Source: Candidatus Aenigmatarchaeota archaeon (lineage in GTDB: Archaea; Aenigmatarchaeota; Aenigmatarchaeia; CG10238-14; SCSR01). Taken from it: a stretch of DNA of 64,000 nucleotides. Location: contig JAVZHQ010000001.1 in the NCBI GenBank assembly GCA_038998335.1, forward strand, positions 640,001-704,000, written 5' to 3'. Position 1 is the stretch's first letter; each line of letters opens with the position of its first letter. This document shows positions 1 through 64,000 of the stretch, piece by piece. Made by a program: the position numbers and the translations under genes. The notes under the pieces are model-generated. The model was given only the letters and a program-made list of their open reading frames with translations, was not told where the DNA came from and searched no databases.

Positions 1-1
1 T

Positions 2-238
2 CTCAAAGGTTCAAAAGAATTAGAAGAAGAACTAATAAAGCAAGTTGATAAAAAAATTGGACCAATAGCAAAACCTGCAAGAATTGCTTTTGTTGAAGAC
101 TTACCAAAAACAAGAAGTGGAAAAATTGTAAGAAGAATTTTGAGAAGTATTTTGAGAAACGAAGCCTTAGGAGACTTGTCAACTGTTGCAAACCCTGAAG
201 CCATAGAAAAAATAAAAAAAGAATTGAAAGGAAGCTAA
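2..238 (+). CDS. acs: Acetyl-CoA synthetase / AMP-forming acyl-CoA ligase, C-terminal fragment (5' partial)
   Basis: Manual translation from base 2 gives [30 protein letters not shown]...GDLSTVANP, the A10 motif of acetyl-CoA synthetases; stop at 236-238. Confidence 0.85.
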
Positions 239-239
239 G

Positions 240-680
240 CTATTTTTCTTTAAGCGTTAGAAAAGCGATTGCTGCAAGCAAGTAGCCAATTGGTGTAATA
301 ATTATTGAAAGAATGCTTGCTGCTTTTAGCAAACCAGAGTTAAACTTTGTTCCTGCTTTCCATAAACCTATTAACTGAAGAATTGCATAAACTAGGAATA
401 ATAGTAAGACTGGTGCAAGAACTAAAAAGTTCGAAAGTACTGCTGAAACATCCAAAATTCCAGCTGCCATTGCAAATATACTTCCCATTAGTGTTGCAAA
501 AGCTAGAATCGAAGCTATTATAGCTAATATTGCAGAATAACCAACCCATTTCCAAAGGTTTTCGTTGTACTTATTCCCTAGTTTTATCCATCCTAGTATC
601 AAAAGAATTAAACCCACTATGTTTAGCACTGGTATTATTGAAAGAATGTAAGCTATCCCAAGAAGTTTCTTTTCTTCCAT
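240..680 (-). CDS. Small multi-pass membrane protein (DUF996/DUF973-like)
   Basis: 146 aa, about 4 hydrophobic segments, internal two-fold repeat (SILSII...). Confidence 0.6.
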   Translation of the reverse strand: MEEKKLLGIAYILSIIPVLNIVGLILLILGWIKLGNKYNENLWKWVGYSAILAIIASILAFATLMGSIFAMAAGILDVSAVLSNFLVLAPVLLLFLVYAILQLIGLWKAGTKFNSGLLKAASILSIIITPIGYLLAAIAFLTLKEK

Positions 681-748
681 AATTTATTTTTTTTGTTTTT
701 ATTTAAAAATTGCTAACCTTTAAATATTCCTTCAGAAAAATCAATTAA

Positions 749-1036
749 TGCAGGAGGCTAGGTCGCGGAGCTAGGCCTTCCGTGCTGCTGAAAAAGCAGT
801 GGCAAATGGTCTACATGGCCGACCGAAGCCTGAGGGCGGTATAAGCTTACAAAAAGGTCCAAGCTTCCGACTGAGAAGCCTCGCCTTTCAGGGTGGGTAG
901 CTTAACGAAACCGAGGAGGTCCGGAAGGAAGCACTCGTAAGTTAAGCTGTCTCATGCTTGAAAGATACGGGGTGGAGAAGGAAGTTTGGAGCAACCTTTT
1001 TGTAAGCTTATATCCACCAAGGGCGTGCCTCCTGCA
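749..1036 (+). ncRNA. ffs: Archaeal SRP (7S) RNA
   Basis: GC-rich 288 nt closed by terminal helix TGCAGGAGGC/GCCTCCTGCA; helix-8 motif GAGGTCCGGAAGGAAGCA; long helix ATAAGCTTACAAAAAGG/CCTTTTTGTAAGCTTAT. Confidence 0.92.
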
Positions 1037-1078
1037 ATTTCTTTAAAATTTAAATCTTAAAGTGGAGAATTAAGTGAT

Positions 1079-1828
1079 ATGGAAGACAGCATTAAGATTA
1101 TTTTGATTGCCATAGTTTTACTCTTAGTTTTTTCTGTAGCGTCAAACCTTACTTTAAAAAGTATAATTCTTCCCAATGTAACTATTGGTGAAACAAAAAA
1201 AATTATTTTAAGTAATGAAACGATTCTAAGAACTTCTATGAACATCCCTGCTGTAGACTCTGAAGGAAATGGTGTTGTTACAAAGCTTATAGTTGAAGCA
1301 AAACCTGGAACAGGAAGAGTTCTAGTTGACATAAATCAATTACTTTTCTGGGTTGATACTCAAAACTCTATAAGAGTTGCTCAAAAAGTCGCTCAAAATT
1401 ATACTAAAACAGATTTGTCCAACATAGATTTAATATATGCTATAGAAACAAACGCTTCTGTAATAGGTGGGCCATCGGCAGGAGCTGCTATGACAATAGC
1501 AACAATAGCTTTGCTTGAAAATAAAACTTTAAATCAGAGTGTGATGATAACAGGGACTATAAACTCTGACGGAAGTATCGGACCAGTAGGAGAAATAGTT
1601 GCAAAAGCTAAGGCTGCAAAAGACATAGGAGCCAAACTTTTTTTGGTTCCCTCAGGCCAAGCAATTCAAACATATTACAAGCCAATAGAGCATTGCGAAA
1701 GGTTTGGGCCAGTGACTTACTGTTCTACTGAATACAGACCAGAAAAAATAGACGTAAGCAAAGAAGTTGGAATTACTGTTAAAGAAGTCAGTAATATTCA
1801 AGAAGCTTTACAATACTTTTTAATCTAG
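1079..1828 (+). CDS. Membrane-anchored Lon-like (S16) serine protease domain protein
   Basis: GPSAG catalytic Ser motif, TGTI..DGSIGPVG..K dyad Lys, N-terminal TM. Confidence 0.85.
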   Translation: MEDSIKIILIAIVLLLVFSVASNLTLKSIILPNVTIGETKKIILSNETILRTSMNIPAVDSEGNGVVTKLIVEAKPGTGRVLVDINQLLFWVDTQNSIRVAQKVAQNYTKTDLSNIDLIYAIETNASVIGGPSAGAAMTIATIALLENKTLNQSVMITGTINSDGSIGPVGEIVAKAKAAKDIGAKLFLVPSGQAIQTYYKPIEHCERFGPVTYCSTEYRPEKIDVSKEVGITVKEVSNIQEALQYFLI

Positions 1829-1836
1829 GCGATGTT

Positions 1837-2436
1837 ATGCAATACTTTTCAAAGGAAGAGGTAAAGGATATAATAATATCTGTCCTAGTTGTTTCGCTAA
1901 TTTTCTCTTATAATGCTTCTAACCCAAGAAGAACTTTTGAGCTTTTTCCCTTTTATTTGATAATAGTTGTTCTTACTTTCCTCCTTCATGAACTTGCTCA
2001 TAAAAGTGTTGCAAGGAAGTTTGGCTGTTTATCCTTTTATAAAATGTGGACGACAGGGCTTTTATTAAGTTTAGTCTTCATGCTTTTAGGTTTTAAATTC
2101 ATAGTTCCTGGTGCTGTCGTAATCTATCCTTTCACTTTTGGAAGATGGGGGTTTAGAAGAATAAGATTAACTGCTCAGGAAATTGGTTTAATATCGGTTA
2201 GTGGAATCTTGGTAAACATTTTTATCGCTTTAATTTCTAGGCCTCTGGTTGGTTTGTTTTTTGTACAAAATTTTGATTTTTTCTTCGCTCTATCTTCTAT
2301 CAACTCTTTCCTTGCTTTCTTCAACCTTTTACCAATTCCTCCCCTGGACGGAAGTAAAGTTATAGTATGGAAACTTTGGCTTTGGTTCTTCCTGTTTGTT
2401 ATTTCTATAGGTTTATTTTTATCCTTCGCTTTCTAA
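1837..2436 (+). CDS. Site-2 (M50) intramembrane zinc metalloprotease
   Basis: HELAH and NLLPIPPLDG motifs; hydrophobic. Confidence 0.9.
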   Translation: MQYFSKEEVKDIIISVLVVSLIFSYNASNPRRTFELFPFYLIIVVLTFLLHELAHKSVARKFGCLSFYKMWTTGLLLSLVFMLLGFKFIVPGAVVIYPFTFGRWGFRRIRLTAQEIGLISVSGILVNIFIALISRPLVGLFFVQNFDFFFALSSINSFLAFFNLLPIPPLDGSKVIVWKLWLWFFLFVISIGLFLSFAF

Positions 2437-2449
2437 AGGTTATTATGTA

Positions 2450-3736
2450 GTGATGAAAGAATCAAGTGAGACAATGATTGTTATAGCAGACTTTCACCTT
2501 CATTCTCTTTATAGCAGAGCAACCAGCAAGCAAATGAACTTGGAAGGAATAAGTAATGGTGCAAAAATAAAAGGTTTAAATCTTGTTGGAACCGGAGATT
2601 TTACTTTTAAAAAATGGCTTGATGAATTAAAGAAAAAGTTAAAACCAGTAGAAGACTCTGGACTGTTCGAGTATAACAAAACTCTTTTTATGTTAACAAG
2701 TGAAGTTGCGACATATTTTGAATTTGAAAAAATGATAAAGAGAGTACATCATGTAATTCATGCACCCACTTTTGATGTTGTTGAACAAATAAATGAAGCT
2801 CTTTCAAAATTTGGCAGTTTAGCTTCTGATGGTAGACCTATTTTAAACTTGACTGCAGCAGAGCTTGTTGAAATTTTAATGCAAATTAGTAAGGATATTT
2901 TGATTTATCCTGCCCATGCTTGGACTCCTTGGATGTCTTGCTTAGGAAGTAAGTCTGGGTTTGATTCAATAGAAGAATGTTATCAGGATCAAACAAAAAA
3001 TATCTTTGCTTTAGAAACAGGGTTAAGCAGCGATCCTGCTATGAACTGGAGGTTAAGCTCTTTAGATAAGTTTACTTTACTTAGCAACTCAGATTCGCAT
3101 AGTCCGCATCCTTGGCGTTTAGGAAGAGAAGCGAATGTTTTTGATTTAGAAAAAGTAACTTATTGGGAAATTCTTGACGCGATAAAGAAAAAAGATAAGA
3201 AAAGGTTTTTATATACTGTAGAGGTTGACCCAAACTATGGAAAATACCATTTCGACGGACATCGTAATTGCAGCATAAGTTTGCATCCTAAGGATGCTAT
3301 AAAGTTAAATAACATTTGCCCAAAATGCAAAAGAAAATTAACTGTAGGAGTATTGCATAGAGTTGAGGAATTGGCAGATAGACCAGAAGGTTTTATCCCA
3401 AAAGATGCCATTCCTTTTAAAACTTTGTTGCCTTTGTATGAAATAATTTCTTTTGCTTGGGGCTCTGGAGAGCTTTATTCAAAAAAGGTTTTGGAAGAAC
3501 ATGATAAACTAATAGAAAAATTTGGAAACGAGCTAAACGTTTTGCTTAATGTTCCAAAGGAAGAATTGTTAAAAGTTACGAACGAAAAGATTGCTGAAGC
3601 AATAATAAAAGTGAGAGAAGGAAAAATCAAGTACATTCCTGGATATGATGGAAATTATGGTAAACCTGTGTTTGATGAAAATTTTGAGATAAAAAAGCAA
3701 AAGTTTCATGTCCAAAAAAACTTAAAGCAATTTTAA
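2450..3736 (+). CDS. PHP-domain nuclease, endonuclease Q family (start probably 2474)
   Basis: DFHLHSLYSRATS, GTGD, PAHAWTPW, SNSDSHS, GKYHFDGHRNC, CPKC, PGYDGNYG. Confidence 0.85.
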   Translation: MMKESSETMIVIADFHLHSLYSRATSKQMNLEGISNGAKIKGLNLVGTGDFTFKKWLDELKKKLKPVEDSGLFEYNKTLFMLTSEVATYFEFEKMIKRVHHVIHAPTFDVVEQINEALSKFGSLASDGRPILNLTAAELVEILMQISKDILIYPAHAWTPWMSCLGSKSGFDSIEECYQDQTKNIFALETGLSSDPAMNWRLSSLDKFTLLSNSDSHSPHPWRLGREANVFDLEKVTYWEILDAIKKKDKKRFLYTVEVDPNYGKYHFDGHRNCSISLHPKDAIKLNNICPKCKRKLTVGVLHRVEELADRPEGFIPKDAIPFKTLLPLYEIISFAWGSGELYSKKVLEEHDKLIEKFGNELNVLLNVPKEELLKVTNEKIAEAIIKVREGKIKYIPGYDGNYGKPVFDENFEIKKQKFHVQKNLKQF

Positions 3737-3749
3737 TTTATTTAAAAGT

Positions 3750-4400
3750 ATGAGTAAACAATGGGATAAGATTTTTAAAGAAGAGGGAAAAGTTTTTATT
3801 AAACCACATGAAGAAATGCCAAAAATAGTTAAAATTTTCAAGGAAAATAAAGTTAAAAAAGTTCTTGATTTGGGCTGTGGTTCGGGAAGGCACTTGGTTT
3901 ATTTAGCAAAGTATGGTTTTGAAGTTTATGGTATAGATATAGCTAAGCATGGAATTAAAATTGCAAGGAACTGGCTTAAAGAGGAAAATCTTAAAGCAGA
4001 GTTGAAAGTTGGTGATATTTATAAAAAACTTCCTTATCCTGATAATTTTTTTGACGGAATAGTAAGCATTGCTACCTTACATCACAATAGAATAGAGAAA
4101 ATTAGGAAATTAATAAAAGAAATTGAAAGAGTTTTAAAGCCAGGTGGTTTAATTTTTATTACTGTAAGCAAGAAAAGAAGTAAAGAAGAACTTAAGAAAA
4201 TGTCAAAAAATGAAATCTGGAAAATAAAAATGATTGCTCCAAGAACTTACATTCCTTTAAACGGAAGAGAAAAAGGTTTAATTCATTTTTGGTTTAATAA
4301 AACTCTTTTGAGAAAGGAGTTTAAAAATTTTAAAATTTATAAAATTTGGGTAGAGCTAAACAAAAAGCATTACTGTGTTCTTGCAAGTTTAAAGACTTAA
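3750..4400 (+). CDS. Class I SAM-dependent methyltransferase
   Basis: VLDLGCGSGRH motif I; LKPGG. Confidence 0.9.
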   Translation: MSKQWDKIFKEEGKVFIKPHEEMPKIVKIFKENKVKKVLDLGCGSGRHLVYLAKYGFEVYGIDIAKHGIKIARNWLKEENLKAELKVGDIYKKLPYPDNFFDGIVSIATLHHNRIEKIRKLIKEIERVLKPGGLIFITVSKKRSKEELKKMSKNEIWKIKMIAPRTYIPLNGREKGLIHFWFNKTLLRKEFKNFKIYKIWVELNKKHYCVLASLKT

Positions 4401-4434
4401 GTTTTTTATTTATTTGTTTTAATCTAATTTTAAA

Positions 4435-4505
4435 GGGCCTGTAGTCTAACGGTAGGACGCCACCCTCACACGGTGGAGAAAGGAGTTCGACTCTCCTCAG
4501 GCCCA
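4435..4505 (+). tRNA. tRNA-Val(CAC), no intron
   Basis: Acceptor GGGCCTG/CAGGCCC, anticodon arm CCACC-CTCACAC-GGTGG, T loop TTCGACT. Confidence 0.93.
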
Positions 4506-4574
4506 CTTTTCTTCCATTTAAACCGGAGAATATAGAATAGACTTCTAACAATAATCACATAAGATTAAGAAAAA

Positions 4575-4874
4575 TTATTTCTTAGGCCTAAATTCTCTTA
4601 TCAAACAATACAACAAAAATAAGAACAAAGCTATGGAAGAAAAGAAAAAAGGAAGTATAGGAACTAGAATAGATGGGTAAAAAATTAAGTAAAATAAATC
4701 TGAGCCTGCCAAATAAATTGCATACTCAAATAAACCCCAAGCTGAAAAGCCAAACAAAATGGAAAATGCTAGAAAAACTTTTTTATAAACTTTTGACAGA
4801 AAAGTGAGCAAGAGAAAAGAACCTGAAAATATAGTAGAGCACAAAGCCATTATCCCTATCACTATGCTTAACAT
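4575..4874 (-). CDS. Small membrane protein
   Basis: 99 aa, three hydrophobic segments. Confidence 0.6.
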   Translation of the reverse strand: MLSIVIGIMALCSTIFSGSFLLLTFLSKVYKKVFLAFSILFGFSAWGLFEYAIYLAGSDLFYLIFYPSILVPILPFFFSSIALFLFLLYCLIREFRPKK

Positions 4875-4882
4875 CTATTTCA

Positions 4883-5737
4883 CTATAAAAGTCTTGAAAC
4901 ACTAATAGAAGCTGTAGCTTCAACATAATAATAATAACTTAGCTTTACTTCTAGAGGAAGGGTTGTATAATCCGTAACCTCAGGAACATAAAATTGACAG
5001 GTAATAGAGTAACCTGAAGTTGGGTCTATTCTAACTTCCTTAGGAAAGTTATGGTTAATACATTCATTACCATCAATAGTTATTTTTTCTATAACTACTT
5101 TTTTATCATCCATTTTATTAATATAGGGAGAACCTTGGCCGACATTTTTAAAGGTAAGGGGTATTGTTCCTATTTGACCAGGTTTTATGTACGTGAAAGG
5201 TTGAACTGTTTCCACGCTAATTTGAATTGGTGCTTGTGAAGCAATAAAACCTTCTATTCCTTTTGTTTCTTGAGGATGTGTTCTTTTGTACTCTTGACTC
5301 ATAACTTTAATTCTTCCGTTAGCAGTTGAGGCATACTTATAGAAAACTTTTACAGTAGCTGGGCAATTTGGAATATCTTTATCTTCTGGGGAAGTTACTT
5401 CCCATTCTAAGTAACTTAAACCACCAGGAGAGTTAGGCAATCTTTTGGGTAAGAAACCTATTTCTTTTTGGTAATTTACCTCACCACCCCAATCAGTACC
5501 TAAACCTGTAAGTACAGCCTTTACTTCTTCTGCATCTTCTTCCCCAACATTCTCTACAGTAAGATAAAAAGTTACGCTTTGGCCAGCATAAATCTTTGAT
5601 TCTCCTGGCTTAAAGCTTTTTATTATTACACCTATGGCTTGTTTTTGCTGATCTGTAGGCTGTTGTTGGCCTAGAAGAGTGCAGCCAGAGAGAAATACAA
5701 ACACAAGTAAAAATAAAAGTATGGCATAACTTTTCAT
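4883..5737 (-). CDS. Putative surface lipoprotein with beta-rich (Ig/CARDB-like) domains
   Basis: Lipobox-like LSGC after a hydrophobic signal; V.NVG..DA..V motif. Confidence 0.7.
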   Translation of the reverse strand: MKSYAILLFLLVFVFLSGCTLLGQQQPTDQQKQAIGVIIKSFKPGESKIYAGQSVTFYLTVENVGEEDAEEVKAVLTGLGTDWGGEVNYQKEIGFLPKRLPNSPGGLSYLEWEVTSPEDKDIPNCPATVKVFYKYASTANGRIKVMSQEYKRTHPQETKGIEGFIASQAPIQISVETVQPFTYIKPGQIGTIPLTFKNVGQGSPYINKMDDKKVVIEKITIDGNECINHNFPKEVRIDPTSGYSITCQFYVPEVTDYTTLPLEVKLSYYYYVEATASISVSRLL

Positions 5738-5751
5738 TCTATCTCCTAATA
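5649..5751. repeat. 103-bp exact direct repeat, copy 1 (RBS + signal peptide)
   Basis: Identical to 6599..6701. Confidence 0.95.
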
Positions 5752-5778
5752 TTAAATTAATTTGAATCGATTTAAACT

Positions 5779-6687
5779 TTATCTTAAGATTTCTTTGACA
5801 GTAAAAACTTCCTTTCTTCTAAACTTAAATGTATAAGAAAATTCTGCAGAAATTGGTGCTATACTTTCAAATTCTGAGATAACAAGAGGCCTTAAGTTGC
5901 AAATTAACTCAGCGGGAACTTTCAAATCTTCTTTTGGATAAAGGTTATTACCAACTTCTTCAAATTCGCAGTAAAGATTTGGCTCTTTTTCAAAATTATT
6001 ATTAAGGTTGATAGCAAAATCGGACTTTGATATCATTATAGGTTCATAATTTGTAATAGTTCCTACATATCTTACTTTTATTTTCAGTTCAAAGGGTTCG
6101 TCACTTATCACCCAATACTCCTTAATTATCTGTTTATCTATAGTTGTAGTTCTTTGGGCAGGAAATTCAAACTCAAGTAGAACTGGCCCTAAAGAAGGAG
6201 GAGTTTGAGAAAACTTGGCTTTGGGGGTTACAGAGATATCGTTAACTATTGGTATTCTTGCTTCTCTATATCCTTTCCAAGGATAGCTTATCTCATACTC
6301 TACAAAAGGATTTTTTATTGTATGCTCAGGAACTTTAAGCGTAAGCTTTATGATTCTTGTCTCTAAACTTCCAAAACCATTAAAAACACAACCGCTATCT
6401 TCTCTAATACCTTCTTCGCACCGAAGCTCTTTTAATTCTAAACCTACTATATTATCAAATTCTATTCTAAGATTATCCACGCTTTTATCTCCGTTGTTTT
6501 TTAAGAGAATTTGCAAAGATGTTGTACTTCCTGGATATGGGTTTGAATTTGAAATGGTTGTATGCTCTACTGTTATTATATCATTTTTATACTTAGTTTG
6601 ATCTGTAGGCTGTTGTTGGCCTAGAAGAGTGCAGCCAGAGAGAAATACAAACACAAGTAAAAATAAAAGTATGGCATAACTTTTCAT
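5779..6687 (-). CDS. Putative surface lipoprotein, paralog of 4883..5737
   Basis: First 30 aa identical (MKSYAILL...LSGCTLLGQQQPTDQ); remainder diverged. Confidence 0.7.
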   Translation of the reverse strand: MKSYAILLFLLVFVFLSGCTLLGQQQPTDQTKYKNDIITVEHTTISNSNPYPGSTTSLQILLKNNGDKSVDNLRIEFDNIVGLELKELRCEEGIREDSGCVFNGFGSLETRIIKLTLKVPEHTIKNPFVEYEISYPWKGYREARIPIVNDISVTPKAKFSQTPPSLGPVLLEFEFPAQRTTTIDKQIIKEYWVISDEPFELKIKVRYVGTITNYEPIMISKSDFAINLNNNFEKEPNLYCEFEEVGNNLYPKEDLKVPAELICNLRPLVISEFESIAPISAEFSYTFKFRRKEVFTVKEILR

Positions 6688-6701
6688 TCTATCTCCTAAT
6701 A
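6599..6701. repeat. 103-bp exact direct repeat, copy 2
   Basis: Identical to 5649..5751. Confidence 0.95.
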
Positions 6702-6727
6702 AATAATTTAACTAAGTAAATTATTAT

Positions 6728-7507
6728 ATGGCTAACTTTTACGATTACCTTGACTTTCTTCTTAAGCCAGCAATAGAAACAGGCTATACTTGGGATAAAA
6801 CTTTGCTCTATGGTATAATTCTGATTGTAGCAGTCTTACTGATTTTTAAGATGCTTAAAAAACTTAAGGTTAAAGTTGATGGAAAATTTTCTTTAGCAGT
6901 ATTTCCTTTTGTAATTTTTGGCGGAGTTTTAAGAGTTTTGAGAGATTTAGGAATTCTAACTTCCTTTCTCTTTGCTACTCCTTACATTTACTTTTTAGTT
7001 GCCTTCATTACCATTTTAACTCTTCTCATTTCTTTACTTATAGAGAAAAAGTTCGGAATTTCTTACAGTAAAATTGTTTTTTTAACTGGTTTTATTCTTT
7101 TTTCCTTAACAATAGCGAAAATTCCCCAACTGGACTTAACTAGGGTATTTTATGTCCTAACTTTCTCTTTTCCATTTCTTGCTCTCATTCTTCTTGTAAA
7201 ATGGAAAAGAGAAAATAAGGTAGTAACTTTAATCCAAACTTTTGACGGAATCGTAACTTTTGTTTCTATAAACTTTTTTGGCTACTCTGAACAACATGTT
7301 CTCCCAACTCTTTTGATTCAAACTTTTGGAAGTTTTACTTTTCCACTAATTAAAATAATAGCAATAGTTATTGCTTTGGTTTTAATTGACAAGTTTTTTG
7401 AAGATAATGAGTTAAAAAATTTTGTCAAGCTTTGCATAGCAATTTTAGCAGGAGGAACAAGCACAAGAGATTTTACTTGCCTACTTTCTTCCTGTTCACC
7501 TTCTTAA
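6728..7507 (+). CDS. DUF63-like archaeal membrane protein
   Basis: GYT..TLLYG, PFVIFGG.LRVL.D, TPYIYF, GYSEQHV motifs. Confidence 0.75.
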   Translation: MANFYDYLDFLLKPAIETGYTWDKTLLYGIILIVAVLLIFKMLKKLKVKVDGKFSLAVFPFVIFGGVLRVLRDLGILTSFLFATPYIYFLVAFITILTLLISLLIEKKFGISYSKIVFLTGFILFSLTIAKIPQLDLTRVFYVLTFSFPFLALILLVKWKRENKVVTLIQTFDGIVTFVSINFFGYSEQHVLPTLLIQTFGSFTFPLIKIIAIVIALVLIDKFFEDNELKNFVKLCIAILAGGTSTRDFTCLLSSCSPS

Positions 7508-8616
7508 CCCATATAACTGATAATTAGAGTAACATCAGCCAAATTATAGAAACCGTCAGGAGGTTCTGTAGAAAAGGATATAAGATTCATTCCTTTTCTT
7601 AAATTTATTTCACCAGGATAAAGTGTTTTGCTTATAATTTCACCAGCTTTTTTATTAACCTTATAAGCTTCTTTTTCGTTTATTTTTACTATCAAATCTT
7701 TTGTTGGGTTAGAGTCTTTAACTCTTGCACTAAGTAAAGCGTACTTAAAATTGTTAACCTCTTTATCACCAAGCTCAAAATTAAAACTTTTCTCACTAAC
7801 TCCATAGTAAAATATTCCAAACTTTGCACTAGAGATTTTGTAAACAGTGCTCATCCAGAACTTCCATCCAGGCAAACCTGCTTTTATTGTAACATAGTTT
7901 GATTTCTCTATTTTAGAAGCATTTAGTGGGATAACTACTTCTCCAGGTTTTACGTTTTGGTTGTAAACTTCTTCGCCGTTAAACTCAACTATCAAATTTC
8001 CTGCGTTGTTTGTATCTTCTACCAAAATACTGATAAAACCACCGTTGATCATTCGAAACATTTCCTCGCTTATTGATTCATGTGTTAGAGTTGAGGAATA
8101 CTCTGAAAAATAACCTTTAGAAACCTCAAAACTATACTTTGAAGCTAAAACTTCTGAACCAACTGAATGACTTACAGAAAAGTCTCCAAAGTAAAAGTTT
8201 CTCTGGAGTTGCTGAACTAGAACTTTTGTTACGTTTATGGTTACAGGAATCGAGACATTTCCACCAGTAAAAGCTATTTGAATCTTTCCTCTGTATACTT
8301 TTTCGACTGTCATTTCTGGCACAAATATAGTAACAGTAACAACTTCTGAACCAGAAACGTCAAAATTTTCTTTATCAAAACTTAAGAAAGACCTTACTTC
8401 TCCTGTTACTATAAAAGTAACGTTTGTTGCAGTACCGTTTAAATTTAACTCTAAAGTTTGATAATTTCCTGGTTCAATTTTTACTGAAATGGAAGAAGGA
8501 GTAACGTTCAAAAATTCTGGTGGTGCTGAAGTCCAAGCCACCATCATGACTATTATTAGAACAAGCCCTGCGAGTAAAACAAAGGCAAACTCGTCTATTC
8601 TTGCCTGTGCTTTCAA
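7504..8616 (-). CDS. Secreted/surface protein with class III (pilin-type) signal peptide
   Basis: KAQ..IDEF followed by hydrophobic stretch; beta-rich remainder. Confidence 0.65.
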   Translation of the reverse strand: MKAQARIDEFAFVLLAGLVLIIVMMVAWTSAPPEFLNVTPSSISVKIEPGNYQTLELNLNGTATNVTFIVTGEVRSFLSFDKENFDVSGSEVVTVTIFVPEMTVEKVYRGKIQIAFTGGNVSIPVTINVTKVLVQQLQRNFYFGDFSVSHSVGSEVLASKYSFEVSKGYFSEYSSTLTHESISEEMFRMINGGFISILVEDTNNAGNLIVEFNGEEVYNQNVKPGEVVIPLNASKIEKSNYVTIKAGLPGWKFWMSTVYKISSAKFGIFYYGVSEKSFNFELGDKEVNNFKYALLSARVKDSNPTKDLIVKINEKEAYKVNKKAGEIISKTLYPGEINLRKGMNLISFSTEPPDGFYNLADVTLIISYMG

Positions 8617-8669
8617 AAAAACACCTAATTTAACTTTGTTTTTTTAACAATTAATTTTTATTTATTATT

Positions 8670-9329
8670 ATGAAAACTATTGAAAAAAACTTTGAAAAGG
8701 GTTTTGTAAGGCTTATTCCTGAGAATTTTTTAGACTTATGGCATCTTTCTAAAATAATTGAAGTTAAAGATAGAATAACAGCTAGAACTACAAGAAACAT
8801 TTTTGTTGAAAGAGAAGGAAAAAAGGAAAAATCAAGAAAAGTTGCTTTAGTTCTTTCTCTCGAAGTAGAAAAAGTTGAGCTAGAAAAAAATAAGTTAAGA
8901 ATAAAGGGAAAGATAGTAGAAGCTCCGGAAGAAGTTCAAAAAGGAAGTTATCACACGATTGAAATTCTTATAGGAAATAGTTTTACTTTAGAGAAAAAAG
9001 AGTGGAAAAAAGAACAAGTAGAAAAAATAGAAAAACTAACAAAAAGAATTAAAAAAGCTACTTCGCTGAAAGAGTTTTTTGTTCATATAAACAAGCTTGA
9101 CGGCTTAGCAATTTATGGTTTGGAAGAAGTTAGAAACGCTGCTTTAATTGGAGCGATAAAAATTCTTTTTGTTCCTTTTGAAAATTTGAGTGAAAAAATT
9201 GAGGAAGTAATAGAAGAGGTGGAGAAAAAAGGCGGAGAAATAGAGTTCGTTAGCGAGAAGGAAGAGCTTGGTAAAAAATTTTTGAAAGAACATGGAATTG
9301 GAGCAATTCTCAGGTTTAAAATTAGCTAG
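8670..9329 (+). CDS. pelA: Pelota/Dom34 homolog lacking the middle domain
   Basis: N-domain PEN.LDLWHL...LRIKG...GSYHTI joined directly to C-domain YGLEEV..A...GAI...GIGAILRF; 219 aa. Confidence 0.75.
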   Translation: MKTIEKNFEKGFVRLIPENFLDLWHLSKIIEVKDRITARTTRNIFVEREGKKEKSRKVALVLSLEVEKVELEKNKLRIKGKIVEAPEEVQKGSYHTIEILIGNSFTLEKKEWKKEQVEKIEKLTKRIKKATSLKEFFVHINKLDGLAIYGLEEVRNAALIGAIKILFVPFENLSEKIEEVIEEVEKKGGEIEFVSEKEELGKKFLKEHGIGAILRFKIS

Positions 9330-9510
9330 CTCTTTTCTTCAAAGAAGTTATGTAGCCTGCTATCATGTTCCTTAACTTCTTTGATTTTATTTCTATAAGT
9401 TGTTTAACAACTTCTTTATTCTTGGAAAAATCACTTGAAAACTTGTCTGGATATTTTTCTACAAGCTCTAAAGCGATGCTTTTGACAAAAGAAGTTTTAA
9501 TTCTTCCCAT
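9322..9510 (-). CDS. rps17e: 30S ribosomal protein S17e
   Basis: MGRIKT..VK; F..DF..NK; SKKLRN.IAGYIT. Confidence 0.95.
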   Translation of the reverse strand: MGRIKTSFVKSIALELVEKYPDKFSSDFSKNKEVVKQLIEIKSKKLRNMIAGYITSLKKRAS

Positions 9511-9546
9511 GCAAATCACTCGCTTTTCTGAAATACATAGAGACCA

Positions 9547-10113
9547 CTAAGGTGTGACTCTTGATAAAGAATAATAAGTTACATCTCCTTCCTTATCTAC
9601 AACAGCCCACCACATAGTAGCTCTTATGTTGTGTGCAAGCCTAACTGCACGAGACATTTCTGGTAATGAAAAAGCAGCTTCCTCAGCAACTGCATGAACT
9701 ATTGCTTTTGTATGCTCATGAGGTGCTTTTGGTCCTCTCTTCAGTTTAACTCCTCTTTCATAAAGTCTAAAGTGAGCACCAAACTTGAAACCAGTTTTAA
9801 CAAGATAACCTCTATTCCTTAAGTCCCGATAAACTATAAATTGTGGATGAAATTGGTTAACATTTTTTGTTCCTATTTCTATTAATTCAGAAAGTTCGAT
9901 TTTTCTTTTTTTATCATTTTCTTTAACAAAAACTCTAATCTTTCCCTTTTCAAGTAAGTAAGCAGCCTCTACCAAATCCAACTCAAGTCTGTTTGGGTTT
10001 TCTTCTGGTAACGGTTTACCATAACCAGAATCATCGTAAAGAATTACTGCTTCAGGATCCCAAATTATTACTCTATTTTCTAATAGTTCACCTTCCCAAA
10101 CTTTTTCGCTCAT
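9547..10113 (-). CDS. endA: tRNA-splicing endonuclease subunit
   Basis: LVEAAYL, VYRDLRNRGY.VKTGFKFG..FRLY, H, AVVD.EGDVTYY. Confidence 0.92.
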   Translation of the reverse strand: MSEKVWEGELLENRVIIWDPEAVILYDDSGYGKPLPEENPNRLELDLVEAAYLLEKGKIRVFVKENDKKRKIELSELIEIGTKNVNQFHPQFIVYRDLRNRGYLVKTGFKFGAHFRLYERGVKLKRGPKAPHEHTKAIVHAVAEEAAFSLPEMSRAVRLAHNIRATMWWAVVDKEGDVTYYSLSRVTP

Positions 10114-10147
10114 GAAATCACTTATTCTTTATAATTTAGCTTATACC

Positions 10148-10660
10148 TTAAATTTTTAATTGTTTCCTGCATTTTTCGCAAACATTTTTTGTTTTTCTGT
10201 CAACATCGAAAACAGTGTTTGAAAAACACATTACGCATTCTGGATTTTCACAGTGTTTTAAGCCTAAAACATGACCCATTTCATGTATAGCTTCTTTTAC
10301 TGCTCTTTTTATTAAAATTTCTTCGTTGTAAGCCTGTTTGTAAAAAGTGGGGTTAAGTCTTGCGATGGAAACTACAGCGACTCTTCCATTTAGCTGGGCT
10401 TGACCAAAAACAAAGTTTAGTTCTTCTGCGTACAAATCTTGGTCTGTTATACCCAAAATTCTTCCCTTAAAGTTTCTTGAAAGAAAGTCTAAGATTTGAG
10501 GGGCTATGTACTGATGTCTGTAAGGATTGTAATATTCTTTTGGTAAACCTTTTTCTGGAAGAATTTCTGAAATTAAACCAAATTCGTTTCTTAGCTCGTC
10601 TTTTACACTGTTTAAAACTCTTTCAGGAATTTTTCCAAAGGGAATTATTGTCAATTTCAT
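10148..10660 (-). CDS. amzA: Archaemetzincin (M54) zinc protease
   Basis: HEMGHVLGLKHC...CVM...C..C; LNFVFGQA. Confidence 0.92.
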   Translation of the reverse strand: MKLTIIPFGKIPERVLNSVKDELRNEFGLISEILPEKGLPKEYYNPYRHQYIAPQILDFLSRNFKGRILGITDQDLYAEELNFVFGQAQLNGRVAVVSIARLNPTFYKQAYNEEILIKRAVKEAIHEMGHVLGLKHCENPECVMCFSNTVFDVDRKTKNVCEKCRKQLKI

Positions 10661-10863
10661 AATTAAATAATGGTTAAAAGAATAAAAAGAATTAACTAGT
10701 TAAAATTTTTTAGTAGTTTTAAAACAATAAAAAATTATGCATTCAAAAATTGAAACTTGTTATGAAAAAATTTGTAAAATGGCAAGAGTTGCCTCAAGCG
10801 TTAATAGAGAATATGTATAAAAACTTATGGGACAGGAGGGATTTGAACCCTCGACACACCGGT

Positions 10864-10875
10864 AACCGCTTAGTT
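10864..10875 (-). other. 12-nt tRNA intron at canonical 37/38 position
   Basis: AACTAAGCGGTT inserted after G37; relaxed BHL-type pairing. Confidence 0.8.
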
Positions 10876-10904
10876 CTTCAGCCGGTTGCTCTCCCGGGCT
10901 GAGC

Positions 10905-10921
10905 TTACAGCACATTAGTGA
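10905..10921 (-). other. 17-nt BHB intron at tRNA position 9/10
   Basis: GGG[ACAG]TA^T-CAC-TAAT-GTG-[CTGT]AA^G-CTC is a strict BHB. Confidence 0.85.
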
Positions 10922-11711
10922 TACTGTCCCTACGACTGTCCCATTTCCTACATAATAAAATGGTTTCTAATTTATTTTGCTTGTTTAGATTTTGAAATCC
11001 TATCTCCTCTTTAAAATTAATTAATGAATTTAACCTTTTAATACGTAACCTTATTCCACAAGTTATTACCCCATCCTTTCGTACATTGAGTGTGTTTGAT
11101 ATAAATATTGTTGATTTTATATTAAAGAATTTTTCAAGACCTTCTTTAATCTCATTTAAGAATTGGAAACCATTATCAAGTAAATTTTGGGATTTCCACA
11201 TTTCCAAACCTATAAATGGGTTGTGTTTGCTGATGTCGACCGTGCCTTCACAATTGAAAACCATCCTAACAAAACTTCTGAAACACTCTTTTTCGTTTTT
11301 AATCCAAGTTGGTACAGAAAACTCTTGCATTACCTTACAACCTTTTGGAACCCCTACTAAATGAAGTACTCTACTCAACAATTTACAATTCACGCCAAAA
11401 TTGAAAGTTTTTCCAAATTTGTTTCCCTTACAAGGCCTCACTCTTCCTTTGATACCGAACAAATTAAAAATTTCATTTCCAAATATTTCTAACTCTTGGA
11501 GATCTTTTGAAGTAAAATCAAATCTCCATTTAGGTTCACCTTGGAGATGCCCATCACACATCAAGGCTGCAACTATAGATGCTAGTTGTGGAGAAGAACG
11601 AACAGGAAACCAATTGCTATGTAAATTAATTGAATTTATTGCATGATCTCTCGATTTGAATAACTTTATTACATCTTCTTCAGTTACTAAAATCTCACTC
11701 ATTTTTAACAC
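10905..11711 (-). CDS. Free-standing double-motif LAGLIDADG homing endonuclease
   Basis: Motifs LASIVAALMCDGHL and FVRMVFNCEGTV; no intein splice residues seen; ORF runs into the tRNA-Phe 5' exon. Confidence 0.85.
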   Translation of the reverse strand: MLKMSEILVTEEDVIKLFKSRDHAINSINLHSNWFPVRSSPQLASIVAALMCDGHLQGEPKWRFDFTSKDLQELEIFGNEIFNLFGIKGRVRPCKGNKFGKTFNFGVNCKLLSRVLHLVGVPKGCKVMQEFSVPTWIKNEKECFRSFVRMVFNCEGTVDISKHNPFIGLEMWKSQNLLDNGFQFLNEIKEGLEKFFNIKSTIFISNTLNVRKDGVITCGIRLRIKRLNSLINFKEEIGFQNLNKQNKLETILLCRKWDSRRDSITNVL

Positions 11712-11802
11712 AAAATAAATAAGAGATAGCCATTTATTTATCTTTCGAAAGTTTAGTTCCGGTAAGTTCTTCTTTTAAGAACTTAGAATCTCTACAAACT
11801 AT

Positions 11803-12483
11803 TTATTTCTTACCAAGCCTAAACTTTATTCCCTCTTTTATAATAAAAATTAATACCCCCAAAACAACTCTTACTCCTCTTATTATTCCACTTTTCTTCT
11901 TGTAAAGAACTTTTACAGGAACTTGTTTTATTTTAAGCCTATTTTTTAAGGCTTGAATAAACAAAGCATTTTCTATTATGTAGCCTCCATAAACAGCCTT
12001 GCTTAAAGTTTTAATTTTGTTTCCAGCTATAGCTATTAAACCACAATTTGTATCTTTAAAGCTAGTTCCAAAAAGTAGATTAAAAGAGTTCTTCCATACA
12101 AAATTTCCAAGTTTATGTCTAAAAGGAATTTTTTTAAAATCTCTATAGCCTGTAACAAACTCAGCTTCTTTTGCTTCTATCGGAGCTAAAAGTTTTAAGG
12201 CTTCTTCTGGGAAGTATTGTAAATCAGCATCAAGAAGAACAACGGCCTTGACATCTTTCCTTCTTTTCAGGAATTCAAAGCCTGTTTTTAAAGCTTCGCC
12301 TTTTCCTTTGTTTACTTCATGTTTTAACACTATGGCTCCAGCTTTTTTTGCTAGCTCGTAAGTTTTATCATGAGAGCAATCGTCGATAACTATTGGAACC
12401 ATATCAAGTTTTTTAACTCTTTTTACAACTTCATAAATCGTTTTTTCCTCGTTATAAGCTGGTATTAGACTAAAAACTTTCAT
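11803..12483 (-). CDS. Family 2 glycosyltransferase (DPM1-like)
   Basis: IPAYNEE, IDDCS.D, NKGKG.A, DADLQ, DTNCG. Confidence 0.92.
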   Translation of the reverse strand: MKVFSLIPAYNEEKTIYEVVKRVKKLDMVPIVIDDCSHDKTYELAKKAGAIVLKHEVNKGKGEALKTGFEFLKRRKDVKAVVLLDADLQYFPEEALKLLAPIEAKEAEFVTGYRDFKKIPFRHKLGNFVWKNSFNLLFGTSFKDTNCGLIAIAGNKIKTLSKAVYGGYIIENALFIQALKNRLKIKQVPVKVLYKKKSGIIRGVRVVLGVLIFIIKEGIKFRLGKK

Positions 12484-12729
12484 AAATAGGTTAAGAAAAA
12501 ATAAACTTTTAAAGGTAAACTTTTTTGATTTCAGCCCACCAATTTTTTCGATTGTACAGATTAAGAGTATCTATAAGCTTATCAAAACTTTCCTTTGATT
12601 CAAAAATTGAAGGACGAGAATCTGGCAGGTAAATATGAAAAAATTTTTTTCTACTTTTTGGGTTTTTAGCTCTACTAAAATTTCATAAACAGGTTCTGTT
12701 GCTTTTCCTTTTAAAAATGGTTAAAGTAG

Positions 12730-13272
12730 CTAAAGATTTATTTTTAAACTTCTCAAAGTATCTTCAAAAATTTTGTAAGTTTTTGAATCGTAAAGGAAAA
12801 ACACAACTCTTTCTATGTTCGTTTTTTCCTTCAAGTAGTTTATAATAGCTTCTAACATTATTCTTGCACATCTTTCTTTTGGAAAACCAAAAGCTCCTGT
12901 TGAGATAGCAGGAAAAGCTATGCTTCTCAAATTATACTTTTCAGCAAGCTTTAGGCTATTCAAAGTTGCGTTTCTTAACTTTTCGTCTTCATTTCCTTCC
13001 CCATAAACAGGACCAACCGCATGGATAACATATTTTACTTTTAGGTTTCCTCCTGAAGTTATTCTTGCTTCCCCAACAGGACAAAAACCTATTTTATCGC
13101 ACTCTTCCTGAATTTTTGGTCCGCCTTTTTTTCTTATCGCTCCTGCTACTCCTCCGCCAAGCTTAAGTTTAGAGTTAGCAGCGTTAACTATTGTATCGCC
13201 TTCGAAATCTGTTATATCACCTTGAATAAGTTCTAAAATGCTTTTGTTAATTTTTACTTTCATAACGCTCAA
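12730..13272 (-). CDS. Macro domain (ADP-ribose binding/hydrolase) protein
   Basis: GDIT, IVNAAN..L..GGGVAGAI, VIHAVGP, AFPAISTGAFGFP. Confidence 0.95.
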   Translation of the reverse strand: MSVMKVKINKSILELIQGDITDFEGDTIVNAANSKLKLGGGVAGAIRKKGGPKIQEECDKIGFCPVGEARITSGGNLKVKYVIHAVGPVYGEGNEDEKLRNATLNSLKLAEKYNLRSIAFPAISTGAFGFPKERCARIMLEAIINYLKEKTNIERVVFFLYDSKTYKIFEDTLRSLKINL

Positions 13273-13323
13273 AAATTTAGAGAAAAATACTGTTTAAATA
13301 ATTTTCGGTAAAAATTACTTTAC

Positions 13324-13833
13324 ATGAAAAAACTAACTACCAAACAATACGTTTCAATATTTTTTTTAATACTCCTTGCGTTTTTCTTTTTAAGTTTTGC
13401 AGAAATAGCAGTAGAAGGTCCTTATGGAGGAGCGACTAAGAGTTATGGTTGGAAGATTCAGATTTATGATTCTGTCTATCTAAGAGAGTATCACTTTTTT
13501 CTATTTTATTTAACAATACCAACACTACTTTCAATTTCTATAATCTTAGTTGGGTTTGATTTAAGATTAATCAGTATTTTAATTTTAGGGTATTCAATTG
13601 GTAGTATTTTAGAAGACTTTTGTTGGTTTGCTTTTAACCCTTACTACGGAATCCACAAATTTTCGCCAGAATTTTATACCTGGACCATTTGGATAAATGT
13701 TTTAGGTTTAAAAATCCCTATACTGTACTTCATTTACTCACTAATAATTCTTGCTGATGTTTTCTTTATTTTAAAAATAATCCCAATTATCGAAAAACAT
13801 AAACAAAATAAACCAGAAATGTTCGGATTTTAA
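13324..13833 (+). CDS. Hypothetical membrane protein
   Basis: 169 aa, about 4 TM segments, EDFCWF.FNP motif. Confidence 0.6.
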   Translation: MKKLTTKQYVSIFFLILLAFFFLSFAEIAVEGPYGGATKSYGWKIQIYDSVYLREYHFFLFYLTIPTLLSISIILVGFDLRLISILILGYSIGSILEDFCWFAFNPYYGIHKFSPEFYTWTIWINVLGLKIPILYFIYSLIILADVFFILKIIPIIEKHKQNKPEMFGF

Positions 13834-13838
13834 TTTAG

Positions 13839-13925
13839 CGCCCTCGCTGGGATTTGAACCCAGGACCTACCGGTTAACAGCCGGGTGCTCTACCACTGAG
13901 CTTTCCTCGTAATTACTACGAGGGC
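13839..13925 (-). tRNA. tRNA-Asn(GTT) with intron at 8/9
   Basis: Removing 13903..13917 gives GCCCTCGTAGCTCAGTGGTAGAGCACCCGGCTGTTAACCGGTAGGTCCTGGGTTCAAATCCCAGCGAGGGCG. Confidence 0.9.
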
Positions 13926-14676
13926 TGCGAGGGCTTAATATATTTTTTAACAACTTGTTTTCATCAATTAAATATTCTTCTATACTTTTATAGAATTTCC
14001 TTAAATTATTAGGCGTTATAACAAAAACTTTATAACCTCTTTGTTGTAAATCCTTTATCTTCTTTTTTAATTTCATAGCTTTATCAAAACCTTTCCACAT
14101 GCTACATTCTACAATAAGGTTACCAACCTTGAAATCTGGGAAATAATATTTTTTATTGACATTTATACAAGGTTCGTATTGATAATTTATTCCAAATTGA
14201 AATAATGTATCAGCAATTTTCTTTTCTAAAGTATTTCTGACGAGTTCACCACGTTTGGTTTTAAATTTGTAGCTTCCAATCTTCTTAAACCGTTCATATT
14301 GCTCTAAGAAATATTTTTCACCTAATTCTTTTCTAAGTTTTTTATGTAACCTGCTAGAAGCTTTTTTCATCTTAATTAGATTTTTTCTGAATGTTTTGCT
14401 TCTAACCTTCTTTAAGTAGCTGGCTTTACCACCAATCCTTTGTTTCCAGTTTTTATCTAACCGTTTTTGAATAATTTGCACGATATCAACTTCTTCTAAA
14501 CCTAAAAATTTCATGAGTTTGTTAAGAACATATCGAGAAATAGGTCTACCTTTATGTTTATAATAATATATTGCAGATTTCACTACATTTAAGGTTTTTG
14601 CCAACTTTCTTTCACTACCAGCCTTTTTTATGGCCATGTTAATTATGTTTTTCTGATCTTTTAATTTAAAATACAT
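13867..14676 (-). CDS. HTH + PD-(D/E)XK-type nuclease, putative free-standing homing endonuclease
   Basis: N-terminal HTH-like SERKLAKTLNVVKSAIYYY; C-terminal GELVRNTLEKKIAD.L...I.Y.YEP...YFPDF...IVE; very basic; reads into tRNA-Asn. Confidence 0.7.
   Translation of the reverse strand: MYFKLKDQKNIINMAIKKAGSERKLAKTLNVVKSAIYYYKHKGRPISRYVLNKLMKFLGLEEVDIVQIIQKRLDKNWKQRIGGKASYLKKVRSKTFRKNLIKMKKASSRLHKKLRKELGEKYFLEQYERFKKIGSYKFKTKRGELVRNTLEKKIADTLFQFGINYQYEPCINVNKKYYFPDFKVGNLIVECSMWKGFDKAMKLKKKIKDLQQRGYKVFVITPNNLRKFYKSIEEYLIDENKLLKNILSPRSPRSNYEESSVVEHPAVNR
13903..13917 (-). other. 15-nt BHB intron at tRNA position 8/9
   Basis: AGC[CCTC]GT^A-GT-AATT-AC-[GAGG]AA^A-GCT is a strict BHB. Confidence 0.85.
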
Positions 14677-14712
14677 AATAAAAACTTTGTTTATTACTAT
14701 TTAAAGTTACTT

Positions 14713-14731
14713 CCAACTGAGCTACGAGGGC
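14713..14731 (-). repeat. Orphan intron-less 5' fragment of tRNA-Asn
   Basis: GCCCTCGTAGCTCAGTTGG; the first 16 nt equal the spliced tRNA-Asn 5' end. Confidence 0.85.
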
Positions 14732-14781
14732 TTTTAAACTACTAATATATTATTAGAAAAAATTTTAAAAGTAAGTTTAAT

Positions 14782-15855
14782 CTAAGGTAAGAAATCCTTT
14801 TTCTCTATTTTTTCTGGCAAATAGTTTTCTGTTATAAATTTCAGGCCTTTTCCTGACAAAGCTTCCAACTCAGCTTTTATTTTCCTTTCAATCATAAGCT
14901 TAAGCTCTTTTTGCCAGACTGGATGTTTGAACCATTCATAATTCAACATTTCTTTTGCTCTTTTTATGTCAACCTCTTCTGCTTTTATAGTAAAATCTTT
15001 TAAACCAAACTTATCTATGTCGCTTATCGTTAAACCTAAAAATTTTGCGTTTGGTGTACCAAGTCTGTCAGAAACATGAGCTAAGCTCATCGAGCCATAT
15101 TTTATAACCGAATAAATGTACCAACCGTAACTGTCTGCATCAGTAAAAACATAAACTGGAAGGTTAAACTCTGTAGCCAATCTTTGAATTAATCTTCTTG
15201 TCCCTCTTGCAGCCTGACCTTGAGTTGTGACTAAAATACACTTGTGTTTTTTCCAAAACTTATCCTCATGCAACCTTTCAAAAGCTGCGTTCTTTTCTAT
15301 AACAAGAATAAAATTAGCGTTAACTTTTTTAAATTCTAAATCTTCTACGTTGCTTGGGATAGCCCAACCCCCTGAACCAAGCTTTGACCAATCAATAGTG
15401 TCTCCTCTATCTCTAATTATCACATCACCTACAACCCTTCCTCTTACGTCAGCGTTTAAATGTAGCTGTTCTCTTAAAACATCTAGCATAACTTCTAAAT
15501 CAACAACTATAGGATCACTTTCATTTTGTTCGTTGAACGTGTTTTCCTGAGAGTTTGGTAAAGTTCTTTTCAAGGCATAAAACAAATCCCTTAGGCTTGT
15601 ATGAAGGTTTTGCTCTAGTAATTCCTTACAAAAAGCAGCAACTAACATAGTTTGCATAAATTTCTTTGCATGTCCAGTGTGAAACAAAAATCTTTTTGCA
15701 GTTTTTTCTCCTAAGGTTAGCATTCCTGTTTTTTTATCGTAAATAATATTAGAAAGTGAACGAATAGGAACTTCTATGTTTGGGTTCTCTTTTTTCTCTA
15801 TATCACTTAGAACTTTTTTCCCTAAATCTTCAAGTTTTTTCTTCGTTTCTTTCAT
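14782..15855 (-). CDS. top6A: DNA topoisomerase VI subunit A
   Basis: SLRDLFY catalytic Tyr, IEK, TDAD.YG toprim motifs, KAELEAL. Confidence 0.96.
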   Translation of the reverse strand: MKETKKKLEDLGKKVLSDIEKKENPNIEVPIRSLSNIIYDKKTGMLTLGEKTAKRFLFHTGHAKKFMQTMLVAAFCKELLEQNLHTSLRDLFYALKRTLPNSQENTFNEQNESDPIVVDLEVMLDVLREQLHLNADVRGRVVGDVIIRDRGDTIDWSKLGSGGWAIPSNVEDLEFKKVNANFILVIEKNAAFERLHEDKFWKKHKCILVTTQGQAARGTRRLIQRLATEFNLPVYVFTDADSYGWYIYSVIKYGSMSLAHVSDRLGTPNAKFLGLTISDIDKFGLKDFTIKAEEVDIKRAKEMLNYEWFKHPVWQKELKLMIERKIKAELEALSGKGLKFITENYLPEKIEKKDFLP

Positions 15856-17497
15856 TTCCAACTACCTCTTTTAAAGTTGTCTGCTTTACCTTTTTAATTT
15901 TTTCCTCTTGCTTTTCTTTTTCAATTTCTTCTTCAGCTTTACTTTCCATTTCCTCTATTGTTAAGTCAACTTTTTTCTTTATCATTTCTTCCAATTTCTT
16001 CAAAATAGTTTTGTAATCTTTATTTGTAAGTTTTGCCACCGCTCTTGCAACTTCTGGCACATACCTTTCAAATATTTGTCTTCTTAAAAGCCTTTCTCTT
16101 GCTTTTCTCTTTTGTCTTATATAGCTTGCAAGCTTCCTTCCTGCATCTTGTAAAGCAAGTTTTATTTCTTTAACAATTTCTGGATAGTTAGCTATTGCCT
16201 GCTTTCCTTCAGAAGTAAAAGGAACCCAAACAGAAGCAAAATGAACAAGAATTGCTAAAGGTCCTACAGGTAAAGAGCCTGCTGATTGTTGTAAGCCATA
16301 TCTTCTCCAATCAACTTCTGCTATTGCTTCTGTTATTGCACAATCTCCTTGATGGTAAAGTAAAGGAACCTTATTCGCAAACCTTAAAATTTTTGCAGTT
16401 TCATTTTCTTGTAACTTTCCTCCATAGGCTAAACCACATTCAACTAAAAATGGATAACCTCTATAAACTGTTGGTGGTCTAGAAACAGCAACATAATACT
16501 CAGCCTCTATTTCTTTTTTCAAACCCTCCTCTATTAACTTTTCTGTTAGCGGAGATAGACAATTTGTTGGTGGAGACATAAGCTTAACCATTTGCATAGC
16601 TTTATGTAACTTTTCAGATTCTTCTGGAGTAAGGTCTTGTGGTTTTCTGTTGAGTTCAATTTTTGCTAGCTTACAAATTTGTTCTGCAGAATTTTTTCCA
16701 ACTCTGCAGAACTCTGTTGTCAAAAAGCTAAGCATATTCTTTGCTTTTGTATCCTTAAGCATTCTTCTCAAAATCCCAAGCTCAACGCCATAAGGATGAG
16801 GTTTAATTTCTTTTGGTTGGGCAGGAATTTCGTTAATTGTTCTTTCAAACTCTATTTTTCCGTTTGGACCATCAAAAATGATACGAGCATAAGGATTGAC
16901 TATTGCTGTTTGTTTTATGTATTCTAAAACGGAAGGTGGTTTTTCTGTGTACCTTCCTTCTATTTCCATCTCTATTCTTACACCATGCCATTTTTTTGAA
17001 TTTTTTTCTTTCTTGAAAGAAATTATGTGAGGCTCATTTTTTGCAACGTCTATCATAAGTTCAAAAATTGTAATATCTTTGCCTGTGCTTGTAATAATTT
17101 TTGTTGGTTTGCCTGTAGTTAATTGAGAATATAGAATTGCACCATGGATGCCTAAACCTTGAACTCCTCGACTTTGTCTAAGCCTATGGAACTTACTTCC
17201 GTACAAAAACTTACCAAAAGCATAAGGTACTTTTGATTCAACTACTCCTGGGCCGTTATCTTCAACTATAACTTTAAACCTATCGATGCCAACTTGCTTA
17301 ACTGAAACATAAATTTCTGGTAAAATGTTTGCTTCATTGGTGGCATCTAACGCGTTATCTAAAGCCTCTTTTACTACTGTAATCAAACTTTTTGTTGGAT
17401 TTTCATAACCTAACAAATGCCTATTTTTCTCGAAAAATTCTGCTACACTAACTTCTCTCATTTCCTTTGCCATTTTTTCAGCAATACTCTCTTCCAT
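15830..17497 (-). CDS. top6B: DNA topoisomerase VI subunit B
   Basis: SVAEFFEKN, EALDNALDA, EDNGPG, SRGVQGLG GHKL motifs, RFANKVPL. Confidence 0.97.
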   Translation of the reverse strand: MEESIAEKMAKEMREVSVAEFFEKNRHLLGYENPTKSLITVVKEALDNALDATNEANILPEIYVSVKQVGIDRFKVIVEDNGPGVVESKVPYAFGKFLYGSKFHRLRQSRGVQGLGIHGAILYSQLTTGKPTKIITSTGKDITIFELMIDVAKNEPHIISFKKEKNSKKWHGVRIEMEIEGRYTEKPPSVLEYIKQTAIVNPYARIIFDGPNGKIEFERTINEIPAQPKEIKPHPYGVELGILRRMLKDTKAKNMLSFLTTEFCRVGKNSAEQICKLAKIELNRKPQDLTPEESEKLHKAMQMVKLMSPPTNCLSPLTEKLIEEGLKKEIEAEYYVAVSRPPTVYRGYPFLVECGLAYGGKLQENETAKILRFANKVPLLYHQGDCAITEAIAEVDWRRYGLQQSAGSLPVGPLAILVHFASVWVPFTSEGKQAIANYPEIVKEIKLALQDAGRKLASYIRQKRKARERLLRRQIFERYVPEVARAVAKLTNKDYKTILKKLEEMIKKKVDLTIEEMESKAEEEIEKEKQEEKIKKVKQTTLKEVVGNERNEEKT

Positions 17498-17501
17498 TTT
17501 A

Positions 17502-17996
17502 TCATGCCCTTTGTTTTTCTAGAAACCTATAAACTGAGGAATGTAAGCTTCCTGACAAAAGCATTTCTATTGCTTTTTTTGCAATCATTATTTTGTCCCA
17601 CTTTCCTATTATACTTATTGTTTTTCCATAGATTGAAATTTTAACGTCAGCATACTTTTCAATTAACTTTTTGGTTTTTCCTTCTGTTCCTATAACCCTT
17701 CCTCTTAAGGTTATCATTCTATTTCTAGACTTTTTTGAATAATCTTTTATGTCAATTATCTCAAGGTAATAGTCTTCGTCTAAAAGGTTAAGAGCAACGT
17801 TAAAATCAAAACCTCTTCCAAAAGCTTTCAAAACTTCCTTTATTCTCATAAGCCTTAGAGGATCTTCGCACTCTATCGAAATTTCTTCGTTTATTTCAAT
17901 TTTTGAATCAGTAAATTTTTCAAGTTGTTCTATAAGCTTCTTGTTTTTTCTCAAAATTTTTAACCTTTCTTCTGGAATTGCTATGTAATCTATCAT
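17502..17996 (-). CDS. KH-domain rRNA processing protein (Dim2/Pno1-like)
   Basis: AFGRGF, GRVIGTEGKTK, GSLHSSVYRFLE. Confidence 0.9.
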   Translation of the reverse strand: MIDYIAIPEERLKILRKNKKLIEQLEKFTDSKIEINEEISIECEDPLRLMRIKEVLKAFGRGFDFNVALNLLDEDYYLEIIDIKDYSKKSRNRMITLRGRVIGTEGKTKKLIEKYADVKISIYGKTISIIGKWDKIMIAKKAIEMLLSGSLHSSVYRFLEKQRA

Positions 17997-18727
17997 TTTT
18001 TCATCAACTCCAAAAGCTCTCCAAAAATTTTTTGCTCATCTTTCACTTTAACTCCAACCTTTTTGAAGTATGAATTAATATTTTTTATATCTCTAAGTAA
18101 AAATTCTTTTGCTAAAGGGTGAGAATGAGGCACAGCCTGACTAAAATCTATTAGGTAAGGCTTTTCAAAGATTAGGATATTGTAAGGACTTATGTCTGAA
18201 TGAATCAAGCCTGAGCTAACAATTTTTCTTAATTCTTCAAGAAGAAGGTTGTAAATATAATCTGCATCCTCAAGCTCAAGTTGAGTATCAATTAACCTTG
18301 GTGCTAGGTTTCCATTTTCTCCTATAAACTCTAAAACCAAAACATTTTCCTCTAGAGCAATAGGCTTAGGGCAGCTTACTTGAGCTTCGTAAGCTATTTT
18401 TAAATTCTTAAACTCTCTCTTTGCCCAATTAAGAACAACAGCTCTTCTACTTTTTTTAACGTTAAAAAATCTTGGGTCGCCAACCAAATACTTCCACATG
18501 CTTTTAAAATCGCAATACTCGTAGCGATAAACTTTAAGAGCAAGCCAATTGTTATTCTTATCTTTTGCTGATAGTACTACAGACTCCTTACCTTCCTTGG
18601 CTATACTTTCAACAGTTTTAACTATTCCTTTGTTCAAAAGTCTGTATAAAGCCATTAAAGTTCTTTCGTCAAAAATTTTTCTTTCTATCTTGAATTCTTT
18701 CACGTCTTCAAGTCTTATCTTTGGCAT
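17993..18727 (-). CDS. rio1: RIO1-family kinase
   Basis: GKES.V, ALKVY, W.KREFKNL, IHSDISPYNIL, IDFSQ. Confidence 0.92.
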   Translation of the reverse strand: MPKIRLEDVKEFKIERKIFDERTLMALYRLLNKGIVKTVESIAKEGKESVVLSAKDKNNNWLALKVYRYEYCDFKSMWKYLVGDPRFFNVKKSRRAVVLNWAKREFKNLKIAYEAQVSCPKPIALEENVLVLEFIGENGNLAPRLIDTQLELEDADYIYNLLLEELRKIVSSGLIHSDISPYNILIFEKPYLIDFSQAVPHSHPLAKEFLLRDIKNINSYFKKVGVKVKDEQKIFGELLELMKK

Positions 18728-18768
18728 ATCATCACTAATTAGGTTTAGAAAAAATAAAAATTAGGAAA

Positions 18769-19095
18769 TTATTCAATAGAAATACTCTTAACAAAACCTT
18801 TTCTTTTAAGCCAGTTTGCTTGAGTAGGGGTATACCTAAAAATTATATCCCCTCTTTCGTTGCTTTGAACATTCCAAGGCTGGATTAAAATTAAATCTCC
18901 AACTTTTATCCAAACTCTTTTTCTTAGCCTACCGGGAATTCTGCATATTCTTGTATTACCGTCATCACACTTTGCTTTAACTTTATCAGCCCCCAACATC
19001 ATCTCAACAACTCCTAAAACTTCACCTTCTCTTGGGATTCTTATTCTTGCTACCTCTAGCTCCTCTGGCGTAGGCTGATACTTTTTCTTACCCAT
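18769..19095 (-). CDS. eif1a: Translation initiation factor aIF-1A
   Basis: C.DG.TRICRIPGRLRKRVWIK.GD. Confidence 0.96.
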   Translation of the reverse strand: MGKKKYQPTPEELEVARIRIPREGEVLGVVEMMLGADKVKAKCDDGNTRICRIPGRLRKRVWIKVGDLILIQPWNVQSNERGDIIFRYTPTQANWLKRKGFVKSISIE

Positions 19096-19773
19096 TCAAT
19101 CACTTAATGAAATTAGTATCGTATCTCTATAAACCTTTTTTCCTTTAATTCTTCCTGCAAATTTTCTAGAAATTTTAATTTTCGCTTTGTATTTTCTCTT
19201 AATGTTTTGAGCTACTTGATGAGCAACTTTTTTTGAACCTATGAAAATATCAAAACCTCTTTTCTGTTTTTCTGTTTTTGAAATAAAAGAAAGGTTATCA
19301 TAACTTCTAAAAAAATCGACAAGATTTTCTATATCTTTGGAAATATTTTCTAAAAGATTTTCAGGAGCTCTAACTTGCAAAATTGCTTGATAATAGCCTA
19401 AGGATTTTAAAGAGCAAGAATTGCAAGTAATGTTTTTTACAATTAGCTGAGATTCTTTTTCTTCTGCTTTTTCTAAATTTTCAACTTTGAAGTTTAAAGT
19501 TATGCTAACTTTATTGTTGTAAATTCTGTAATTAATTGATTGAATTTTATTTTCTTCTAAAATTCTAGCAAGCATTTCACCTACAGCCTCTTCTAAATTT
19601 TCAAAAGCTTTTTCATCGTAGAAAAATTTTTCACAAGACTTACATTTTCTAATTATAATTTTTTCTGGAATCTTTTCAAGAAAAGAGATTTTTTCTAGAA
19701 AACAATCTCTACACAAATTCTCATAAAACTTTTCTGTTTCTTTTCCACACTTAGGGCAAAATCTTTTTACCAT
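19096..19773 (-). CDS. nmd3: NMD3-like ribosome biogenesis protein (short form)
   Basis: Four CxxC pairs, YYQAILQVR, DIFIGS, KVYRDT; conserved synteny with aIF-1A. Confidence 0.85.
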   Translation of the reverse strand: MVKRFCPKCGKETEKFYENLCRDCFLEKISFLEKIPEKIIIRKCKSCEKFFYDEKAFENLEEAVGEMLARILEENKIQSINYRIYNNKVSITLNFKVENLEKAEEKESQLIVKNITCNSCSLKSLGYYQAILQVRAPENLLENISKDIENLVDFFRSYDNLSFISKTEKQKRGFDIFIGSKKVAHQVAQNIKRKYKAKIKISRKFAGRIKGKKVYRDTILISLSD

Positions 19774-19782
19774 AATTAAAAC

Positions 19783-20691
19783 TTATTTTTTACTTAAAAG
19801 AACTACTCTGCTTGCTAAGTCTTCGTCTTTTATTTCATAGCTTGTGTGAAAAGAAAGTTCTTTTGCAAAATTTCTTATATCTTCCATAGAGGGCATAGCT
19901 TCTTTTGGTAATCTTTTTTGACTTTCACCAACCCACATGTATGCTTTAACTTCGAAAAAATTTGGTTCTGCTTTCAAAATTAGTTTTGCGTATTTTTCCG
20001 GTTCTTTTAAATTGAGGTTTTTAACTAAAGTTAACCTAATAACTTTTCTACAACTAAAACTTTTCATCAATTCCAAGCTTTCATTTAACCTTTTCCAGCC
20101 ATCAGGAATTAAAGGATTGTGAACTTCAAGATAAGTTTTTTCATCAGGAGAGCATAAACTAATATAAAGTTGAGTTGGTTCCTCCTCAAGAGAAGAAAGT
20201 CTTTCTGGTCTAGTTCCATTAGTTACCAGAAAAGTCGTCATTTTTCTTTTGTGAAATTCTTCTATAAGTTCAGAAATTCTTGGGTAAAGTGTTGGTTCGC
20301 CTGCCAAGCTTATGGCTGCATGAGTTGGTTTATTAGCTTCTTCCCACTTCTTTTTATCAACTTTTTCAAAACCTTTGAAACCTGTTAACAATAATCTTCT
20401 TGCTTCTATGCATCCGTCTACAATTTCTTTTGGTTCGTCAGGCTTTGGTTCGCCTAAAACAGTAAATTCAAGGGGACGCCAACAGAATTTGCATTTGTGA
20501 GTGCACCAAATTAAAGCTGGTGTCATTTCTAGGCAACGATGAGATTTGATTCCATAAAACTTTTCCTTATAGCAAACCCTTCCTCTTCTCAAACTTTCTT
20601 TTGTCCAGTGGCAAACCTCAACTGCTGAATGATTCCCAACTATTCTATAGCCTGCTTTGAAAAATCTTTCTTTTGCTTCTTCTGAAATCAT
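19783..20691 (-). CDS. taw1: Radical SAM 4-demethylwyosine synthase
   Basis: HSAVEVCHW, CYKEKFYGIKSHRC, CTHKCKFCWR, AISLAGEPT; start re-called at 20691 (MISEE). Confidence 0.93.
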   Translation of the reverse strand: MISEEAKERFFKAGYRIVGNHSAVEVCHWTKESLRRGRVCYKEKFYGIKSHRCLEMTPALIWCTHKCKFCWRPLEFTVLGEPKPDEPKEIVDGCIEARRLLLTGFKGFEKVDKKKWEEANKPTHAAISLAGEPTLYPRISELIEEFHKRKMTTFLVTNGTRPERLSSLEEEPTQLYISLCSPDEKTYLEVHNPLIPDGWKRLNESLELMKSFSCRKVIRLTLVKNLNLKEPEKYAKLILKAEPNFFEVKAYMWVGESQKRLPKEAMPSMEDIRNFAKELSFHTSYEIKDEDLASRVVLLSKK

Positions 20692-20747
20692 AATCTCACA
20701 ACTATAAAGTTTAAAAAGTAAAAATTTATATAAAGAGTTTAGTTTAA

Positions 20748-20820
20748 GCCCCGGTAGCTCAGCTGGTAGAGCATCTGACTTGTAATCAGAGGGTCGGGGG
20801 TTCAAATCCCCCCCGGGGCT
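20748..20820 (+). tRNA. tRNA-Thr(TGT), no intron
   Basis: Acceptor GCCCCGG/CCGGGGC, anticodon arm TCTGA-CTTGTAA-TCAGA, T loop TTCAAAT. Confidence 0.95.
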
Positions 20821-20857
20821 TGAAATACTTAAGTTCTTAATTCTCCAGAATAAGAAT

Positions 20858-21682
20858 ATGGAGTTAGTCGGTCTAAAAATTGGCGGTTCTATAGCTACTT
20901 ACAAAAATGTTGAGGGCTTTCCTTTAAGCTATGAAGAAATTAAAGAAAAAGCTTTGAATTACATAAGAGAAGAAAATTTAAGGAGAATCGGAGAGGAAGA
21001 AATTCTTCCTGTTTTAGATAAAATTTCACTTTTTATTGGCCTAGGAGTAGGACCTTTTGGTCATTATTTGGTTGAAAACTGGAAAAAATTGGAAGATAAA
21101 GAAGTAGTTCATAAATCTGTTTCTTACTATTGCAAAATTTCTACGAAAATTTTGAAAGAAGTAGGTTTGCCTGTAAGCTATGAAGAAAAATTTTCACCAA
21201 GAAGAACTTGTTATTATGAAAATGGAAGATTGAATGTAGAGAAATTGGAAGATTGGGTTTCTGGAGAAATTGAAAAAGGAAGAATACCAGTTTTCCATGG
21301 GGATATGATTCCTTGCAAAGGAAAAAAAGGTTTTGATGGTTTAGATGTTTTATCTGCTGATCGAGCTCTACCAAAAATTGCTATAGAATTAAAAGCAAGA
21401 AGAATCGTTGCTGCAACTTGTGAGGATGGCTTATACACAGAAGATCCAAGAAAAAATCCTCAAGCTAAATTCATTCCTTTGATAAGAGTGAATGAAGAAA
21501 TTAAATTGAAAAAAGATAAAGGAAAGGGAGATGTAACAGGAAGGATGCCTCAAAAACTTGAAGAATTAAAAAAAGCTGCAAAGTTTGGAATAGAAGCAAG
21601 GATTGTTAATGGTCTAGTAAAAGGAAGGATAAGAAAAGCGTTGATTGGAGAAAATTGTAAGTGTACCTTAATACTTCCCTAG
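20858..21682 (+). CDS. Amino-acid-kinase family protein, probable isopentenyl phosphate kinase
   Basis: LKIGGS..T.K, G.GPFGH, PVFHGD, SAD, DGLYT.DP, DVTGRM..K. Confidence 0.8.
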   Translation: MELVGLKIGGSIATYKNVEGFPLSYEEIKEKALNYIREENLRRIGEEEILPVLDKISLFIGLGVGPFGHYLVENWKKLEDKEVVHKSVSYYCKISTKILKEVGLPVSYEEKFSPRRTCYYENGRLNVEKLEDWVSGEIEKGRIPVFHGDMIPCKGKKGFDGLDVLSADRALPKIAIELKARRIVAATCEDGLYTEDPRKNPQAKFIPLIRVNEEIKLKKDKGKGDVTGRMPQKLEELKKAAKFGIEARIVNGLVKGRIRKALIGENCKCTLILP

Positions 21683-22708
21683 CAAATCCATGTTTAAAAA
21701 ATAAGCAAGTTTGTAAAGTTTAAGGTTGAGAAAAATATCAAAAAGGATTTTGTTTCCTGAAAAACGAGAAAAAATTTTTTTCAAAATCAAACCTTTTCTT
21801 ATAGGCCAAGCTAATTCTTTCTTCCATTTTTTCTCGTAATTTTCTAAGAAAAAGCTTTCAGAAAAATCATTTTCTTCCAAAGCTTTTACGCAAGCTTTTG
21901 CTGCATACTCTGCTCCAATCTTTCCATAAACTAAACCACCAGCTGAAAAAGGTTTAATTTGACAAGCAGCATCTCCAACCAGCAAAGCATTATTTGTTAC
22001 AGATTTTTTAATAAGACCAATCCTTATAATATCTCCTAACTTATTTAATTTTTTTGTCTTGCCTACTCTTTCTTTCAAGAATTCTTCAAAACAAAGAACT
22101 GGATTTTCCTTTGTGATTAAACCAACTCTTGCAACTTTTTCACTTTCTGGAACAACCCAAGCAAAAAAATCTTTAGAAAACCTTTTATCAAACCAAAGCT
22201 CTACACAATCTTTTTCAAACTCAGAAAAAGCATTAACCTGTAAAGCGTAGAATAAATTTTTTGGTAATTCTAAACCCAAAGCTTTTGCAACGCTAGAATT
22301 TGGGCCATCAGCTCCTATCAAAATTTTCGTTTGATAGTTTCCTTGAGTAGTTATTACCTTAGAATTTTTGAAATCCAAAAATTTTGTGTTGAGTTTGAAT
22401 TTTGCTCCAGCTTCCTTTGCTTTCTCTGCCCTAAACTTGTCATATTTTTCCCTATCTATAACAAAAACTTTTTCTCTTGACTTGATCTCAAAACTTTTTT
22501 TAAAACAAAAGAACTTAGCTCTTTTTATTTTATTCAAGATTATTTCTTCAGGAATTTTTCCTATTCTTTCGCTTACTAAGCCTGTACACTGAACAGGCTT
22601 TCCAATTCCCTTATGCTCTTCTATTACCAAAACATCATAACCATGCTTTGCTATAAGCTCGCTAGCTATACAACCAGAAGGGCCTGCCCCTACTATAACA
22701 ACATCCAT
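21668..22708 (-). CDS. Geranylgeranyl reductase family flavoprotein
   Basis: GAGPSG, PVQCTG, IGADG..S, LVGDAA.QIKP..GG. Confidence 0.88.
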   Translation of the reverse strand: MDVVIVGAGPSGCIASELIAKHGYDVLVIEEHKGIGKPVQCTGLVSERIGKIPEEIILNKIKRAKFFCFKKSFEIKSREKVFVIDREKYDKFRAEKAKEAGAKFKLNTKFLDFKNSKVITTQGNYQTKILIGADGPNSSVAKALGLELPKNLFYALQVNAFSEFEKDCVELWFDKRFSKDFFAWVVPESEKVARVGLITKENPVLCFEEFLKERVGKTKKLNKLGDIIRIGLIKKSVTNNALLVGDAACQIKPFSAGGLVYGKIGAEYAAKACVKALEENDFSESFFLENYEKKWKKELAWPIRKGLILKKIFSRFSGNKILFDIFLNLKLYKLAYFLNMDLLGKY

Positions 22709-22721
22709 TTAACCACAAGAA

Positions 22722-23438
22722 CTATTTCCCAAAATTTCTTTGGATTCTGCTGTACTTTTTGATACAGTTTATTAAATCTTGTTTGGTAAAATCTGGCCAA
22801 AGTTTTTTTAATGTTATTATCTCAGCATAACTTGCCTGTAAAAGCATAAAGTTTGAAAGTCTGTTATAGCCTCCTGTTCTTATGACTAAGTCAAGAGGAA
22901 CAGGAACTAGCAAGTTTTCTTGAATATCTTTTTCTGAAATCTCTATAGTTCCTTTTTCCAAGCATTTTTGAACTATTTTCTTAACAACTTCCTTTATTTC
23001 AAAATGACTTCCGTAAGCAACCAAAAGGTTAAGAAACCTTTTTTGATATTTTGCAGTTTTTTGCATGAGTTTTCCCATAAGCCTAACAAGCTTTTTTGGC
23101 AATCTGCTCAAATCACCAATAAACTTTACCCTTACCTCATACTTATCTAAAAAGCCATCTTTTTTCTTTTCCCATTTTTTCAAGTAGTTGTAGTAAATTC
23201 TGAAAAGCTCTTCAAGCTCACGTTTTGGTCTGTTTAAGTTTTCTGTTGAAAGAGTAAAAATTGAAACATGAGGAATGTTAAGCTCTAAACACCATTTCAG
23301 AAAATTCTCAAGAGTTTTTGCTCCGTAGCGATGACCGTACCAAGCAGGCATACCTCTTTTTTTTGCCCATCTTCTATTGCCATCAATTATTATACCAAGG
23401 TGATTTGGAATTATCAAGCCATTCGGCAAACTTTTCAC
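22722..23438 (-). CDS. uppS: cis-prenyltransferase (polyprenyl diphosphate synthase)
   Basis: HLGIIIDGNRRWA, STEN..R, DLVIRTGG..RLSNF, WPDF, RNFGK. Confidence 0.95.
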   Translation of the reverse strand: MKSLPNGLIIPNHLGIIIDGNRRWAKKRGMPAWYGHRYGAKTLENFLKWCLELNIPHVSIFTLSTENLNRPKRELEELFRIYYNYLKKWEKKKDGFLDKYEVRVKFIGDLSRLPKKLVRLMGKLMQKTAKYQKRFLNLLVAYGSHFEIKEVVKKIVQKCLEKGTIEISEKDIQENLLVPVPLDLVIRTGGYNRLSNFMLLQASYAEIITLKKLWPDFTKQDLINCIKKYSRIQRNFGK

Positions 23439-23523
23439 CTAATTTTAGATTTCATAGGTAAGCTTAAATAGATTTTAAGTTGAAAAATTTAAAAATTAAA
23501 TATTCTCTATAATTAATCTAAGT

Positions 23524-23633
23524 GGGGTTGTCAGCTAGTCTGGTTTAGGCTGGCAGGCTCCAGTTTATCTGGAGCTATGAAAAAAGATGAATGAAGAAAC
23601 CTGCTCACGTGGGTTCAAATCCCACCAACCCCA
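23524..23633 (+). tRNA. tRNA-Trp(CCA) with 35-nt intron at 37/38 (23564..23598)
   Basis: Acceptor GGGGTTG/CAACCCC, GCAGG-CTCCAG[intron]A-CCTGC, T arm GTGGG-TTCAAAT-CCCAC. Confidence 0.92.
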
Positions 23634-23640
23634 TTTAAAC

Positions 23641-24546
23641 TCAAACTTCTTTTTTTCTTTCTTCTGCTTTGATAGAATAGTAGTAAGCTGTTGGAAGGAT
23701 TAGAGATAAAGGTGTGAAAACTAGATAAGTTATAACTTGACCTATGAAAGGAGCAAACACAAACAAAATTCCTAGAAGATTGAAAGGAAGCTCGACCATG
23801 CTTTGAATCATTCCAACTATTAACCCCATAACAACATTAACAAAAAATATTGACCAAAATTTTCCTTTCGTTATCCTCCAACTTTCTTTCACGCTCTCGA
23901 TACAACCTCTTTTTTCCAACATAAAAACAGGAATGGAAAGCCAAATTCTAAAGTTGACGTAACCCAGAATAATTCCTAAAACTATTACTAAGAGAATTAA
24001 GTAAGGTAAAAGAGAAAAAACATAGCCAGGAAAGATTTCCATGCTAGTTGGTTTTATAAAAGGTAATATTGATAAACCTGTTACTGAAACACCAACAGGC
24101 GAAACATTTGGAATAGCTGATTTCTGAAACAAAGGTACAAGCAAAATAAAAACTATTAAAGCTATTAAAGCTGCGATGATAATCATAGGCAAAGATTGAA
24201 TGATGCCAACAACCAATATTTTGTGAGAAATCCTAAAACATTCTTTAAAAATTTCTATAATTCCAATTTTCTTTTTTTCTTTTGCTCTTTTAACCATTAA
24301 AGAATAGCCTGCAAACTGAACATAATTTAAAACTAAGAGAAAAACAAAACCCGAGCCTGCGATTAAAATAAAAGGAATCAAGCCTAGCGGAAAAGAAATA
24401 AAAAACAAGAATAGCGCCCCAACTACAATTATAAAACCGGCTAAACCATTTAGTGTAAGAAATAAAAGTTGATAAAGGAAAATCTTGGAGAAGTTTTCCT
24501 TCCAAAACTCAAAAGTATAACTTAATGAATCTGCAAACAAACTCAT
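23641..24546 (-). CDS. Multi-pass membrane protein
   Basis: About 6 TM segments; ES.K.SW..TKG.FW motif. Confidence 0.7.
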   Translation of the reverse strand: MSLFADSLSYTFEFWKENFSKIFLYQLLFLTLNGLAGFIIVVGALFLFFISFPLGLIPFILIAGSGFVFLLVLNYVQFAGYSLMVKRAKEKKKIGIIEIFKECFRISHKILVVGIIQSLPMIIIAALIALIVFILLVPLFQKSAIPNVSPVGVSVTGLSILPFIKPTSMEIFPGYVFSLLPYLILLVIVLGIILGYVNFRIWLSIPVFMLEKRGCIESVKESWRITKGKFWSIFFVNVVMGLIVGMIQSMVELPFNLLGILFVFAPFIGQVITYLVFTPLSLILPTAYYYSIKAEERKKEV

Positions 24547-24570
24547 TTTTCTCTAATTTTTATTTATTTT

Positions 24571-25227
24571 TTATGTTTTTAACTTTTTCACACCATACTT
24601 TCCTTCAAGCTCAAGGAAAACAACTGGACCTAGATTTTTAGTTTTTATTTTATCGTTTTTTTCAAGATAAATCAAATCTTGACCAAAAGCAGTTATTACA
24701 GGGGAAATTAGTCTCCCTCCTTTTTTTAGCTGCTCAATCCAAGGCTTAGGAATCTTTGGGGCAGCTGCAGTAGAAATTATAGCATCATAAGGAGCATCTT
24801 TCTCATAACCCAAAGAGCCATCACCTAAAACAACTTTTACATCTTTATAACCAGCTTTTTTCAAATTTTCTTTTGCAAACTCATAAACTTCTGGATTAAT
24901 TTCTATCGTTACAACTTTTCCTTTTTTTACTATTTCTTTTATTAAAGCTGCTCCGTAACCTGAGCCTGCACCTATTTCTAAAACTTTTTCTCCTGGCTTA
25001 AGCTTAACTGCTTCAAGCATTATAGCATACATGTGCGGAGCAGAAATAGTTGCTCCCGAAACTATTGGTAAAGGGGTGTCAAGCCAAGCCTCGTTTTTGT
25101 ATTCTGGCAGAACAAAAAGCTCTCTTTTTACTTTAAGCATAGCTTCTATTATTTTTTTGCTCTTAAGCCTTCCTTCTCTTTTCAAGTTTTCTATAGTCTC
25201 TATCTTTTGCTTTTCTAGTTCTTCCAT
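24571..25227 (-). CDS. pcm: Protein-L-isoaspartate O-methyltransferase
   Basis: V.RE.F, TISAPHM, VLEIGAGSGY, GDGSLG, APYDAI. Confidence 0.95.
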   Translation of the reverse strand: MEELEKQKIETIENLKREGRLKSKKIIEAMLKVKRELFVLPEYKNEAWLDTPLPIVSGATISAPHMYAIMLEAVKLKPGEKVLEIGAGSGYGAALIKEIVKKGKVVTIEINPEVYEFAKENLKKAGYKDVKVVLGDGSLGYEKDAPYDAIISTAAAPKIPKPWIEQLKKGGRLISPVITAFGQDLIYLEKNDKIKTKNLGPVVFLELEGKYGVKKLKT

Positions 25228-25272
25228 GTTTAAAATTTGGATTAAAAGAATATCAAGATAGATTATTTTAAC

Positions 25273-26640
25273 TTAAGGTGGTTCTGGTGGTGGAGGTGGT
25301 GGAGGTGGAGGTAATGGAGGCTGAGGAGGTTGAGGTCCTGGGGGTGACGGAGGCTGTGGCTGAGGAGGTGGCGACGCACACTCACATTCTCCGTCTATAG
25401 TGGAAGGGATAGCTTCTCCTAAACAATTTTTAGTACAATACACTTCCAAAGGACAATCACATTCATAACCAGGATAAACCCAATAACATTCGCCAGACCC
25501 TGGAGGAATTTCTACGCATACTTTATCTACACCAGTTGGAATGTATCTACAAGACTCTGTTTTGTAGCAATCTAATTTTCTGAGATAAGTAGTAACATCA
25601 ACCTTAAAAATCAATTGCTGAGGACCTTTCGGAGTAGAAACATAATATTTTGTATCATTACAACCAAAAGTTACCTTTACTGCGCCTTTTACTTCAGCAA
25701 AGTATGCGCAAGTTCCGCTACATTCTTGTAAGCTTGCACAAGGCTTAGAAAATGGTATTTTAACACAATCTTTGCACATAGGTGCATCTTTCCATTCTTT
25801 ACAACCTTGATAATCTTCCTCTTCAGGGCAATCGCTTTTTCCATAAAAACAACAGGAAATATTGTAGTAACACTTGACATAAGGGTCTGAAAATGTTCTT
25901 TCTAAATTACTTACTTCCTCTTCTGCCATTTGGATTACTGCTGATAAAAATGGCAAACAATTGTTGCATCCTCCCATACCATTACAATAACATATTTTTG
26001 ACAGGTTTCCACACATATGTTGAATATACTTCGGCCCGTAAGTTTTTGCCCACTCGCTAAACTTTCTGTACATATACCAAAATCTAAGTAAAGAAATTCT
26101 CTCTGTTAAATCTCCTAGAGAAGTAATGTTTTCTTCACCAAGTGATATAAAAATGTTGTTTCCTAAAGCAATAGTCTCAAAACTCTCGTCAAACTTTCCA
26201 CTTTCAACTTCCTGTTGAGAAACTTTAAAATCAACACAACTTACTTCTGAGAGGTTAACTTTTAAGATATCTGACTGGTTGAAATTTTTAATGTAATAAT
26301 TAATAAAGCGTAGAGTTTCATTCGACAAGAAAAACCTAACTTCTTCCACGCTTGGCACGTCTACCTGATTACAAATCCAGCTTCTAGGATAGTTTTCTCC
26401 TGTTTGAGATACTCCTCCTCTTTTCCCAACTTCACTTACTCCTGAATGAACAGAAAAATGAAGGGAAATTCTTTCAAAAAATTTTACATAATCAAGGTAA
26501 ATGGAAGCTTTAAAATAGCTTAAACTTTTAACAATACTTTCTCTAAACTCGAAGCTAATAAAGAAGAAGAAAATTAGAGAAATAATTCCTATCGCTACCA
26601 TTACGCTTAATATTAGTAAGCTAGATTGAGACTTTACCAT
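25273..26640 (-). CDS. Pilin-signal Cys-rich protein with C-terminal polyproline tail
   Basis: KSQ + hydrophobic N-terminus; many Cys; ends PPPQPQPP...PPPPPPPPPEPP. Confidence 0.7.
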   Translation of the reverse strand: MVKSQSSLLILSVMVAIGIISLIFFFFISFEFRESIVKSLSYFKASIYLDYVKFFERISLHFSVHSGVSEVGKRGGVSQTGENYPRSWICNQVDVPSVEEVRFFLSNETLRFINYYIKNFNQSDILKVNLSEVSCVDFKVSQQEVESGKFDESFETIALGNNIFISLGEENITSLGDLTERISLLRFWYMYRKFSEWAKTYGPKYIQHMCGNLSKICYCNGMGGCNNCLPFLSAVIQMAEEEVSNLERTFSDPYVKCYYNISCCFYGKSDCPEEEDYQGCKEWKDAPMCKDCVKIPFSKPCASLQECSGTCAYFAEVKGAVKVTFGCNDTKYYVSTPKGPQQLIFKVDVTTYLRKLDCYKTESCRYIPTGVDKVCVEIPPGSGECYWVYPGYECDCPLEVYCTKNCLGEAIPSTIDGECECASPPPQPQPPSPPGPQPPQPPLPPPPPPPPPEPP

Positions 26641-27785
26641 ACTATCAGCTCTGAGTTAATCGTTTCACCCTCATAATTAGGGTATGGAAGCTTGATGATA
26701 AAAGTGTAAATGTTTTTAGCCGAAGTTGGAGCTTCATAACCAAAAACTATAGGTGGTTTTGAGGGAATAATTTTTATTATTTCTTCTACGGCTTCTGCAG
26801 GATTAACTACTTCTAAATCAAAATACTTTCCTTTACACTCGGTTGAAATGTTTTTAAGAGCATCGACTACTTTTTTCACTCCGCATAAATCACAGCTTCC
26901 TTGAGTTGGTTGGGGAGGAGAATAGGTTGGGTAGTAATACTCACACCATTGTCTCCATGCATTAACACAGCTATTTACACTAAAGTTTCCTTTTAAAGTA
27001 AAGATAGAAATGTTATGTTGTTTACATGTCTTAAGTCCATTATCAAAACTATCTTGAAAATTGCCCATTTTATCGCTATCTGTACATATACAAACATCAC
27101 TTCCTGTGGTTAGTTCGTCGGTTATTATTATTATCGCAGTTAAGTTAAGTTTTTCAGCTAAGCATTTAATTCCATTACCCCAATCTTCTTCAGTTTGCTT
27201 AAGAAGTGAACAACCAGTTAATTCAAAACAGTCATCTTTAACTTTTGTGTTTTTAAATATTTCGCAACCCCAAGAAGAGCCTGCACCTTTAAGTGTGTAT
27301 ATCCTTATCTTTATTTTTTTCTTTAAGGCTATTAGGTTTATTTCTTCTATCTTATCTTTTATAACATCTATTTCATCTTTTAAACTTCCTGAAGTGTCTA
27401 ATAAAAAAACGACATTAACCCATTCTTTTGGTACATAAACGATAAACTTCCAGTTTTTATCAAAATATCTCTCAAAAAATTGTGGCAAAATTTCAGAGAC
27501 ATTAATTACACCATAGCCTTCTCCATAGTTAACAGTTAAATTTTCAGAAACTACAGCATCAGAAACTATAGAAGCTAAAGACCTTTCTGTGCCGTAAATT
27601 TTAGAAGATTGTAAAGTAATAACTGCATCGCTCACTCTATTATAAATTTGCTCTCTAGTTAGCAATTCTTTTTGAGTTTCACTTATAGAAACATAACGAA
27701 AATAAAGAATTGAAAGAAGGATGGTTACACCAACTACAATGACAAGTATTTCTACTATTTCTAAAGTTTGAGCTTTATGAAACAA
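26634..27785 (-). CDS. Pilin-signal protein with vWA domain
   Basis: KAQTLE signal; VFLLDTSGS MIDAS motif; IIITDE. Confidence 0.75.
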   Translation of the reverse strand: MFHKAQTLEIVEILVIVVGVTILLSILYFRYVSISETQKELLTREQIYNRVSDAVITLQSSKIYGTERSLASIVSDAVVSENLTVNYGEGYGVINVSEILPQFFERYFDKNWKFIVYVPKEWVNVVFLLDTSGSLKDEIDVIKDKIEEINLIALKKKIKIRIYTLKGAGSSWGCEIFKNTKVKDDCFELTGCSLLKQTEEDWGNGIKCLAEKLNLTAIIIITDELTTGSDVCICTDSDKMGNFQDSFDNGLKTCKQHNISIFTLKGNFSVNSCVNAWRQWCEYYYPTYSPPQPTQGSCDLCGVKKVVDALKNISTECKGKYFDLEVVNPAEAVEEIIKIIPSKPPIVFGYEAPTSAKNIYTFIIKLPYPNYEGETINSELIVW

Positions 27786-28542
27786 AAACTTCTCCTCCTA
27801 TCTTCTTGATTGAAATTTCGTAACTTCCTGGTTTAAGTCTATCCATATGCGTTTTGCAATAGACTTTTCTACAAACTATTTTCGAGTATAGCTCCTGACA
27901 AATTCTATCTTCTTCAGCAACCAACGGATAAGAAGTAGTTATTCTTTGCCTTAAAGAAGAACCTGTATCGCATACTCTGTTTATTAAGCCAGCAAATTCT
28001 TCAAGCTCTCCTTTCACAACTTTTAATCTTAGCATTCCTGGTTGTAAAAATGAAGAGTTTATTCTTATAGAAACAGGGAAAGATATTTCTACGGATTTTT
28101 TAAGTGCATTTCCTTCTGAAAAATTTTGAGAACCAAACCTCCATACTCTACTATTTTGCTTAAAATTATGTATACTAGTGTCAATTTGCGATTCAAAAGA
28201 TTCTATAAAAACTTCATAGCCATAAGCGTAACTTTTTGCACATTCTGGTTCAATTTCTTTATACTTGGAAGAGAATTCCAAAATTTTATTTAAATCTAAA
28301 ACTTTTTGGGTAACGTTAGAGAAAGTGTAAAAAAAACTGTTTTCTTCTTGATATGCTAAGCAAGAAGAAGATGTTGTTAAAAGTTGCGAAATAGTTATAG
28401 CTTTTTCTAACATTTCTAAGTCAGACATAAGCTGTGCATTAGTTTGGGTTATTGAAGTTATTTGATTGATGAAAATTGAGATTACGATTAGGATTAACAC
28501 TAGAAATATTCCTTTCATTAAAAAACTAAGCTGGGCTTTCAT
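27775..28542 (-). CDS. Class III signal peptide (pilin-like) protein
   Basis: MKAQ + hydrophobic helix. Confidence 0.7.
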   Translation of the reverse strand: MKAQLSFLMKGIFLVLILIVISIFINQITSITQTNAQLMSDLEMLEKAITISQLLTTSSSCLAYQEENSFFYTFSNVTQKVLDLNKILEFSSKYKEIEPECAKSYAYGYEVFIESFESQIDTSIHNFKQNSRVWRFGSQNFSEGNALKKSVEISFPVSIRINSSFLQPGMLRLKVVKGELEEFAGLINRVCDTGSSLRQRITTSYPLVAEEDRICQELYSKIVCRKVYCKTHMDRLKPGSYEISIKKIGGEVFVS

Positions 28543-29158
28543 AACTTGCTCTCCTTGACTTCCACACGATAATAAAAATTAAAGCTAAGATTATAGCCAC
28601 AACAACAAAATAAATGTATATAGAAAAAGATGGTGGTTTTATTTTACAATCTTGAGGACAATTTTCATAATTTTCTTCTAAATTTTCTTCACAGACTTCA
28701 TTTCCGCAATGACAGTCTGATAAACATGTGTAGAAAGTTTCTCCACTCAATTCTTCACACAAATTATTTTTAAAGCAAAGATAGTCAGAAAGGTCTAGAC
28801 TATGGATAAGTCTATTGTTGTGTAAAAAATCTATGTACTTAGATGTGTTTTTCCATTCAACTCTTAAGTACCCAAAAGAACTATTTGTTTCGGTACCGCC
28901 TGTGAAGTCAAAAATATAGAACAAAACAGGTATGTTTAAAGAATAAATTGTTTCGTTTCTAAAATCTTTTATTACAACTTTGTATTCATCTGAAGAAGAA
29001 GGTGGAATAAAAATCTTTGAATCAAAAACCTTGACAGAATTTACAAGTACTGTATCATTTTTAAAAATTGTATAATCAATACTCAAGACTTGTAAGGCTT
29101 TAGTTGCAGGGAACGTGAAAAATATAAAAGAGAAGATTATAACTAATTTTTTATTCAC
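28526..29158 (-). CDS. Surface protein with Cys repeats and C-terminal TM
   Basis: Signal peptide; C..N.CE..GE...TC.SDC-type repeat twice; TM anchor. Confidence 0.7.
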   Translation of the reverse strand: MNKKLVIIFSFIFFTFPATKALQVLSIDYTIFKNDTVLVNSVKVFDSKIFIPPSSSDEYKVVIKDFRNETIYSLNIPVLFYIFDFTGGTETNSSFGYLRVEWKNTSKYIDFLHNNRLIHSLDLSDYLCFKNNLCEELSGETFYTCLSDCHCGNEVCEENLEENYENCPQDCKIKPPSFSIYIYFVVVAIILALIFIIVWKSRRASYESPA

Positions 29159-30671
29159 AATAACCTGCCTCCTTTAACTTTGTCTTTATAAAATTATAGG
29201 CGTTCGAATCAAATTTATTTGGATAGCCAGCCATCCCGCTACATGTTAAAGGGTTTTTGATATTTGCGCCGCCTCCCATTATACAAGTTTCATAAGGCGG
29301 CCCTGCTACTGACATTTTTTCTCCACATGTTCCAACTTGGCATGGAGAATTGTCTATGCTACAATCGTTCACACAAGAATTTGGTGGACCAACTCCTGTA
29401 TTGAGAGGATAGGGATTCCCACAACCAGAATAGGGAGGACCACTTTCACTATAATAAGGAAAAGTAAATGTAGTAAATCGTAAATTTTCTCCCTCCCATA
29501 CGCTTTTCTTATACTCGTCACAGAGTTTTAATTGATGTCCTATTTCATGCGAAATGCAATATTTATCCAAATCGTCTGGTAAACCACCAAAACAAATCAC
29601 AAAAGGATAAGGAGGAGTTGCATAACCATTACATATAGGGTCATCGTTAAAAGCTGCTACAAGGTCAAAATCTGTTACACCAGAATTTTGAACACATTCT
29701 ATCGCTTCTGATGGGCAAGTGAAGTCCAAATCTGTACAATGACAGTTAAGATTAAGATATTCTATCGTAATCGAATCTGGACATTCTCTGAATGGACTTA
29801 CTGAAAGAAACCTTTCCATTCTGTCCATTGCTCTTGTTAAGTAAGAACTCATATCATCGTAGTTAATAGCAACAGTAACTATTTTAAAAATTTTAGTTGT
29901 TTTACAATCATTGCTATATTCATTTTCATCCATACACCTTGCTTCTCCATTTTTTGGATTATTACACCATTTTGGTTTACTTTCTGGACAACAATGTTTG
30001 TTTGAGCATATCGGTTTATCGGATGGGCAACAAACTCTTCCTTGGGAATCTATCCATAAGCCAGAATCAGTAGAACCTAAACAAACACTTTCAGCAGGGC
30101 AGAGTGGAGGTTTGTCACACTGTCTGCTAGAGTTCAAATACTTTGAACAACAAGCTAAAGAATCAGGAGCATACTCTCCATTGGGAGCACAATTTTGATT
30201 GCAAGTATATTTATCTTTTTGACCCCAACAAAAACCTGAACAACAAGCTAAAGAAAAAGAACAAGCTTCTCCGTTTTCCAAACATCTTCCCATAATAAAA
30301 ATCTTGTTTTCCATTTTGGCTATTGTAATTTTTTTACTATCTTCAAAAAAATTGCTAACTATTTCTGGCATTTGCTTTGAAAAGCTTGCTGTTTTGTTCA
30401 AGTTTTTATCATGAACAAAAACTGTATTATTTTCTATTTTAACGTAATATCTGACTAAAGGCGGGTAATAAACAAAAACTACATCTCCACTAGTTGCTAT
30501 TGCTTTGTCTATTATAGCTTCTAAATCTTTAGCAAATATTACAACAACCTCTTCCTTAGCAATTTGTGTTTGAACGTTGTAGAAAGAGAGTAGTTGATAA
30601 ACAGTTATGCCAGAAGCGACCAAAACTCCAATTATTAATATCGTTTCTGTAATCCCAAACTGAGCTTTCAT
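29151..30671 (-). CDS. Pilin-signal Cys-rich zinc metalloprotease-like protein
   Basis: MKAQ...E signal; Cys-rich repeats; HEIGH.L.L.DEY zinc motif and CIMG Met-turn. Confidence 0.72.
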   Translation of the reverse strand: MKAQFGITETILIIGVLVASGITVYQLLSFYNVQTQIAKEEVVVIFAKDLEAIIDKAIATSGDVVFVYYPPLVRYYVKIENNTVFVHDKNLNKTASFSKQMPEIVSNFFEDSKKITIAKMENKIFIMGRCLENGEACSFSLACCSGFCWGQKDKYTCNQNCAPNGEYAPDSLACCSKYLNSSRQCDKPPLCPAESVCLGSTDSGLWIDSQGRVCCPSDKPICSNKHCCPESKPKWCNNPKNGEARCMDENEYSNDCKTTKIFKIVTVAINYDDMSSYLTRAMDRMERFLSVSPFRECPDSITIEYLNLNCHCTDLDFTCPSEAIECVQNSGVTDFDLVAAFNDDPICNGYATPPYPFVICFGGLPDDLDKYCISHEIGHQLKLCDEYKKSVWEGENLRFTTFTFPYYSESGPPYSGCGNPYPLNTGVGPPNSCVNDCSIDNSPCQVGTCGEKMSVAGPPYETCIMGGGANIKNPLTCSGMAGYPNKFDSNAYNFIKTKLKEAGYCE

Positions 30672-31171
30672 CTAATTGTTATATTGACTTTTTCGCTGCT
30701 TATTTTTTTAATTTCTAATTCGTATTCCTTAAAAGGGGCGCTCCCCAATATTTTGCTCACCGAAACCCAAATATCCTCTTTTTCTGGCAAAACTCCTAGA
30801 TAAGGCATGGTTAAGTTACAATAAAGTTTTTGACATCTCAAATAATTTTCATCCTTAAACTGCAAGCATAAGTTATAACCAGAACTTAAATTTTGATTTT
30901 TAATTAAATCAACAACTTTTATAGGAATTTTTTTCTCATCTGTAGAAAAAACAACCCTTGTTTGAAACTCAAACCTATATTTTTTAACAAGAGAATTGTT
31001 AATCTCTTGAACACAAACTGAATTTATATCAGTAAACAAATCTGAGAATTGTGATAAAGTATTCTGCTTTTGAGAAAAGTTGATGGCTGAAGAAATTAGA
31101 TGGTAAGCTATGGCTAAAATTAAAATGCTTATAACAATTCCACCAACAACATAAACCCATACTTCTGGCAT
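30668..31171 (-). CDS. Pilin-like protein
   Basis: N-terminal hydrophobic helix, within the pilin operon. Confidence 0.6.
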   Translation of the reverse strand: MPEVWVYVVGGIVISILILAIAYHLISSAINFSQKQNTLSQFSDLFTDINSVCVQEINNSLVKKYRFEFQTRVVFSTDEKKIPIKVVDLIKNQNLSSGYNLCLQFKDENYLRCQKLYCNLTMPYLGVLPEKEDIWVSVSKILGSAPFKEYELEIKKISSEKVNITIR

Positions 31172-31197
31172 TAATTAAAAAATAGCTTTTTTAGAAT

Positions 31198-31767
31198 TTA
31201 TGGACATTCTTCTGTATAGCCAGAAGCTATCCACCAATAAGATTCGTTATGGCCTGTAGTTTTATCTTCAAAGAAGCAAGTTCCTGGGTTTATGTCCCTT
31301 CTTACCATTTTAATCGCATCTTCCTTTGTAATGTAGCCAAGAGTTTGATTATAATAATTACAAAGCAATCTTAAACAATTTGCAGCCGATAGTTGATAAT
31401 TGCCGCATCTACAATCAGGATAAATGTGAAAACAATAAATCCCATCCTCACAAAGAGGAATTCCTTCTACCAAATTACCAACGTTTTTTTCCATTTTTTT
31501 CCCGTTCCAGTTAATATCAAGTTCTACCTTTCTCTCACAAAAATTTTTTCCAGCAATTTCATCACAACTTATTCTATAATTATCGCATAAATTCTTGCAT
31601 TCCAAATAAGCCTGCTCATAACCTCCTGCATCAGTTAATCTTTTAACTGGCTCCAAAATTGGAGTAACTGAAACATATTGAGAAACTAGCCTTATTACAA
31701 CTAAGGTTACAACAATCATTATAAATAAAAGAAAAACTATTTCTAGTGCCGTCAATCCTTTTTTCAT
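31198..31767 (-). CDS. Class III signal peptide pilin-like protein, Cys-rich
   Basis: MKKGLTALE signal with Glu at +5. Confidence 0.75.
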   Translation of the reverse strand: MKKGLTALEIVFLLFIMIVVTLVVIRLVSQYVSVTPILEPVKRLTDAGGYEQAYLECKNLCDNYRISCDEIAGKNFCERKVELDINWNGKKMEKNVGNLVEGIPLCEDGIYCFHIYPDCRCGNYQLSAANCLRLLCNYYNQTLGYITKEDAIKMVRRDINPGTCFFEDKTTGHNESYWWIASGYTEECP

Positions 31768-31800
31768 ACAATTAGAATTTCTTTTTTTTATATTTAATAG

Positions 31801-32199
31801 TTAGCATTTAATTGAAATGTTGTACTTTATAAAATCATACTCAAGAAAAACAGAAGTTGCATCGGGGTTTCCACAATTCCATTCACAGTTTGGATGTGAA
31901 AAAGAAGCTAAAGAGATAGAACCATTAATAACATAACAAAGACAACTTTGCTTCAAGTTTATTTTACCAGTTTTTTGCCAGCATAAATCACAGTATTTTT
32001 TCAAAGTATTTTCGTTTATTTGCTCGCTAATCAATTGAGTTTCACACTTTTTTTCTTCTTCACAAGGAGGAAAAAAACAAGGAAGTTTTATTAGAGTAGC
32101 CAAATGCTTAAGGTTAAAAATTATCCCTATTATAACCACTACTGCAACTATAAGAATAAAAACTTTAAAGATTAGCTCTAAAGCCATCTCTGCCATCAA
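31801..32199 (-). CDS. Pilin-like protein
   Basis: N-terminal TM; CW..T....C motif shared with its neighbours. Confidence 0.6.
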   Translation of the reverse strand: MMAEMALELIFKVFILIVAVVVIIGIIFNLKHLATLIKLPCFFPPCEEEKKCETQLISEQINENTLKKYCDLCWQKTGKINLKQSCLCYVINGSISLASFSHPNCEWNCGNPDATSVFLEYDFIKYNISIKC

Positions 32200-32690
32200 A
32201 TTACCTCAATTAATTTACTCGTTGCATTATAATAAATTCCTACGGATTTTGGCATTTCTATAATCCCAACCTTCCAGTCTATTATATCTCTATAATCAGG
32301 GGGAAGTTGAGAAGTTACGTTATCCTTCATGACTTTGTCGTCAAGCTTTTTCAAAACAATTTCATAACAAATTTTATCGGTTTCTAATTCAACTTTTGCA
32401 GTAGTGCTCCAGCATGCTAAGGAATACTCAGCAATTTTTCTTGAGATATAATTTACATCACCACTTTCTATTGTTATTGTTGGAAAAATTTGAGGAGTTT
32501 CGCAAAAAGCTGGTAAGGAAGGTTTTAAGGCACTTGGTAAAGGAAGGAAAGAATTTAAGCCAAAAAGAAAATCGCAATAAACTTTTCTTAAAGAAGGGGA
32601 AAGCTGTAAGCCTATGTAAGTTATTAGAAGGGAAATCGCTACTATCGCTATTAGGATATAAGCTATTGTGCTTAAAGCTATACCTTTCAT
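32196..32690 (-). CDS. Class III signal peptide pilin-like protein
   Basis: MKGIALS signal; CW....C motif. Confidence 0.7.
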   Translation of the reverse strand: MKGIALSTIAYILIAIVAISLLITYIGLQLSPSLRKVYCDFLFGLNSFLPLPSALKPSLPAFCETPQIFPTITIESGDVNYISRKIAEYSLACWSTTAKVELETDKICYEIVLKKLDDKVMKDNVTSQLPPDYRDIIDWKVGIIEMPKSVGIYYNATSKLIEVI

Positions 32691-33082
32691 TCAAACTCGA
32701 CCAAACTTATTTCTTCCCCTGTATAATTGTATCTAACTTTAATCGTATAATTTTGATCTTTTTCTAAAAAATCGAAATAAGCTTTGACTGGAATTAAAAA
32801 AAAGCTTTCTATTTCGCTTTTCTCTATTTTTTCTGAGCTACTTATTCTTACGATATAACAATCGTCATTATAAACATCCTTGCCAAAATCGTGCTTGCTC
32901 CAACAATTTTCTACACAAACTTTTAAAGAAGTTAAGATTTTATACTTACTTCCTGTTAAAAATTCTTCGCAAGTTTTTGAAGGGGAATATAAAAATGAGA
33001 TATAGATATAAACAGCAAATACCGCTACCATAATCAAAATCATGCTCATTAAAATTTTTCCTGTTTCCATATCATCAACCAA
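32687..33082 (-). CDS. Pilin-like protein
   Basis: N-terminal TM; CWS...DC motif. Confidence 0.6.
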   Translation of the reverse strand: MVDDMETGKILMSMILIMVAVFAVYIYISFLYSPSKTCEEFLTGSKYKILTSLKVCVENCWSKHDFGKDVYNDDCYIVRISSSEKIEKSEIESFFLIPVKAYFDFLEKDQNYTIKVRYNYTGEEISLVEFE

Positions 33083-35153
33083 GCTCGATTGAAATTCCTA
33101 AACTGTAAAATAGGAGTAGGCCAAAGAAAGAAACCATTCCATATACAAGAATTGCAGTAATCAAAGTTTTTCCTATTGTGTAATCCCTTGCAACTTTATC
33201 AAAACCGTTTTCTATTCCGCTTAAAAGCATAGCAAGTAAAGCAACAGTTTCAACAGTATAAATGCCTATTGCCGCTTGAAGGACTGTAAGAGGAACTAAT
33301 TCTTTAAAACTTCCTATTAGAATGTTTATAAAATTCTCTCCTCCTGTTAAAACGCCAAAACCGAGACTTTTCTCTATTTCTGCAAGCTTATCGGCAAGAA
33401 TTCTCAAAACATTTATTATAAAAATTGTTAGAGAACCTATTATCCCACAAATAAGCGGAACTACAAAACTTGCTTGAAGCCTTATTGCGGATCTTGTGTT
33501 TTCTAACAATTCTCTTATCTTTAATTCGATAGAATGAACGTTATCCAAGTAGTTTGCTATTGTTCTTGCTATAACTCCTAGCAAAACTGTGCTTTTTTCG
33601 GAAGCGTCAGACAAAACCTTCATTATATCCTCTATAAGGCGAGAAGGAAAGTACCTTAAAATTCCATGCTTTTCGTCGAACAAAGCCTTTCTAAAAGTCA
33701 TACCAAAATTCCTTATGTTTATCAAAAGTTTTGTTAGGAATGAATGAATTGCCCTTTTCTGCATCCCAAGCTTTTGATACTCTTCTAAGCTTTTGTTTAT
33801 CGCAACTTCTATAGGCATTCCTTCTGATAAAAAATTACCAAGAGTTACTAAGCCTGTTCTAAACTCGTCTTCTATGTTTTTAATCTGGTTTCTTATTTTT
33901 ACTCTTTGGAAACTTCTAAAGTAAAAATAAGAAATTACCATAGCAGCAAAACCTGCTGTTATAGAAAAGGTTGAAAGCAAATTTTCTAAGTTCATCTCTG
34001 CTTCTTTTTTCAAAATAGCTTCTTTGGCTGTTTCTGATGCTACTGAAAGGGAAGTATAAAGGTCAATAAAGTGGAAAATTCCGTAAAGCATCATAAGCAA
34101 GCCTATAAGAAAAGAGAAGAAAATTATTGGGATATAAAGATTAGTTTTTCCTAACTTTAAAACAAAAAAATTCTCTCTTGGTAGTTCAGGGTGTTTAGAA
34201 ATGTCTGGTGAAATAAAAGCTCCTGGTCTTTTCTTAAGTATTCTGTGGATGAAAAATAGGTTTAACAGCGGTAAAAGAACTGTATAACCTAAGATTAGCT
34301 GAAAAACATTTACTTGCTGATGTAAAAAGATTGCTACCATAGGAAACATAACTATTCCAAGAGCTGGAAGCATTATGCCAAAAAGATGGATCAACATTAA
34401 AGGAGAGGAAATTTCCTCAACATAGAGTTTCATTCTTTCATGAGTTGATTCAAGAATATAACTTAAAGCTTTTCTTAAAGTTGCCTCTCTTCTTTCTTCT
34501 GTAGCTTCTCTTAAAGTTCCGTACAATAAATTTACCGAGCGAACAAAATCTTCGTTCCAAATTGCCCATTTTGGCATGTAATAACTTAAGGCTTCTTCAA
34601 CTGTTGTATACTTTCCAACTTGCAAATCCCACATAGCTTTTTTCATATCGTTTGTTATTGGCCCAGAAATGTGAGTAGTTACAAAGTTTACTGCACCTTC
34701 AAAAGTTGGATTAAGTTTTAAATAAATAACCATGTACAAGATTATTTTTATTGATTCATCCCCTGCCTGAATCCTAATAACTTGGGAAAGAAATGAAGGG
34801 TAAGTCAAGATGTACCAAAAGATTATAAAAGGTAAAATTGAAAGAAAAATTAAGGTTACAAAATCTTGAATTATCAAGGAAAACAAGGCAAAAACTATAA
34901 AGGAAAGGATAAGAGCAAGGATTGAAGAAGAAAATACTCCTTCTGGGCTTGCTACGAGAGAAGAAAATGCTATATCTGTTTTAAGTTTTTCTTCCAAACT
35001 TTTTGGAGGTTTTATCCTTAACTTTTCTCCTATTTTACAAAACTTTTCGTAAAAAGTTTGTGGCTTTCTTGTTTTTTGCTCAGCTAGAAGGAAATCCAAA
35101 TATTCCTTGGAAAAATACTTTTTTTCCTCTTCTTTTTTCTTTCTTATCATCAA
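33075..35153 (-). CDS. TadC/ArlJ-like pilus membrane platform protein
   Basis: 692 aa with two T2SS-F-like modules; paralog of 50049..52094. Confidence 0.8.
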   Translation of the reverse strand: MMIRKKKEEEKKYFSKEYLDFLLAEQKTRKPQTFYEKFCKIGEKLRIKPPKSLEEKLKTDIAFSSLVASPEGVFSSSILALILSFIVFALFSLIIQDFVTLIFLSILPFIIFWYILTYPSFLSQVIRIQAGDESIKIILYMVIYLKLNPTFEGAVNFVTTHISGPITNDMKKAMWDLQVGKYTTVEEALSYYMPKWAIWNEDFVRSVNLLYGTLREATEERREATLRKALSYILESTHERMKLYVEEISSPLMLIHLFGIMLPALGIVMFPMVAIFLHQQVNVFQLILGYTVLLPLLNLFFIHRILKKRPGAFISPDISKHPELPRENFFVLKLGKTNLYIPIIFFSFLIGLLMMLYGIFHFIDLYTSLSVASETAKEAILKKEAEMNLENLLSTFSITAGFAAMVISYFYFRSFQRVKIRNQIKNIEDEFRTGLVTLGNFLSEGMPIEVAINKSLEEYQKLGMQKRAIHSFLTKLLINIRNFGMTFRKALFDEKHGILRYFPSRLIEDIMKVLSDASEKSTVLLGVIARTIANYLDNVHSIELKIRELLENTRSAIRLQASFVVPLICGIIGSLTIFIINVLRILADKLAEIEKSLGFGVLTGGENFINILIGSFKELVPLTVLQAAIGIYTVETVALLAMLLSGIENGFDKVARDYTIGKTLITAILVYGMVSFFGLLLFYSLGISIELG

Positions 35154-35207
35154 TTAATTTTTGGCTTTTTCTTGAATTAAATTTAAAAAAAGAAAGAAAA
35201 GAAGACA

Positions 35208-35529
35208 TTACTTTGCTAAAGTAATGTCTATGGTTGAAACATTCACTTTTGTTTTGTCTTCTAGTTCTCTTTCCTCTGTTCCTATCTCTATTGATTTTAT
35301 TTTCACTCCTTCGACAAACCTTCTTCTTACTATTTCTGCAACGTCTACTGCTCTACTAATAGCTTTTCCTCTTGCCTTTATGTGAACCTCTGGCTTTCCG
35401 TCAGAGAACTGAGTTATTACTCCTAACACATAAGCCATACTTGGTTTGCATTCGGTCGATGCTGCTTTGACAGCATCAATGTCCGACAAAGATTACATTG
35501 TCCTCAGTTTTTTCCTGTTTTTCTACCAT
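35208..35529 (-). CDS. albA: DNA/RNA-binding protein Alba, split by a 31-nt intron (exons 35529..35481 and 35449..35208; 96 aa)
   Basis: Spliced product [25 protein letters not shown]...[16 protein letters not shown]...VSTIDI; SD GGAGGTGA upstream. Confidence 0.9.
35450..35480 (-). other. 31-nt BHB intron in alba mRNA
   Basis: TTTG[TCGG]AC^A-TTGATGCTGT-CAAA-GCAGCATCGA-[CCGA]AT^G-CAAA; contains an in-frame TGA; excision restores the frame. Confidence 0.88.
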
Positions 35530-35531
35530 TT

Positions 35532-36329
35532 CTATTCACCTCCTATTAATCTGTTTAATTTTTCCATTTTTTCCGGATAGTTAAAGCCTACAAGCTCCGA
35601 AAATCTCTTCATGGACTTATGGCTTATTACTAGCTCGTATTTTGGATTTTTTCCAAAACTATTCTTAGGTAATATTTTGTAAATAAACGATCTAATTCCT
35701 AAGGAAAACAAAAGTTTTTGAATACCTTCGATTAGTTTTTTATCTGAATTGTAAATAACTATTTTATAGTTTCTTTTATATTTTTGTCTATTCTTATCGA
35801 AACTTTTAAATATAGTTACAGAACCTTCTGCGTCAGCAACACCTCTTATAAAACTTACAATTTCTTCATCAGTCCTCAAAGAAGATAAATCTAAAAATTT
35901 GAACAACTTTACCGCTTCTATAGAGTTTAAAAATATATACCATAAAAAGTTTCCATTACCGGTCCTGTATTTTTTAATCGTAACATTTAACCCGCTCCAG
36001 TTTTTAAGCTTTTCTTTCAATATTTGGGCGAATTCTTGGTTAGAAGTAGTTATATGAATGAAATTTTTTGCGATGTGTCCATTACCTTTTATCACACCAA
36101 ACAGATATGCTAACTCTGGACTCATACTTTTAGAAATAAGCTTTTTTGATTTTTTTTCACTGATTTTCTTTTTAGTTTCTTCAGTATGATGCTTACCCAA
36201 CATAGGTCTTGGGTGTGTATGTACCTTACCACATTTTTTACATAAACAAAAATTATAACCACGAAAACTTGGAATCTTACTAACTAGTTTTCCAGGCGTT
36301 TCTGAGATTTCTGTTTCCATTAAATACAC
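35532..36329 (-). CDS. Free-standing LAGLIDADG endonuclease with NUMOD3-like motif
   Basis: LAYLFGVIKGNG and FIRGVADAEGSV motifs; GKHHTEETKKKISEK; CxCxxC..H. Confidence 0.85.
   Translation of the reverse strand: MYLMETEISETPGKLVSKIPSFRGYNFCLCKKCGKVHTHPRPMLGKHHTEETKKKISEKKSKKLISKSMSPELAYLFGVIKGNGHIAKNFIHITTSNQEFAQILKEKLKNWSGLNVTIKKYRTGNGNFLWYIFLNSIEAVKLFKFLDLSSLRTDEEIVSFIRGVADAEGSVTIFKSFDKNRQKYKRNYKIVIYNSDKKLIEGIQKLLFSLGIRSFIYKILPKNSFGKNPKYELVISHKSMKRFSELVGFNYPEKMEKLNRLIGGE
35536..35543 (-). promoter_or_regulatory. Shine-Dalgarno of alba, embedded in the last codons of the LAGLIDADG ORF
   Basis: GGAGGTGA, 6 nt before the ATG at 35529. Confidence 0.8.
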
Positions 36330-36399
36330 ACCCTGTGTTAGTTATTGAAATACTGTTAAACTTATTTTAATTTAGAGAAATATCTTTAAAAGCTTTTTC

Positions 36400-39300
36400 T
36401 TAATAGTAGTATTCTTCTTCTGGTTTTTTCCAGAGTTTTATCTTAAGATAACCAAACTTCCATAAAACTATGAAAATTCCAGCAACTACCCCAACAACCA
36501 CTAAGATTATTAAAATTGTTGAAAAGTCTGATGATGGTTTTATAAACCTTTGAAGTAATTCGTCTACAATTTGCCTTAAAGTTTGATACCTCCTATTAGC
36601 TTCATTATACTTTGATAAAGCAGTTGAATAATCTCCTTGATTTAGAGCATTCTTGGCTTCATTCAATAAGTTTTTAATTTGGCCGAGCTCTGACCATAAT
36701 GTTGAGTTAACTTTATCTCCCAAACTTTCCATATCCTTTTCTAAGGAGCTTACTCTTGAGGTAAGGTTATTTATTTTGCTTTCCAATTCTTTTTGGGTTT
36801 GAGGACAATCTTGAGAACAAGTTATTTCTTCACCAGGTTCACAAATTTTATTACCACAATAAAATCCTGGACAATCAGAGCAGCTCGGATAACTTTCTCC
36901 TTCTTCACAGATTCCATTATTGTTGCATGTAACTGAAGGACAATCTCTTGGGCAAGTTGTTCTATTCTCGTCTATATTGCAAACGCCGTCACCACAATAA
37001 CAATCTTTTGGACAAGAAGTTGAATTTTCTTCTACATCGCATACCCCATTTCCACATTTTTGCTCTACGCATAAGTTTAACGCTCTGTCACAAACTTTTC
37101 CTGTAGGACAACCACAATCTAAACAACAATTATCTTTGTTTTCTCCTTTTGAAGATTCACACTTTCCATCCCCGCAAGAAGGTAAAATAGAAGTTACTTT
37201 TACTTTTAAACTTACTGTTTTTATCCCAGCATCACTTTCTATTCTAACATAACCTTCATATTCTCCTGTTCTAAACAAAGTGCCGATTATAGAATAAGTT
37301 TTTGATTTTGAAGGTTGAATAGTATCAGTACCATAAAAGTTTGTACTTGTGTTTTCCACTCCATAAACTTCTATGCTGTAAATAGTTACTGCTACCTTTC
37401 CGTTGTTTGTTAAAGTAATCTTTTGTTCAAACCTTTGACCAGAGACTGCTACAATTGAAATTTCTAAAGGCGAGACAGAAATTTTTGGTGTTTCTTTTAT
37501 TGAAATAGAAACTGGTATGCTTATTGTTTTTCCAGCATATTTTACAAAAATTTTTCCGTTGAAATTCTTTTCACCGATTTCAAAAGTTAAAGAAACATTT
37601 TGGCTTTCACCAACTTTAAGTTCTCTCTCAAAACTTATGCTGGTAAATTGTTTGATTTCATCTGAAGCTTCTACAAGCAAATCAGTTATATCGGAATTAC
37701 CGATATTTTTTAAAGTTATGTTTGTTTTAAAAGTTTTATTTGGGTAGGATTCGCCAGAAATTGCTGAAGGAGTAACGTTAAGTAAAAAGTTTGGCTTTTC
37801 AAGACCGAAAGCTAGAACTTTTCCTCCTGTTGATTTACCACTAGCCAAAATCTCAACAAAAAATTGATCTAAATCTAAGCCAATAATTTCTGCCTGAAAA
37901 TTTGTGCCATAGTTTGTGAAATCTCCTTGTTTATATAAAGACAGATCGAAAACTTTCCATACTCTGTAACTAAGGTTTGCGTTTTGATCGCTAGAGGAAA
38001 CCAATAAAGCTAATCTTTTTTGGTCTTTGTTCCAATCAGTTTGCTTCACATCTATAATAATTTCTCCAGGGACTATCAGTCCGTCCATTCTTTCAACAAG
38101 ATTGTTGCTGACAACTTCTCTTGCGCTAATTTTAACTCCGGAAATTTGTATATTGTCAAATGGGATGTTATAGCTTTTTGGTAATTTTTCATTTATCACC
38201 CAGAACTTTCCGACATTAAGGTAAAGATTTGGAAAATAAGAAAAAGAGTATTGAGTTGTTGTATATCCTGGATAAGTGTAAAGAAAAGAAGTGGTAGAAG
38301 GTGTTAGAGGATTTCCAGATGAATCTTTTACATCAAGAAAAAGAAAAAATTCTTTTTCCTTGGTTGGCCATTCAGGTAAAAGTTTCCAGTTGATTGAATA
38401 GCTACCATAATTTTCGTTAAGGATGTTTAAACCATAAGCAAAAACAAAAATTGAAGCGTTAAGGCTTGGTGGACTAGCTGAAACTTCGTAAGTATAAACA
38501 CCAAGCTTTTCAGGAGCAACAAAACAAGTTTGGTTTATACAAACTGAGCCTGAAAAAGTGCAAGTACACATGAGATTGCCTGTTGAAATATCCTTTATTT
38601 TAGCTGTCTTACCTTCGCAATTATCGCCTTGAATAATTGCTTTTACTGTCTCACCCTTTCTTACTGCAGGAGTTCCTGAAAGAGTTCCTAATAATTGAAA
38701 GCTAGTAATGTTACAAGGCAATGGTGGCAAAACTTTAACATAAGAAAAACAAGCAGTAGATTTTGGTTCTGAACCAATCTGGTACGGAATTGCAACTTTA
38801 AAGTAGGTTTCAATTTCTTTTTGAACAGTTGGATAATAACATTCTAAGCTTATTCCGTCTCTTGATAGACCTTGGTCAACTAAGTTGTCAACTGTTACTA
38901 CTTCTTCTTCAAGATAATCAGCACACTGCTTATGTAGTTTATTATAAGTAATCACGCTTCTCCAAGTAATTGAAGTATCTTTTCCATTTTTCAGCTTGAG
39001 TGTAAAGTTTGCTTTTCTATCACTATAAACTGTTTTGCTAGAAGGCTCTATAACACAATAAGGTTCGTTTGGTATATCTTTAACTTCTATCTTAAATATC
39101 GGGGAGAAGACATCTCTGTTTTTATTTCTTAGGTGAATTCTGCAGGTCCAGTTTCCTGCTTTGTCGACAAATATTTTTCCTGTGTAGGTTTCTTTTATTT
39201 GATCCTCCATAGTACTTGAAACACAAGGAGTTGACGGCCTTCCTACATAAGGATCACATTCGTCTATCCAACCTCTAACATCATTTTCATCTGGTGGAAC

Positions 39301-41322
39301 TATACCTGGCGGAAAACAATGAAGATTTGTATGGCACCTATATTGTTCCCTACCACACTTTTCCGGACTTTCTAAGGTTTCCCAGAGTTGCCAAGTTACT
39401 GTCACTAAACTATTGACTATTACTCCTGTTGGAGGATACTCTATCCTCCCTATAGAAAATGGCTCTGAAATATTAATAGTTATTGGTGCAGGACCTTCCT
39501 GCCCGGTTATATTGATTGTTCTTGCTAGAGCATCATCCCACCATTCGTCTATCCTTCCATCTTTGTCTGCATCAAAATTTGAAATTCTCGTATGAGCCCA
39601 AATCATAACTCTTTGATTTCCTGTTGTTATAGGATAGAAGGAAGCTGGAAGTTTGCATCGAACAGTTATATTTTTCTGTGGTGTTAAAGCTATTTCAGAA
39701 GTTAAAACTTCACAGGTTGCACCTTCTGGACAACTTCCTCTTTCGTTTGCACAACCTCCTCTATTGTTTTTAGCATCAAAGTAAAGGTCTACTCTTCCTT
39801 TTCCGTCTCTAGTTTCCCATGGATTGTTAAAATCAGAAACGTTCCAAAATTCTACTCCCACAAACCAATCTGTTTGCTCCTTTGAACCAACATTTTTAAT
39901 AACAATGTTTACAGTTATATTATAATTCTGAAAGACTTGAGCTGTTCCTTGAGTAATTTTGTTTACAGAAACTTCTTCTATCCATGAATCATACATAACG
40001 TTACATTCACACTCACTAGAGTTTTTATTTTTATATTCCCTTACTTGGTAAGCTGAAGAATATTTTTCATACTTGTAGTACTCTGGCTTAGAACATTTTA
40101 CTGGGTTTTCTGTGTTGTCAGGATAAACTCCAGTAAAGTAAGAGCAATCTACATGATACTTACAATTGTTATCACATGAATAGGGATTTTGGGACCAACC
40201 AGGAGGTTTTTCGTCACAGGCTTCATCAGCACCACATGCAAACTCGCATTGAGCTCCACCATTATTACAGTTTCTTTCTGTACCTCCACTACAAACTGTA
40301 CAATTCACGCATTTTTTTGTTGTATTATCACATCTCCATTTTCCACCTGACCAAATACAATGATTATTATCATCGCAAGGACAATCTTCACGATTTTGTT
40401 TACATACACCAGTTTTTTTGCAACAGTAATAACCTGAAGCACAATCAGAGTCAGATTGGCAAGAAGTTAAACAATTACCATTTCTACAGGCATAAGGCGA
40501 ACAATCTGTTGAATATAGAAAACAAGTTTCTCCACATTTTTTTCTAACAGTTCCATCGCATGTACTATAACCTACAGGTTTTTCATCACATTCCTCACTC
40601 GCACCACAAGCTGACTCACATACAATCTCAACATTACAACCAACTGTTTCACAATCCCAAATCCCTGTAAATTCTATGCAACTTTTAGGAGTACCATAAC
40701 ATCTTTTGTATTGATTTGAATATTTACACCCTGCTAATTCGCATCTTTCCTTTCTTGTCTGTTCATCAGAAATTTCATTATAGGAGTCACATGACTTAGG
40801 AGTACCTTTACAAATTAAAGAAGAGGGAGGATGGTACAGCCCATTCCTGTCACCAAATTTCTTCCATTGATAGGAACCTAGACATTCGATGCACTGCTTT
40901 TCGCTTTTATCCCATACGCCCATGTATTTGTGTTCTTTACATCCCCAGTCCCAATAATCTATACTGACTACGCAAGGCTCACCATTCCATTTATTGACAT
41001 CTGGGCACCTATACTCTTCACAAGCACAAGTGTTTGGTACTTCTTCTGGTGGGATGCCATCAGGACAACTACTCATACCATAGTAAATATAACCTTCACA
41101 CCATTCTCCAAAATCCTGGCACTCGTTATTTTTATTTATTAAACATCTAGAAGTTCCTGAAAGATCGATTACTGCTTCGAAACAATAACCACAACCTAAC
41201 ACACCTATCCAGTCCCCAGCGCATCTATAGTGACAACCAGCCCTCGCATCAGTAAATAGAACTAAAAAAGTTAAGAAAAACGATAATAAAACTATTTTAT
41301 ACCATTTCATTTTTAACACCAA
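36400..41322 (-). CDS. Large (1640 aa) Cys-rich cell-surface protein
   Basis: Signal peptide, several Cys repeat types, Ig-like segments, coiled coil, C-terminal TM. Confidence 0.8.
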   Translation of the reverse strand: MVLKMKWYKIVLLSFFLTFLVLFTDARAGCHYRCAGDWIGVLGCGYCFEAVIDLSGTSRCLINKNNECQDFGEWCEGYIYYGMSSCPDGIPPEEVPNTCACEEYRCPDVNKWNGEPCVVSIDYWDWGCKEHKYMGVWDKSEKQCIECLGSYQWKKFGDRNGLYHPPSSLICKGTPKSCDSYNEISDEQTRKERCELAGCKYSNQYKRCYGTPKSCIEFTGIWDCETVGCNVEIVCESACGASEECDEKPVGYSTCDGTVRKKCGETCFLYSTDCSPYACRNGNCLTSCQSDSDCASGYYCCKKTGVCKQNREDCPCDDNNHCIWSGGKWRCDNTTKKCVNCTVCSGGTERNCNNGGAQCEFACGADEACDEKPPGWSQNPYSCDNNCKYHVDCSYFTGVYPDNTENPVKCSKPEYYKYEKYSSAYQVREYKNKNSSECECNVMYDSWIEEVSVNKITQGTAQVFQNYNITVNIVIKNVGSKEQTDWFVGVEFWNVSDFNNPWETRDGKGRVDLYFDAKNNRGGCANERGSCPEGATCEVLTSEIALTPQKNITVRCKLPASFYPITTGNQRVMIWAHTRISNFDADKDGRIDEWWDDALARTINITGQEGPAPITINISEPFSIGRIEYPPTGVIVNSLVTVTWQLWETLESPEKCGREQYRCHTNLHCFPPGIVPPDENDVRGWIDECDPYVGRPSTPCVSSTMEDQIKETYTGKIFVDKAGNWTCRIHLRNKNRDVFSPIFKIEVKDIPNEPYCVIEPSSKTVYSDRKANFTLKLKNGKDTSITWRSVITYNKLHKQCADYLEEEVVTVDNLVDQGLSRDGISLECYYPTVQKEIETYFKVAIPYQIGSEPKSTACFSYVKVLPPLPCNITSFQLLGTLSGTPAVRKGETVKAIIQGDNCEGKTAKIKDISTGNLMCTCTFSGSVCINQTCFVAPEKLGVYTYEVSASPPSLNASIFVFAYGLNILNENYGSYSINWKLLPEWPTKEKEFFLFLDVKDSSGNPLTPSTTSFLYTYPGYTTTQYSFSYFPNLYLNVGKFWVINEKLPKSYNIPFDNIQISGVKISAREVVSNNLVERMDGLIVPGEIIIDVKQTDWNKDQKRLALLVSSSDQNANLSYRVWKVFDLSLYKQGDFTNYGTNFQAEIIGLDLDQFFVEILASGKSTGGKVLAFGLEKPNFLLNVTPSAISGESYPNKTFKTNITLKNIGNSDITDLLVEASDEIKQFTSISFERELKVGESQNVSLTFEIGEKNFNGKIFVKYAGKTISIPVSISIKETPKISVSPLEISIVAVSGQRFEQKITLTNNGKVAVTIYSIEVYGVENTSTNFYGTDTIQPSKSKTYSIIGTLFRTGEYEGYVRIESDAGIKTVSLKVKVTSILPSCGDGKCESSKGENKDNCCLDCGCPTGKVCDRALNLCVEQKCGNGVCDVEENSTSCPKDCYCGDGVCNIDENRTTCPRDCPSVTCNNNGICEEGESYPSCSDCPGFYCGNKICEPGEEITCSQDCPQTQKELESKINNLTSRVSSLEKDMESLGDKVNSTLWSELGQIKNLLNEAKNALNQGDYSTALSKYNEANRRYQTLRQIVDELLQRFIKPSSDFSTILIILVVVGVVAGIFIVLWKFGYLKIKLWKKPEEEYYY

Positions 41323-42298
41323 TCAAAATAATCCGATTATCATAAGAATAGTAAAATACGACATTTTTACCGTTTCTCGCTATTACCGAATTTTCACATT
41401 TTTTGCATGGAGTTTGTGTTAATTTAGTTTTATCAACTGGTATGACAACAAATTTATTTAGGAAATTACCACAAACTTCATATTGGCAGTCGATTTTATA
41501 ACCTGCAAACTCTTTATCAAAATAATAAAGTAGTGTTAAATTTGCTCCTTCGCAGAAAGAGGATACCTCTACATATTTATTAAATTCTAAATTATCTATC
41601 GGACAATTAAAAACTTTTCTAAAAGATAATTCAGCTCTATCTTTTTCTTGAAGATTGTCTATCAAGATAGGTGGATATAAAGAATAGGTACCCATGTCTA
41701 CCCATATCTTATAATTTCCATCAGTACACTTTACAACCAAGACAATAGTTGTAAAGTTTTTAATGTATGAGGAAAAATCGATAGAATGATTTTTAATTTC
41801 ACAAGTAGAAAAAGATGGATATTTTTCTTTTATCTCTCTAAAAAGATAATCTAAAAAATTACTTTCTGAAACTTTTTTAAGCAAATTTGATTGGAAATCA
41901 AAAATAAATGTCTTCAATTTATTTTCATAGACGCAATAAAATGATAATTGATATTCATTCTCGTATTCTTTTGAATCATAAAATTTACAATTTTCCAATT
42001 CTTCCCATACTTCTGGTTCTTCCCAAAGAAAGCTCCATCCATTCAGCTTGTAACTAATATTTCCACTTTTATACTCTGTATAGAAAGGCCTTCCGTTACA
42101 AACAAGCCAAAATTCACCATTATCGCCAAAACCATTTATTTTTTCTTTGACAATCTTACAAAATTCCAACTTTTCTTCAAGTAAATTTATCACTCTATTT
42201 CTAATATTATTTGGAACTACTAAAAAGTACCAATAACAAATCACGATAATGACTATACCAAGTATTAAGAAAATCAAAGTTAATATCTTAATATTCAT
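41297..42298 (-). CDS. Hypothetical protein with N-terminal TM
   Basis: 333 aa ORF overlapping the start of the next gene. Confidence 0.6.
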   Translation of the reverse strand: MNIKILTLIFLILGIVIIVICYWYFLVVPNNIRNRVINLLEEKLEFCKIVKEKINGFGDNGEFWLVCNGRPFYTEYKSGNISYKLNGWSFLWEEPEVWEELENCKFYDSKEYENEYQLSFYCVYENKLKTFIFDFQSNLLKKVSESNFLDYLFREIKEKYPSFSTCEIKNHSIDFSSYIKNFTTIVLVVKCTDGNYKIWVDMGTYSLYPPILIDNLQEKDRAELSFRKVFNCPIDNLEFNKYVEVSSFCEGANLTLLYYFDKEFAGYKIDCQYEVCGNFLNKFVVIPVDKTKLTQTPCKKCENSVIARNGKNVVFYYSYDNRIILIGVKNEMV

Positions 42299-42382
42299 AA
42301 TCCTTCAATTTAATTTTTCATTTTTAGTCATATAAAAATTGCAGTTTTATAATTTCTCAAAACCAATTTTAAATTAGAGAAA

Positions 42383-43717
42383 ATGGCAAAATGCCCTTAT
42401 TGTGGTTCAGAAAAAACCACATCTTACAAAACACCAGAAGGAGAAAAGGGTCATTATTGCTATGATTGCAAAAGAGAATTTAAAACTATAGGAGATAAAA
42501 TTCTAACCGGAATTTTTAAAAAGAAAGAAACAAAAAAAGAAGGCGAGGAAGGAAAAAAGAAAGAGAAAAGAACTTCTATAATTCCTGCTTTGTTTCTTTT
42601 AGCTGCTCTTGTAATAACTTTTCTTGTTCCTCTTGACCATACAACAAAAACTCTTATTGTTGCAGCAATGGGTATATTTGTAATGGTGGTTTATGGTTTT
42701 TTCAGTCTTGCAAGCTTTGGGTTTATAATCTTAATAATTTACTTGGTTTTTAACTTGCCAGTAGTACATGCTGAACTTGAAAAATATGAAGTTTATGAGC
42801 ATTTTAAAAGAATTCAGCAAGAGTTTTGCATAGGCACTTGCATTTTATCAAATGCTTTTTATACAAGAGCAGACCCAAGGGCTTATTGTGAATCTCAATG
42901 TGGAGTTGTTCAAATAAGTAAAGTAGCAGGAGCTTGCACAGAATGCTTAACTTATGAAAAGTATGAAAGAATATACCCTGCAAGAGAAGGTTCTTCTGAA
43001 ATCGTTGATATAAACTTGAAAATGGCAAAATCGAACACGATAGCAAAAAATGTTTGGGTTGAAGTCTTTACTGATAAAGAAAATTTACCTGCAGAAATAA
43101 GTAAATGCAGCTTTAGCGAAACTTGCGAGCTTAGAAGTGAGGAAGAAAAAAGAGTAATAGCTACTTTTAATGAGAATGATGTGAAATGTGAAGGCTCTTT
43201 TTTCAAGTACAGAATAAAAGTTGGCTATGATTTTGAAACAAAATCAGACAACTCTTTTGATTTGGTAAAAGAGTTTACAGGAACTATAACTGAAATTAAA
43301 AGTCCATCCTCAGAAGGGCCTTTAAGCGTAAGTATAGGAGGGCAAAAATACTATGTAGTTGGAGAAGATGATTATGCCTATATTTCAATATATGTTTCAA
43401 ACGAAGGAAAAGGTTCTGTTAAAATTAAAGAGATAAAAGTTTATCAAATTCCACCATACGGACAAGAAGAATTAAGCTTTACTTATGATTGTACAAAAGG
43501 CTATATTTTCAGTAAAGCCGATTACTATTATTCAGAAAAAACTTTAACTGTTAGTGGAACTATTTCTTCACTTGGAAAAAATGAAAAGGATGCTATAATT
43601 TGCAAGTTTTCACTTCCTAGCGACATTCCTTCTTCAAGGCTAACTTACAGTTTTAAAGCAGAAGTAAGTTATTCTTATGAGCTAGAGAATAGCTACAGTA
43701 TACCATGCAAAAAATAG
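42383..43717 (+). CDS. Zn-ribbon + TM + extracellular beta-rich protein
   Basis: CPYC...CYDC; about 3 TM; C-terminal domain resembles 4883/5779 proteins. Confidence 0.65.
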   Translation: MAKCPYCGSEKTTSYKTPEGEKGHYCYDCKREFKTIGDKILTGIFKKKETKKEGEEGKKKEKRTSIIPALFLLAALVITFLVPLDHTTKTLIVAAMGIFVMVVYGFFSLASFGFIILIIYLVFNLPVVHAELEKYEVYEHFKRIQQEFCIGTCILSNAFYTRADPRAYCESQCGVVQISKVAGACTECLTYEKYERIYPAREGSSEIVDINLKMAKSNTIAKNVWVEVFTDKENLPAEISKCSFSETCELRSEEEKRVIATFNENDVKCEGSFFKYRIKVGYDFETKSDNSFDLVKEFTGTITEIKSPSSEGPLSVSIGGQKYYVVGEDDYAYISIYVSNEGKGSVKIKEIKVYQIPPYGQEELSFTYDCTKGYIFSKADYYYSEKTLTVSGTISSLGKNEKDAIICKFSLPSDIPSSRLTYSFKAEVSYSYELENSYSIPCKK

Positions 43718-43718
43718 T

Positions 43719-44102
43719 TTAGCAACCACAAGCTTGTGCACATTTTTGGTAATCGGTATAACCTGCATATCTACAAACCTCATCCATAGTAACTTTTCCG
43801 TCAATTTCGCCTAAAATACCATCTATACATCTCGTGTTTGGGATTAAAGCTAGAGGAACTGTGTAATTTACATTTGACTTACCGTCAGACTTGCAATTAG
43901 TTGACCAAGCTTTACATGCTGTTTTAAAGATTGTTTCAGGATCAGAACAAGGTGGACAGCATACGATGTACCACCACCAGATAGCCCCTATAAAGAAAAC
44001 TAAACATATAACAAAAATAAAACAATAGAAAATCTTAAGAATAGTTTTTACTCTGTTGTGCAAATGAAAAGGTGCTAACCTCCACAACATTTTTGTCGGC
44101 AA
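43719..44102 (-). CDS. Pilin-like protein, paralog of 44075..44389 (start uncertain)
   Basis: Shares C.DPE....AC..W...C, VP.ALIP.TRC.D and DGKVTM.E.C.YAG. Confidence 0.6.
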   Translation of the reverse strand: MPTKMLWRLAPFHLHNRVKTILKIFYCFIFVICLVFFIGAIWWWYIVCCPPCSDPETIFKTACKAWSTNCKSDGKSNVNYTVPLALIPNTRCIDGILGEIDGKVTMDEVCRYAGYTDYQKCAQACGC

Positions 44103-44389
44103 TCTGATACTCCAGCATAACTACAGGCTTCTTCCATTGTTACCTTACCATCACCATCAATATCTACACATCTTGTGTCTGGAATTAAAGCTGGAGGAAC
44201 TATGTAATCAGCTGGGTTATCCTGACAGTGGGAAGTTGCCCAACCTCTACAGGCTTGGGTAATGACATACTCTGGATCAGGGCAATGTGGGAAAAACCAC
44301 AGATACCAAACAACTACTGCAAGCAAAACAACTACTGCAATTATCAGAATCACAAGATATTCAACTGGTAAAGCAATTCCTTTGCTCAT
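44075..44389 (-). CDS. Class III signal peptide pilin-like protein
   Basis: MSKGIALPVE signal; DIDGDG Ca-binding-like loop. Confidence 0.75.
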   Translation of the reverse strand: MSKGIALPVEYLVILIIAVVVLLAVVVWYLWFFPHCPDPEYVITQACRGWATSHCQDNPADYIVPPALIPDTRCVDIDGDGKVTMEEACSYAGVSDCRQKCCGG

Positions 44390-44420
44390 AAAATAAATTT
44401 CGATTTTTTTATTCTTAAAG

Positions 44421-44885
44421 CTAAGCTTTTATTTCATAAGCTATCTCAGAAACAGTCTCGGCAGAAAAGTCAAGCATACCAGCTTGAGAATATTTTTCAG
44501 CGGAAAATTTTAATCTTACGATAACTTTTGTCAAATCGGAATTGAAATCCAGAGAAATCTTTTCCAACTTAATTGAAGATTCTAATGGTATAGGATCAAA
44601 ATTTTCGTTCAATCTTTCTAAAAAGGTTTGCCTTAAGCTATCATCGTTTTTCAAATCATCAAATGTTATGCCCATATCTGAAAGTGTTTTTTCAAAAGAA
44701 AACTTTAAAGCTTGTTTAGCGTTTAGCTTTGCAAACTCTATTTTATTTATAAGGTTGTAAACTCTAGAAACATAGTCAGAAAATTCGCATTCTTGGCTAA
44801 GCCTGCTTGCAAGGAAAAAATCAACTAAAACAAAAATTACTAGCACCACAACAAAACCAGCAAGATATTTTACGTATCCTTTCAT
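44421..44885 (-). CDS. Pilin-like protein
   Basis: MKG + hydrophobic helix. Confidence 0.62.
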   Translation of the reverse strand: MKGYVKYLAGFVVVLVIFVLVDFFLASRLSQECEFSDYVSRVYNLINKIEFAKLNAKQALKFSFEKTLSDMGITFDDLKNDDSLRQTFLERLNENFDPIPLESSIKLEKISLDFNSDLTKVIVRLKFSAEKYSQAGMLDFSAETVSEIAYEIKA

Positions 44886-44889
44886 TCTT

Positions 44890-45441
44890 TCACCCTGTAA
44901 CCAAAATTACTTTTAACTTTTGAAGGTTTGGTAAAGTTAAAGTAGTGTATGAAGAATACCTTCCACCAAACTGAAAGTAAGTTAGCATACTTCCAAGGTT
45001 GCAAGGGTTATACTCTTTAGTTTCTATTTCAGAATTGCCAAATTCAAGGATATTCTCCTCTTCGTTTCTCACAGCAAGGTAATAATCCCTATTCGGAATG
45101 ATTGTTTCCATCTTGGTTCTAATTAATTCTTCTAAATCAATTTCATTATTATCAACAACAATTCTTTTACTTTTTTCAAGAGCACCATAAGCCAAAAGCT
45201 CTTGAACTTGCTTGTTTGTTTTTGTTTCAGTTGAACCTAAAAGAGTGAACAAAGCATGGTCTGAGGTTAAAGGGGTGTGAAGCGGGCTTAAAGTAACTTT
45301 AACTGTTACTGGAGCATGTAACCAGCCGTGAGTAAGTCCGGAAACATACTGCCAGCCCCATAAAAAGTTTGGCAAAAGCATAAGTATTATGAAGCATGTT
45401 AGTACTACTATCGCAAAAAGAATAGCCTCAGTTACAGCCAT
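44890..45441 (-). CDS. Pilin-like protein
   Basis: N-terminal hydrophobic helix, within the operon. Confidence 0.6.
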   Translation of the reverse strand: MAVTEAILFAIVVLTCFIILMLLPNFLWGWQYVSGLTHGWLHAPVTVKVTLSPLHTPLTSDHALFTLLGSTETKTNKQVQELLAYGALEKSKRIVVDNNEIDLEELIRTKMETIIPNRDYYLAVRNEEENILEFGNSEIETKEYNPCNLGSMLTYFQFGGRYSSYTTLTLPNLQKLKVILVTG

Positions 45442-45445
45442 TCCT

Positions 45446-45877
45446 CTAATAAATTCCCACCTCCATTCTTCCTTCTACAAACTTATCAGGATATTTTATT
45501 AAAACAGGGTAGGATAAAGTATCTTCTATCTCAAAACCTTTTGAGCCTATAACCCAATGGCCGTTCTCACTGTCTGTAATTTCGACATAGAAGTTTTTCT
45601 TGAAAGAAATGCTGCAGCTAGGATTTGAATCTAGTTTGCTTTTATCAAAAACTCCACGCCAGTTATTGCCGTTTTCCTTATAAACCAAGCATTCATGATT
45701 TAAAAGATTCTCCATCAAATCTATAAGATATCTCGCATCTTCTCTTGCCTCAAAAGTTACTTGGTATTGCATAACCCCTAACAAACAGCCTAGAATTGTC
45801 ATGGTCAGAAGAAGAAAAGAAATAACTTTAAGCATAACCTCTGGTGGAATTGAAACCTGACCTTTCAGGAAAGCCAA
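45446..45877 (-). CDS. Class III signal peptide pilin-like protein
   Basis: KGQVSIPPE signal. Confidence 0.7.
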   Translation of the reverse strand: MAFLKGQVSIPPEVMLKVISFLLLTMTILGCLLGVMQYQVTFEAREDARYLIDLMENLLNHECLVYKENGNNWRGVFDKSKLDSNPSCSISFKKNFYVEITDSENGHWVIGSKGFEIEDTLSYPVLIKYPDKFVEGRMEVGIY

Positions 45878-46323
45878 ATTTTATCACCTTCTTTTCTTGA
45901 ACTAATAAAAAGGCCTTGCTCAGTGCAATATTTGTCAAACTTTTCAACGTTGATGTAATTCGGCTTAACTATAACAAAAGTAATTTCGGAAGTTTCCTTA
46001 ATAATCATTTCAGGACCTTCACCTTCCTCTGGCTCTATTTTCACTCCACCAGGAACTTTAAACTTTACTTTTTCTTCACTTATGTTAACAGTACATTTTG
46101 ATAAACCTTTAACTCTAAATTCGAAAGAAAAGTTTCCATAAAAGCTTGAAGAAGCAGAAATTAAAGAGCTTAACCTTTGAGCGTTAGCCCTTGCATCGTA
46201 AAAACCCATGCTTGTGGCTATTCCTACTCCACCGTAAAGAATAACATAAATCAAGACTAAAGCAACTATTATTCCGCCAATGAACATCATAAAATAGGTT
46301 GTGAATAAGGAACCTTTTACCAT
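45865..46323 (-). CDS. Pilin-like protein (start re-called at MVKGS)
   Basis: KG + hydrophobic helix; the longer ORF-track start overlaps the previous gene. Confidence 0.62.
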   Translation of the reverse strand: MVKGSLFTTYFMMFIGGIIVALVLIYVILYGGVGIATSMGFYDARANAQRLSSLISASSSFYGNFSFEFRVKGLSKCTVNISEEKVKFKVPGGVKIEPEEGEGPEMIIKETSEITFVIVKPNYINVEKFDKYCTEQGLFISSRKEGDKIWLS

Positions 46324-48503
46324 GAGCATTCGCCAAAATTGCTTGCCCCCATTATATTTTGAGGAATGTAAGGATAGTTTACAACCAGGTCTCTTGTTAC
46401 ATCTATAAATAACCTTACAGCATTTCCTAAGAATCCGCACACTGATTTTATCTTGTCGGCATCCGGCACTAGCCCAAGAGTTAAACATTTAACTATATCC
46501 ATCCAATTTAAAGCTATTTCGGTAGGTAAGAATAAACTGCAAACTATAGCTGTAATGCAATCACCAAACCAAGCAGCAGCTTCTGCACCTACATAAAAAT
46601 TAACAACTCCTTCTGTAGCATAGCAGTAATTCGGAACATCCTTAAACTCTTCTGGTTTTGTTTCGTCTGTGCAAAGAATCGGTTTGACATAAACAGTATC
46701 AGGCTCATTACCACTAACATAAAGACGTAATTTTGCAAAGCAGGGACTTACCAAATAAAATCTGGGGTTTGATGCAACCACAGAATTTCTTTCTAATTTA
46801 ATATTTTTAATTCCCCTTTCTTTGCAACTTTCTGGAAGAGGAAGTCTTGTGACATGATACCCTTTTTGCAAACAAATATAACCTTCTCCACAATAAGTTC
46901 CTGTTGTTGTATAATAAGAAATTTGTTTATCCCAATAAGTTGCACCTATAGGAGTATACATGTCTTGAAAACGAAGCCAAATATAGCCATAAGGTTCTAA
47001 TTTTTCTTTTACACCTTCTACAAGATGGTATAAAGTTCCTTTTTTCGCATGAAAAAGATACTTTGCTTCTTTTGGGTCATTAGGTACTTCTTTAAGGTAT
47101 TCCATAAATTTATCACCAAGAACTTCATCAGAAGATAAACCATAATTTTTTATCAAACCTAAAAGTTTAGAATCCTTTGGCATAAGCAGAACACTTCCAT
47201 CATCAGCCATATGCCTTAGCTTTTCGGCAAATTCTATCATAAATTTTTGGGCCTCTTTTTTTGAAGTAACATCAACAGGAAGACCTTCTTTCATCATAGT
47301 CTCAACAACTTCCCAAGATAATTCTTCATCGTATTTACCAACATACTCTAATTGATTGGCAAGAGTATGCAAACCTTTACCAGCCATAGCCTCGTCCCCA
47401 AAAGCTTCACCAATTCTTGCTTTTAAAGAATTCCAACCTTCAGAAATTCTTTCCTTGATTCTTTGTCTTAAACTATTTTCGTCTATTTCTATATCCCCAC
47501 TCTCTGTAAATATAACTCCGGCTAGATTTTCTGTCCCACCACGCTCTCCAGCTAATATGTATAAAGCATCTTTTACTTCCTTCCCTTCATTTGTACTGAT
47601 ATCAACAACCCATTTAACTCCAACTTTTTTAACTTTACCTTGAGTCTGTAGGTCATACATTACACTTTCGAAACCTTCGTCTGCTGTTTCTTCATAAACT
47701 CTTGAAAATTCTTCTGCAAGCTTCATTGACCTTGAAATTCTTGCTCTTTCAGCAAGTTTTGAAACAGCTTTTGGAATAATTATACTTGCTGTCCTTAAAG
47801 CTGGATAAACCCATGCAGCATAATAAGCACATTCTCCCAAAGTTAAATCTGTTAATGAAAGACAAACTAATGTTGTAGCTATAGTAACTTCTGCAAAATG
47901 TTTAGCCTCTGTGATGATTACTTTTCCTGCTTTAACCACTATCTTACCAGAGTCTATTAATTTTTTAATTTTTTCATGAGCTACTTTAAAAGCTTCTATT
48001 CTTCCTGCTGCTTTTCCAAATGCATCTTTTATCTTGCTATAACCTGGGCTCATTCCTAGATATAGCATATCTATAGTAAGAGTTACCATCATGTTAGAAG
48101 TCCAGGGTGTGTCTTCTGACCAAGGAATAACCAAAGCTGAAATTGGATCTTGAACTCTTACATTATTAATATAAGTTTCCCACATAGACCATGAATACGA
48201 AGGAAATTCCTCATAATAAACATAAAAGTAAGGATCTGAACCTAAGTTTGCTCCTGAAATTCCTAAGAACTGATGAGTTAAACCTTTTAATCCTGTACTT
48301 TGGGCAAGCATAAAGTTTGTGTAGGCTTCGCCATTTTGACAAGCCAGATCTAAAGCATTGTAAAGTTTTGCAAAATTTTGATCTGCTATATTTTCATAGT
48401 AATTCTGAAAAAGGAATAGATAAATTGCAAAAGCTATTCCTATAGCTATTAACAAGCCTGCCAAAAACTTTAGCATTTGAGCACTTATAGTTAAACCTTT
48501 CAT
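46317..48503 (-). CDS. Large pilin-signal protein (about 728 aa)
   Basis: MKGLTISAQ signal; central charged helical region; Cys-rich C-terminus. Confidence 0.65.
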   Translation of the reverse strand: MKGLTISAQMLKFLAGLLIAIGIAFAIYLFLFQNYYENIADQNFAKLYNALDLACQNGEAYTNFMLAQSTGLKGLTHQFLGISGANLGSDPYFYVYYEEFPSYSWSMWETYINNVRVQDPISALVIPWSEDTPWTSNMMVTLTIDMLYLGMSPGYSKIKDAFGKAAGRIEAFKVAHEKIKKLIDSGKIVVKAGKVIITEAKHFAEVTIATTLVCLSLTDLTLGECAYYAAWVYPALRTASIIIPKAVSKLAERARISRSMKLAEEFSRVYEETADEGFESVMYDLQTQGKVKKVGVKWVVDISTNEGKEVKDALYILAGERGGTENLAGVIFTESGDIEIDENSLRQRIKERISEGWNSLKARIGEAFGDEAMAGKGLHTLANQLEYVGKYDEELSWEVVETMMKEGLPVDVTSKKEAQKFMIEFAEKLRHMADDGSVLLMPKDSKLLGLIKNYGLSSDEVLGDKFMEYLKEVPNDPKEAKYLFHAKKGTLYHLVEGVKEKLEPYGYIWLRFQDMYTPIGATYWDKQISYYTTTGTYCGEGYICLQKGYHVTRLPLPESCKERGIKNIKLERNSVVASNPRFYLVSPCFAKLRLYVSGNEPDTVYVKPILCTDETKPEEFKDVPNYCYATEGVVNFYVGAEAAAWFGDCITAIVCSLFLPTEIALNWMDIVKCLTLGLVPDADKIKSVCGFLGNAVRLFIDVTRDLVVNYPYIPQNIMGASNFGECSW

Positions 48504-48808
48504 TTTATACAACCACAATGTCTAAAAAACTCTTCTGCACTATAGCCTGCATCACTTCTTATTTGATCTAAAGAACAACCATAAACATCGTTAATCATCT
48601 TTATATCATCCTCATCCATATCACGATCATTATCAACATCGCATCCTCTGTTCCTCAATTCCAAACATCCTAACTCAACCAAAGAACCACAACCTGTTTG
48701 AGGAGGAAAAAGGTACAAATAAGCTATTATCGAAACCAAAACTATAAGAGCAACTATAACTATTACTGCAGTGTTTACAGGTAAACTAATCCCCTTGATT
48801 TCCACCAC
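48500..48808 (-). CDS. Class III signal peptide pilin-like protein
   Basis: KGISLPVN signal; DVDNDRD loop. Confidence 0.7.
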   Translation of the reverse strand: MVEIKGISLPVNTAVIVIVALIVLVSIIAYLYLFPPQTGCGSLVELGCLELRNRGCDVDNDRDMDEDDIKMINDVYGCSLDQIRSDAGYSAEEFFRHCGCIK

Positions 48809-48947
48809 CTTTTATCAAATCCCAGAACAGTTTTGTAAGATCTTCAGCCCATTTTTTTCCTGCGGTTAAGAAAATTAAAGCAACAAGAAGAATTATTGCA
48901 AAAGCTACTATCATTACCACAACTTTAAAGCTTATTTTTCCTTTCAT
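48786..48947 (-). CDS. Mini pilin-like protein (53 aa, not in ORF track)
   Basis: MKGKISFKVVVMIVAFAIILLVALIFLTAGKKW... Confidence 0.65.
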   Translation of the reverse strand: MKGKISFKVVVMIVAFAIILLVALIFLTAGKKWAEDLTKLFWDLIKGGGNQGD

Positions 48948-48954
48948 CCTAATT

Positions 48955-49080
48955 CTACCCTGGTGGGTTATATCTCCACTCCCAAAAACTTGGAAGTCTT
49001 AAAACAACAAAAACTATGACAAAAAGAATAATCGCTGCTATTATTATTCCAATTATCAGCCATAGCATATCCTCGTCCAT
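48955..49080 (-). CDS. Mini pilin-like protein (41 aa, not in ORF track)
   Basis: MDEDMLWLIIGIIIAAIILFVIVFVVLRLP... Confidence 0.5.
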   Translation of the reverse strand: MDEDMLWLIIGIIIAAIILFVIVFVVLRLPSFWEWRYNPPG

Positions 49081-49099
49081 TATAATCCTTAATTTTTAG

Positions 49100-49291
49100 C
49101 TACAACGTGCTACAATCAAAGTTCGGATCTGAAACTTTTCTTATAAGGCATTCTATATACTTCCCCACATTAAACAAATTGCTCAAAGCTTCAGCTCCGT
49201 AACCTCTCACATAAAGTGCAAAAACTACAATTATTAACAAAATTATAACAGTAACTACTACTGCTATTATCACGTTCATCGGTAGTTCCAT
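49100..49291 (-). CDS. Mini pilin-like protein
   Basis: MELPMNVII hydrophobic N-terminus. Confidence 0.6.
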   Translation of the reverse strand: MELPMNVIIAVVVTVIILLIIVVFALYVRGYGAEALSNLFNVGKYIECLIRKVSDPNFDCSTL

Positions 49292-49300
49292 AATTAATAT

Positions 49301-49513
49301 TTATCCTCTTGTAAATATATCGCATACGCCTGCTATAGGGTTTCCCTTACCAAAAACTTGCTCAAAAACTTGTTTACAAAGAACAACAGCACCCTCAGCT
49401 AAATTTCTTCCTGTAACTAAACTAAAAACAAGAACTGAAACTATAATAATCGCAATAATTGCTACAATTATTCCTACTATAACCTTCCAGCTTAGTTGTA
49501 TAGCTCCTTTCAT
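49301..49513 (-). CDS. Mini pilin-like protein
   Basis: MKGAIQLSWK signal. Confidence 0.7.
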   Translation of the reverse strand: MKGAIQLSWKVIVGIIVAIIAIIIVSVLVFSLVTGRNLAEGAVVLCKQVFEQVFGKGNPIAGVCDIFTRG

Positions 49514-49514
49514 T

Positions 49515-49694
49515 TTACTTCCTTTCCGTGATTTTTTTCCAAAGTTCTACTAAATCCCTAATCGTAATGTTTTTAAAAAAATTAACTATCTCGTCAGAAA
49601 GTCCTGTAGTAAAAAGCAAGATTATCAAAAAAGCAGCTATAGAAGCTATTATAATCAAAAGTACTTTCCAGTTAAGCTCTATTACACCTTTCAT
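49515..49694 (-). CDS. Mini pilin-like protein
   Basis: MKGVIELNWK signal (start re-called). Confidence 0.7.
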   Translation of the reverse strand: MKGVIELNWKVLLIIIASIAAFLIILLFTTGLSDEIVNFFKNITIRDLVELWKKITERK

Positions 49695-49696
49695 TC

Positions 49697-49924
49697 TTAT
49701 CCTTGCGGACATTCTTGAAATATATCACAAATTCTAAGAGCACTTGCTCCATACCCCAAAAACTGCAACTTGCTAATCAAAAGCAAGCATCCTTCCCTTG
49801 CCCCTGCACTCAAAGCACAAGTGTTAATCATTCCAAAAAGTATCAAAATAACTATTAGTAAGAGAATTATACCTGAAATTAAAAATACCAAGATTTTCCA
49901 GTTAAGCTCTATTACACCTTTCAT
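49697..49924 (-). CDS. Mini pilin-like protein
   Basis: MKGVIELNWK signal; first 30 bp identical to the neighbouring gene. Confidence 0.7.
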   Translation of the reverse strand: MKGVIELNWKILVFLISGIILLLIVILILFGMINTCALSAGAREGCLLLISKLQFLGYGASALRICDIFQECPQG

Positions 49925-50052
49925 ACAAACTCAACTTTTATTGGAATTATTTTCATGTAAAAGACTGCGATGAAAACAAAAATTAAGATTATAGCCAAGC
50001 CTATAACTATCCAAAGCAATGTTTGAACATGACTTTCTAACACACCTTTCAT
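49921..50052 (-). CDS. Mini pilin-like protein (43 aa, not in ORF track)
   Basis: MKGVLESHVQTLLWIVIGLAIILIFVF...; ATGA overlaps at both ends. Confidence 0.65.
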   Translation of the reverse strand: MKGVLESHVQTLLWIVIGLAIILIFVFIAVFYMKIIPIKVEFV

Positions 50053-52094
50053 CTTGGCGCACCCAAAAGCAAAACTTTTAGTATATCACCAAAAACTAAG
50101 TAAGTTACAAACAAAACAATTACATAAACAATTGTTGAAACTAAGGTAATTTTTCCTATCAAGTTAACTTCGCCTACACGGTCTTCCCCATTTTCTATTC
50201 CGTTAACGAACATCCCTATTAAAAATGATGTTTCTATAACATAAATTCCTAATACAAGCTGGAAAATATCTGGAGAAATCCCTATTCCACCCCTCCAAAG
50301 TTTTAATAAAAAGCTTGCTGAACCAGGAACTTCAACGTTAGACATACTTCCAAACTGCAGAGAAAGAATAGCCAAAATGTTAATAACTATAACTGCCATC
50401 GCAACAGTTACTCCTGCAACCAAAGGAGCCAGGAAAAAACCTAGAAACTTCATGCTAGTTGCTGCCTCGCTTAAAATTTCCTGAATTTGTTCTTCTACTT
50501 GGTGCATCCCTTTCAAGTATCTTGAAATTGTCAAAGAACTTGTTGCAACAGCATTATAACCTTTTCTTGATGCATCAACTATTATTTTCATCACAGAGTA
50601 AATCAAATCAGAAGGGTAAGCTTTTATAGCTCCTATCTTTTCGTCAAAAACAGATTTTTCAAAAGTCAAACCAAAGAGCTTTATGTTTCTTATTATCTTT
50701 TCGTAAAAGTTTGCTATTTCCATTTTCTTAAGGTTAAGCTTAGCCTTTTCTAGAGCAAACTCTATGGAATGGCCTGACTTAATTTGATGACCCAACTGGA
50801 ATAAAGCTTCTCTGAATTCTCTTTCTAAGTTTTTAACCTTTTCTCTCAACTTGAGCTTTGGTTGACTAACCAAAAGACATGCAAAACCAATAGAAATTCC
50901 TATTCCTAAAATTATCGAAGAAGAAGAGATTGTAGGAGTTAAAGTATCAGTAATAACTTTTTTGCATTCATCAGAGCTCAGCTCTAAACCTTTAGGCTTA
51001 GAAGCGTTAAAACCAACAACCTGCCATTCTCTACAAAGAGATGAAAGTGTAGTATAATGATAAAGCATGGGTGCACCAAAAATTAAGAAGGCAAGAAGTA
51101 TAGGAAAAATTATCGTCAAGACCGAAATTTCAATTTTATTTTTTCCGATTTCTATCACTAAGCTATGGGCGCTTCCCTTTATTTGAGGCTGGGAAGTTGC
51201 TGGTGGTTTTCTTTCTAAAGTCTGATTCATTAACCAATAAAGAAGTAAAGGTAGAGCAACATCATAACCCAAAATTAAAAACCAAACGTTAAAAATTCCT
51301 TGCATAAATATCATAACTATAGGGAAAATTATCAAAGCTATGACTGGTAGAATTATTCCTAAGGAATAGATTAGCATAACTGGCATTCTTAAGCCTAAAG
51401 CATAATGTTTCATTCTTTCAACAGTCCCGTTTAGCAAAACGTCTATTGCTTCATCAATTAAAGCAAGTCTTTGCTCACCAAGCTGGGAAGTAGAACTTTG
51501 GAGTATTTTAACAGTTTCAACAAACTCCTCGTTTTCTTTTCCCCATTTTTCAAGAAAATCGTCTAAAGCGTCATCAACAGAAAAATATCTTTGAGTTTCT
51601 AAGTCCCAAATTATTTTCTTTAAGTCTAAACCTATAACACCTCTTGAGTTTTCTGCCGCAAACCTTACCGCATTCTCTAGGTTAGAAGTTTCTCTCAAGG
51701 CAACTGCCATGTAAAGAGTTGCCAAAATCATTTCAGTAGAAGCCCTTGCTCTTATTACTTTAACTTTTAAAAAAGGGTAATTGTACAAATAGAATAAAAA
51801 GAAAAGGAAGAGAAAAATTAAGCCAGCTAGTGCTATTGCATTTATTAAACCAAGCAATAAAAGAACAATTAAAACTGGAAAAACGATTAAGAACAAAACA
51901 GTAACTAAAGAGACTGGACCAGAAGGAGAAATGTTCAAATAGCAAAACCTTATTGCAGATTCAAACCTTTGTTCAGTTTCTTTACTTGCTCTAACCTTTA
52001 AAATTTTTTCAGCAAAGTTACAAGCTTTTTCATAAAGAGAAAGTTGTGGCTTCACGCTTTTTAAAAACTCTTGATACTCTTTTGAAATCATCAT
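50049..52094 (-). CDS. TadC/ArlJ-like pilus membrane platform protein
   Basis: 681 aa multi-TM protein next to the ATPase; NLE.A..F, ERMK.Y, GIENG.D shared with 33075..35153. Confidence 0.82.
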   Translation of the reverse strand: MMISKEYQEFLKSVKPQLSLYEKACNFAEKILKVRASKETEQRFESAIRFCYLNISPSGPVSLVTVLFLIVFPVLIVLLLLGLINAIALAGLIFLFLFFLFYLYNYPFLKVKVIRARASTEMILATLYMAVALRETSNLENAVRFAAENSRGVIGLDLKKIIWDLETQRYFSVDDALDDFLEKWGKENEEFVETVKILQSSTSQLGEQRLALIDEAIDVLLNGTVERMKHYALGLRMPVMLIYSLGIILPVIALIIFPIVMIFMQGIFNVWFLILGYDVALPLLLYWLMNQTLERKPPATSQPQIKGSAHSLVIEIGKNKIEISVLTIIFPILLAFLIFGAPMLYHYTTLSSLCREWQVVGFNASKPKGLELSSDECKKVITDTLTPTISSSSIILGIGISIGFACLLVSQPKLKLREKVKNLEREFREALFQLGHQIKSGHSIEFALEKAKLNLKKMEIANFYEKIIRNIKLFGLTFEKSVFDEKIGAIKAYPSDLIYSVMKIIVDASRKGYNAVATSSLTISRYLKGMHQVEEQIQEILSEAATSMKFLGFFLAPLVAGVTVAMAVIVINILAILSLQFGSMSNVEVPGSASFLLKLWRGGIGISPDIFQLVLGIYVIETSFLIGMFVNGIENGEDRVGEVNLIGKITLVSTIVYVIVLFVTYLVFGDILKVLLLGAPR

Positions 52095-54331
52095 TTCAAC
52101 CTAGATTTTAACCATTCCAACCATTTCTCATAAATCATCTTTGAATCCAAAGCACCAACTTCTTGCCTAACTTGCTCAGAAATTATGTGAAATGCATCGT
52201 TAGCGTCGCAAACAAAGTCTGCTTCAAGAATTTCTGGCTTGTTTAACCTTTCTGCATACTCAACTAAAGTCTGCTTAATTTTTGCTCTTAGTAAAATATT
52301 ATCCCAAACATCATCCCATCTTCCGTGCCATTCCCTTACTCTTTTAGCAATTTCGTTCAAAACATAGGATTCTCCATCTATTAAAGTATCAGTTGGTTTA
52401 AGTTTGTCTTCTTTTGCTGAGTATTGCATCAACGGAACAAAACCTCCCTCATCTAAAGGATCCTGCTTCCAATGTTTTCTCACTTCTGTTAATTCAACGA
52501 CTCTTCTGAATCTATGTAAGCCATCAGGAGAGCGAAGCATGTTACAAATTGTGATTAAATCGATTGCCTTAAAGCTGGTTGGAGCTACACCCAAATCATG
52601 AACTACTCTGTCATAAACTCCGTAAGGAGACTCGCCGTGAATTGTTCCTGCAACAACATTAGCTAAAGCACCGATCCTCATTGCCTCAAAAAGAACTGTA
52701 CTCTCTACTGAGCGTACTTCTCCTACTATCAAGCAAGAATCTCCCAACCTTAAAGCAGTCCTTAAGGCTTCGTCAGCAGGTACTTCAGTTTCAACTCTTG
52801 TTATTACAGAGCGAGATTTTAGCCTTTCAATGTTATATCCTAGCTGTCTTAAATGAGATACAGGAAGCTCCAAAGTATCCTCTTGTATAATAATCCTAAA
52901 CTTTCTCATTATCTCCAAAAGTAAGGAAGAAAGTAATGAAGTTTTTCCTGAACTTCTTCCTCCTGCTATAAGAATTGCTCTTCCTCCATCAACAACAAAA
53001 CTCATTAGTCCTGCGTACAAAGGATCAAACATTCTTGCCTTCAAAAACAAAGGGAATGTCCAGGGCCTTTCCCTATGCCTTCTGAAAGCAAAGGCTAAAC
53101 CTTCAGGGCTTAAAGTTCTTGTTATTGCTGCAACTCTTGCCCTTCCTCCTGGAACTTCTAACTCGCAATCTAAAACTGGGTTTGCCTCGTCTAAAGGCCT
53201 ACCAGAATAAAGCCTAAAACGAGTTGCCCATGCTTCTGCATCTTCCTTAGTTGGTATTAAATTTGTTTCACATTCTTCAAAATCTGAGTGAAAAATAAAA
53301 ATTGGTGTTAAGCCTATGGGTGAATTTATGTAAATGTCTTGGATTTTCTCATCGCTCAACAAAAGCTCGAGTACACCAAAACCTGCTGTGTAACGCGCTA
53401 AAAGCATTGCAAGCTCTTCAATTTCCTCTGGATTTAAATCCAAATTCATGCTTCTTCCAATTTCTCTAACCAAATCCTTTCCTATGTTGAAGAAAATTTC
53501 CCTTGCTTTTTGTGGTTCAGTAATTTCTGTTTCTGTAGGCTTATGAGCAGCTAGATAATTTTTTGTTCTGTCAAGAACCATAAACTTTTTCTCGTTTAGC
53601 TTGAATTCCGGAGGTGTTATATGGTAGAGCAGCCTAACTTTTCCTGGAACTTTGAAAATTTCAACCACAACATTTCCTGGTAAGTAGTACTTATCTAAAA
53701 GCTGACCTTCCCTTGGAGGAAGAAGCATAAAGCGAGTAAGCATAAAGTTTGGTTTTGTTAATGGATGGAAAATTTGCCTGTAAATTTTTCTATCCCCTGG
53801 TTTATAGCCTTCTAGCTTTTCTTTTGCCATTTTTATTAGCTTGCAAGAAGAAAGAATTTTTTCTATAGGCAATAAAGCATTTTCTAGGTAATGGGTATAA
53901 CACTTTTTCATTTCTGGTGGAGCTTTTTCTTCGTTTATTTTTGCTGCTAAGATCATTTTTTGTAGTCTTAAATAAGCTGCAACAGGATCTTTTCTCAAAA
54001 GCTCAAGAATTAGAAATTGCAAGGCAGAAAACCTTTTTGAGAATAAATTCTCACAACCAGGACAAACAAGTTTTTCCATGGTTAAAAACTTCTCCTCGTT
54101 TAAAATTTTGTTGTAAGCTTCTGCTATTTCTCTTAAAATTTTTACTTGCTCAAAGTCATATTCATTTTCCCTAGTTTCTGCAAGTATTATCCTTTCAACA
54201 TTTTTTACTTCTAAAAGTTTGTCTATGGTTTTTGCCATACAAGCTTGAAAATCCTCTATGCTTGAACCATAAATACAGCCCAAGCAATTTACTCTTAAAG
54301 TATTCTCCCTAAGCTCGTAATCGCAGACCAA
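52091..54331 (-). CDS. Type IV pilus/type II secretion ATPase (TadA/VirB11 family)
   Basis: Walker A GGRSSGKT, EDTLEL Asp box, ALRLG..LIVGEVR Walker B, GTIHG. Confidence 0.92.
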   Translation of the reverse strand: MVCDYELRENTLRVNCLGCIYGSSIEDFQACMAKTIDKLLEVKNVERIILAETRENEYDFEQVKILREIAEAYNKILNEEKFLTMEKLVCPGCENLFSKRFSALQFLILELLRKDPVAAYLRLQKMILAAKINEEKAPPEMKKCYTHYLENALLPIEKILSSCKLIKMAKEKLEGYKPGDRKIYRQIFHPLTKPNFMLTRFMLLPPREGQLLDKYYLPGNVVVEIFKVPGKVRLLYHITPPEFKLNEKKFMVLDRTKNYLAAHKPTETEITEPQKAREIFFNIGKDLVREIGRSMNLDLNPEEIEELAMLLARYTAGFGVLELLLSDEKIQDIYINSPIGLTPIFIFHSDFEECETNLIPTKEDAEAWATRFRLYSGRPLDEANPVLDCELEVPGGRARVAAITRTLSPEGLAFAFRRHRERPWTFPLFLKARMFDPLYAGLMSFVVDGGRAILIAGGRSSGKTSLLSSLLLEIMRKFRIIIQEDTLELPVSHLRQLGYNIERLKSRSVITRVETEVPADEALRTALRLGDSCLIVGEVRSVESTVLFEAMRIGALANVVAGTIHGESPYGVYDRVVHDLGVAPTSFKAIDLITICNMLRSPDGLHRFRRVVELTEVRKHWKQDPLDEGGFVPLMQYSAKEDKLKPTDTLIDGESYVLNEIAKRVREWHGRWDDVWDNILLRAKIKQTLVEYAERLNKPEILEADFVCDANDAFHIISEQVRQEVGALDSKMIYEKWLEWLKSRLK

Positions 54332-54383
54332 GATTATCTCCTTTATTTAAATTTATCTTTTTCCTTTCACAAATTCTTTATTA

Positions 54384-54779
54384 ATGGCAGAAGAAAAGCC
54401 AATACCTATTAGGCCAATTATAAACGAGATTGTTAGAAGGTTGAACGAAAGCGAAAGAAGAATAAGGGATATGGAAATAAGAATGGAAAGAATTGAAACA
54501 ACTCTTTCTACAATAGAAGAAAAGCTACTCAACCAACTAAACGATTTAAAAATAGATGTAACAAAAGTTGGAAAGAAGCTTGAAAGTTTTGTTGAAAAAA
54601 TTAATTTTTACGAAAGCGAGATTTTAAGGCTAAACAAGGAATTGGCAAAAGCTGCAACTAAGGCTGATTTGAAAAAAGTTGAAACTTATGTTGAGATTTT
54701 AAACCCAGTAACTTCTAAGTTTGTCACGAGAGAAGAAATGGAAAGAGCTTTAGAAGAAATTAAGAAGAAGAGGTTTTAA
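54384..54779 (+). CDS. Coiled-coil protein
   Basis: Heptad-rich 131 aa. Confidence 0.65.
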   Translation: MAEEKPIPIRPIINEIVRRLNESERRIRDMEIRMERIETTLSTIEEKLLNQLNDLKIDVTKVGKKLESFVEKINFYESEILRLNKELAKAATKADLKKVETYVEILNPVTSKFVTREEMERALEEIKKKRF

Positions 54780-54820
54780 GCTTATTATTTTAAAAAAACA
54801 AAAAATAATTTAGTGGTTTA

Positions 54821-55492
54821 ATGCCTGTCCCTTTAACAAAAAAAGAAGAGGTTTTACCAAAACCTTCTGTTTTAAGTAGAATAGAGGAACTTTCTTCTCG
54901 TGGTTTGTCAGAAATTGAAATTATCGATACTTTGAGAAAAGAAGGTTACTCTCCTGACGAGATAGATAAAGGCTTGACAGAAGCTTTGAAGTTTAGTGCT
55001 ACTCAACCAAAAGCTCCACCTCTACCAAAACCAAAAGAAGAACCGAAAAAGCTTCCTTCGCCGCCTGAACCACCAAAACTTCCTGCAAGCTTACCTGCTC
55101 CTCTTGAGCTTCCTTCAGAACCTGTACCGCAAATTCCTGAAATTTCTGTTCAGCAAGATTATTTTTATCCTGAATATACTACTGAAGAATATATCGACTA
55201 CATGATAAAAGAAAAGACAGAAGAGCTTAACAGAAAAATAAGTGAGTTTATGCTTAAACAGAAAGAATTAGAAGCAAAGATTTTAAGCTTACATGAAAAG
55301 TTGAGCGAAGTTTCTCAAACAAAAGTTACCGAGCAGCAACTAATAGGGACAAAAATAGATTCTTTAAAAGAAATTGTAGAAGAAATGAATATAAGAGTTG
55401 AGAGTTTGGAAAAAGCTTTTAAGGAAACACTACCTGCACTAATCGAAAGCATAAGGGCTTTAAGCGAACTAACACAAAAACTTAAAGTTTAA
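54821..55492 (+). CDS. Protein with Pro-rich linker and coiled coil
   Basis: GLS..EII..L..EGY N-domain, PPLPKP linker, C-terminal coiled coil. Confidence 0.65.
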   Translation: MPVPLTKKEEVLPKPSVLSRIEELSSRGLSEIEIIDTLRKEGYSPDEIDKGLTEALKFSATQPKAPPLPKPKEEPKKLPSPPEPPKLPASLPAPLELPSEPVPQIPEISVQQDYFYPEYTTEEYIDYMIKEKTEELNRKISEFMLKQKELEAKILSLHEKLSEVSQTKVTEQQLIGTKIDSLKEIVEEMNIRVESLEKAFKETLPALIESIRALSELTQKLKV

Positions 55493-55493
55493 A

Positions 55494-55715
55494 CTATTCG
55501 AACATCTCGTAAATTTTTAATCTAGCAAGATCTTCGATTGCTTTTTCTCTTCCTTCTCTGAGAATTTTTATTTTCCTTTCTAAAGCATCCACAACATTAT
55601 CTTGAGCTTGAGGAATGTAACTTGCTGTCTGTGCTTCATAACTTGCTAACAATCCTAACAATTTTGATACATGCTCTTTTGATTTGTTAAGATACTTATC
55701 TCTCATATTCACCAC
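55494..55715 (-). CDS. Hypothetical helical protein
   Basis: 73 aa ORF filling the gap, with TATA-like sequence upstream. Confidence 0.5.
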   Translation of the reverse strand: MVNMRDKYLNKSKEHVSKLLGLLASYEAQTASYIPQAQDNVVDALERKIKILREGREKAIEDLARLKIYEMFE

Positions 55716-55748
55716 TTAAAAGTAATAAGAATAGAAAAGTATTTAAAT

Positions 55749-56444
55749 CTATAACTCATGGCTTGTTTTTAAACTTCTCATTTGCTCCCTTACTGTATCT
55801 AGTCTATCTTTAAGGGTTTGAATTTTTTTATTAATCTTATTCATTTTATCAGCAGCTCGAGGGTCGCCAGGTTTTATGTTTGAAAGTTCCTCATAAAGCC
55901 TTGCTATTTCCATGGTTAATATCTTTTCTTCTTTGCTTAGCCTGCCCATGCTTTTTCTATAATACTTGTAAAGATCTGCTCTACTTCCCCATTTTCTTAA
56001 GTAGGCCAAAGAATACAACGCCCATCCTCCTATAAATAAAATAAGAAATATCGTGTAAGCTGCAACAGTACCAAGAGCCATTGTGATATAAACATAAGTT
56101 ATGAAAGCCTTGCTTGGCAAAGTACTGAAAGCAAAGGCAAAAGCTACTACTATTTCTATAGCAGGAGTTCTCCAGAAAATTCTTAATTGCCTTAAAATTC
56201 CTAGAATAATAGCATAAAGAGCGAGAAAAGGAACCATGAAGTTAAAAATAAAGTTCCTAATGTTTTGAGTAGGCATCCATTCCTCTGGCAAACCAAAAAC
56301 TTTTGTCCAAAAATATTCAACACTCCAAAAGTCGCCATATTCTTGTGCTTTTACTGAAACTGCTAAAGATGAGAAAAAAATTAAAAAAAGAAATAATAAG
56401 CATAGTTTTTTACTCATCCTTATCAATATTATTTTCTTTTTCAA
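55749..56444 (-). CDS. Membrane protein, paralog family, with C-terminal coiled coil
   Basis: F.VPFLALYAIILGIL..L.IF motif. Confidence 0.65.
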   Translation of the reverse strand: MKKKIILIRMSKKLCLLFLFLIFFSSLAVSVKAQEYGDFWSVEYFWTKVFGLPEEWMPTQNIRNFIFNFMVPFLALYAIILGILRQLRIFWRTPAIEIVVAFAFAFSTLPSKAFITYVYITMALGTVAAYTIFLILFIGGWALYSLAYLRKWGSRADLYKYYRKSMGRLSKEEKILTMEIARLYEELSNIKPGDPRAADKMNKINKKIQTLKDRLDTVREQMRSLKTSHEL

Positions 56445-56503
56445 AAATTTAAATCATGTTCAAATTTCATTAGCATCTGAAAAACTTAAGAAAAATTAAC
56501 GAA

Positions 56504-57241
56504 ATGTTTAAATTTCTTTATTTTATAACCATCATTATGCCGAAATCTTTAGTTCAGGAAATGTTCCAAGAAGCAAAAAAGTTTGTTAGGTTACATAACA
56601 AAAAGGGAGCAAGTGATGTAGAAATCAACGAAATTCTCAGAAAAAAACCTTTTGTCCAAGGAGAGTTTATTATAGATACTGTGGTAGAAGTTAATTCTAA
56701 GTATCTTGAGAAAATCGGGGTTTCAGAAAGAAGTTATGATTACAAAAGTTTGCAACAAGCAACTAAGGAATGGAAAAAGGTTATTAGAGAAAGAGAAGGC
56801 TTAGTTCCTTCTGCCAATACTTATCCTTGGTATTTTGGTTCGACAAAACTTAATCGTAAAATTTCCTTAACAGATAAAAAAATAGAAAATTTTGGAAAAA
56901 AATACAAACTTGAATGTGTTTATTGCACAGAAAAGGATAAATGGGGCGAGAAACAAATAAGCCACGTTTGCTTAGTCAGTCCTTTAATCGATTTGGATGA
57001 AGCAACCCTTTATACTACTGGATACTATGTAGGAACAACTTTAGATTTGAACGAAACTAGAGATGGAAAATTGTACGAAAGTATAGGGAAGGAAATTTAT
57101 GGTTTGAAAGAGAAGACTTGGGTTCTGGGAAGAAAAATAAACTCTCTTAGAAGAAGGTGGAGAGGATACTGGGAAGAAATAGACAGAAGGATGGACGAAG
57201 CTTTAGATGCATCTTCTATAGATTCCTTTGAAGAAGAGTAA
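56504..57241 (+). CDS. Hypothetical protein
   Basis: 245 aa ORF, no motif recognised. Confidence 0.55.
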   Translation: MFKFLYFITIIMPKSLVQEMFQEAKKFVRLHNKKGASDVEINEILRKKPFVQGEFIIDTVVEVNSKYLEKIGVSERSYDYKSLQQATKEWKKVIREREGLVPSANTYPWYFGSTKLNRKISLTDKKIENFGKKYKLECVYCTEKDKWGEKQISHVCLVSPLIDLDEATLYTTGYYVGTTLDLNETRDGKLYESIGKEIYGLKEKTWVLGRKINSLRRRWRGYWEEIDRRMDEALDASSIDSFEEE

Positions 57242-57254
57242 CGTAAAAAGTTAA

Positions 57255-57884
57255 TTACACAGCACCTGTGGCCATTTCTCTCTGTTTTCTTTCTATAAAT
57301 TGAAGTTCGGCTTGTATTGCATCTATTTGTGATTTTAAGTCTGCTGCTTTCTTCCATTGTCTAGCTTGTACTGCTTTTTGATGCTCTATTAAGAGTTGTT
57401 GTAATTTTTGTGTGAGCTCTGCAACAGATTTAGTTGTAGTAAGAACAAGAAACTTTTCAGGTTTTTTGAGAAACCTTTTTGTCATAACAGCAGAACCAAC
57501 AATAAATATAACTGTCCATACAATAATGGAATACATACCTAAAATCCCAAACATACCCCAAATAAACCATCTAAGCGGGGTTGCCATCAGCACTCCAACC
57601 CAAGATAAAGCTATTAATAAGTTAAGGTTTTTATCAGTAACAAACCAGCCTGTGGCCATATTAATTATTGCTAACACCATAGCAGTTGAACCTATAAGAG
57701 GAAGCATAAACATCCATATAAAATTAGGAAAGAATAGATCCTCTGCCGGAAGACCCGTGATATCAGAAAGGTACTGAACTAAACTCTTTCCTTCCCAATA
57801 GATTGGCACAAAATTTACTGCAGCACCAATAACAAAAAGGATAATTGCCAAATAAACTAAAGTTCTAGTTTGTCCTTTTCCCAT
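57255..57884 (-). CDS. Membrane protein, paralog family, with C-terminal coiled coil
   Basis: GLP...NFIW.F.LP; resembles 55749..56444. Confidence 0.62.
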   Translation of the reverse strand: MGKGQTRTLVYLAIILFVIGAAVNFVPIYWEGKSLVQYLSDITGLPAEDLFFPNFIWMFMLPLIGSTAMVLAIINMATGWFVTDKNLNLLIALSWVGVLMATPLRWFIWGMFGILGMYSIIVWTVIFIVGSAVMTKRFLKKPEKFLVLTTTKSVAELTQKLQQLLIEHQKAVQARQWKKAADLKSQIDAIQAELQFIERKQREMATGAV

Positions 57885-57975
57885 AAATTTTATTTGAACT
57901 TTTAAATTTATATTCTTGACAATCCACTTTTAGAGAAGCGAAGATTTAAAAAATTTTTTAAACATTAATTAATCG

Positions 57976-58650
57976 ATGAGCATATACGAAAAAGAAAGTG
58001 CAATAGATAGATTTGAAACTCATATAAGACTATTAAGCGAGGATTTGGACTTTCTTCCAGAAACTATAAGCAGCTTTAGCGAGCTTGCTGAATACTTTCC
58101 GGATTTGAAAAATAGAGAAGAATATAAAAGAGTTGAAGAAATTTTAAACTCACTAGCAAACCCATTAAAAAGAATTGGTTACAAACTTTACATAAAAAAT
58201 TTAAACAAGTATGCAGGAAGACTTGTTGCATCTGCTAAGGAAAAGATAGAAGAATTAAGAAAATATGAGAAGCCTGTGGAAATCAAGAAAGAAGTAATAG
58301 CGGTTAAAATTCCCCCTTCCCCTTGGTATAAGGTAATAGAAGATGTAAACAAACTTTCAGATAGTATGTGGATAGATAGAACAATAATCAGAAACGTAAT
58401 CCCAATGTTTGAAGACCTTATTGCTGACCTGCAAGATTTGGGAGCTCCAAAAGAGTTTTACGAAGATTTAAACCAACACTTGGAATATTTATTGTCAGTG
58501 GAAGATGCAGAATTAACAATTCCTCAATTTAAAAAACTTACCCCTAGCTATATTTCCAAAGACAGACAATTGAGAAAATTGCTTACGCAAATAAAACATT
58601 ACGCAGAAAGGAAAATTGAGAAAGAGAAAAGAAAAGAAATGCTATTATAA
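57976..58650 (+). CDS. Hypothetical helical protein
   Basis: 224 aa ORF. Confidence 0.55.
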   Translation: MSIYEKESAIDRFETHIRLLSEDLDFLPETISSFSELAEYFPDLKNREEYKRVEEILNSLANPLKRIGYKLYIKNLNKYAGRLVASAKEKIEELRKYEKPVEIKKEVIAVKIPPSPWYKVIEDVNKLSDSMWIDRTIIRNVIPMFEDLIADLQDLGAPKEFYEDLNQHLEYLLSVEDAELTIPQFKKLTPSYISKDRQLRKLLTQIKHYAERKIEKEKRKEMLL

Positions 58651-58681
58651 TTTATTTCTGCTTAACTAACAAAAATTAATT

Positions 58682-59170
58682 ATGAGTATCTTTGATTTTT
58701 TGGCTCAAGAATCTTTACAATCAATTTTTTACAATTTTTTCCTTCCTTTTATAGTTATGTTTGCAATTCTTTTTGGATCTTTGGAAGGAATAAGAATTTT
58801 CAACAGAAAAATTAACTTGATTCTTTCCTTAGCAATAACTTTTGCTGCAGCTTATGGTGGAGCTTTTTCATTTTTCTCTCAATATCTTTTGATTCTCGGC
58901 CCTTACACTGCTTTTGGAGCTTTCATACTAGTTTTCTTTGTTGGTGTTTTAATCTGGGCATTTGGAAGAGGAAAAGAAATCTATTATGAGAGTGCAGCTC
59001 CACACAAAAAACTAGAAAAAATAAACAAGGAAATAGAAAAGCTTTATGAAAAGTATAGAAGAGAAAACAATCCAGAGAAAAAAAGAGCCATAGACAGGCA
59101 AATAATTGAACTTGAAAGAATGAGAGAACATTTGAGAAGGGAAGTAGAATCAAGAAGTTTATATTCTTAA
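58682..59170 (+). CDS. Membrane protein, paralog family
   Basis: FFLPFIVMFAILFG.L...IF....N. Confidence 0.65.
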   Translation: MSIFDFLAQESLQSIFYNFFLPFIVMFAILFGSLEGIRIFNRKINLILSLAITFAAAYGGAFSFFSQYLLILGPYTAFGAFILVFFVGVLIWAFGRGKEIYYESAAPHKKLEKINKEIEKLYEKYRRENNPEKKRAIDRQIIELERMREHLRREVESRSLYS

Positions 59171-59188
59171 CAAAACAAATTTTAAATA

Positions 59189-59734
59189 ATGGCAGATTTG
59201 TTTACGCCAATAATTGAACAGTTAGACAAATTGGGTTTTTTCAATTTTTTCTTTCCTTGGCTTGTGACTCTTGCTATAATGTACGCTATCTTACAGAAAT
59301 CAAAAATCTTAGGAGAATCTGTTTTAATAAATGGTATTGTAGCTTTAAGCATAGCTTTTCTTGTTTTTGCTTTTCCTGTTCTTTCTGGCGTAAGCCTTTC
59401 ACTTCCTTTAAGCATGCTTTTTACCCAAACATTTTCTATTTTATTGTTTTTCTTTGTTGGTTTCTTGCTAGCAAGTTTGTTTTACCCAAACTTAACCCAA
59501 TTCCTTATCCAACAATTCACAAGAAGAACAACTTTGTATGCTATGATTGCTTTGGGTATAGCTTTGTTTATTACTAGCGGTTTAATCGGAACTTTTTGGT
59601 CGCAAACAACTAAGCCTCCTGAACCTGGTAAAGCTGTTTTGCCACCAGATGTTGTTTATTTAACAGTAGGTATAATATTATTTGTAGTGGTTTTAATCAT
59701 AGCAGGCTCTGTAGCAAGGATGGGAGGAAGTTAA
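59189..59734 (+). CDS. Membrane protein, paralog family
   Basis: GFF.FFFPWL..LAIMYAILQKSKI. Confidence 0.65.
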   Translation: MADLFTPIIEQLDKLGFFNFFFPWLVTLAIMYAILQKSKILGESVLINGIVALSIAFLVFAFPVLSGVSLSLPLSMLFTQTFSILLFFFVGFLLASLFYPNLTQFLIQQFTRRTTLYAMIALGIALFITSGLIGTFWSQTTKPPEPGKAVLPPDVVYLTVGIILFVVVLIIAGSVARMGGS

Positions 59735-60286
59735 ATGGCAGACCCTTTCACAACAGTAATTTTAAAGTTGAAAGGAACAGGTTTTTTTGAGTTTATGCTA
59801 CCTTTCATGCTTACCTCTGCAATTTTCTATGGTTTGCTAAGAAAATCACAAATATTTGGAGACCCAGACAAAAACATTGCTGTTAACGCTGTAGTTGCCT
59901 TAACAGCAGGTTTTATGGTTTGGGCTTATCCTATTCTTGCAGGAGTAAGCTTTATGGACAAGCTTCCTGTTTTTTTTGCTCAAGCAATGAGTGCAATGCT
60001 TGTTGTTCTAGTTGGTTTACTAACAACAAGCATGTTTTTGCCTCCTGATTTACCAAGCAAGTTAGAAGCAAAATTGGGAGGTAGAGCTTTTGGTATAATT
60101 TTGATAGCAGGAATTTTGATAGGCGGAGGAATTTTGGTAGCTAGCGGTTTAATAAACGTTTTCTTCCCTGCAGGAGGTTTAGAGATTACAGGACTTTCTG
60201 AAGATACTATTTTAACAATAGCTATAGTAATTCTCTTTTTCATAACTATTCTTGTGATGGTTTGGGGTGGAGGAGGTAAGAAATAA
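59735..60286 (+). CDS. Membrane protein, paralog family
   Basis: GFFEFMLPFML..AIFYGLLRKS.IF. Confidence 0.65.
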   Translation: MADPFTTVILKLKGTGFFEFMLPFMLTSAIFYGLLRKSQIFGDPDKNIAVNAVVALTAGFMVWAYPILAGVSFMDKLPVFFAQAMSAMLVVLVGLLTTSMFLPPDLPSKLEAKLGGRAFGIILIAGILIGGGILVASGLINVFFPAGGLEITGLSEDTILTIAIVILFFITILVMVWGGGGKK

Positions 60287-60858
60287 TGGACTATTATGGA
60301 ATTACAGAATTTTTGAAGAACATAGGAGTTTTTGAGTTTTACTTGCCTTTTGTCATACTTTTTGGTTTGCTTTTTGGTTTGCTAGAAAAATCAAAAATAA
60401 TTCCTGAAAGAAGGATAAACATAATAATAGCATTAGCCTCTGCCTTTTTCATAATGGCGTATACTCCTGCTGGCATAACTCTAACTCAATTCTTCTCAAA
60501 CTTTTTCGCTAACGTTGCAGTTGTAATGGTTACTCTTCTTTCCTTTGTGCTAATGATTTATCTAATAATACCCATAACAGGAAGAAAAGAACCAGAATTT
60601 CCTAAAGCTGCTAAGTACATAGCTTTCTTAATAGCCTTAATAGTAGTTGGAATTTTCTTAACATCAGGTGGCTTATCCATATTTTTACCGCAGCTTGCCG
60701 AAACAACAGTTCCTATTCCTGGCTTAGAAATAGATCCTCAAGACTTAGTCATAATCATCTTGATTGCCATAACAATCTTGGTAATTTACTTTGTAAGTAA
60801 GGGTGAAAAAGAAGAGAAAAAAGAGGGTAAAGTCTTTAAGTTTGTTCAAGAGGATTAG
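60286..60858 (+). CDS. Membrane protein, paralog family
   Basis: GVFEFYLPFVILFGLLFGLLEKSKI. Confidence 0.65.
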   Translation: MDYYGITEFLKNIGVFEFYLPFVILFGLLFGLLEKSKIIPERRINIIIALASAFFIMAYTPAGITLTQFFSNFFANVAVVMVTLLSFVLMIYLIIPITGRKEPEFPKAAKYIAFLIALIVVGIFLTSGGLSIFLPQLAETTVPIPGLEIDPQDLVIIILIAITILVIYFVSKGEKEEKKEGKVFKFVQED

Positions 60859-61448
60859 ACAGTTATTCTATTCAATTCACTTTCTAGACTTTCTGCTCTT
60901 GCAATTTCTTTGTTGAACGGTTCTAATTTAGCTTGTTTTTCCTCTTCAAGTTCCTCTTCTAGTTGTGTTTTTATTATTTGATGTGCACCTTTGTAAATCT
61001 TAAGCATGTCTCTTGCAAAAGCTCTTGTTATTCTTGCGTATTTTTTGATTGGCTCTAAAGCAGCTATTAGGTGATCATAACCATTTCTAATATCCTCAAC
61101 AGTTGTTTGTTGCTTCTTTCTAATAAGGTTATTCTCATAAACCTGAATAGCTTTCATAAACTCCTTCGAAGCCTCAGCAAATTGTATAGGAGGTTTATAA
61201 GGCTGCCTTACAACTCTTTTTTCTCCTGTTCTAGGATCTTCTATCTCAACCATTTCAGCATATAGGTCAGTAGCACCAAAATGAAGAAGTACTCTTAACC
61301 ACTTTTCATAAGAGTCGAAAATAGAATACTTTTTCCCTGTTTCATCCTTAACTTCATCAGCAAAGTATTGTTTAATATAATGCTTAAGTTGTCCACCAAC
61401 TTCTATCAAATCTAGCAAGTTGTAAGTTTCTCCTATTTCTTGTGTCAT
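60855..61448 (-). CDS. Hypothetical helical protein
   Basis: 197 aa ORF. Confidence 0.55.
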   Translation of the reverse strand: MTQEIGETYNLLDLIEVGGQLKHYIKQYFADEVKDETGKKYSIFDSYEKWLRVLLHFGATDLYAEMVEIEDPRTGEKRVVRQPYKPPIQFAEASKEFMKAIQVYENNLIRKKQQTTVEDIRNGYDHLIAALEPIKKYARITRAFARDMLKIYKGAHQIIKTQLEEELEEEKQAKLEPFNKEIARAESLESELNRITV

Positions 61449-61484
61449 ATTTAATTGTTACCACTAACTAGTATTTAAAGATTT

Positions 61485-62249
61485 CTATTCTTCACTATAT
61501 AATAGTAAAAACTCTTTTTCAGTAAAGTGCAAAATCCCTGGAAATATTATGACCGCAGGTATTTCTATATCTTTTTTTATTAAATTCTTTATTTTACCAA
61601 AAACAATTAAAGGCTTTTCGCTTCCTGCTTTCGAAAAAATTATTGCTTCTGATTCTTCAGAAATCACTCCTTCTTTCCTTTTTTTCTCGATTTCAAGTAG
61701 AATTTTTAACCCTTCTCTTGGTTCCATATACCTTTTTTCCTCTGCCAAAACGTCTAGCAAGCATAAAGTATGTAAACCTCTAGCTTTATTCATTTTTATA
61801 ACCTCATAAACAGATTCAGGAAGCTTTCCTTTTGTTCTTTCAAGAAAAGGAATAGTAACATAAGGTCCAAACTTTTGTAAGTGTAAACCAGTTTCTCCTA
61901 TAGCTGAAATTATAGAAGCGTTATGGATGACTTTTGTTTCTATTCCAAGCTTTTTTGCTTCTAGCATTAGAGAAGAATGAGTTGTTTGAACTAAGGCATC
62001 GCCTTGAACGAACAAAATCACTTTTTGGTTTTTTGCAATTTCGAGAATTCTTTCGGAATTTTCTTCCAAATCTTTTCTTTCCAAAACTTCAATTTTCTTT
62101 CCAACAAGCTTTTCCAAGTTTTCTATGCTTCCATACCATTTGCTGGTATAAAGCTCGATAAAAATTTTGTCTGCACTTTTTGCTTCTTCTATTTCTCTTA
62201 AGCTTAAGTCCTTTTCGTCATACAAACCTAAACCAGCTAGTATTAACAT
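61485..62249 (-). CDS. dph5: Diphthine synthase
   Basis: GLGL.D..D, ELYTS, GD....TTH, HNASI, GL...KFG, N..RGLHTLCLLD. Confidence 0.95.
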   Translation of the reverse strand: MLILAGLGLYDEKDLSLREIEEAKSADKIFIELYTSKWYGSIENLEKLVGKKIEVLERKDLEENSERILEIAKNQKVILFVQGDALVQTTHSSLMLEAKKLGIETKVIHNASIISAIGETGLHLQKFGPYVTIPFLERTKGKLPESVYEVIKMNKARGLHTLCLLDVLAEEKRYMEPREGLKILLEIEKKRKEGVISEESEAIIFSKAGSEKPLIVFGKIKNLIKKDIEIPAVIIFPGILHFTEKEFLLLYSEE

Positions 62250-63110
62250 CTATACCACAACACAATTTTTAATTAGTTCGTAAGCATTCTTTGCTTTTTC
62301 CTCAAGTTTAATCTTTAAAAAAGCTGCTTTTCCGCCATAAACTTTTGTTGAGGAAATTGTTAAAATTTTTCCTTTATGATTAACTTTTGCTCCCTCAAAA
62401 GGAGGTTGATGGCTTCTTATCAAAGTTTTAACCTTTAAAATTTCCAGGCATTTTTCTGTTATGTCTTGTCCAAAAAGATAACCAATTCCTCTGTTAAAGT
62501 TTGGAATAAATCCTTGAATCTCGTAAGGATCGTTCCATAAAATTTCTATCAAGTCAGACTTTTCTGGGAAATTTTCCTTTGCTTTTTCTATGTCTTTAAA
62601 AGAAGAAAGGCTTACCGGAAAGCCTGCATGAAGAAAAATATATTTTTCAGGAAGAATTGCTCCTAATTGTAGCTTATCAAAAAGTTTGTAAAGTTTTCTG
62701 TAGATGTTTTCACCTTCTTTTCCATATTTTTCACACAACCTGAAAGGCAGATCATGAGGAGAAAAATCAACATATTGAGGAGCTTCATGATTTCCCCTTA
62801 ACAAAAAAACCCTTTCTGGATATTTTGCTTTCAAACTTAAAACAGTGTAAAAAACTTCTGGAGAATTTTCTCCTCTATCGCCATAATCCCCAAGAAAAAG
62901 GAAAAAATCTTTTTTTAAATTACTTTTCTTAAGTATAGAGCAAAGACTTTCAAAATCTCCGTGCAAATCACCTATAGCTATCAAACTACCTTTTGAAGGT
63001 AAGTAGCAAAGGCTTTTCTCTTCCAAAACTTCTGAAGCTTTTTCTATAACTTCTATCATTTCTTGAAAAGAAGCTCTTCTAGCTTTTTCGAAAATTTCAT
63101 CTATTTCCAT
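62250..63110 (-). CDS. PPP-family Ser/Thr phosphatase (metallophosphoesterase)
   Basis: GDLHG, LGDYGDRG, LRGNHE, LWNDP, RG.G..FG, IRSHQ. Confidence 0.92.
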   Translation of the reverse strand: MEIDEIFEKARRASFQEMIEVIEKASEVLEEKSLCYLPSKGSLIAIGDLHGDFESLCSILKKSNLKKDFFLFLGDYGDRGENSPEVFYTVLSLKAKYPERVFLLRGNHEAPQYVDFSPHDLPFRLCEKYGKEGENIYRKLYKLFDKLQLGAILPEKYIFLHAGFPVSLSSFKDIEKAKENFPEKSDLIEILWNDPYEIQGFIPNFNRGIGYLFGQDITEKCLEILKVKTLIRSHQPPFEGAKVNHKGKILTISSTKVYGGKAAFLKIKLEEKAKNAYELIKNCVVV

Positions 63111-63163
63111 GTTTATAGATTGGAGAAAAAATTAAAATTTGTTATAGCTGGCTAAATATAATT

Positions 63164-64000
63164 ATGGTAATTCCTTTAATAGAAAAGTTAAAAGAAATTT
63201 TTAAAGAGAAATTAACAGAAGAGGAAATGAAGCTTTTACCTTCTAGCTTTGATATAATTGGTTCAAGAGAAAAAGCTGTAGCTATAGTTGAAATTCCTGA
63301 AGAGCTTAAGGATAAACAAGAAATAATAGCAAAAGCTATAATGAAACTTCATAAAAACGTGAAAACTGTTTTGAAAAAGGCTTCTGAAAGGAAAGGCAAG
63401 CTAAGGATAAGAGAATATGAGTTAATAGCTGGCGAAACTAATACAGAAGTTTTACATAAGGAATATGGATACTTGCTAAAGCTTGACCCTCAAAAAGTTT
63501 ATTTCTCGCCAAGAGAGGCTACAGAAAGACAAAGAATTGCAGAACAAGTTAAACCTAGTGAAAATGTTTTAGTTATGTTTAGTGGAGTTTGTCCTTATCC
63601 TTTGGCTATATTCAAAAAACAACCAAAAGTGAATAAAATTGTTGCTGTTGAAATTAACCCTGATGCACATAAGTATGCAGAAGAAAATGTTAAATTGAAC
63701 AAAGCTGAGAAAAAGGTTTTCCCTGTTTTAGGCGACGTAAAAGAAGTTTGTCCAAAATATTACGGAAAATTTGATCGCATAGTAATGCCTTTGCCCTTAG
63801 GGGCTGAAAGTTTTCTTGACATTGCTATTAAATGCTTAAAGTCTCAAGGCGGAATCGTTCATTTTTACAATTGGGGTAGTGAGGATGATTTATACTCAAG
63901 AGCTTTAAGCTTAATAGAGAAACACGCAAGAAAGCTAAGGAAAAAAGTTGAAATTTTGAATAAAAGAAAAGTTCTACCTTATGCTCCAAAAAAGTATAAG
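63164..64000 (+). CDS. trm5: Trm5/Taw2-family tRNA methyltransferase (3' partial)
   Basis: Manual translation: SFDIIG, T...HKEYG, KVYFSPR..TER.RI, VMFSGV.PY, EINP.A, FDRIVMPLP. Confidence 0.85.
   Translation, partial: MVIPLIEKLKEIFKEKLTEEEMKLLPSSFDIIGSREKAVAIVEIPEELKDKQEIIAKAIMKLHKNVKTVLKKASERKGKLRIREYELIAGETNTEVLHKEYGYLLKLDPQKVYFSPREATERQRIAEQVKPSENVLVMFSGVCPYPLAIFKKQPKVNKIVAVEINPDAHKYAEENVKLNKAEKKVFPVLGDVKEVCPKYYGKFDRIVMPLPLGAESFLDIAIKCLKSQGGIVHFYNWGSEDDLYSRALSLIEKHARKLRKKVEILNKRKVLPYAPKKYK

Follow-up and report, generated by a model that had tools for sequence, protein, structure and literature searches.

A 19-nt fragment of tRNA sequence downstream of top6A is likely to be the stranded original start of a tRNA-Asn gene that once stood directly after top6A, with a cassette of ~0.8 kb now lying inside that gene. 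The fragment lies within a 64,000-nt stretch of archaeal DNA, the whole of which was analyzed and is called the window here. The body of the tRNA-Asn gene is found ~0.8 kb downstream of the fragment, on the same strand. The cassette is probably mobile and has probably rebuilt tRNA-Asn with an intron-bearing 5' end.

The upstream part of the locus is laid out as follows.

14782..15861, minus strand: top6A (topoisomerase VI subunit A; Pfam TOP6A-Spo11_Toprim 3.4e-64, TP6A_N 4e-18), the anchor for the empty-allele comparison.
14732..14781, minus strand: AT-rich spacer with a AATAATATATTA tract, between the top6A stop and the remnant, collinear with the spacers of the relatives G005 and G003.
14713..14731, minus strand: the likely stranded original tRNA-Asn 5' end (nt 1-16, then TGG), where the start of the intact gene lies in G005, G003, and G013.
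14706..14712, minus strand: AAGTAAC, a degenerate continuation (putative decayed 3' side of a D arm), cassette-borne, with the same junction in G103 at another locus.

The 19-mer, GCCCTCGTAGCTCAGTTGG, is read from 14731 to 14713 on the minus strand, and this is its sole exact match within the window. When up to 3 mismatches are allowed, the only other match in the window is a real tRNA-Thr at 20748. A shuffled-sequence control gave 0 matches to the 19-mer in 100 shuffles, even with 3 mismatches, and a chance origin was rejected, with 0 expected from shuffles. Nucleotides 1 to 16 of the remnant are those of tRNA-Asn after in silico splicing, spanning the 8/9 junction; past nt 16, the remnant has TGG and tRNA-Asn has GGT. 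An earlier, sequence-only reading of this DNA had called the 16-nt match across the intron junction and had placed the remnant behind an AT tract downstream of top6A. The first of these was confirmed base by base, and the second by the spacer at 14781..14732, which is presumed to hold the original tRNA promoter. The remnant is perfect here, with 19 of 19 nt the same in G001 and G103, and the AT tract upstream of it has been kept, so that some residual use of it is conceivable.

What does the same locus look like in relatives? In G005 and G003, which belong to the same genus and have a top6A that is 93% identical, a tRNA-Asn follows directly on top6A and a collinear AT spacer, and its start is exactly that of the remnant. 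It reads on uninterrupted (GCCCTCGTAGCTCAGTGGTAGAGC...), without the nuclease and without the 8/9 intron. In G013, which belongs to another genus, top6A is likewise followed by an intron-less tRNA-Asn, and the nuclease is absent. When the window genome (G000) is aligned with G005, 170 of 215 columns are identical; the two stay collinear from the end of top6A across the spacer to nt 16 of the tRNA, beyond which homology is lost. Metagenomic data contain such an allele too: in run X1, a 4-kb contig of an ~86% relative joins 14786 to 13874, making it an empty allele, and the same run also has a contig with the filled allele. Within the window's genus, the cassette is present in 2 of 6 genomes, G000 and G001; the filled allele of G001 is almost base for base like that of the window. 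Since the empty alleles start tRNA-Asn at the remnant position, the ancestral gene began there. G005, G003, G013, and the X1 contig thus bear out the earlier proposal that this gene was intron-less and started at the remnant, and the allele predicted for relatives, with top6A directly before an intron-less tRNA-Asn, was found. Different introns are present in the empty alleles of the same genus, at 30/31 in G005 and at the canonical 37/38 position in G003, and the filled alleles are without both. Co-conversion of the whole gene on invasion would fit this absence, and later gain would fit it equally well.

Where does the old gene stop and the cassette begin? Nucleotides 17 to 26 of the window remnant (TTGGAAGTAA), which resemble a decayed D arm, are common to the cassette of G103 and are not shared with the local empty alleles. 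The local crossover therefore falls within nt 1 to 16. Because TTGGAAGTAA is shared with G103 and a TATA-like element starts at remnant nt 27 to 30 family-wide, the cassette bears an older fossil that extends to about nt 26. The insertion had originally been placed near nt 16 to 19; identity does stop at nt 16, but the next ~10 nt belong to the travelling cassette and not to the local gene.

Between the remnant and the rebuilt tRNA-Asn lies the insert, ~0.8 kb in size and with one ORF. The features from here to the end of the tRNA are these.

14698..14705, minus strand: putative cassette TATA box, TTTAAATA, ending 21 nt before the ATG at 14676.
13867..14676, minus strand: nuclease ORF of 269 codons up to its first stop, of which the first 243 (14676..13948) encode the part with homologues.
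13926..13934, minus strand: additional, proximal 9-nt copy of the 5' acceptor strand, GCCCTCGCA, at the end of the ORF.
13918..13925, minus strand: exon 1 of the working tRNA-Asn (nt 1-8), GCCCTCGT, read base by base.
13903..13917, minus strand: 15-nt intron at 8/9, AGTAATTACGAGGAA, whose GAGG can pair with exon nt 3-6.
13839..13902, minus strand: exon 2 of tRNA-Asn(GTT) (nt 9-73), by Rfam and by ARAGORN after in silico splicing.

The stranded native end (14731..14713) is thus followed by the ORF (14676..13867) and by a replacement exon 1 (13925..13918). The first stop of the ORF, at 13867, falls within the tRNA anticodon arm. A promoter-like TTTAAATA had been noted at about 14697..14704; it is present, but its real position is 14705..14698, one base off that estimate. 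By its sequence and position it is expected to act as the TATA box of the cassette, giving a leaderless mRNA. Rfam matches the tRNA at 48.9 bits over model positions 9 to 63 (13847..13902), with the first 8 positions missing, and ARAGORN calls tRNA-Asn(GTT) only after the 15 nt have been removed in silico; the native gene is missed. The structure of the locus accounts for the failure of standard tRNA finders to report a tRNA-Asn here. A second tRNA-Asn gene is present elsewhere in the genome, on contig 1 at 165506-165577.

Could the proximal copy at 13934 be the true exon 1? This was rejected, as the base that follows it varies (C, C, T, A, A, and G across six modules). No T that could fill position 8 is available at the 3' junction, and the copy at 13925 always ends in ...T at position 8. 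The extra acceptor copy may be an older fossil or a decoy strand. It shares 12 of 13 nt with the far remnant, so a deletion between the two would yield the state seen in G019 and in an X8 metagenome contig (described below).

The splice sites of protein-spliced archaeal tRNA introns form a bulge-helix-bulge, with two 3-nt bulges around a 4-bp helix. In this tRNA-Asn, exon nt 3 to 6 (CCTC) can pair with the intron GAGG, with 3-nt bulges, GT/A and AA/A, at the junctions (the slash marks the splice site). The outer helices are just 2 to 3 bp, the central helix was placed manually, and minimum-energy folding favors an uninterrupted hairpin of 7 bp. The four central pairs are all standard in 6 of 6 modules, namely, those of tRNA-Asn in G000, G023, G103, and G019, tRNA-Arg in G027, and tRNA-Lys in G075. 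The tRNA-Lys copy has two compensatory changes, with GCCC/GGGC in place of CCTC/GAGG, and a tRNA-Phe relative in G041 has an ACGG/CCGT pairing (read by eye). An EndA domain protein is encoded within the window itself, at 9574..9852, and an RNase P RNA is also found in the genome. From these sequence features, splicing of the 15-nt intron is plausible.

Archaeal rRNA introns host homing endonucleases, and this brings up the question of whether the remnant might still be in use. In that case, 14723..13903 would be a giant 8/9 intron hosting the nuclease gene, and nt 1 to 8, starting at 14731, would be an alternative 5' exon that pairs with the GAGG near 13906. Remnant nt 1 to 8 match exon 1 exactly, the AT-rich spacer has been preserved in its original form, and one nuclease homologue (G051/L039) is located directly upstream of 23S rRNA sequence. 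ARAGORN also recognizes a tRNA-Asn when remnant nt 1 to 8 are joined to exon 2 in silico, and ARAGORN -i spans 13838..14731 as one gene, although the latter prediction takes the anticodon arm for a variable arm. Only 15 nt separate exon 2 from a full local exon 1, however, which makes long-range pairing unnecessary. The flanks of the remnant and of the tRNA have no long-range complementarity, and remnants elsewhere have lost their complementarity to the acceptor (L068, L049, and L055). We regard a giant intron as very unlikely. Two other candidates were rejected. The "tRNA-Leu with an 800-nt intron" reported by ARAGORN is an artefact in which the tRNA-Asn anticodon arm is drawn as a variable arm, and split or trans-spliced tRNA halves are contradicted by the lack of any inverted repeat joining the flanks and by the decay of the remnants in many loci.

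We return, then, to an insertion that left the old start of tRNA-Asn behind. What does the ORF of the insert encode? Its product has an N-terminal HTH domain and a C-terminal domain with a PD-(D/E)XK fold. The first 243 residues have 81 homologues in a large protein collection, every one of them unnamed, and the lineages are all DPANN (Micrarchaeota, Woesearchaeota, Pacearchaeota, and Diapherotrites). Pfam and NCBIfam gave no match above the cut-off, with weak HTH matches only, and PHROGs gave a weak match to "endonuclease" (4.1e-07). Invariant in 39 aligned homologues are R147-N148, E151, F179-P180-D181-F182, E190, W194, and K206. In terms of the PD-(D/E)XK motif, P180-D181, E190, E151, and K206 are invariant, yet there is no lysine two residues past E190.

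The AlphaFold model is confident (pLDDT 90.9). In model comparisons, the N-terminal 70 residues resemble Cro/CI-type HTH domains (Z up to 7.7), and residues ~126 to 243 match the folds of Bax1 (Z 8.5), AF1548 (8.3), TnsA (8.2), I-Bth0305I (7.4), and Vsr (6.9), with several restriction enzymes also among the matches. Foldseek returned the same families with weak E-values, and its search of the PDB gave no match at E <= 0.001. A sequence search of solved structures gave weak HTH matches only, at an E of about 1, and no significant chain. By the predicted model, the C-terminal core is restriction-endonuclease-like alpha/beta; because Bax1, AF1548, and TnsA score at least as high as I-Bth0305I, the fold gives no subfamily assignment. 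The EDxHD homing endonucleases, I-Bth0305I among them, are named for their motif, E-D-x-H-D. A conserved histidine-aspartate pair of that kind was sought in the nuclease domain of the 39 aligned homologues, and none was found. The C-terminal residues of many homologues, ...ASVA(Q) or ...SPR...MPS, come from translation of a tRNA 5' end, so that running into the tRNA gene is a family trait. Annotators should take note that ORFs of this nuclease family extend into tRNA genes.

How widespread is the cassette? In the order as a whole, 10 of 118 genomes have a homologue of the nuclease. In G103, which is of another genus, the identical junction (...AGCTCAGTTGGAAGTAAATTTAAATA) is found behind a class II aaRS gene, together with an 8/9 intron of the same kind and an internally deleted nuclease ORF; G024, from the genus of G103, has the empty aaRS-tRNA-Asn allele. 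G023 has a remnant, the nuclease (64%), the extra copy, and the 8/9 intron, all in a third genomic context. In both G103 and G023, top6A is followed by another gene and no tRNA. G065, from a different family, has a remnant, a TATA element, the nuclease (47%), and the extra copy, and the intron of its tRNA-Asn is in the D loop. Copies that are more distant or decayed are found before tRNA-Pro (G085), tRNA-Lys (G075), and tRNA-His (G073), the last two stop-ridden. An internally deleted ORF is also seen in an X8 contig. A search of genome contigs with 12 sequences of the family, the weak bacterial matches L070 and L071 excluded, found 26 DPANN loci. Most loci end in tRNA-Asn: in 22 of 25 listed, the closing tRNA has CTGTTA in its anticodon loop (read by eye); the remaining three are one tRNA-Thr, one that is unclear, and one cut by the contig end.

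The remnant, too, recurs in the family. The motif G[CT][CT][CT]NNNTAGCTCA was searched at -130..-20 of the ORF in 28 loci (G000, L035, L036, and L045-L069, with L044 left out as it equals G001). It occurs with 0 substitutions in 11 of the 28 and with <=1 in 17 of the 28; the background, in 20000 random 110-nt windows of the window's genome, is 8 and 145, respectively. At <=3 substitutions the test is uninformative (25/28 loci versus 858/2800 shuffles and 2037/5000 genomic windows). Ungapped 16-mer matching between upstream and downstream sequence was dropped in favor of the motif test, since shuffles reach 12 to 15 of 16 in AT-rich DNA. In most loci, the motif starts 54 to 61 nt before the ORF start, and a TATA-like octamer begins at remnant nt 27 to 30 in 15 of 25 motif-bearing loci. 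A GG(A/G)AGCAA-like motif is present in 11 of 25 family loci, and L067 retains a whole D arm before the TATA box. The state of the remnants ranges from perfect (G000 and G103) to badly decayed (L068, L055, and L049), and such variation is what non-functional fossils would be expected to show.

Is the cassette really mobile? One could imagine, alternatively, that the 5' part of the tRNA was duplicated in place long ago and picked up a nuclease gene, and that this arrangement was then inherited vertically and precisely lost in many lineages. Short direct repeats could drive such precise loss. Comparisons of protein identity give a mixed picture. Between G000 and G103, the nuclease is 83% identical (retained parts) versus 58% for top6A and 72% for top6B (2 TGA inside the match), so that the nuclease is closer than two housekeeping proteins. 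Between G000 and G023, it is 64% identical versus 76% for top6A and 66% for top6B; here it is no closer than the host proteins and not discordant. top6A and top6B rank G103 and G023 in opposite order. Because the host markers disagree and G023 is not discordant, the identity evidence for horizontal transfer of the cassette is suggestive only. The stronger argument for movement is that the same junction is found in differing contexts, top6A-linked and aaRS-linked, and that filled and empty alleles coexist in single hot-spring runs. The distribution is sporadic as well (10 of 118 genomes of the order, 2 of 6 of the genus), and together these points make descent without mobility very unlikely.

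If the cassette has moved, did the intron come with the nuclease? The sequence-only reading held that it did. The 8/9 intron is present in 4 of 4 tRNA-Asn alleles of this clade that bear the nuclease (G000, G001, G023, and G103), against 1 of 18 nuclease-less tRNA-Asn alleles in relatives. This association speaks for joint arrival, but the intron is also found without the nuclease. The exceptional allele, that of G019, has the intron and an extra 5' copy at the ancestral start; no nuclease is present at the locus or elsewhere in that genome (0 of 1 genomes in its genus). In the X8 metagenome contig, the top6A end is followed by 25 other letters and then by sequence corresponding to 13944 onward, such that the extra copy, exon 1, and the intron are kept and the ORF is absent. 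Nuclease-less relatives with the 8/9 intron had been named in advance as evidence against joint arrival; G019 and the X8 contig are of this kind, and G003, G005, and G013 are not. G019 and the X8 contig have both retained the extra 5' copy and are compatible with a nuclease that was lost once it had arrived. Given the decaying nucleases and the 12/13 repeat, nuclease-less intron alleles are read as later stages. The near relatives thus give three states: (i) intact, (ii) invaded, with nuclease and intron, and (iii) with the intron kept and the nuclease gone.

The same intron module is found at other tRNA genes. A tRNA-Phe 3 kb away in the window (about 10942..10828) has an extra GGGACAG copy, 5 nt, GGGACAGT, and an ~16-nt intron whose end pairs with the exon; the nuclease is absent there. 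This design is common to G001-G004, G010, G019, and G041 and is absent in G012 and G038. In the tRNA-Arg of G027, the first 8 nt and the intron are nearly those of the Asn cassette, and a perfect Arg-type 5' strand is stranded just upstream. The intron module can therefore exist on its own, and its presence without the nuclease in tRNA-Phe, G027, and G019 means that the intron could predate the nuclease at some loci. The reverse order, with the module first and the nuclease afterward, may thus apply at other genes. Conversely, at least three loci (L049, L050, and L065, read by eye) have the cassette followed by a tRNA-Asn without any intron, so the intron is not needed for the cassette to persist.

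How might the cassette work? It consists, in order, of remains of an older, decayed D arm, a putative TATA box, a presumably leaderless gene for the HTH and PD-(D/E)XK-fold protein, the 9-nt acceptor copy, a replacement for nt 1 to 8 of the tRNA, and the 15-nt intron. The nuclease would cut intron-less tRNA-Asn genes in the D-arm region, and the break would be repaired from a cassette-bearing copy. A left crossover within the first ~16 nt of the tRNA would leave the remnant, and the right crossover would fall in the tRNA body. The cell's splicing endonuclease would then remove the intron and restore a working tRNA-Asn. Later, the nuclease gene would decay or be deleted between short direct repeats, such that the intron and a short extra 5' copy remain. 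One speculation is that the intron shields the rebuilt gene from the nuclease, an idea that we consider possible but doubtful.

More broadly, such cassettes might be a general means by which non-canonical introns are introduced into the tRNA genes of DPANN archaea, with an intron that sits in the replacement 5' end, may shield the gene, and outlasts the nuclease together with the acceptor copy. We put this forward tentatively, as the less probable side of the question. If it is true, the following nuclease-less genes would be old scars of such events: the G019 tRNA-Asn, the allele on the X8 contig, the chimeric G027 tRNA-Arg, and the widely conserved tRNA-Phe design in the window. The additional acceptor copy is perfectly complementary to the 3' strand in every case; on this view it would represent the host's own stranded start, or else a decoy that the splice site needs in order to fold. 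The gain of archaeal tRNA introns at odd positions is an unsettled matter, for which this locus shows one possible way. In a 2026 preprint on Asgard tRNA introns, several arrival routes were tested and, in the part of the text consulted, arrival was left open (10.64898/2026.10.13.758758). The nuclease is small and could be expressed and assayed, so that delivery of tRNA introns by mobile nuclease cassettes is directly testable. A search of the literature turned up neither this nuclease family nor any PD-(D/E)XK nuclease cassette described from the tRNA genes of DPANN archaea.

How does the cassette compare with known systems? At the protein level, it is like I-Bth0305I (PDB 3r3p) in combining a restriction-endonuclease-like fold (Z 7.4, rmsd 3.0, 81 residues) with a separate DNA-binding domain. 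Unlike I-Bth0305I, it has no significant sequence match to solved chains and no conserved H-D pair in its invariant columns. In phage collaborative homing, a free-standing endonuclease acts together with an ORF-less intron (PMC3984707, in the sections consulted). Here too, the nuclease gene lies outside the intron and beside the intron-bearing gene, and an intron interrupting the target site would fit. In the phage case, as those sections present it, the introns are self-splicing group I introns and cleavage has been shown at the intron insertion site, whereas the intron here would be of the protein-spliced archaeal type; moreover, some members of the present nuclease family have no intron.

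Another parallel comes from fungal mitochondria, where mORFs (in Allomyces atp6 and in Glomus atp6, atp9, cox2, and nad3) carry a substitute gene terminus, according to the portion of PMC3630166 drawn on here. In both cases, an endonuclease ORF sits in a gene, the foreign end becomes the expressed one, and the native end is left as a duplicate. As described in that portion, mORFs concern the 3' ends of organelle protein genes and encode LAGLIDADG or GIY-YIG enzymes; the present cassette concerns the 5' end of an archaeal chromosomal tRNA gene and includes an intron that would be spliced out.

A similar layout is that of tRNA-Thr(GGU) in Caldiarchaeum subterraneum, where a stranded 5' fragment is followed by a 1.8-kb insert with a putative DNA recombinase and by a rebuilt gene with an extra non-canonical intron (Sugahara et al. 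2012, PMC3293823). The authors of that paper proposed delivery of the intron by a mobile element, with attP x attB recombination of a plasmid-like element to explain the insert. This raises a further alternative for our locus, in which a site-specific recombinase of the pNOB8/SSV type acted in trans, the remnant and the rebuilt 5' end are attL and attR, and the nuclease is cargo. Direct repeats of the tRNA 5' part do flank the insert, and the Caldiarchaeum case has the same layout together with a recombinase gene and a gained intron. Unlike the SSV and pNOB8 integrase-borne elements in tRNA genes, however, the insert here has no tyrosine recombinase gene; it measures just ~0.8 kb, and its one ORF has the fold of a nuclease and matches no recombinase family. 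The intron splits the direct repeat, at the DNA level, into 10 + 8 nt, and ORFs of this family go along with the layout in 26 DPANN loci, which makes the ORF likely to be the agent. A recombinase is accordingly very unlikely as the source of this arrangement, and an insertion in which the nuclease gene itself is the active part remains our preferred reading. What the two loci have in common is a stranded 5' fragment upstream and a rebuilt, intron-bearing gene at the far end. What sets the present one apart from the Caldiarchaeum case, as far as the consulted passages describe it, is an insert of 0.8 kb, a PD-(D/E)XK-fold nuclease ORF that overlaps the tRNA, and a family that extends over several DPANN phyla.

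The extra acceptor 5' strand just upstream of the working exon 1 of tRNA-Asn is found in the window and has equivalents at several loci in other genomes.

13926..13934, minus strand: extra 5' copy at tRNA-Asn (equivalents at L012, L016, L035, L037, L045 and L048)

In every case, this extra copy perfectly complements the 3' acceptor strand. At some loci (those of G103, G027 and G065), the working exon 1 includes a G.U pair. In the precursor's minimum-energy fold, the 3' strand is paired with the extra copy. The extra copy may be either a decoy strand or a fossil, left over from the start of the host tRNA gene itself.

The same design occurs in a second gene, one that ARAGORN missed.

10828..10942, minus strand: tRNA-Phe(GAA)

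Here the acceptor 5' strand is present in an additional copy (GGGACAG), which is followed, after 5 nt, by the real start, GGGACAGT. An intron of about 16 nt lies near position 8/9, its end pairing with the exon, and a second intron, of 12 nt, sits in the anticodon loop. No nuclease is found beside this tRNA-Phe. The design is common to seven relatives and shows compensatory changes in one genome, G041, while G012 and G038 carry a tRNA-Phe gene with no intron. In a genome-wide scan of G000, the genome of the window, only tRNA-Phe and tRNA-Asn had the duplicated acceptor. Another tRNA-Asn gene of G000 lies on a 9-kb contig.

Contig 5, 8883..8958, minus strand: third tRNA-Asn(GTT)

This gene encodes its CCA and is bacterial-looking in sequence; it may represent contamination or a mobile element.

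The ability to cut noncanonical introns depends in part on the type of splicing endonuclease subunit. The whole genome gave a single match to the catalytic domain of this enzyme, in a 193-aa frame located 4 kb from both oddly interrupted tRNA genes.

9574..9852, minus strand: tRNA-splicing endonuclease catalytic domain

On its 3' side, tRNA-Asn is separated from a macro-domain gene by an additional frame, for which a Pfam search returned no match.

13324..13833, plus strand: 169-aa ORF

This ORF is absent from G001, of the same genus, where the macro gene directly follows the tRNA, and in G003, another congener, both the ORF and the macro gene are missing ahead of the next shared gene. The 3' flank of tRNA-Asn is therefore variable too.

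At L039 (G051 contig 45), 23S rRNA sequence comes immediately after a homologue of the cassette nuclease (34% across the nuclease domain), so this homologue may be an rRNA-intron ORF from the same nuclease family. The topoisomerase VI genes that neighbor the cassette locus carry large in-frame insertions in relatives, insertions that the window genes lack. In G001, top6A (L079/L081) is split at about residue 244, inside an 830-aa open frame, and the top6B frames of G003 (contig 8) and G005 (contig 11), the latter also of this genus, reach 1120 and 1089 aa, compared with 555 aa in the window. The insertions in these three genomes look like inteins.

Follow-up and report, generated by a model that had tools for sequence, protein, structure and literature searches.

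How the only alba gene of a small archaeal genome can yield an intact protein, and how that gene came to be interrupted, are the questions raised by the locus described here. The genome (G000; Aenigmatarchaeota, DPANN) comprises 1,009,365 bases in nine contigs and is estimated to be about 90% complete. Its single copy of alba lies on the minus strand of the window, i.e. the whole stretch of 64,000 nucleotides that was analyzed, and positions given without a contig or locus name refer to this window. Translated without splicing from ATG 35529, alba reads through 17 residues to an in-frame TGA (35478..35476) inside an insert that also shifts the frame, the Alba frame being continued downstream in a different phase. 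A preliminary description of the locus had reported just this arrangement, with a start codon supported by a Shine-Dalgarno sequence, 17 residues followed by a stop and the remainder of Alba in another frame, and all of its coordinates were confirmed.

The 31-nt insert in alba

A ribosome-binding site, GGAGGTG (35543..35537), is situated 7 nt ahead of the ATG, and the identical heptamer is found in front of alba in most relatives. Exon 1 (35529..35481), delimited by the reading frame and by comparison with a genome of the same genus (G001), consists of the ATG, 15 further codons and the first base of codon 17. Exon 2 (35449..35208) supplies the second and third bases of that codon, 79 codons and the stop TAA (35210..35208), and is recognized by Pfam as Alba (E 1.4e-19, profile positions 9-65). 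Scored alone against this profile (PF01918), it reaches 70.1 bits (cut-off 25), with a match starting only at profile position 9 of 66. The alba of G001 is uninterrupted and encodes 96 aa, and was used as the reference for the predicted splice product. In this protein the profile starts at residue 11, within the equivalent of exon 1, and profile positions 1-8, absent from exon 2 alone, are provided by these exon-1-equivalent residues.

The insert itself (35480..35450) forms, together with its flanks, a whole hBHBh' motif (35490..35445), which is the substrate expected for the splicing endonuclease. The outer helix pairs TTTG (35490..35487) with CAAA (35448..35445) over 4 bp, and the central helix joins TCGG (35486..35483) to CCGA (35455..35452) by four Watson-Crick pairs. 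On opposite strands are the two bulges, ACA (35482..35480) and ATG (35451..35449), while the inner hairpin has 10 pairs, two of them G-T wobbles (35479..35470 with 35465..35456), and a 4-nt loop. A 4-bp helix between two 3-nt bulges, with flanking helices on both sides, is the strict form of the motif, and the BHB fold with a 10-bp hairpin that had been proposed earlier therefore stands. ViennaRNA gave a folding energy of -18.5 kcal/mol (z = -3.48, one of 200 shuffles folding equally well), with a centroid structure identical to the canonical motif and a minimum free energy structure displaced by one pair. In the 1.0-Mb genome, 22 motifs on both strands are equally strong (outer helix of at least 4 pairs, inner helix of at least 10, length up to 100), and the placement of one of them precisely so as to repair a reading frame is far beyond chance.

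Excision of 35480..35450 at the standard positions, as previously suggested, gives an open frame of 96 aa with VGRKP at the junction, and the predicted protein is identical to the uninterrupted G001 ortholog at 94 of 96 residues. Over the whole gene, the codon differences from G001 are synonymous in 15 cases and non-synonymous in two. Exon 1 shares 14 of its 16 residues with G001, and four of its six differing codons are synonymous. Because the differences are mostly synonymous, four of them in exon 1, this exon is evidently kept under selection in the spliced frame. The split Arg codon is unlike that of the uninterrupted genes in the same genus.

The fold, the splice product and homologous introns at the same site in two other loci (31 nt in L007, 32 nt in L178) all point in one direction, and it is very probable that alba of G000 carries a genuine archaeal BHB intron and that its mRNA is spliced by EndA and RtcB. 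Both enzymes are encoded in the genome. The tRNA-splicing endonuclease gene endA (10113..9547, minus strand; 188 aa; PF01974, E 5.1e-27, and PF02778, E 1.8e-17, N- and C-terminal domains) is the single match genome-wide and lies about 25 kb from alba; rtcB is likewise present as one gene, itself split by an insert of 18 nt. The alba transcript can fold so that exon 1, intron and exon 2 jointly form the strict helix-bulge-helix-bulge-helix motif. By extension from tRNA-splicing enzymology, the homotetramer-sized EndA would then cleave both 3-nt bulges, each time 3' of the second base, and RtcB would join the exons. This would remove both the stop and the frameshift and yield a 96-aa Alba with its conserved first strand (VGRKP), while unspliced RNA could give a 17-residue peptide at most.

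The distribution of the insert was surveyed by searching for the exon-2 protein in 41 related genomes, with a match in 35 and the upstream DNA read at 31 loci. With an uninterrupted protein as query, alba was found in 55 out of 70 genomes of the family and 99 out of 118 of the order. Among these, only G000 and G019, the latter from another genus, have an alba match beginning at residue 17; in G019, too, the insert at this site measures 31 nt (L007:1468..1498). A match beginning at residue 21, in G068, is uninformative as an interruption, as the contig ends there. The G019 gene also has a second insert, in-frame, of 18 nt and with two TAA stops (L007:1533..1550). It is compatible with a BHB whose inner hairpin has 4 bp, and its removal restores GVITQF.

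Another 160 alba loci from genome and metagenome collections were contiguous at the intron site in 155 cases and interrupted in five. One of the five, the metagenome contig L178, has a homologous intron of 32 nt at the same site as G000. A second intron family, of 22 and 21 nt, is found 4-5 nt downstream of the G000 site in L173 and L166, and the near-identical L175 and L176 have a 14-nt bulge-helix-loop insert at this second position, also 4-5 nt downstream. Cuts at the standard positions restore V-G-x-K-P in each of the five loci, the second-position introns (L173, L166, L175/L176) giving VGHKP or VGKKP. When the introns of G000, G019 and L178 are aligned, 92.5% of the cells are standard pairs, as compared to 19-55% with the partners slid by 1-3 columns. 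Two pairs have changed on both sides (C-G to T-A), one in the central and one in the inner helix; with three sequences only, the pair count is not significant in a shuffle control (52 of 500 shuffles reach the observed values). One or two outer-helix mismatches occur in G019 and L178, and L178 also has one in the central helix. L173 and L166 differ at both partners of one outer-helix pair, which is formed by the third positions of two codons.

The LAGLIDADG gene upstream of alba

The start of alba adjoins a LAGLIDADG gene, and this changes what the intron probably is. The gene (36329..35532, minus strand) is free-standing, encodes 265 aa and matches LAGLIDADG_3 (E 2.4e-21; 76.2 bits against a cut-off of 22.5, in two stretches) as well as NUMOD3, which identifies it as a homing-endonuclease gene. 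Its stop, TAG (35534..35532), lies on the same strand 2 nt ahead of the alba ATG. Homology to G001 comprises a block at 36405..36358 and, after a gap of about 800 bp, starts again at 35556, within the alba leader. The intervening insertion in the 5' leader (36357..35557), absent from G001, contains the nuclease gene. The block is A/T-rich and TATA-like, is 96% identical over 49 aligned positions to a stretch immediately upstream of G001 alba, and is now located upstream of the nuclease ORF; from its position, we infer that it serves as the alba promoter. As it is here that the homology to G001 breaks, the nuclease gene is best regarded as an insertion between the promoter and the ribosome-binding site of alba, 76 nt upstream of the intron site.

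A weak similarity links the start of the nuclease ORF to the alba leader, of which it may be a decayed copy with ribosome-binding site and ATG. This candidate (36341..36309, minus strand) scores 24 against the G001 leader and start, a value reached by 3 of 500 shuffles. Within G000 itself, comparison with the downstream leader gave no significant sign (134 of 300 shuffles) that leader and exon 1 are duplicated on the two sides of the nuclease ORF.

A homolog of the nuclease in L178 occupies the same place and is 71% identical. When seven such ORFs were aligned, the first LAGLIDADG motif of the G000 nuclease was found to have N where the five ORFs outside its own family have D, i.e. it has no acidic residue in that motif, and the L178 homolog is without the first motif altogether. 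In the second motif, all seven ORFs share D and E. The acidic residue ending each LAGLIDADG motif is what we take to be catalytic. Judging from these residues, the G000 nuclease may be a nickase or inactive, and this copy of the gene may already be decaying. Close relatives of the alba-adjacent nuclease were also sought in the 118 genomes of the order, where the best non-self matches were 34-36% identical and none was next to alba.

For the co-occurrence of nuclease gene and intron, 190 alba loci were reduced by 8 duplicates and by 37 that were short of upstream DNA, leaving 145 non-redundant loci with at least 900 nt upstream. An upstream nuclease gene was present at five of the interrupted loci and lacking at one, that of G019, where the intron is retained without it, as compared to none of the 139 uninterrupted loci; the nuclease queries were drawn from intron-bearing loci, and these are related, amounting to about four independent events rather than six. 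A profile built from the seven ORFs matched only those five among 183 upstream regions, on either strand. All four interrupted metagenome loci with enough upstream DNA have a LAGLIDADG_3 ORF that ends at the alba ribosome-binding site. The nucleases of L173, L166 and L176 form a second family, 60-67% identical to each other and about 27% identical to the first family (G000, L178). Since the first family is found at the G000/L178 site and the second at the second position, there appears to be one intron position per nuclease family. This association of interrupted alba loci, in which a BHB intron accompanies an upstream free-standing nuclease gene, is new here.

Interrupted rtcB and FBP aldolase/phosphatase genes

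Besides alba, two more protein genes of G000 are interrupted, namely rtcB and the gene for FBP aldolase/phosphatase, and all three have an upstream LAGLIDADG ORF of their own. In rtcB, a BHB-type insert of 18 nt, in-frame and with two TAA stops, is situated at C1:120826..120843 (L228:826-843), between G-Y and G-F-P-I-G-G. The adjacent LAGLIDADG ORF (C1:119762..120601) runs up to the rtcB start. Maturation of the rtcB mRNA would itself need RtcB, for which the protein inherited at division presumably suffices.

Many genomes of the family have an rtcB that is interrupted close to the same motif as in G000. In 15 out of 16 loci examined, the motif can be restored by a BHB-type cut; the inserts measure 14-36 nt, occupy three positions no more than about 15 nt apart, and vary in the sequence of their inner helices, which nevertheless remain paired. 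A homolog of the rtcB-adjacent nuclease, or a remnant of one, was found upstream in 4 of 12 interrupted relatives vs none of 8 uninterrupted ones. Four relatives have a LAGLIDADG-like ORF downstream of, and convergent with, an uninterrupted rtcB (G019 C33:16108..16689, G041 C35:4726..5223, G042 C67:1824..2300 and G076 C35:10139..10636). In several relatives, rtcB open frames of about 960-1320 codons suggest inteins.

The FBP aldolase/phosphatase gene (Pfam FBPase_3; C1:46609..47731, L227:1609-2731) is split after 14 codons by an insert of 23 nt (C1:46651..46673) with a strict hBHBh' motif, comprising an outer helix of 7 bp, a central one of 4 bp and an inner one of 6 bp. The Pfam profile resumes after the insert at position 13 of 361. 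A LAGLIDADG ORF of 326 aa (C1:45599..46576) ends 32 nt ahead of the ATG of this gene. A fourth free-standing LAGLIDADG ORF of G000 (402 codons; C1:547159..545954, minus strand) has no evident interrupted gene downstream. LAGLIDADG domains are also found within open frames of 1630 and 2046 codons (C1:712683..713327 and C1:439029..439613, respectively), and these are probably inteins.

A scan of G000 for further candidates gave 60,720 raw BHB motifs at lengths up to 300. Requiring an open frame of 50 codons or more on each side left 1306 true vs 1288 mirror-image motifs (length up to 150), or 72 vs 79 (up to 45), i.e. no enrichment in this genome. The scan recovered the rtcB insert, and a looser first pass had listed those of alba and the FBP aldolase/phosphatase gene. 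As true motifs show no excess over the mirror-image controls, introns of this kind seem to be few and undiscoverable from the motif alone.

Known systems and the origin of the alba intron

The closest known counterpart is the BHB intron in the cbf5 pre-mRNA of Crenarchaeota (Watanabe 2002; Yoshinari 2006; Yokobori 2009, PMC2738675), which is also the pre-mRNA example cited in PMC5829648 and PMC12397907. In the openly searchable full-text literature, including PMC12397907, PMC3082918 and PMC5829648, cbf5 is the sole archaeal pre-mRNA BHB intron named, which bears out the preliminary description in naming it as the established example. The same searchable texts hold nothing on BHB introns in alba, in protein genes of Aenigmatarchaeota or paired with outside nucleases. 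As far as these sources go, cbf5 resembles alba in having a short BHB-bounded intron in a protein gene, removed by the tRNA-splicing endonuclease and a ligase (predicted for alba), with patchy gain and loss among relatives. It differs in belonging to Crenarchaeota with a hetero-oligomeric enzyme, whereas the alba intron is found in DPANN Aenigmatarchaeota with a single 188-aa EndA. Moreover, the alba intron adjoins a free-standing homing-endonuclease gene, a link that the abstract on cbf5 (PMC2738675) does not mention.

Archaeal tRNA introns, whether canonical hBHBh' or relaxed bulge-helix-loop, are like the alba intron in motif geometry, cleavage positions and size range, and the alba and rtcB inserts of 14 to 22 nt resemble tRNA mini-introns. 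In contrast to tRNA introns, the host RNA of the alba intron is an mRNA, and codons make up the exon side of its helices, with pairing and coding constraining each other. LAGLIDADG endonucleases are encoded inside archaeal rRNA and tRNA BHB introns, e.g. I-DmoI. The same nuclease family is thus tied to archaeal BHB introns there as at alba, but the I-DmoI-type ORF is situated inside the intron, while the alba nuclease is encoded ahead of exon 1, outside an intron of only 31 nt.

A free-standing nuclease gene beside an intron without a nuclease gene of its own is the layout of collaborative homing in phages, as in the pair of F-CphI and the ORF-less psbA group I intron of cyanophage S-PM2 (Zeng, Bonocora and Shub 2009, via PMC6083498); trans homing by T4 mobE has also been described (PMC2790892). 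According to PMC6083498, it is the allele lacking the intron that the free-standing nuclease cuts, at the point where the intron inserts, and presence of the intron prevents self-cleavage. The proposed logic would be common to both systems, the intron blocking self-cleavage and the nuclease making the intron mobile. The phage intron is self-splicing (group I), whereas the alba intron would rely on the tRNA-splicing enzymes of its host, and cleavage and protection are experimental findings in the phage while for alba they are drawn from the comparison.

At alba, too, an ORF-less intron is found beside a free-standing nuclease gene, and the two co-occur across genomes. By analogy with the phages, the evidence seems to us evenly balanced on whether the alba intron and the upstream LAGLIDADG gene are the two halves of a selfish (homing) element, the intron being the half without an ORF. 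The nuclease would cut uninterrupted alba at a conserved site, the intron would split this site and thereby shield its carrier, and repair of the break would carry a copy of the nuclease gene, along with exon 1 and the intron, into new genomes. At a later stage, the nuclease gene would decay after fixation and the intron remain. The intron without nuclease gene in G019, the N in the motif of the G000 nuclease and the motif loss in L178 are consistent with such later stages.

It is quite possible, even if we lean against it, that the intron is real and spliced while the LAGLIDADG gene is a mere neighbor, one with a preference for the leader of alba, or for those of highly expressed genes, and with a target unrelated to the intron site; the intron would then have arisen otherwise, e.g. 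by transposition of a tRNA intron. The intron of G019 exists without a nuclease gene, the G000 nuclease is short of one acidic motif residue, 8 of the 12 interrupted rtcB relatives have no upstream nuclease homolog, and in four relatives the LAGLIDADG gene lies downstream of an uninterrupted rtcB and convergent with it, all of which would suit a neighbor. Loss of the nuclease after fixation is, however, the expected later stage of a homing element. A gene settling in leaders regardless of introns is also hard to reconcile with its lack upstream of all 139 uninterrupted alba loci and the eight uninterrupted rtcB loci examined, with the match of two nuclease families to two intron positions, and with the upstream nuclease gene that each of the three interrupted G000 genes has for itself.

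The remaining explanations do without splicing. That the insert is never removed and alba is broken, either as a pseudogene or with translation from an internal start (TTG 35489 or ATG 35436) giving a truncated Alba, is improbable. An open frame of 93 aa does extend from the TTG, but this codon has no ribosome-binding site, whereas ATG 35529 has its GGAGGTG, and the truncated product would be without Alba profile positions 1-8. The gene is furthermore the sole alba of a 90%-complete genome, its exon 1 is conserved with mostly synonymous changes, and the same insert persists with its motif in diverged lineages. Translational bypass is known from gene 60 of phage T4, where it depends on a take-off codon, a stop, a hairpin and a matching landing codon. 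A ribosome skipping the alba insert from the GGA before the stop would find codon, nearby stop and strong hairpin all in place, but there is no matching landing codon after the insert, VGRKP requires a join within a codon, and the 14- to 32-nt inserts in alba, rtcB and the FBP aldolase/phosphatase gene have only BHB geometry in common, which makes bypass a very unlikely explanation. For an artefact of assembly or sequencing, hardly conceivable in our view, nothing speaks beyond the genome being metagenome-assembled, and against it are homologous or analogous inserts in six other independently assembled loci, as well as three DNA runs that contain at least half of the sampled words of the stretch, one of which may be its source. 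In total, 18 sequencing runs came up with words of the stretch. Only one RNA run shows a trace of it, a share of 0.04 of the sampled words, and shares alone say nothing on splicing, habitat or strain; the runs are labelled as hot-spring metagenomes.

Returning to the two-part element, the interruptions in the three genes invite a broader proposition, namely that in Aenigmatarchaeota, and probably in archaea more widely, BHB mini-introns enter and spread in protein genes as the protecting partner in two-part selfish elements, which we consider to have about equal chances of being right or wrong. A free-standing LAGLIDADG nuclease encoded in the 5' leader would cut a conserved coding site of the uninterrupted allele, and an ORF-less intron of 14 to 32 nt, excised by the tRNA-splicing enzymes of the host, would split that site. 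Intron positions a few bases apart would then represent independent solutions against related nucleases, and even the gene of the ligase needed for splicing itself, rtcB, would be a target.

In the searchable literature, archaeal mRNA splicing had so far rested on cbf5 alone, and one genome now adds three interrupted protein genes, i.e. those for a core chromatin and RNA-binding protein (alba), the splicing ligase (rtcB) and a key enzyme of gluconeogenesis (FBP aldolase/phosphatase). Gene callers are liable to mis-annotate such genes as truncated or frameshifted. If the predicted splicing takes place, the tRNA-splicing machinery serves essential mRNA clients in these reduced genomes. The co-occurrence with homing-endonuclease genes would also offer a concrete route for the gain and loss of BHB introns in coding genes, the origin of archaeal introns having been an unsettled matter.

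As to the tRNA genes of G000, ARAGORN in intron mode predicts introns in 19 out of 46, some of these predictions being doubtful. Two tRNA matches in the window are longer than a plain tRNA and likely to be intron-bearing (23524..23633, plus strand, 110 nt; 10828..10914, minus strand, 87 nt), and an archaeal SRP RNA is found at 751..1034 (plus strand, 130.9 bits). Lastly, a tRNA-Leu(CAG) predicted by ARAGORN in intron mode at 13838..14731 (minus strand) would contain an insert of some 800 nt, and Rfam identifies a partial tRNA there (13847..13902). An ORF of 269 aa (14676..13867) occupies the gap in this predicted tRNA, which may represent a large ORF-bearing tRNA intron or a split tRNA.
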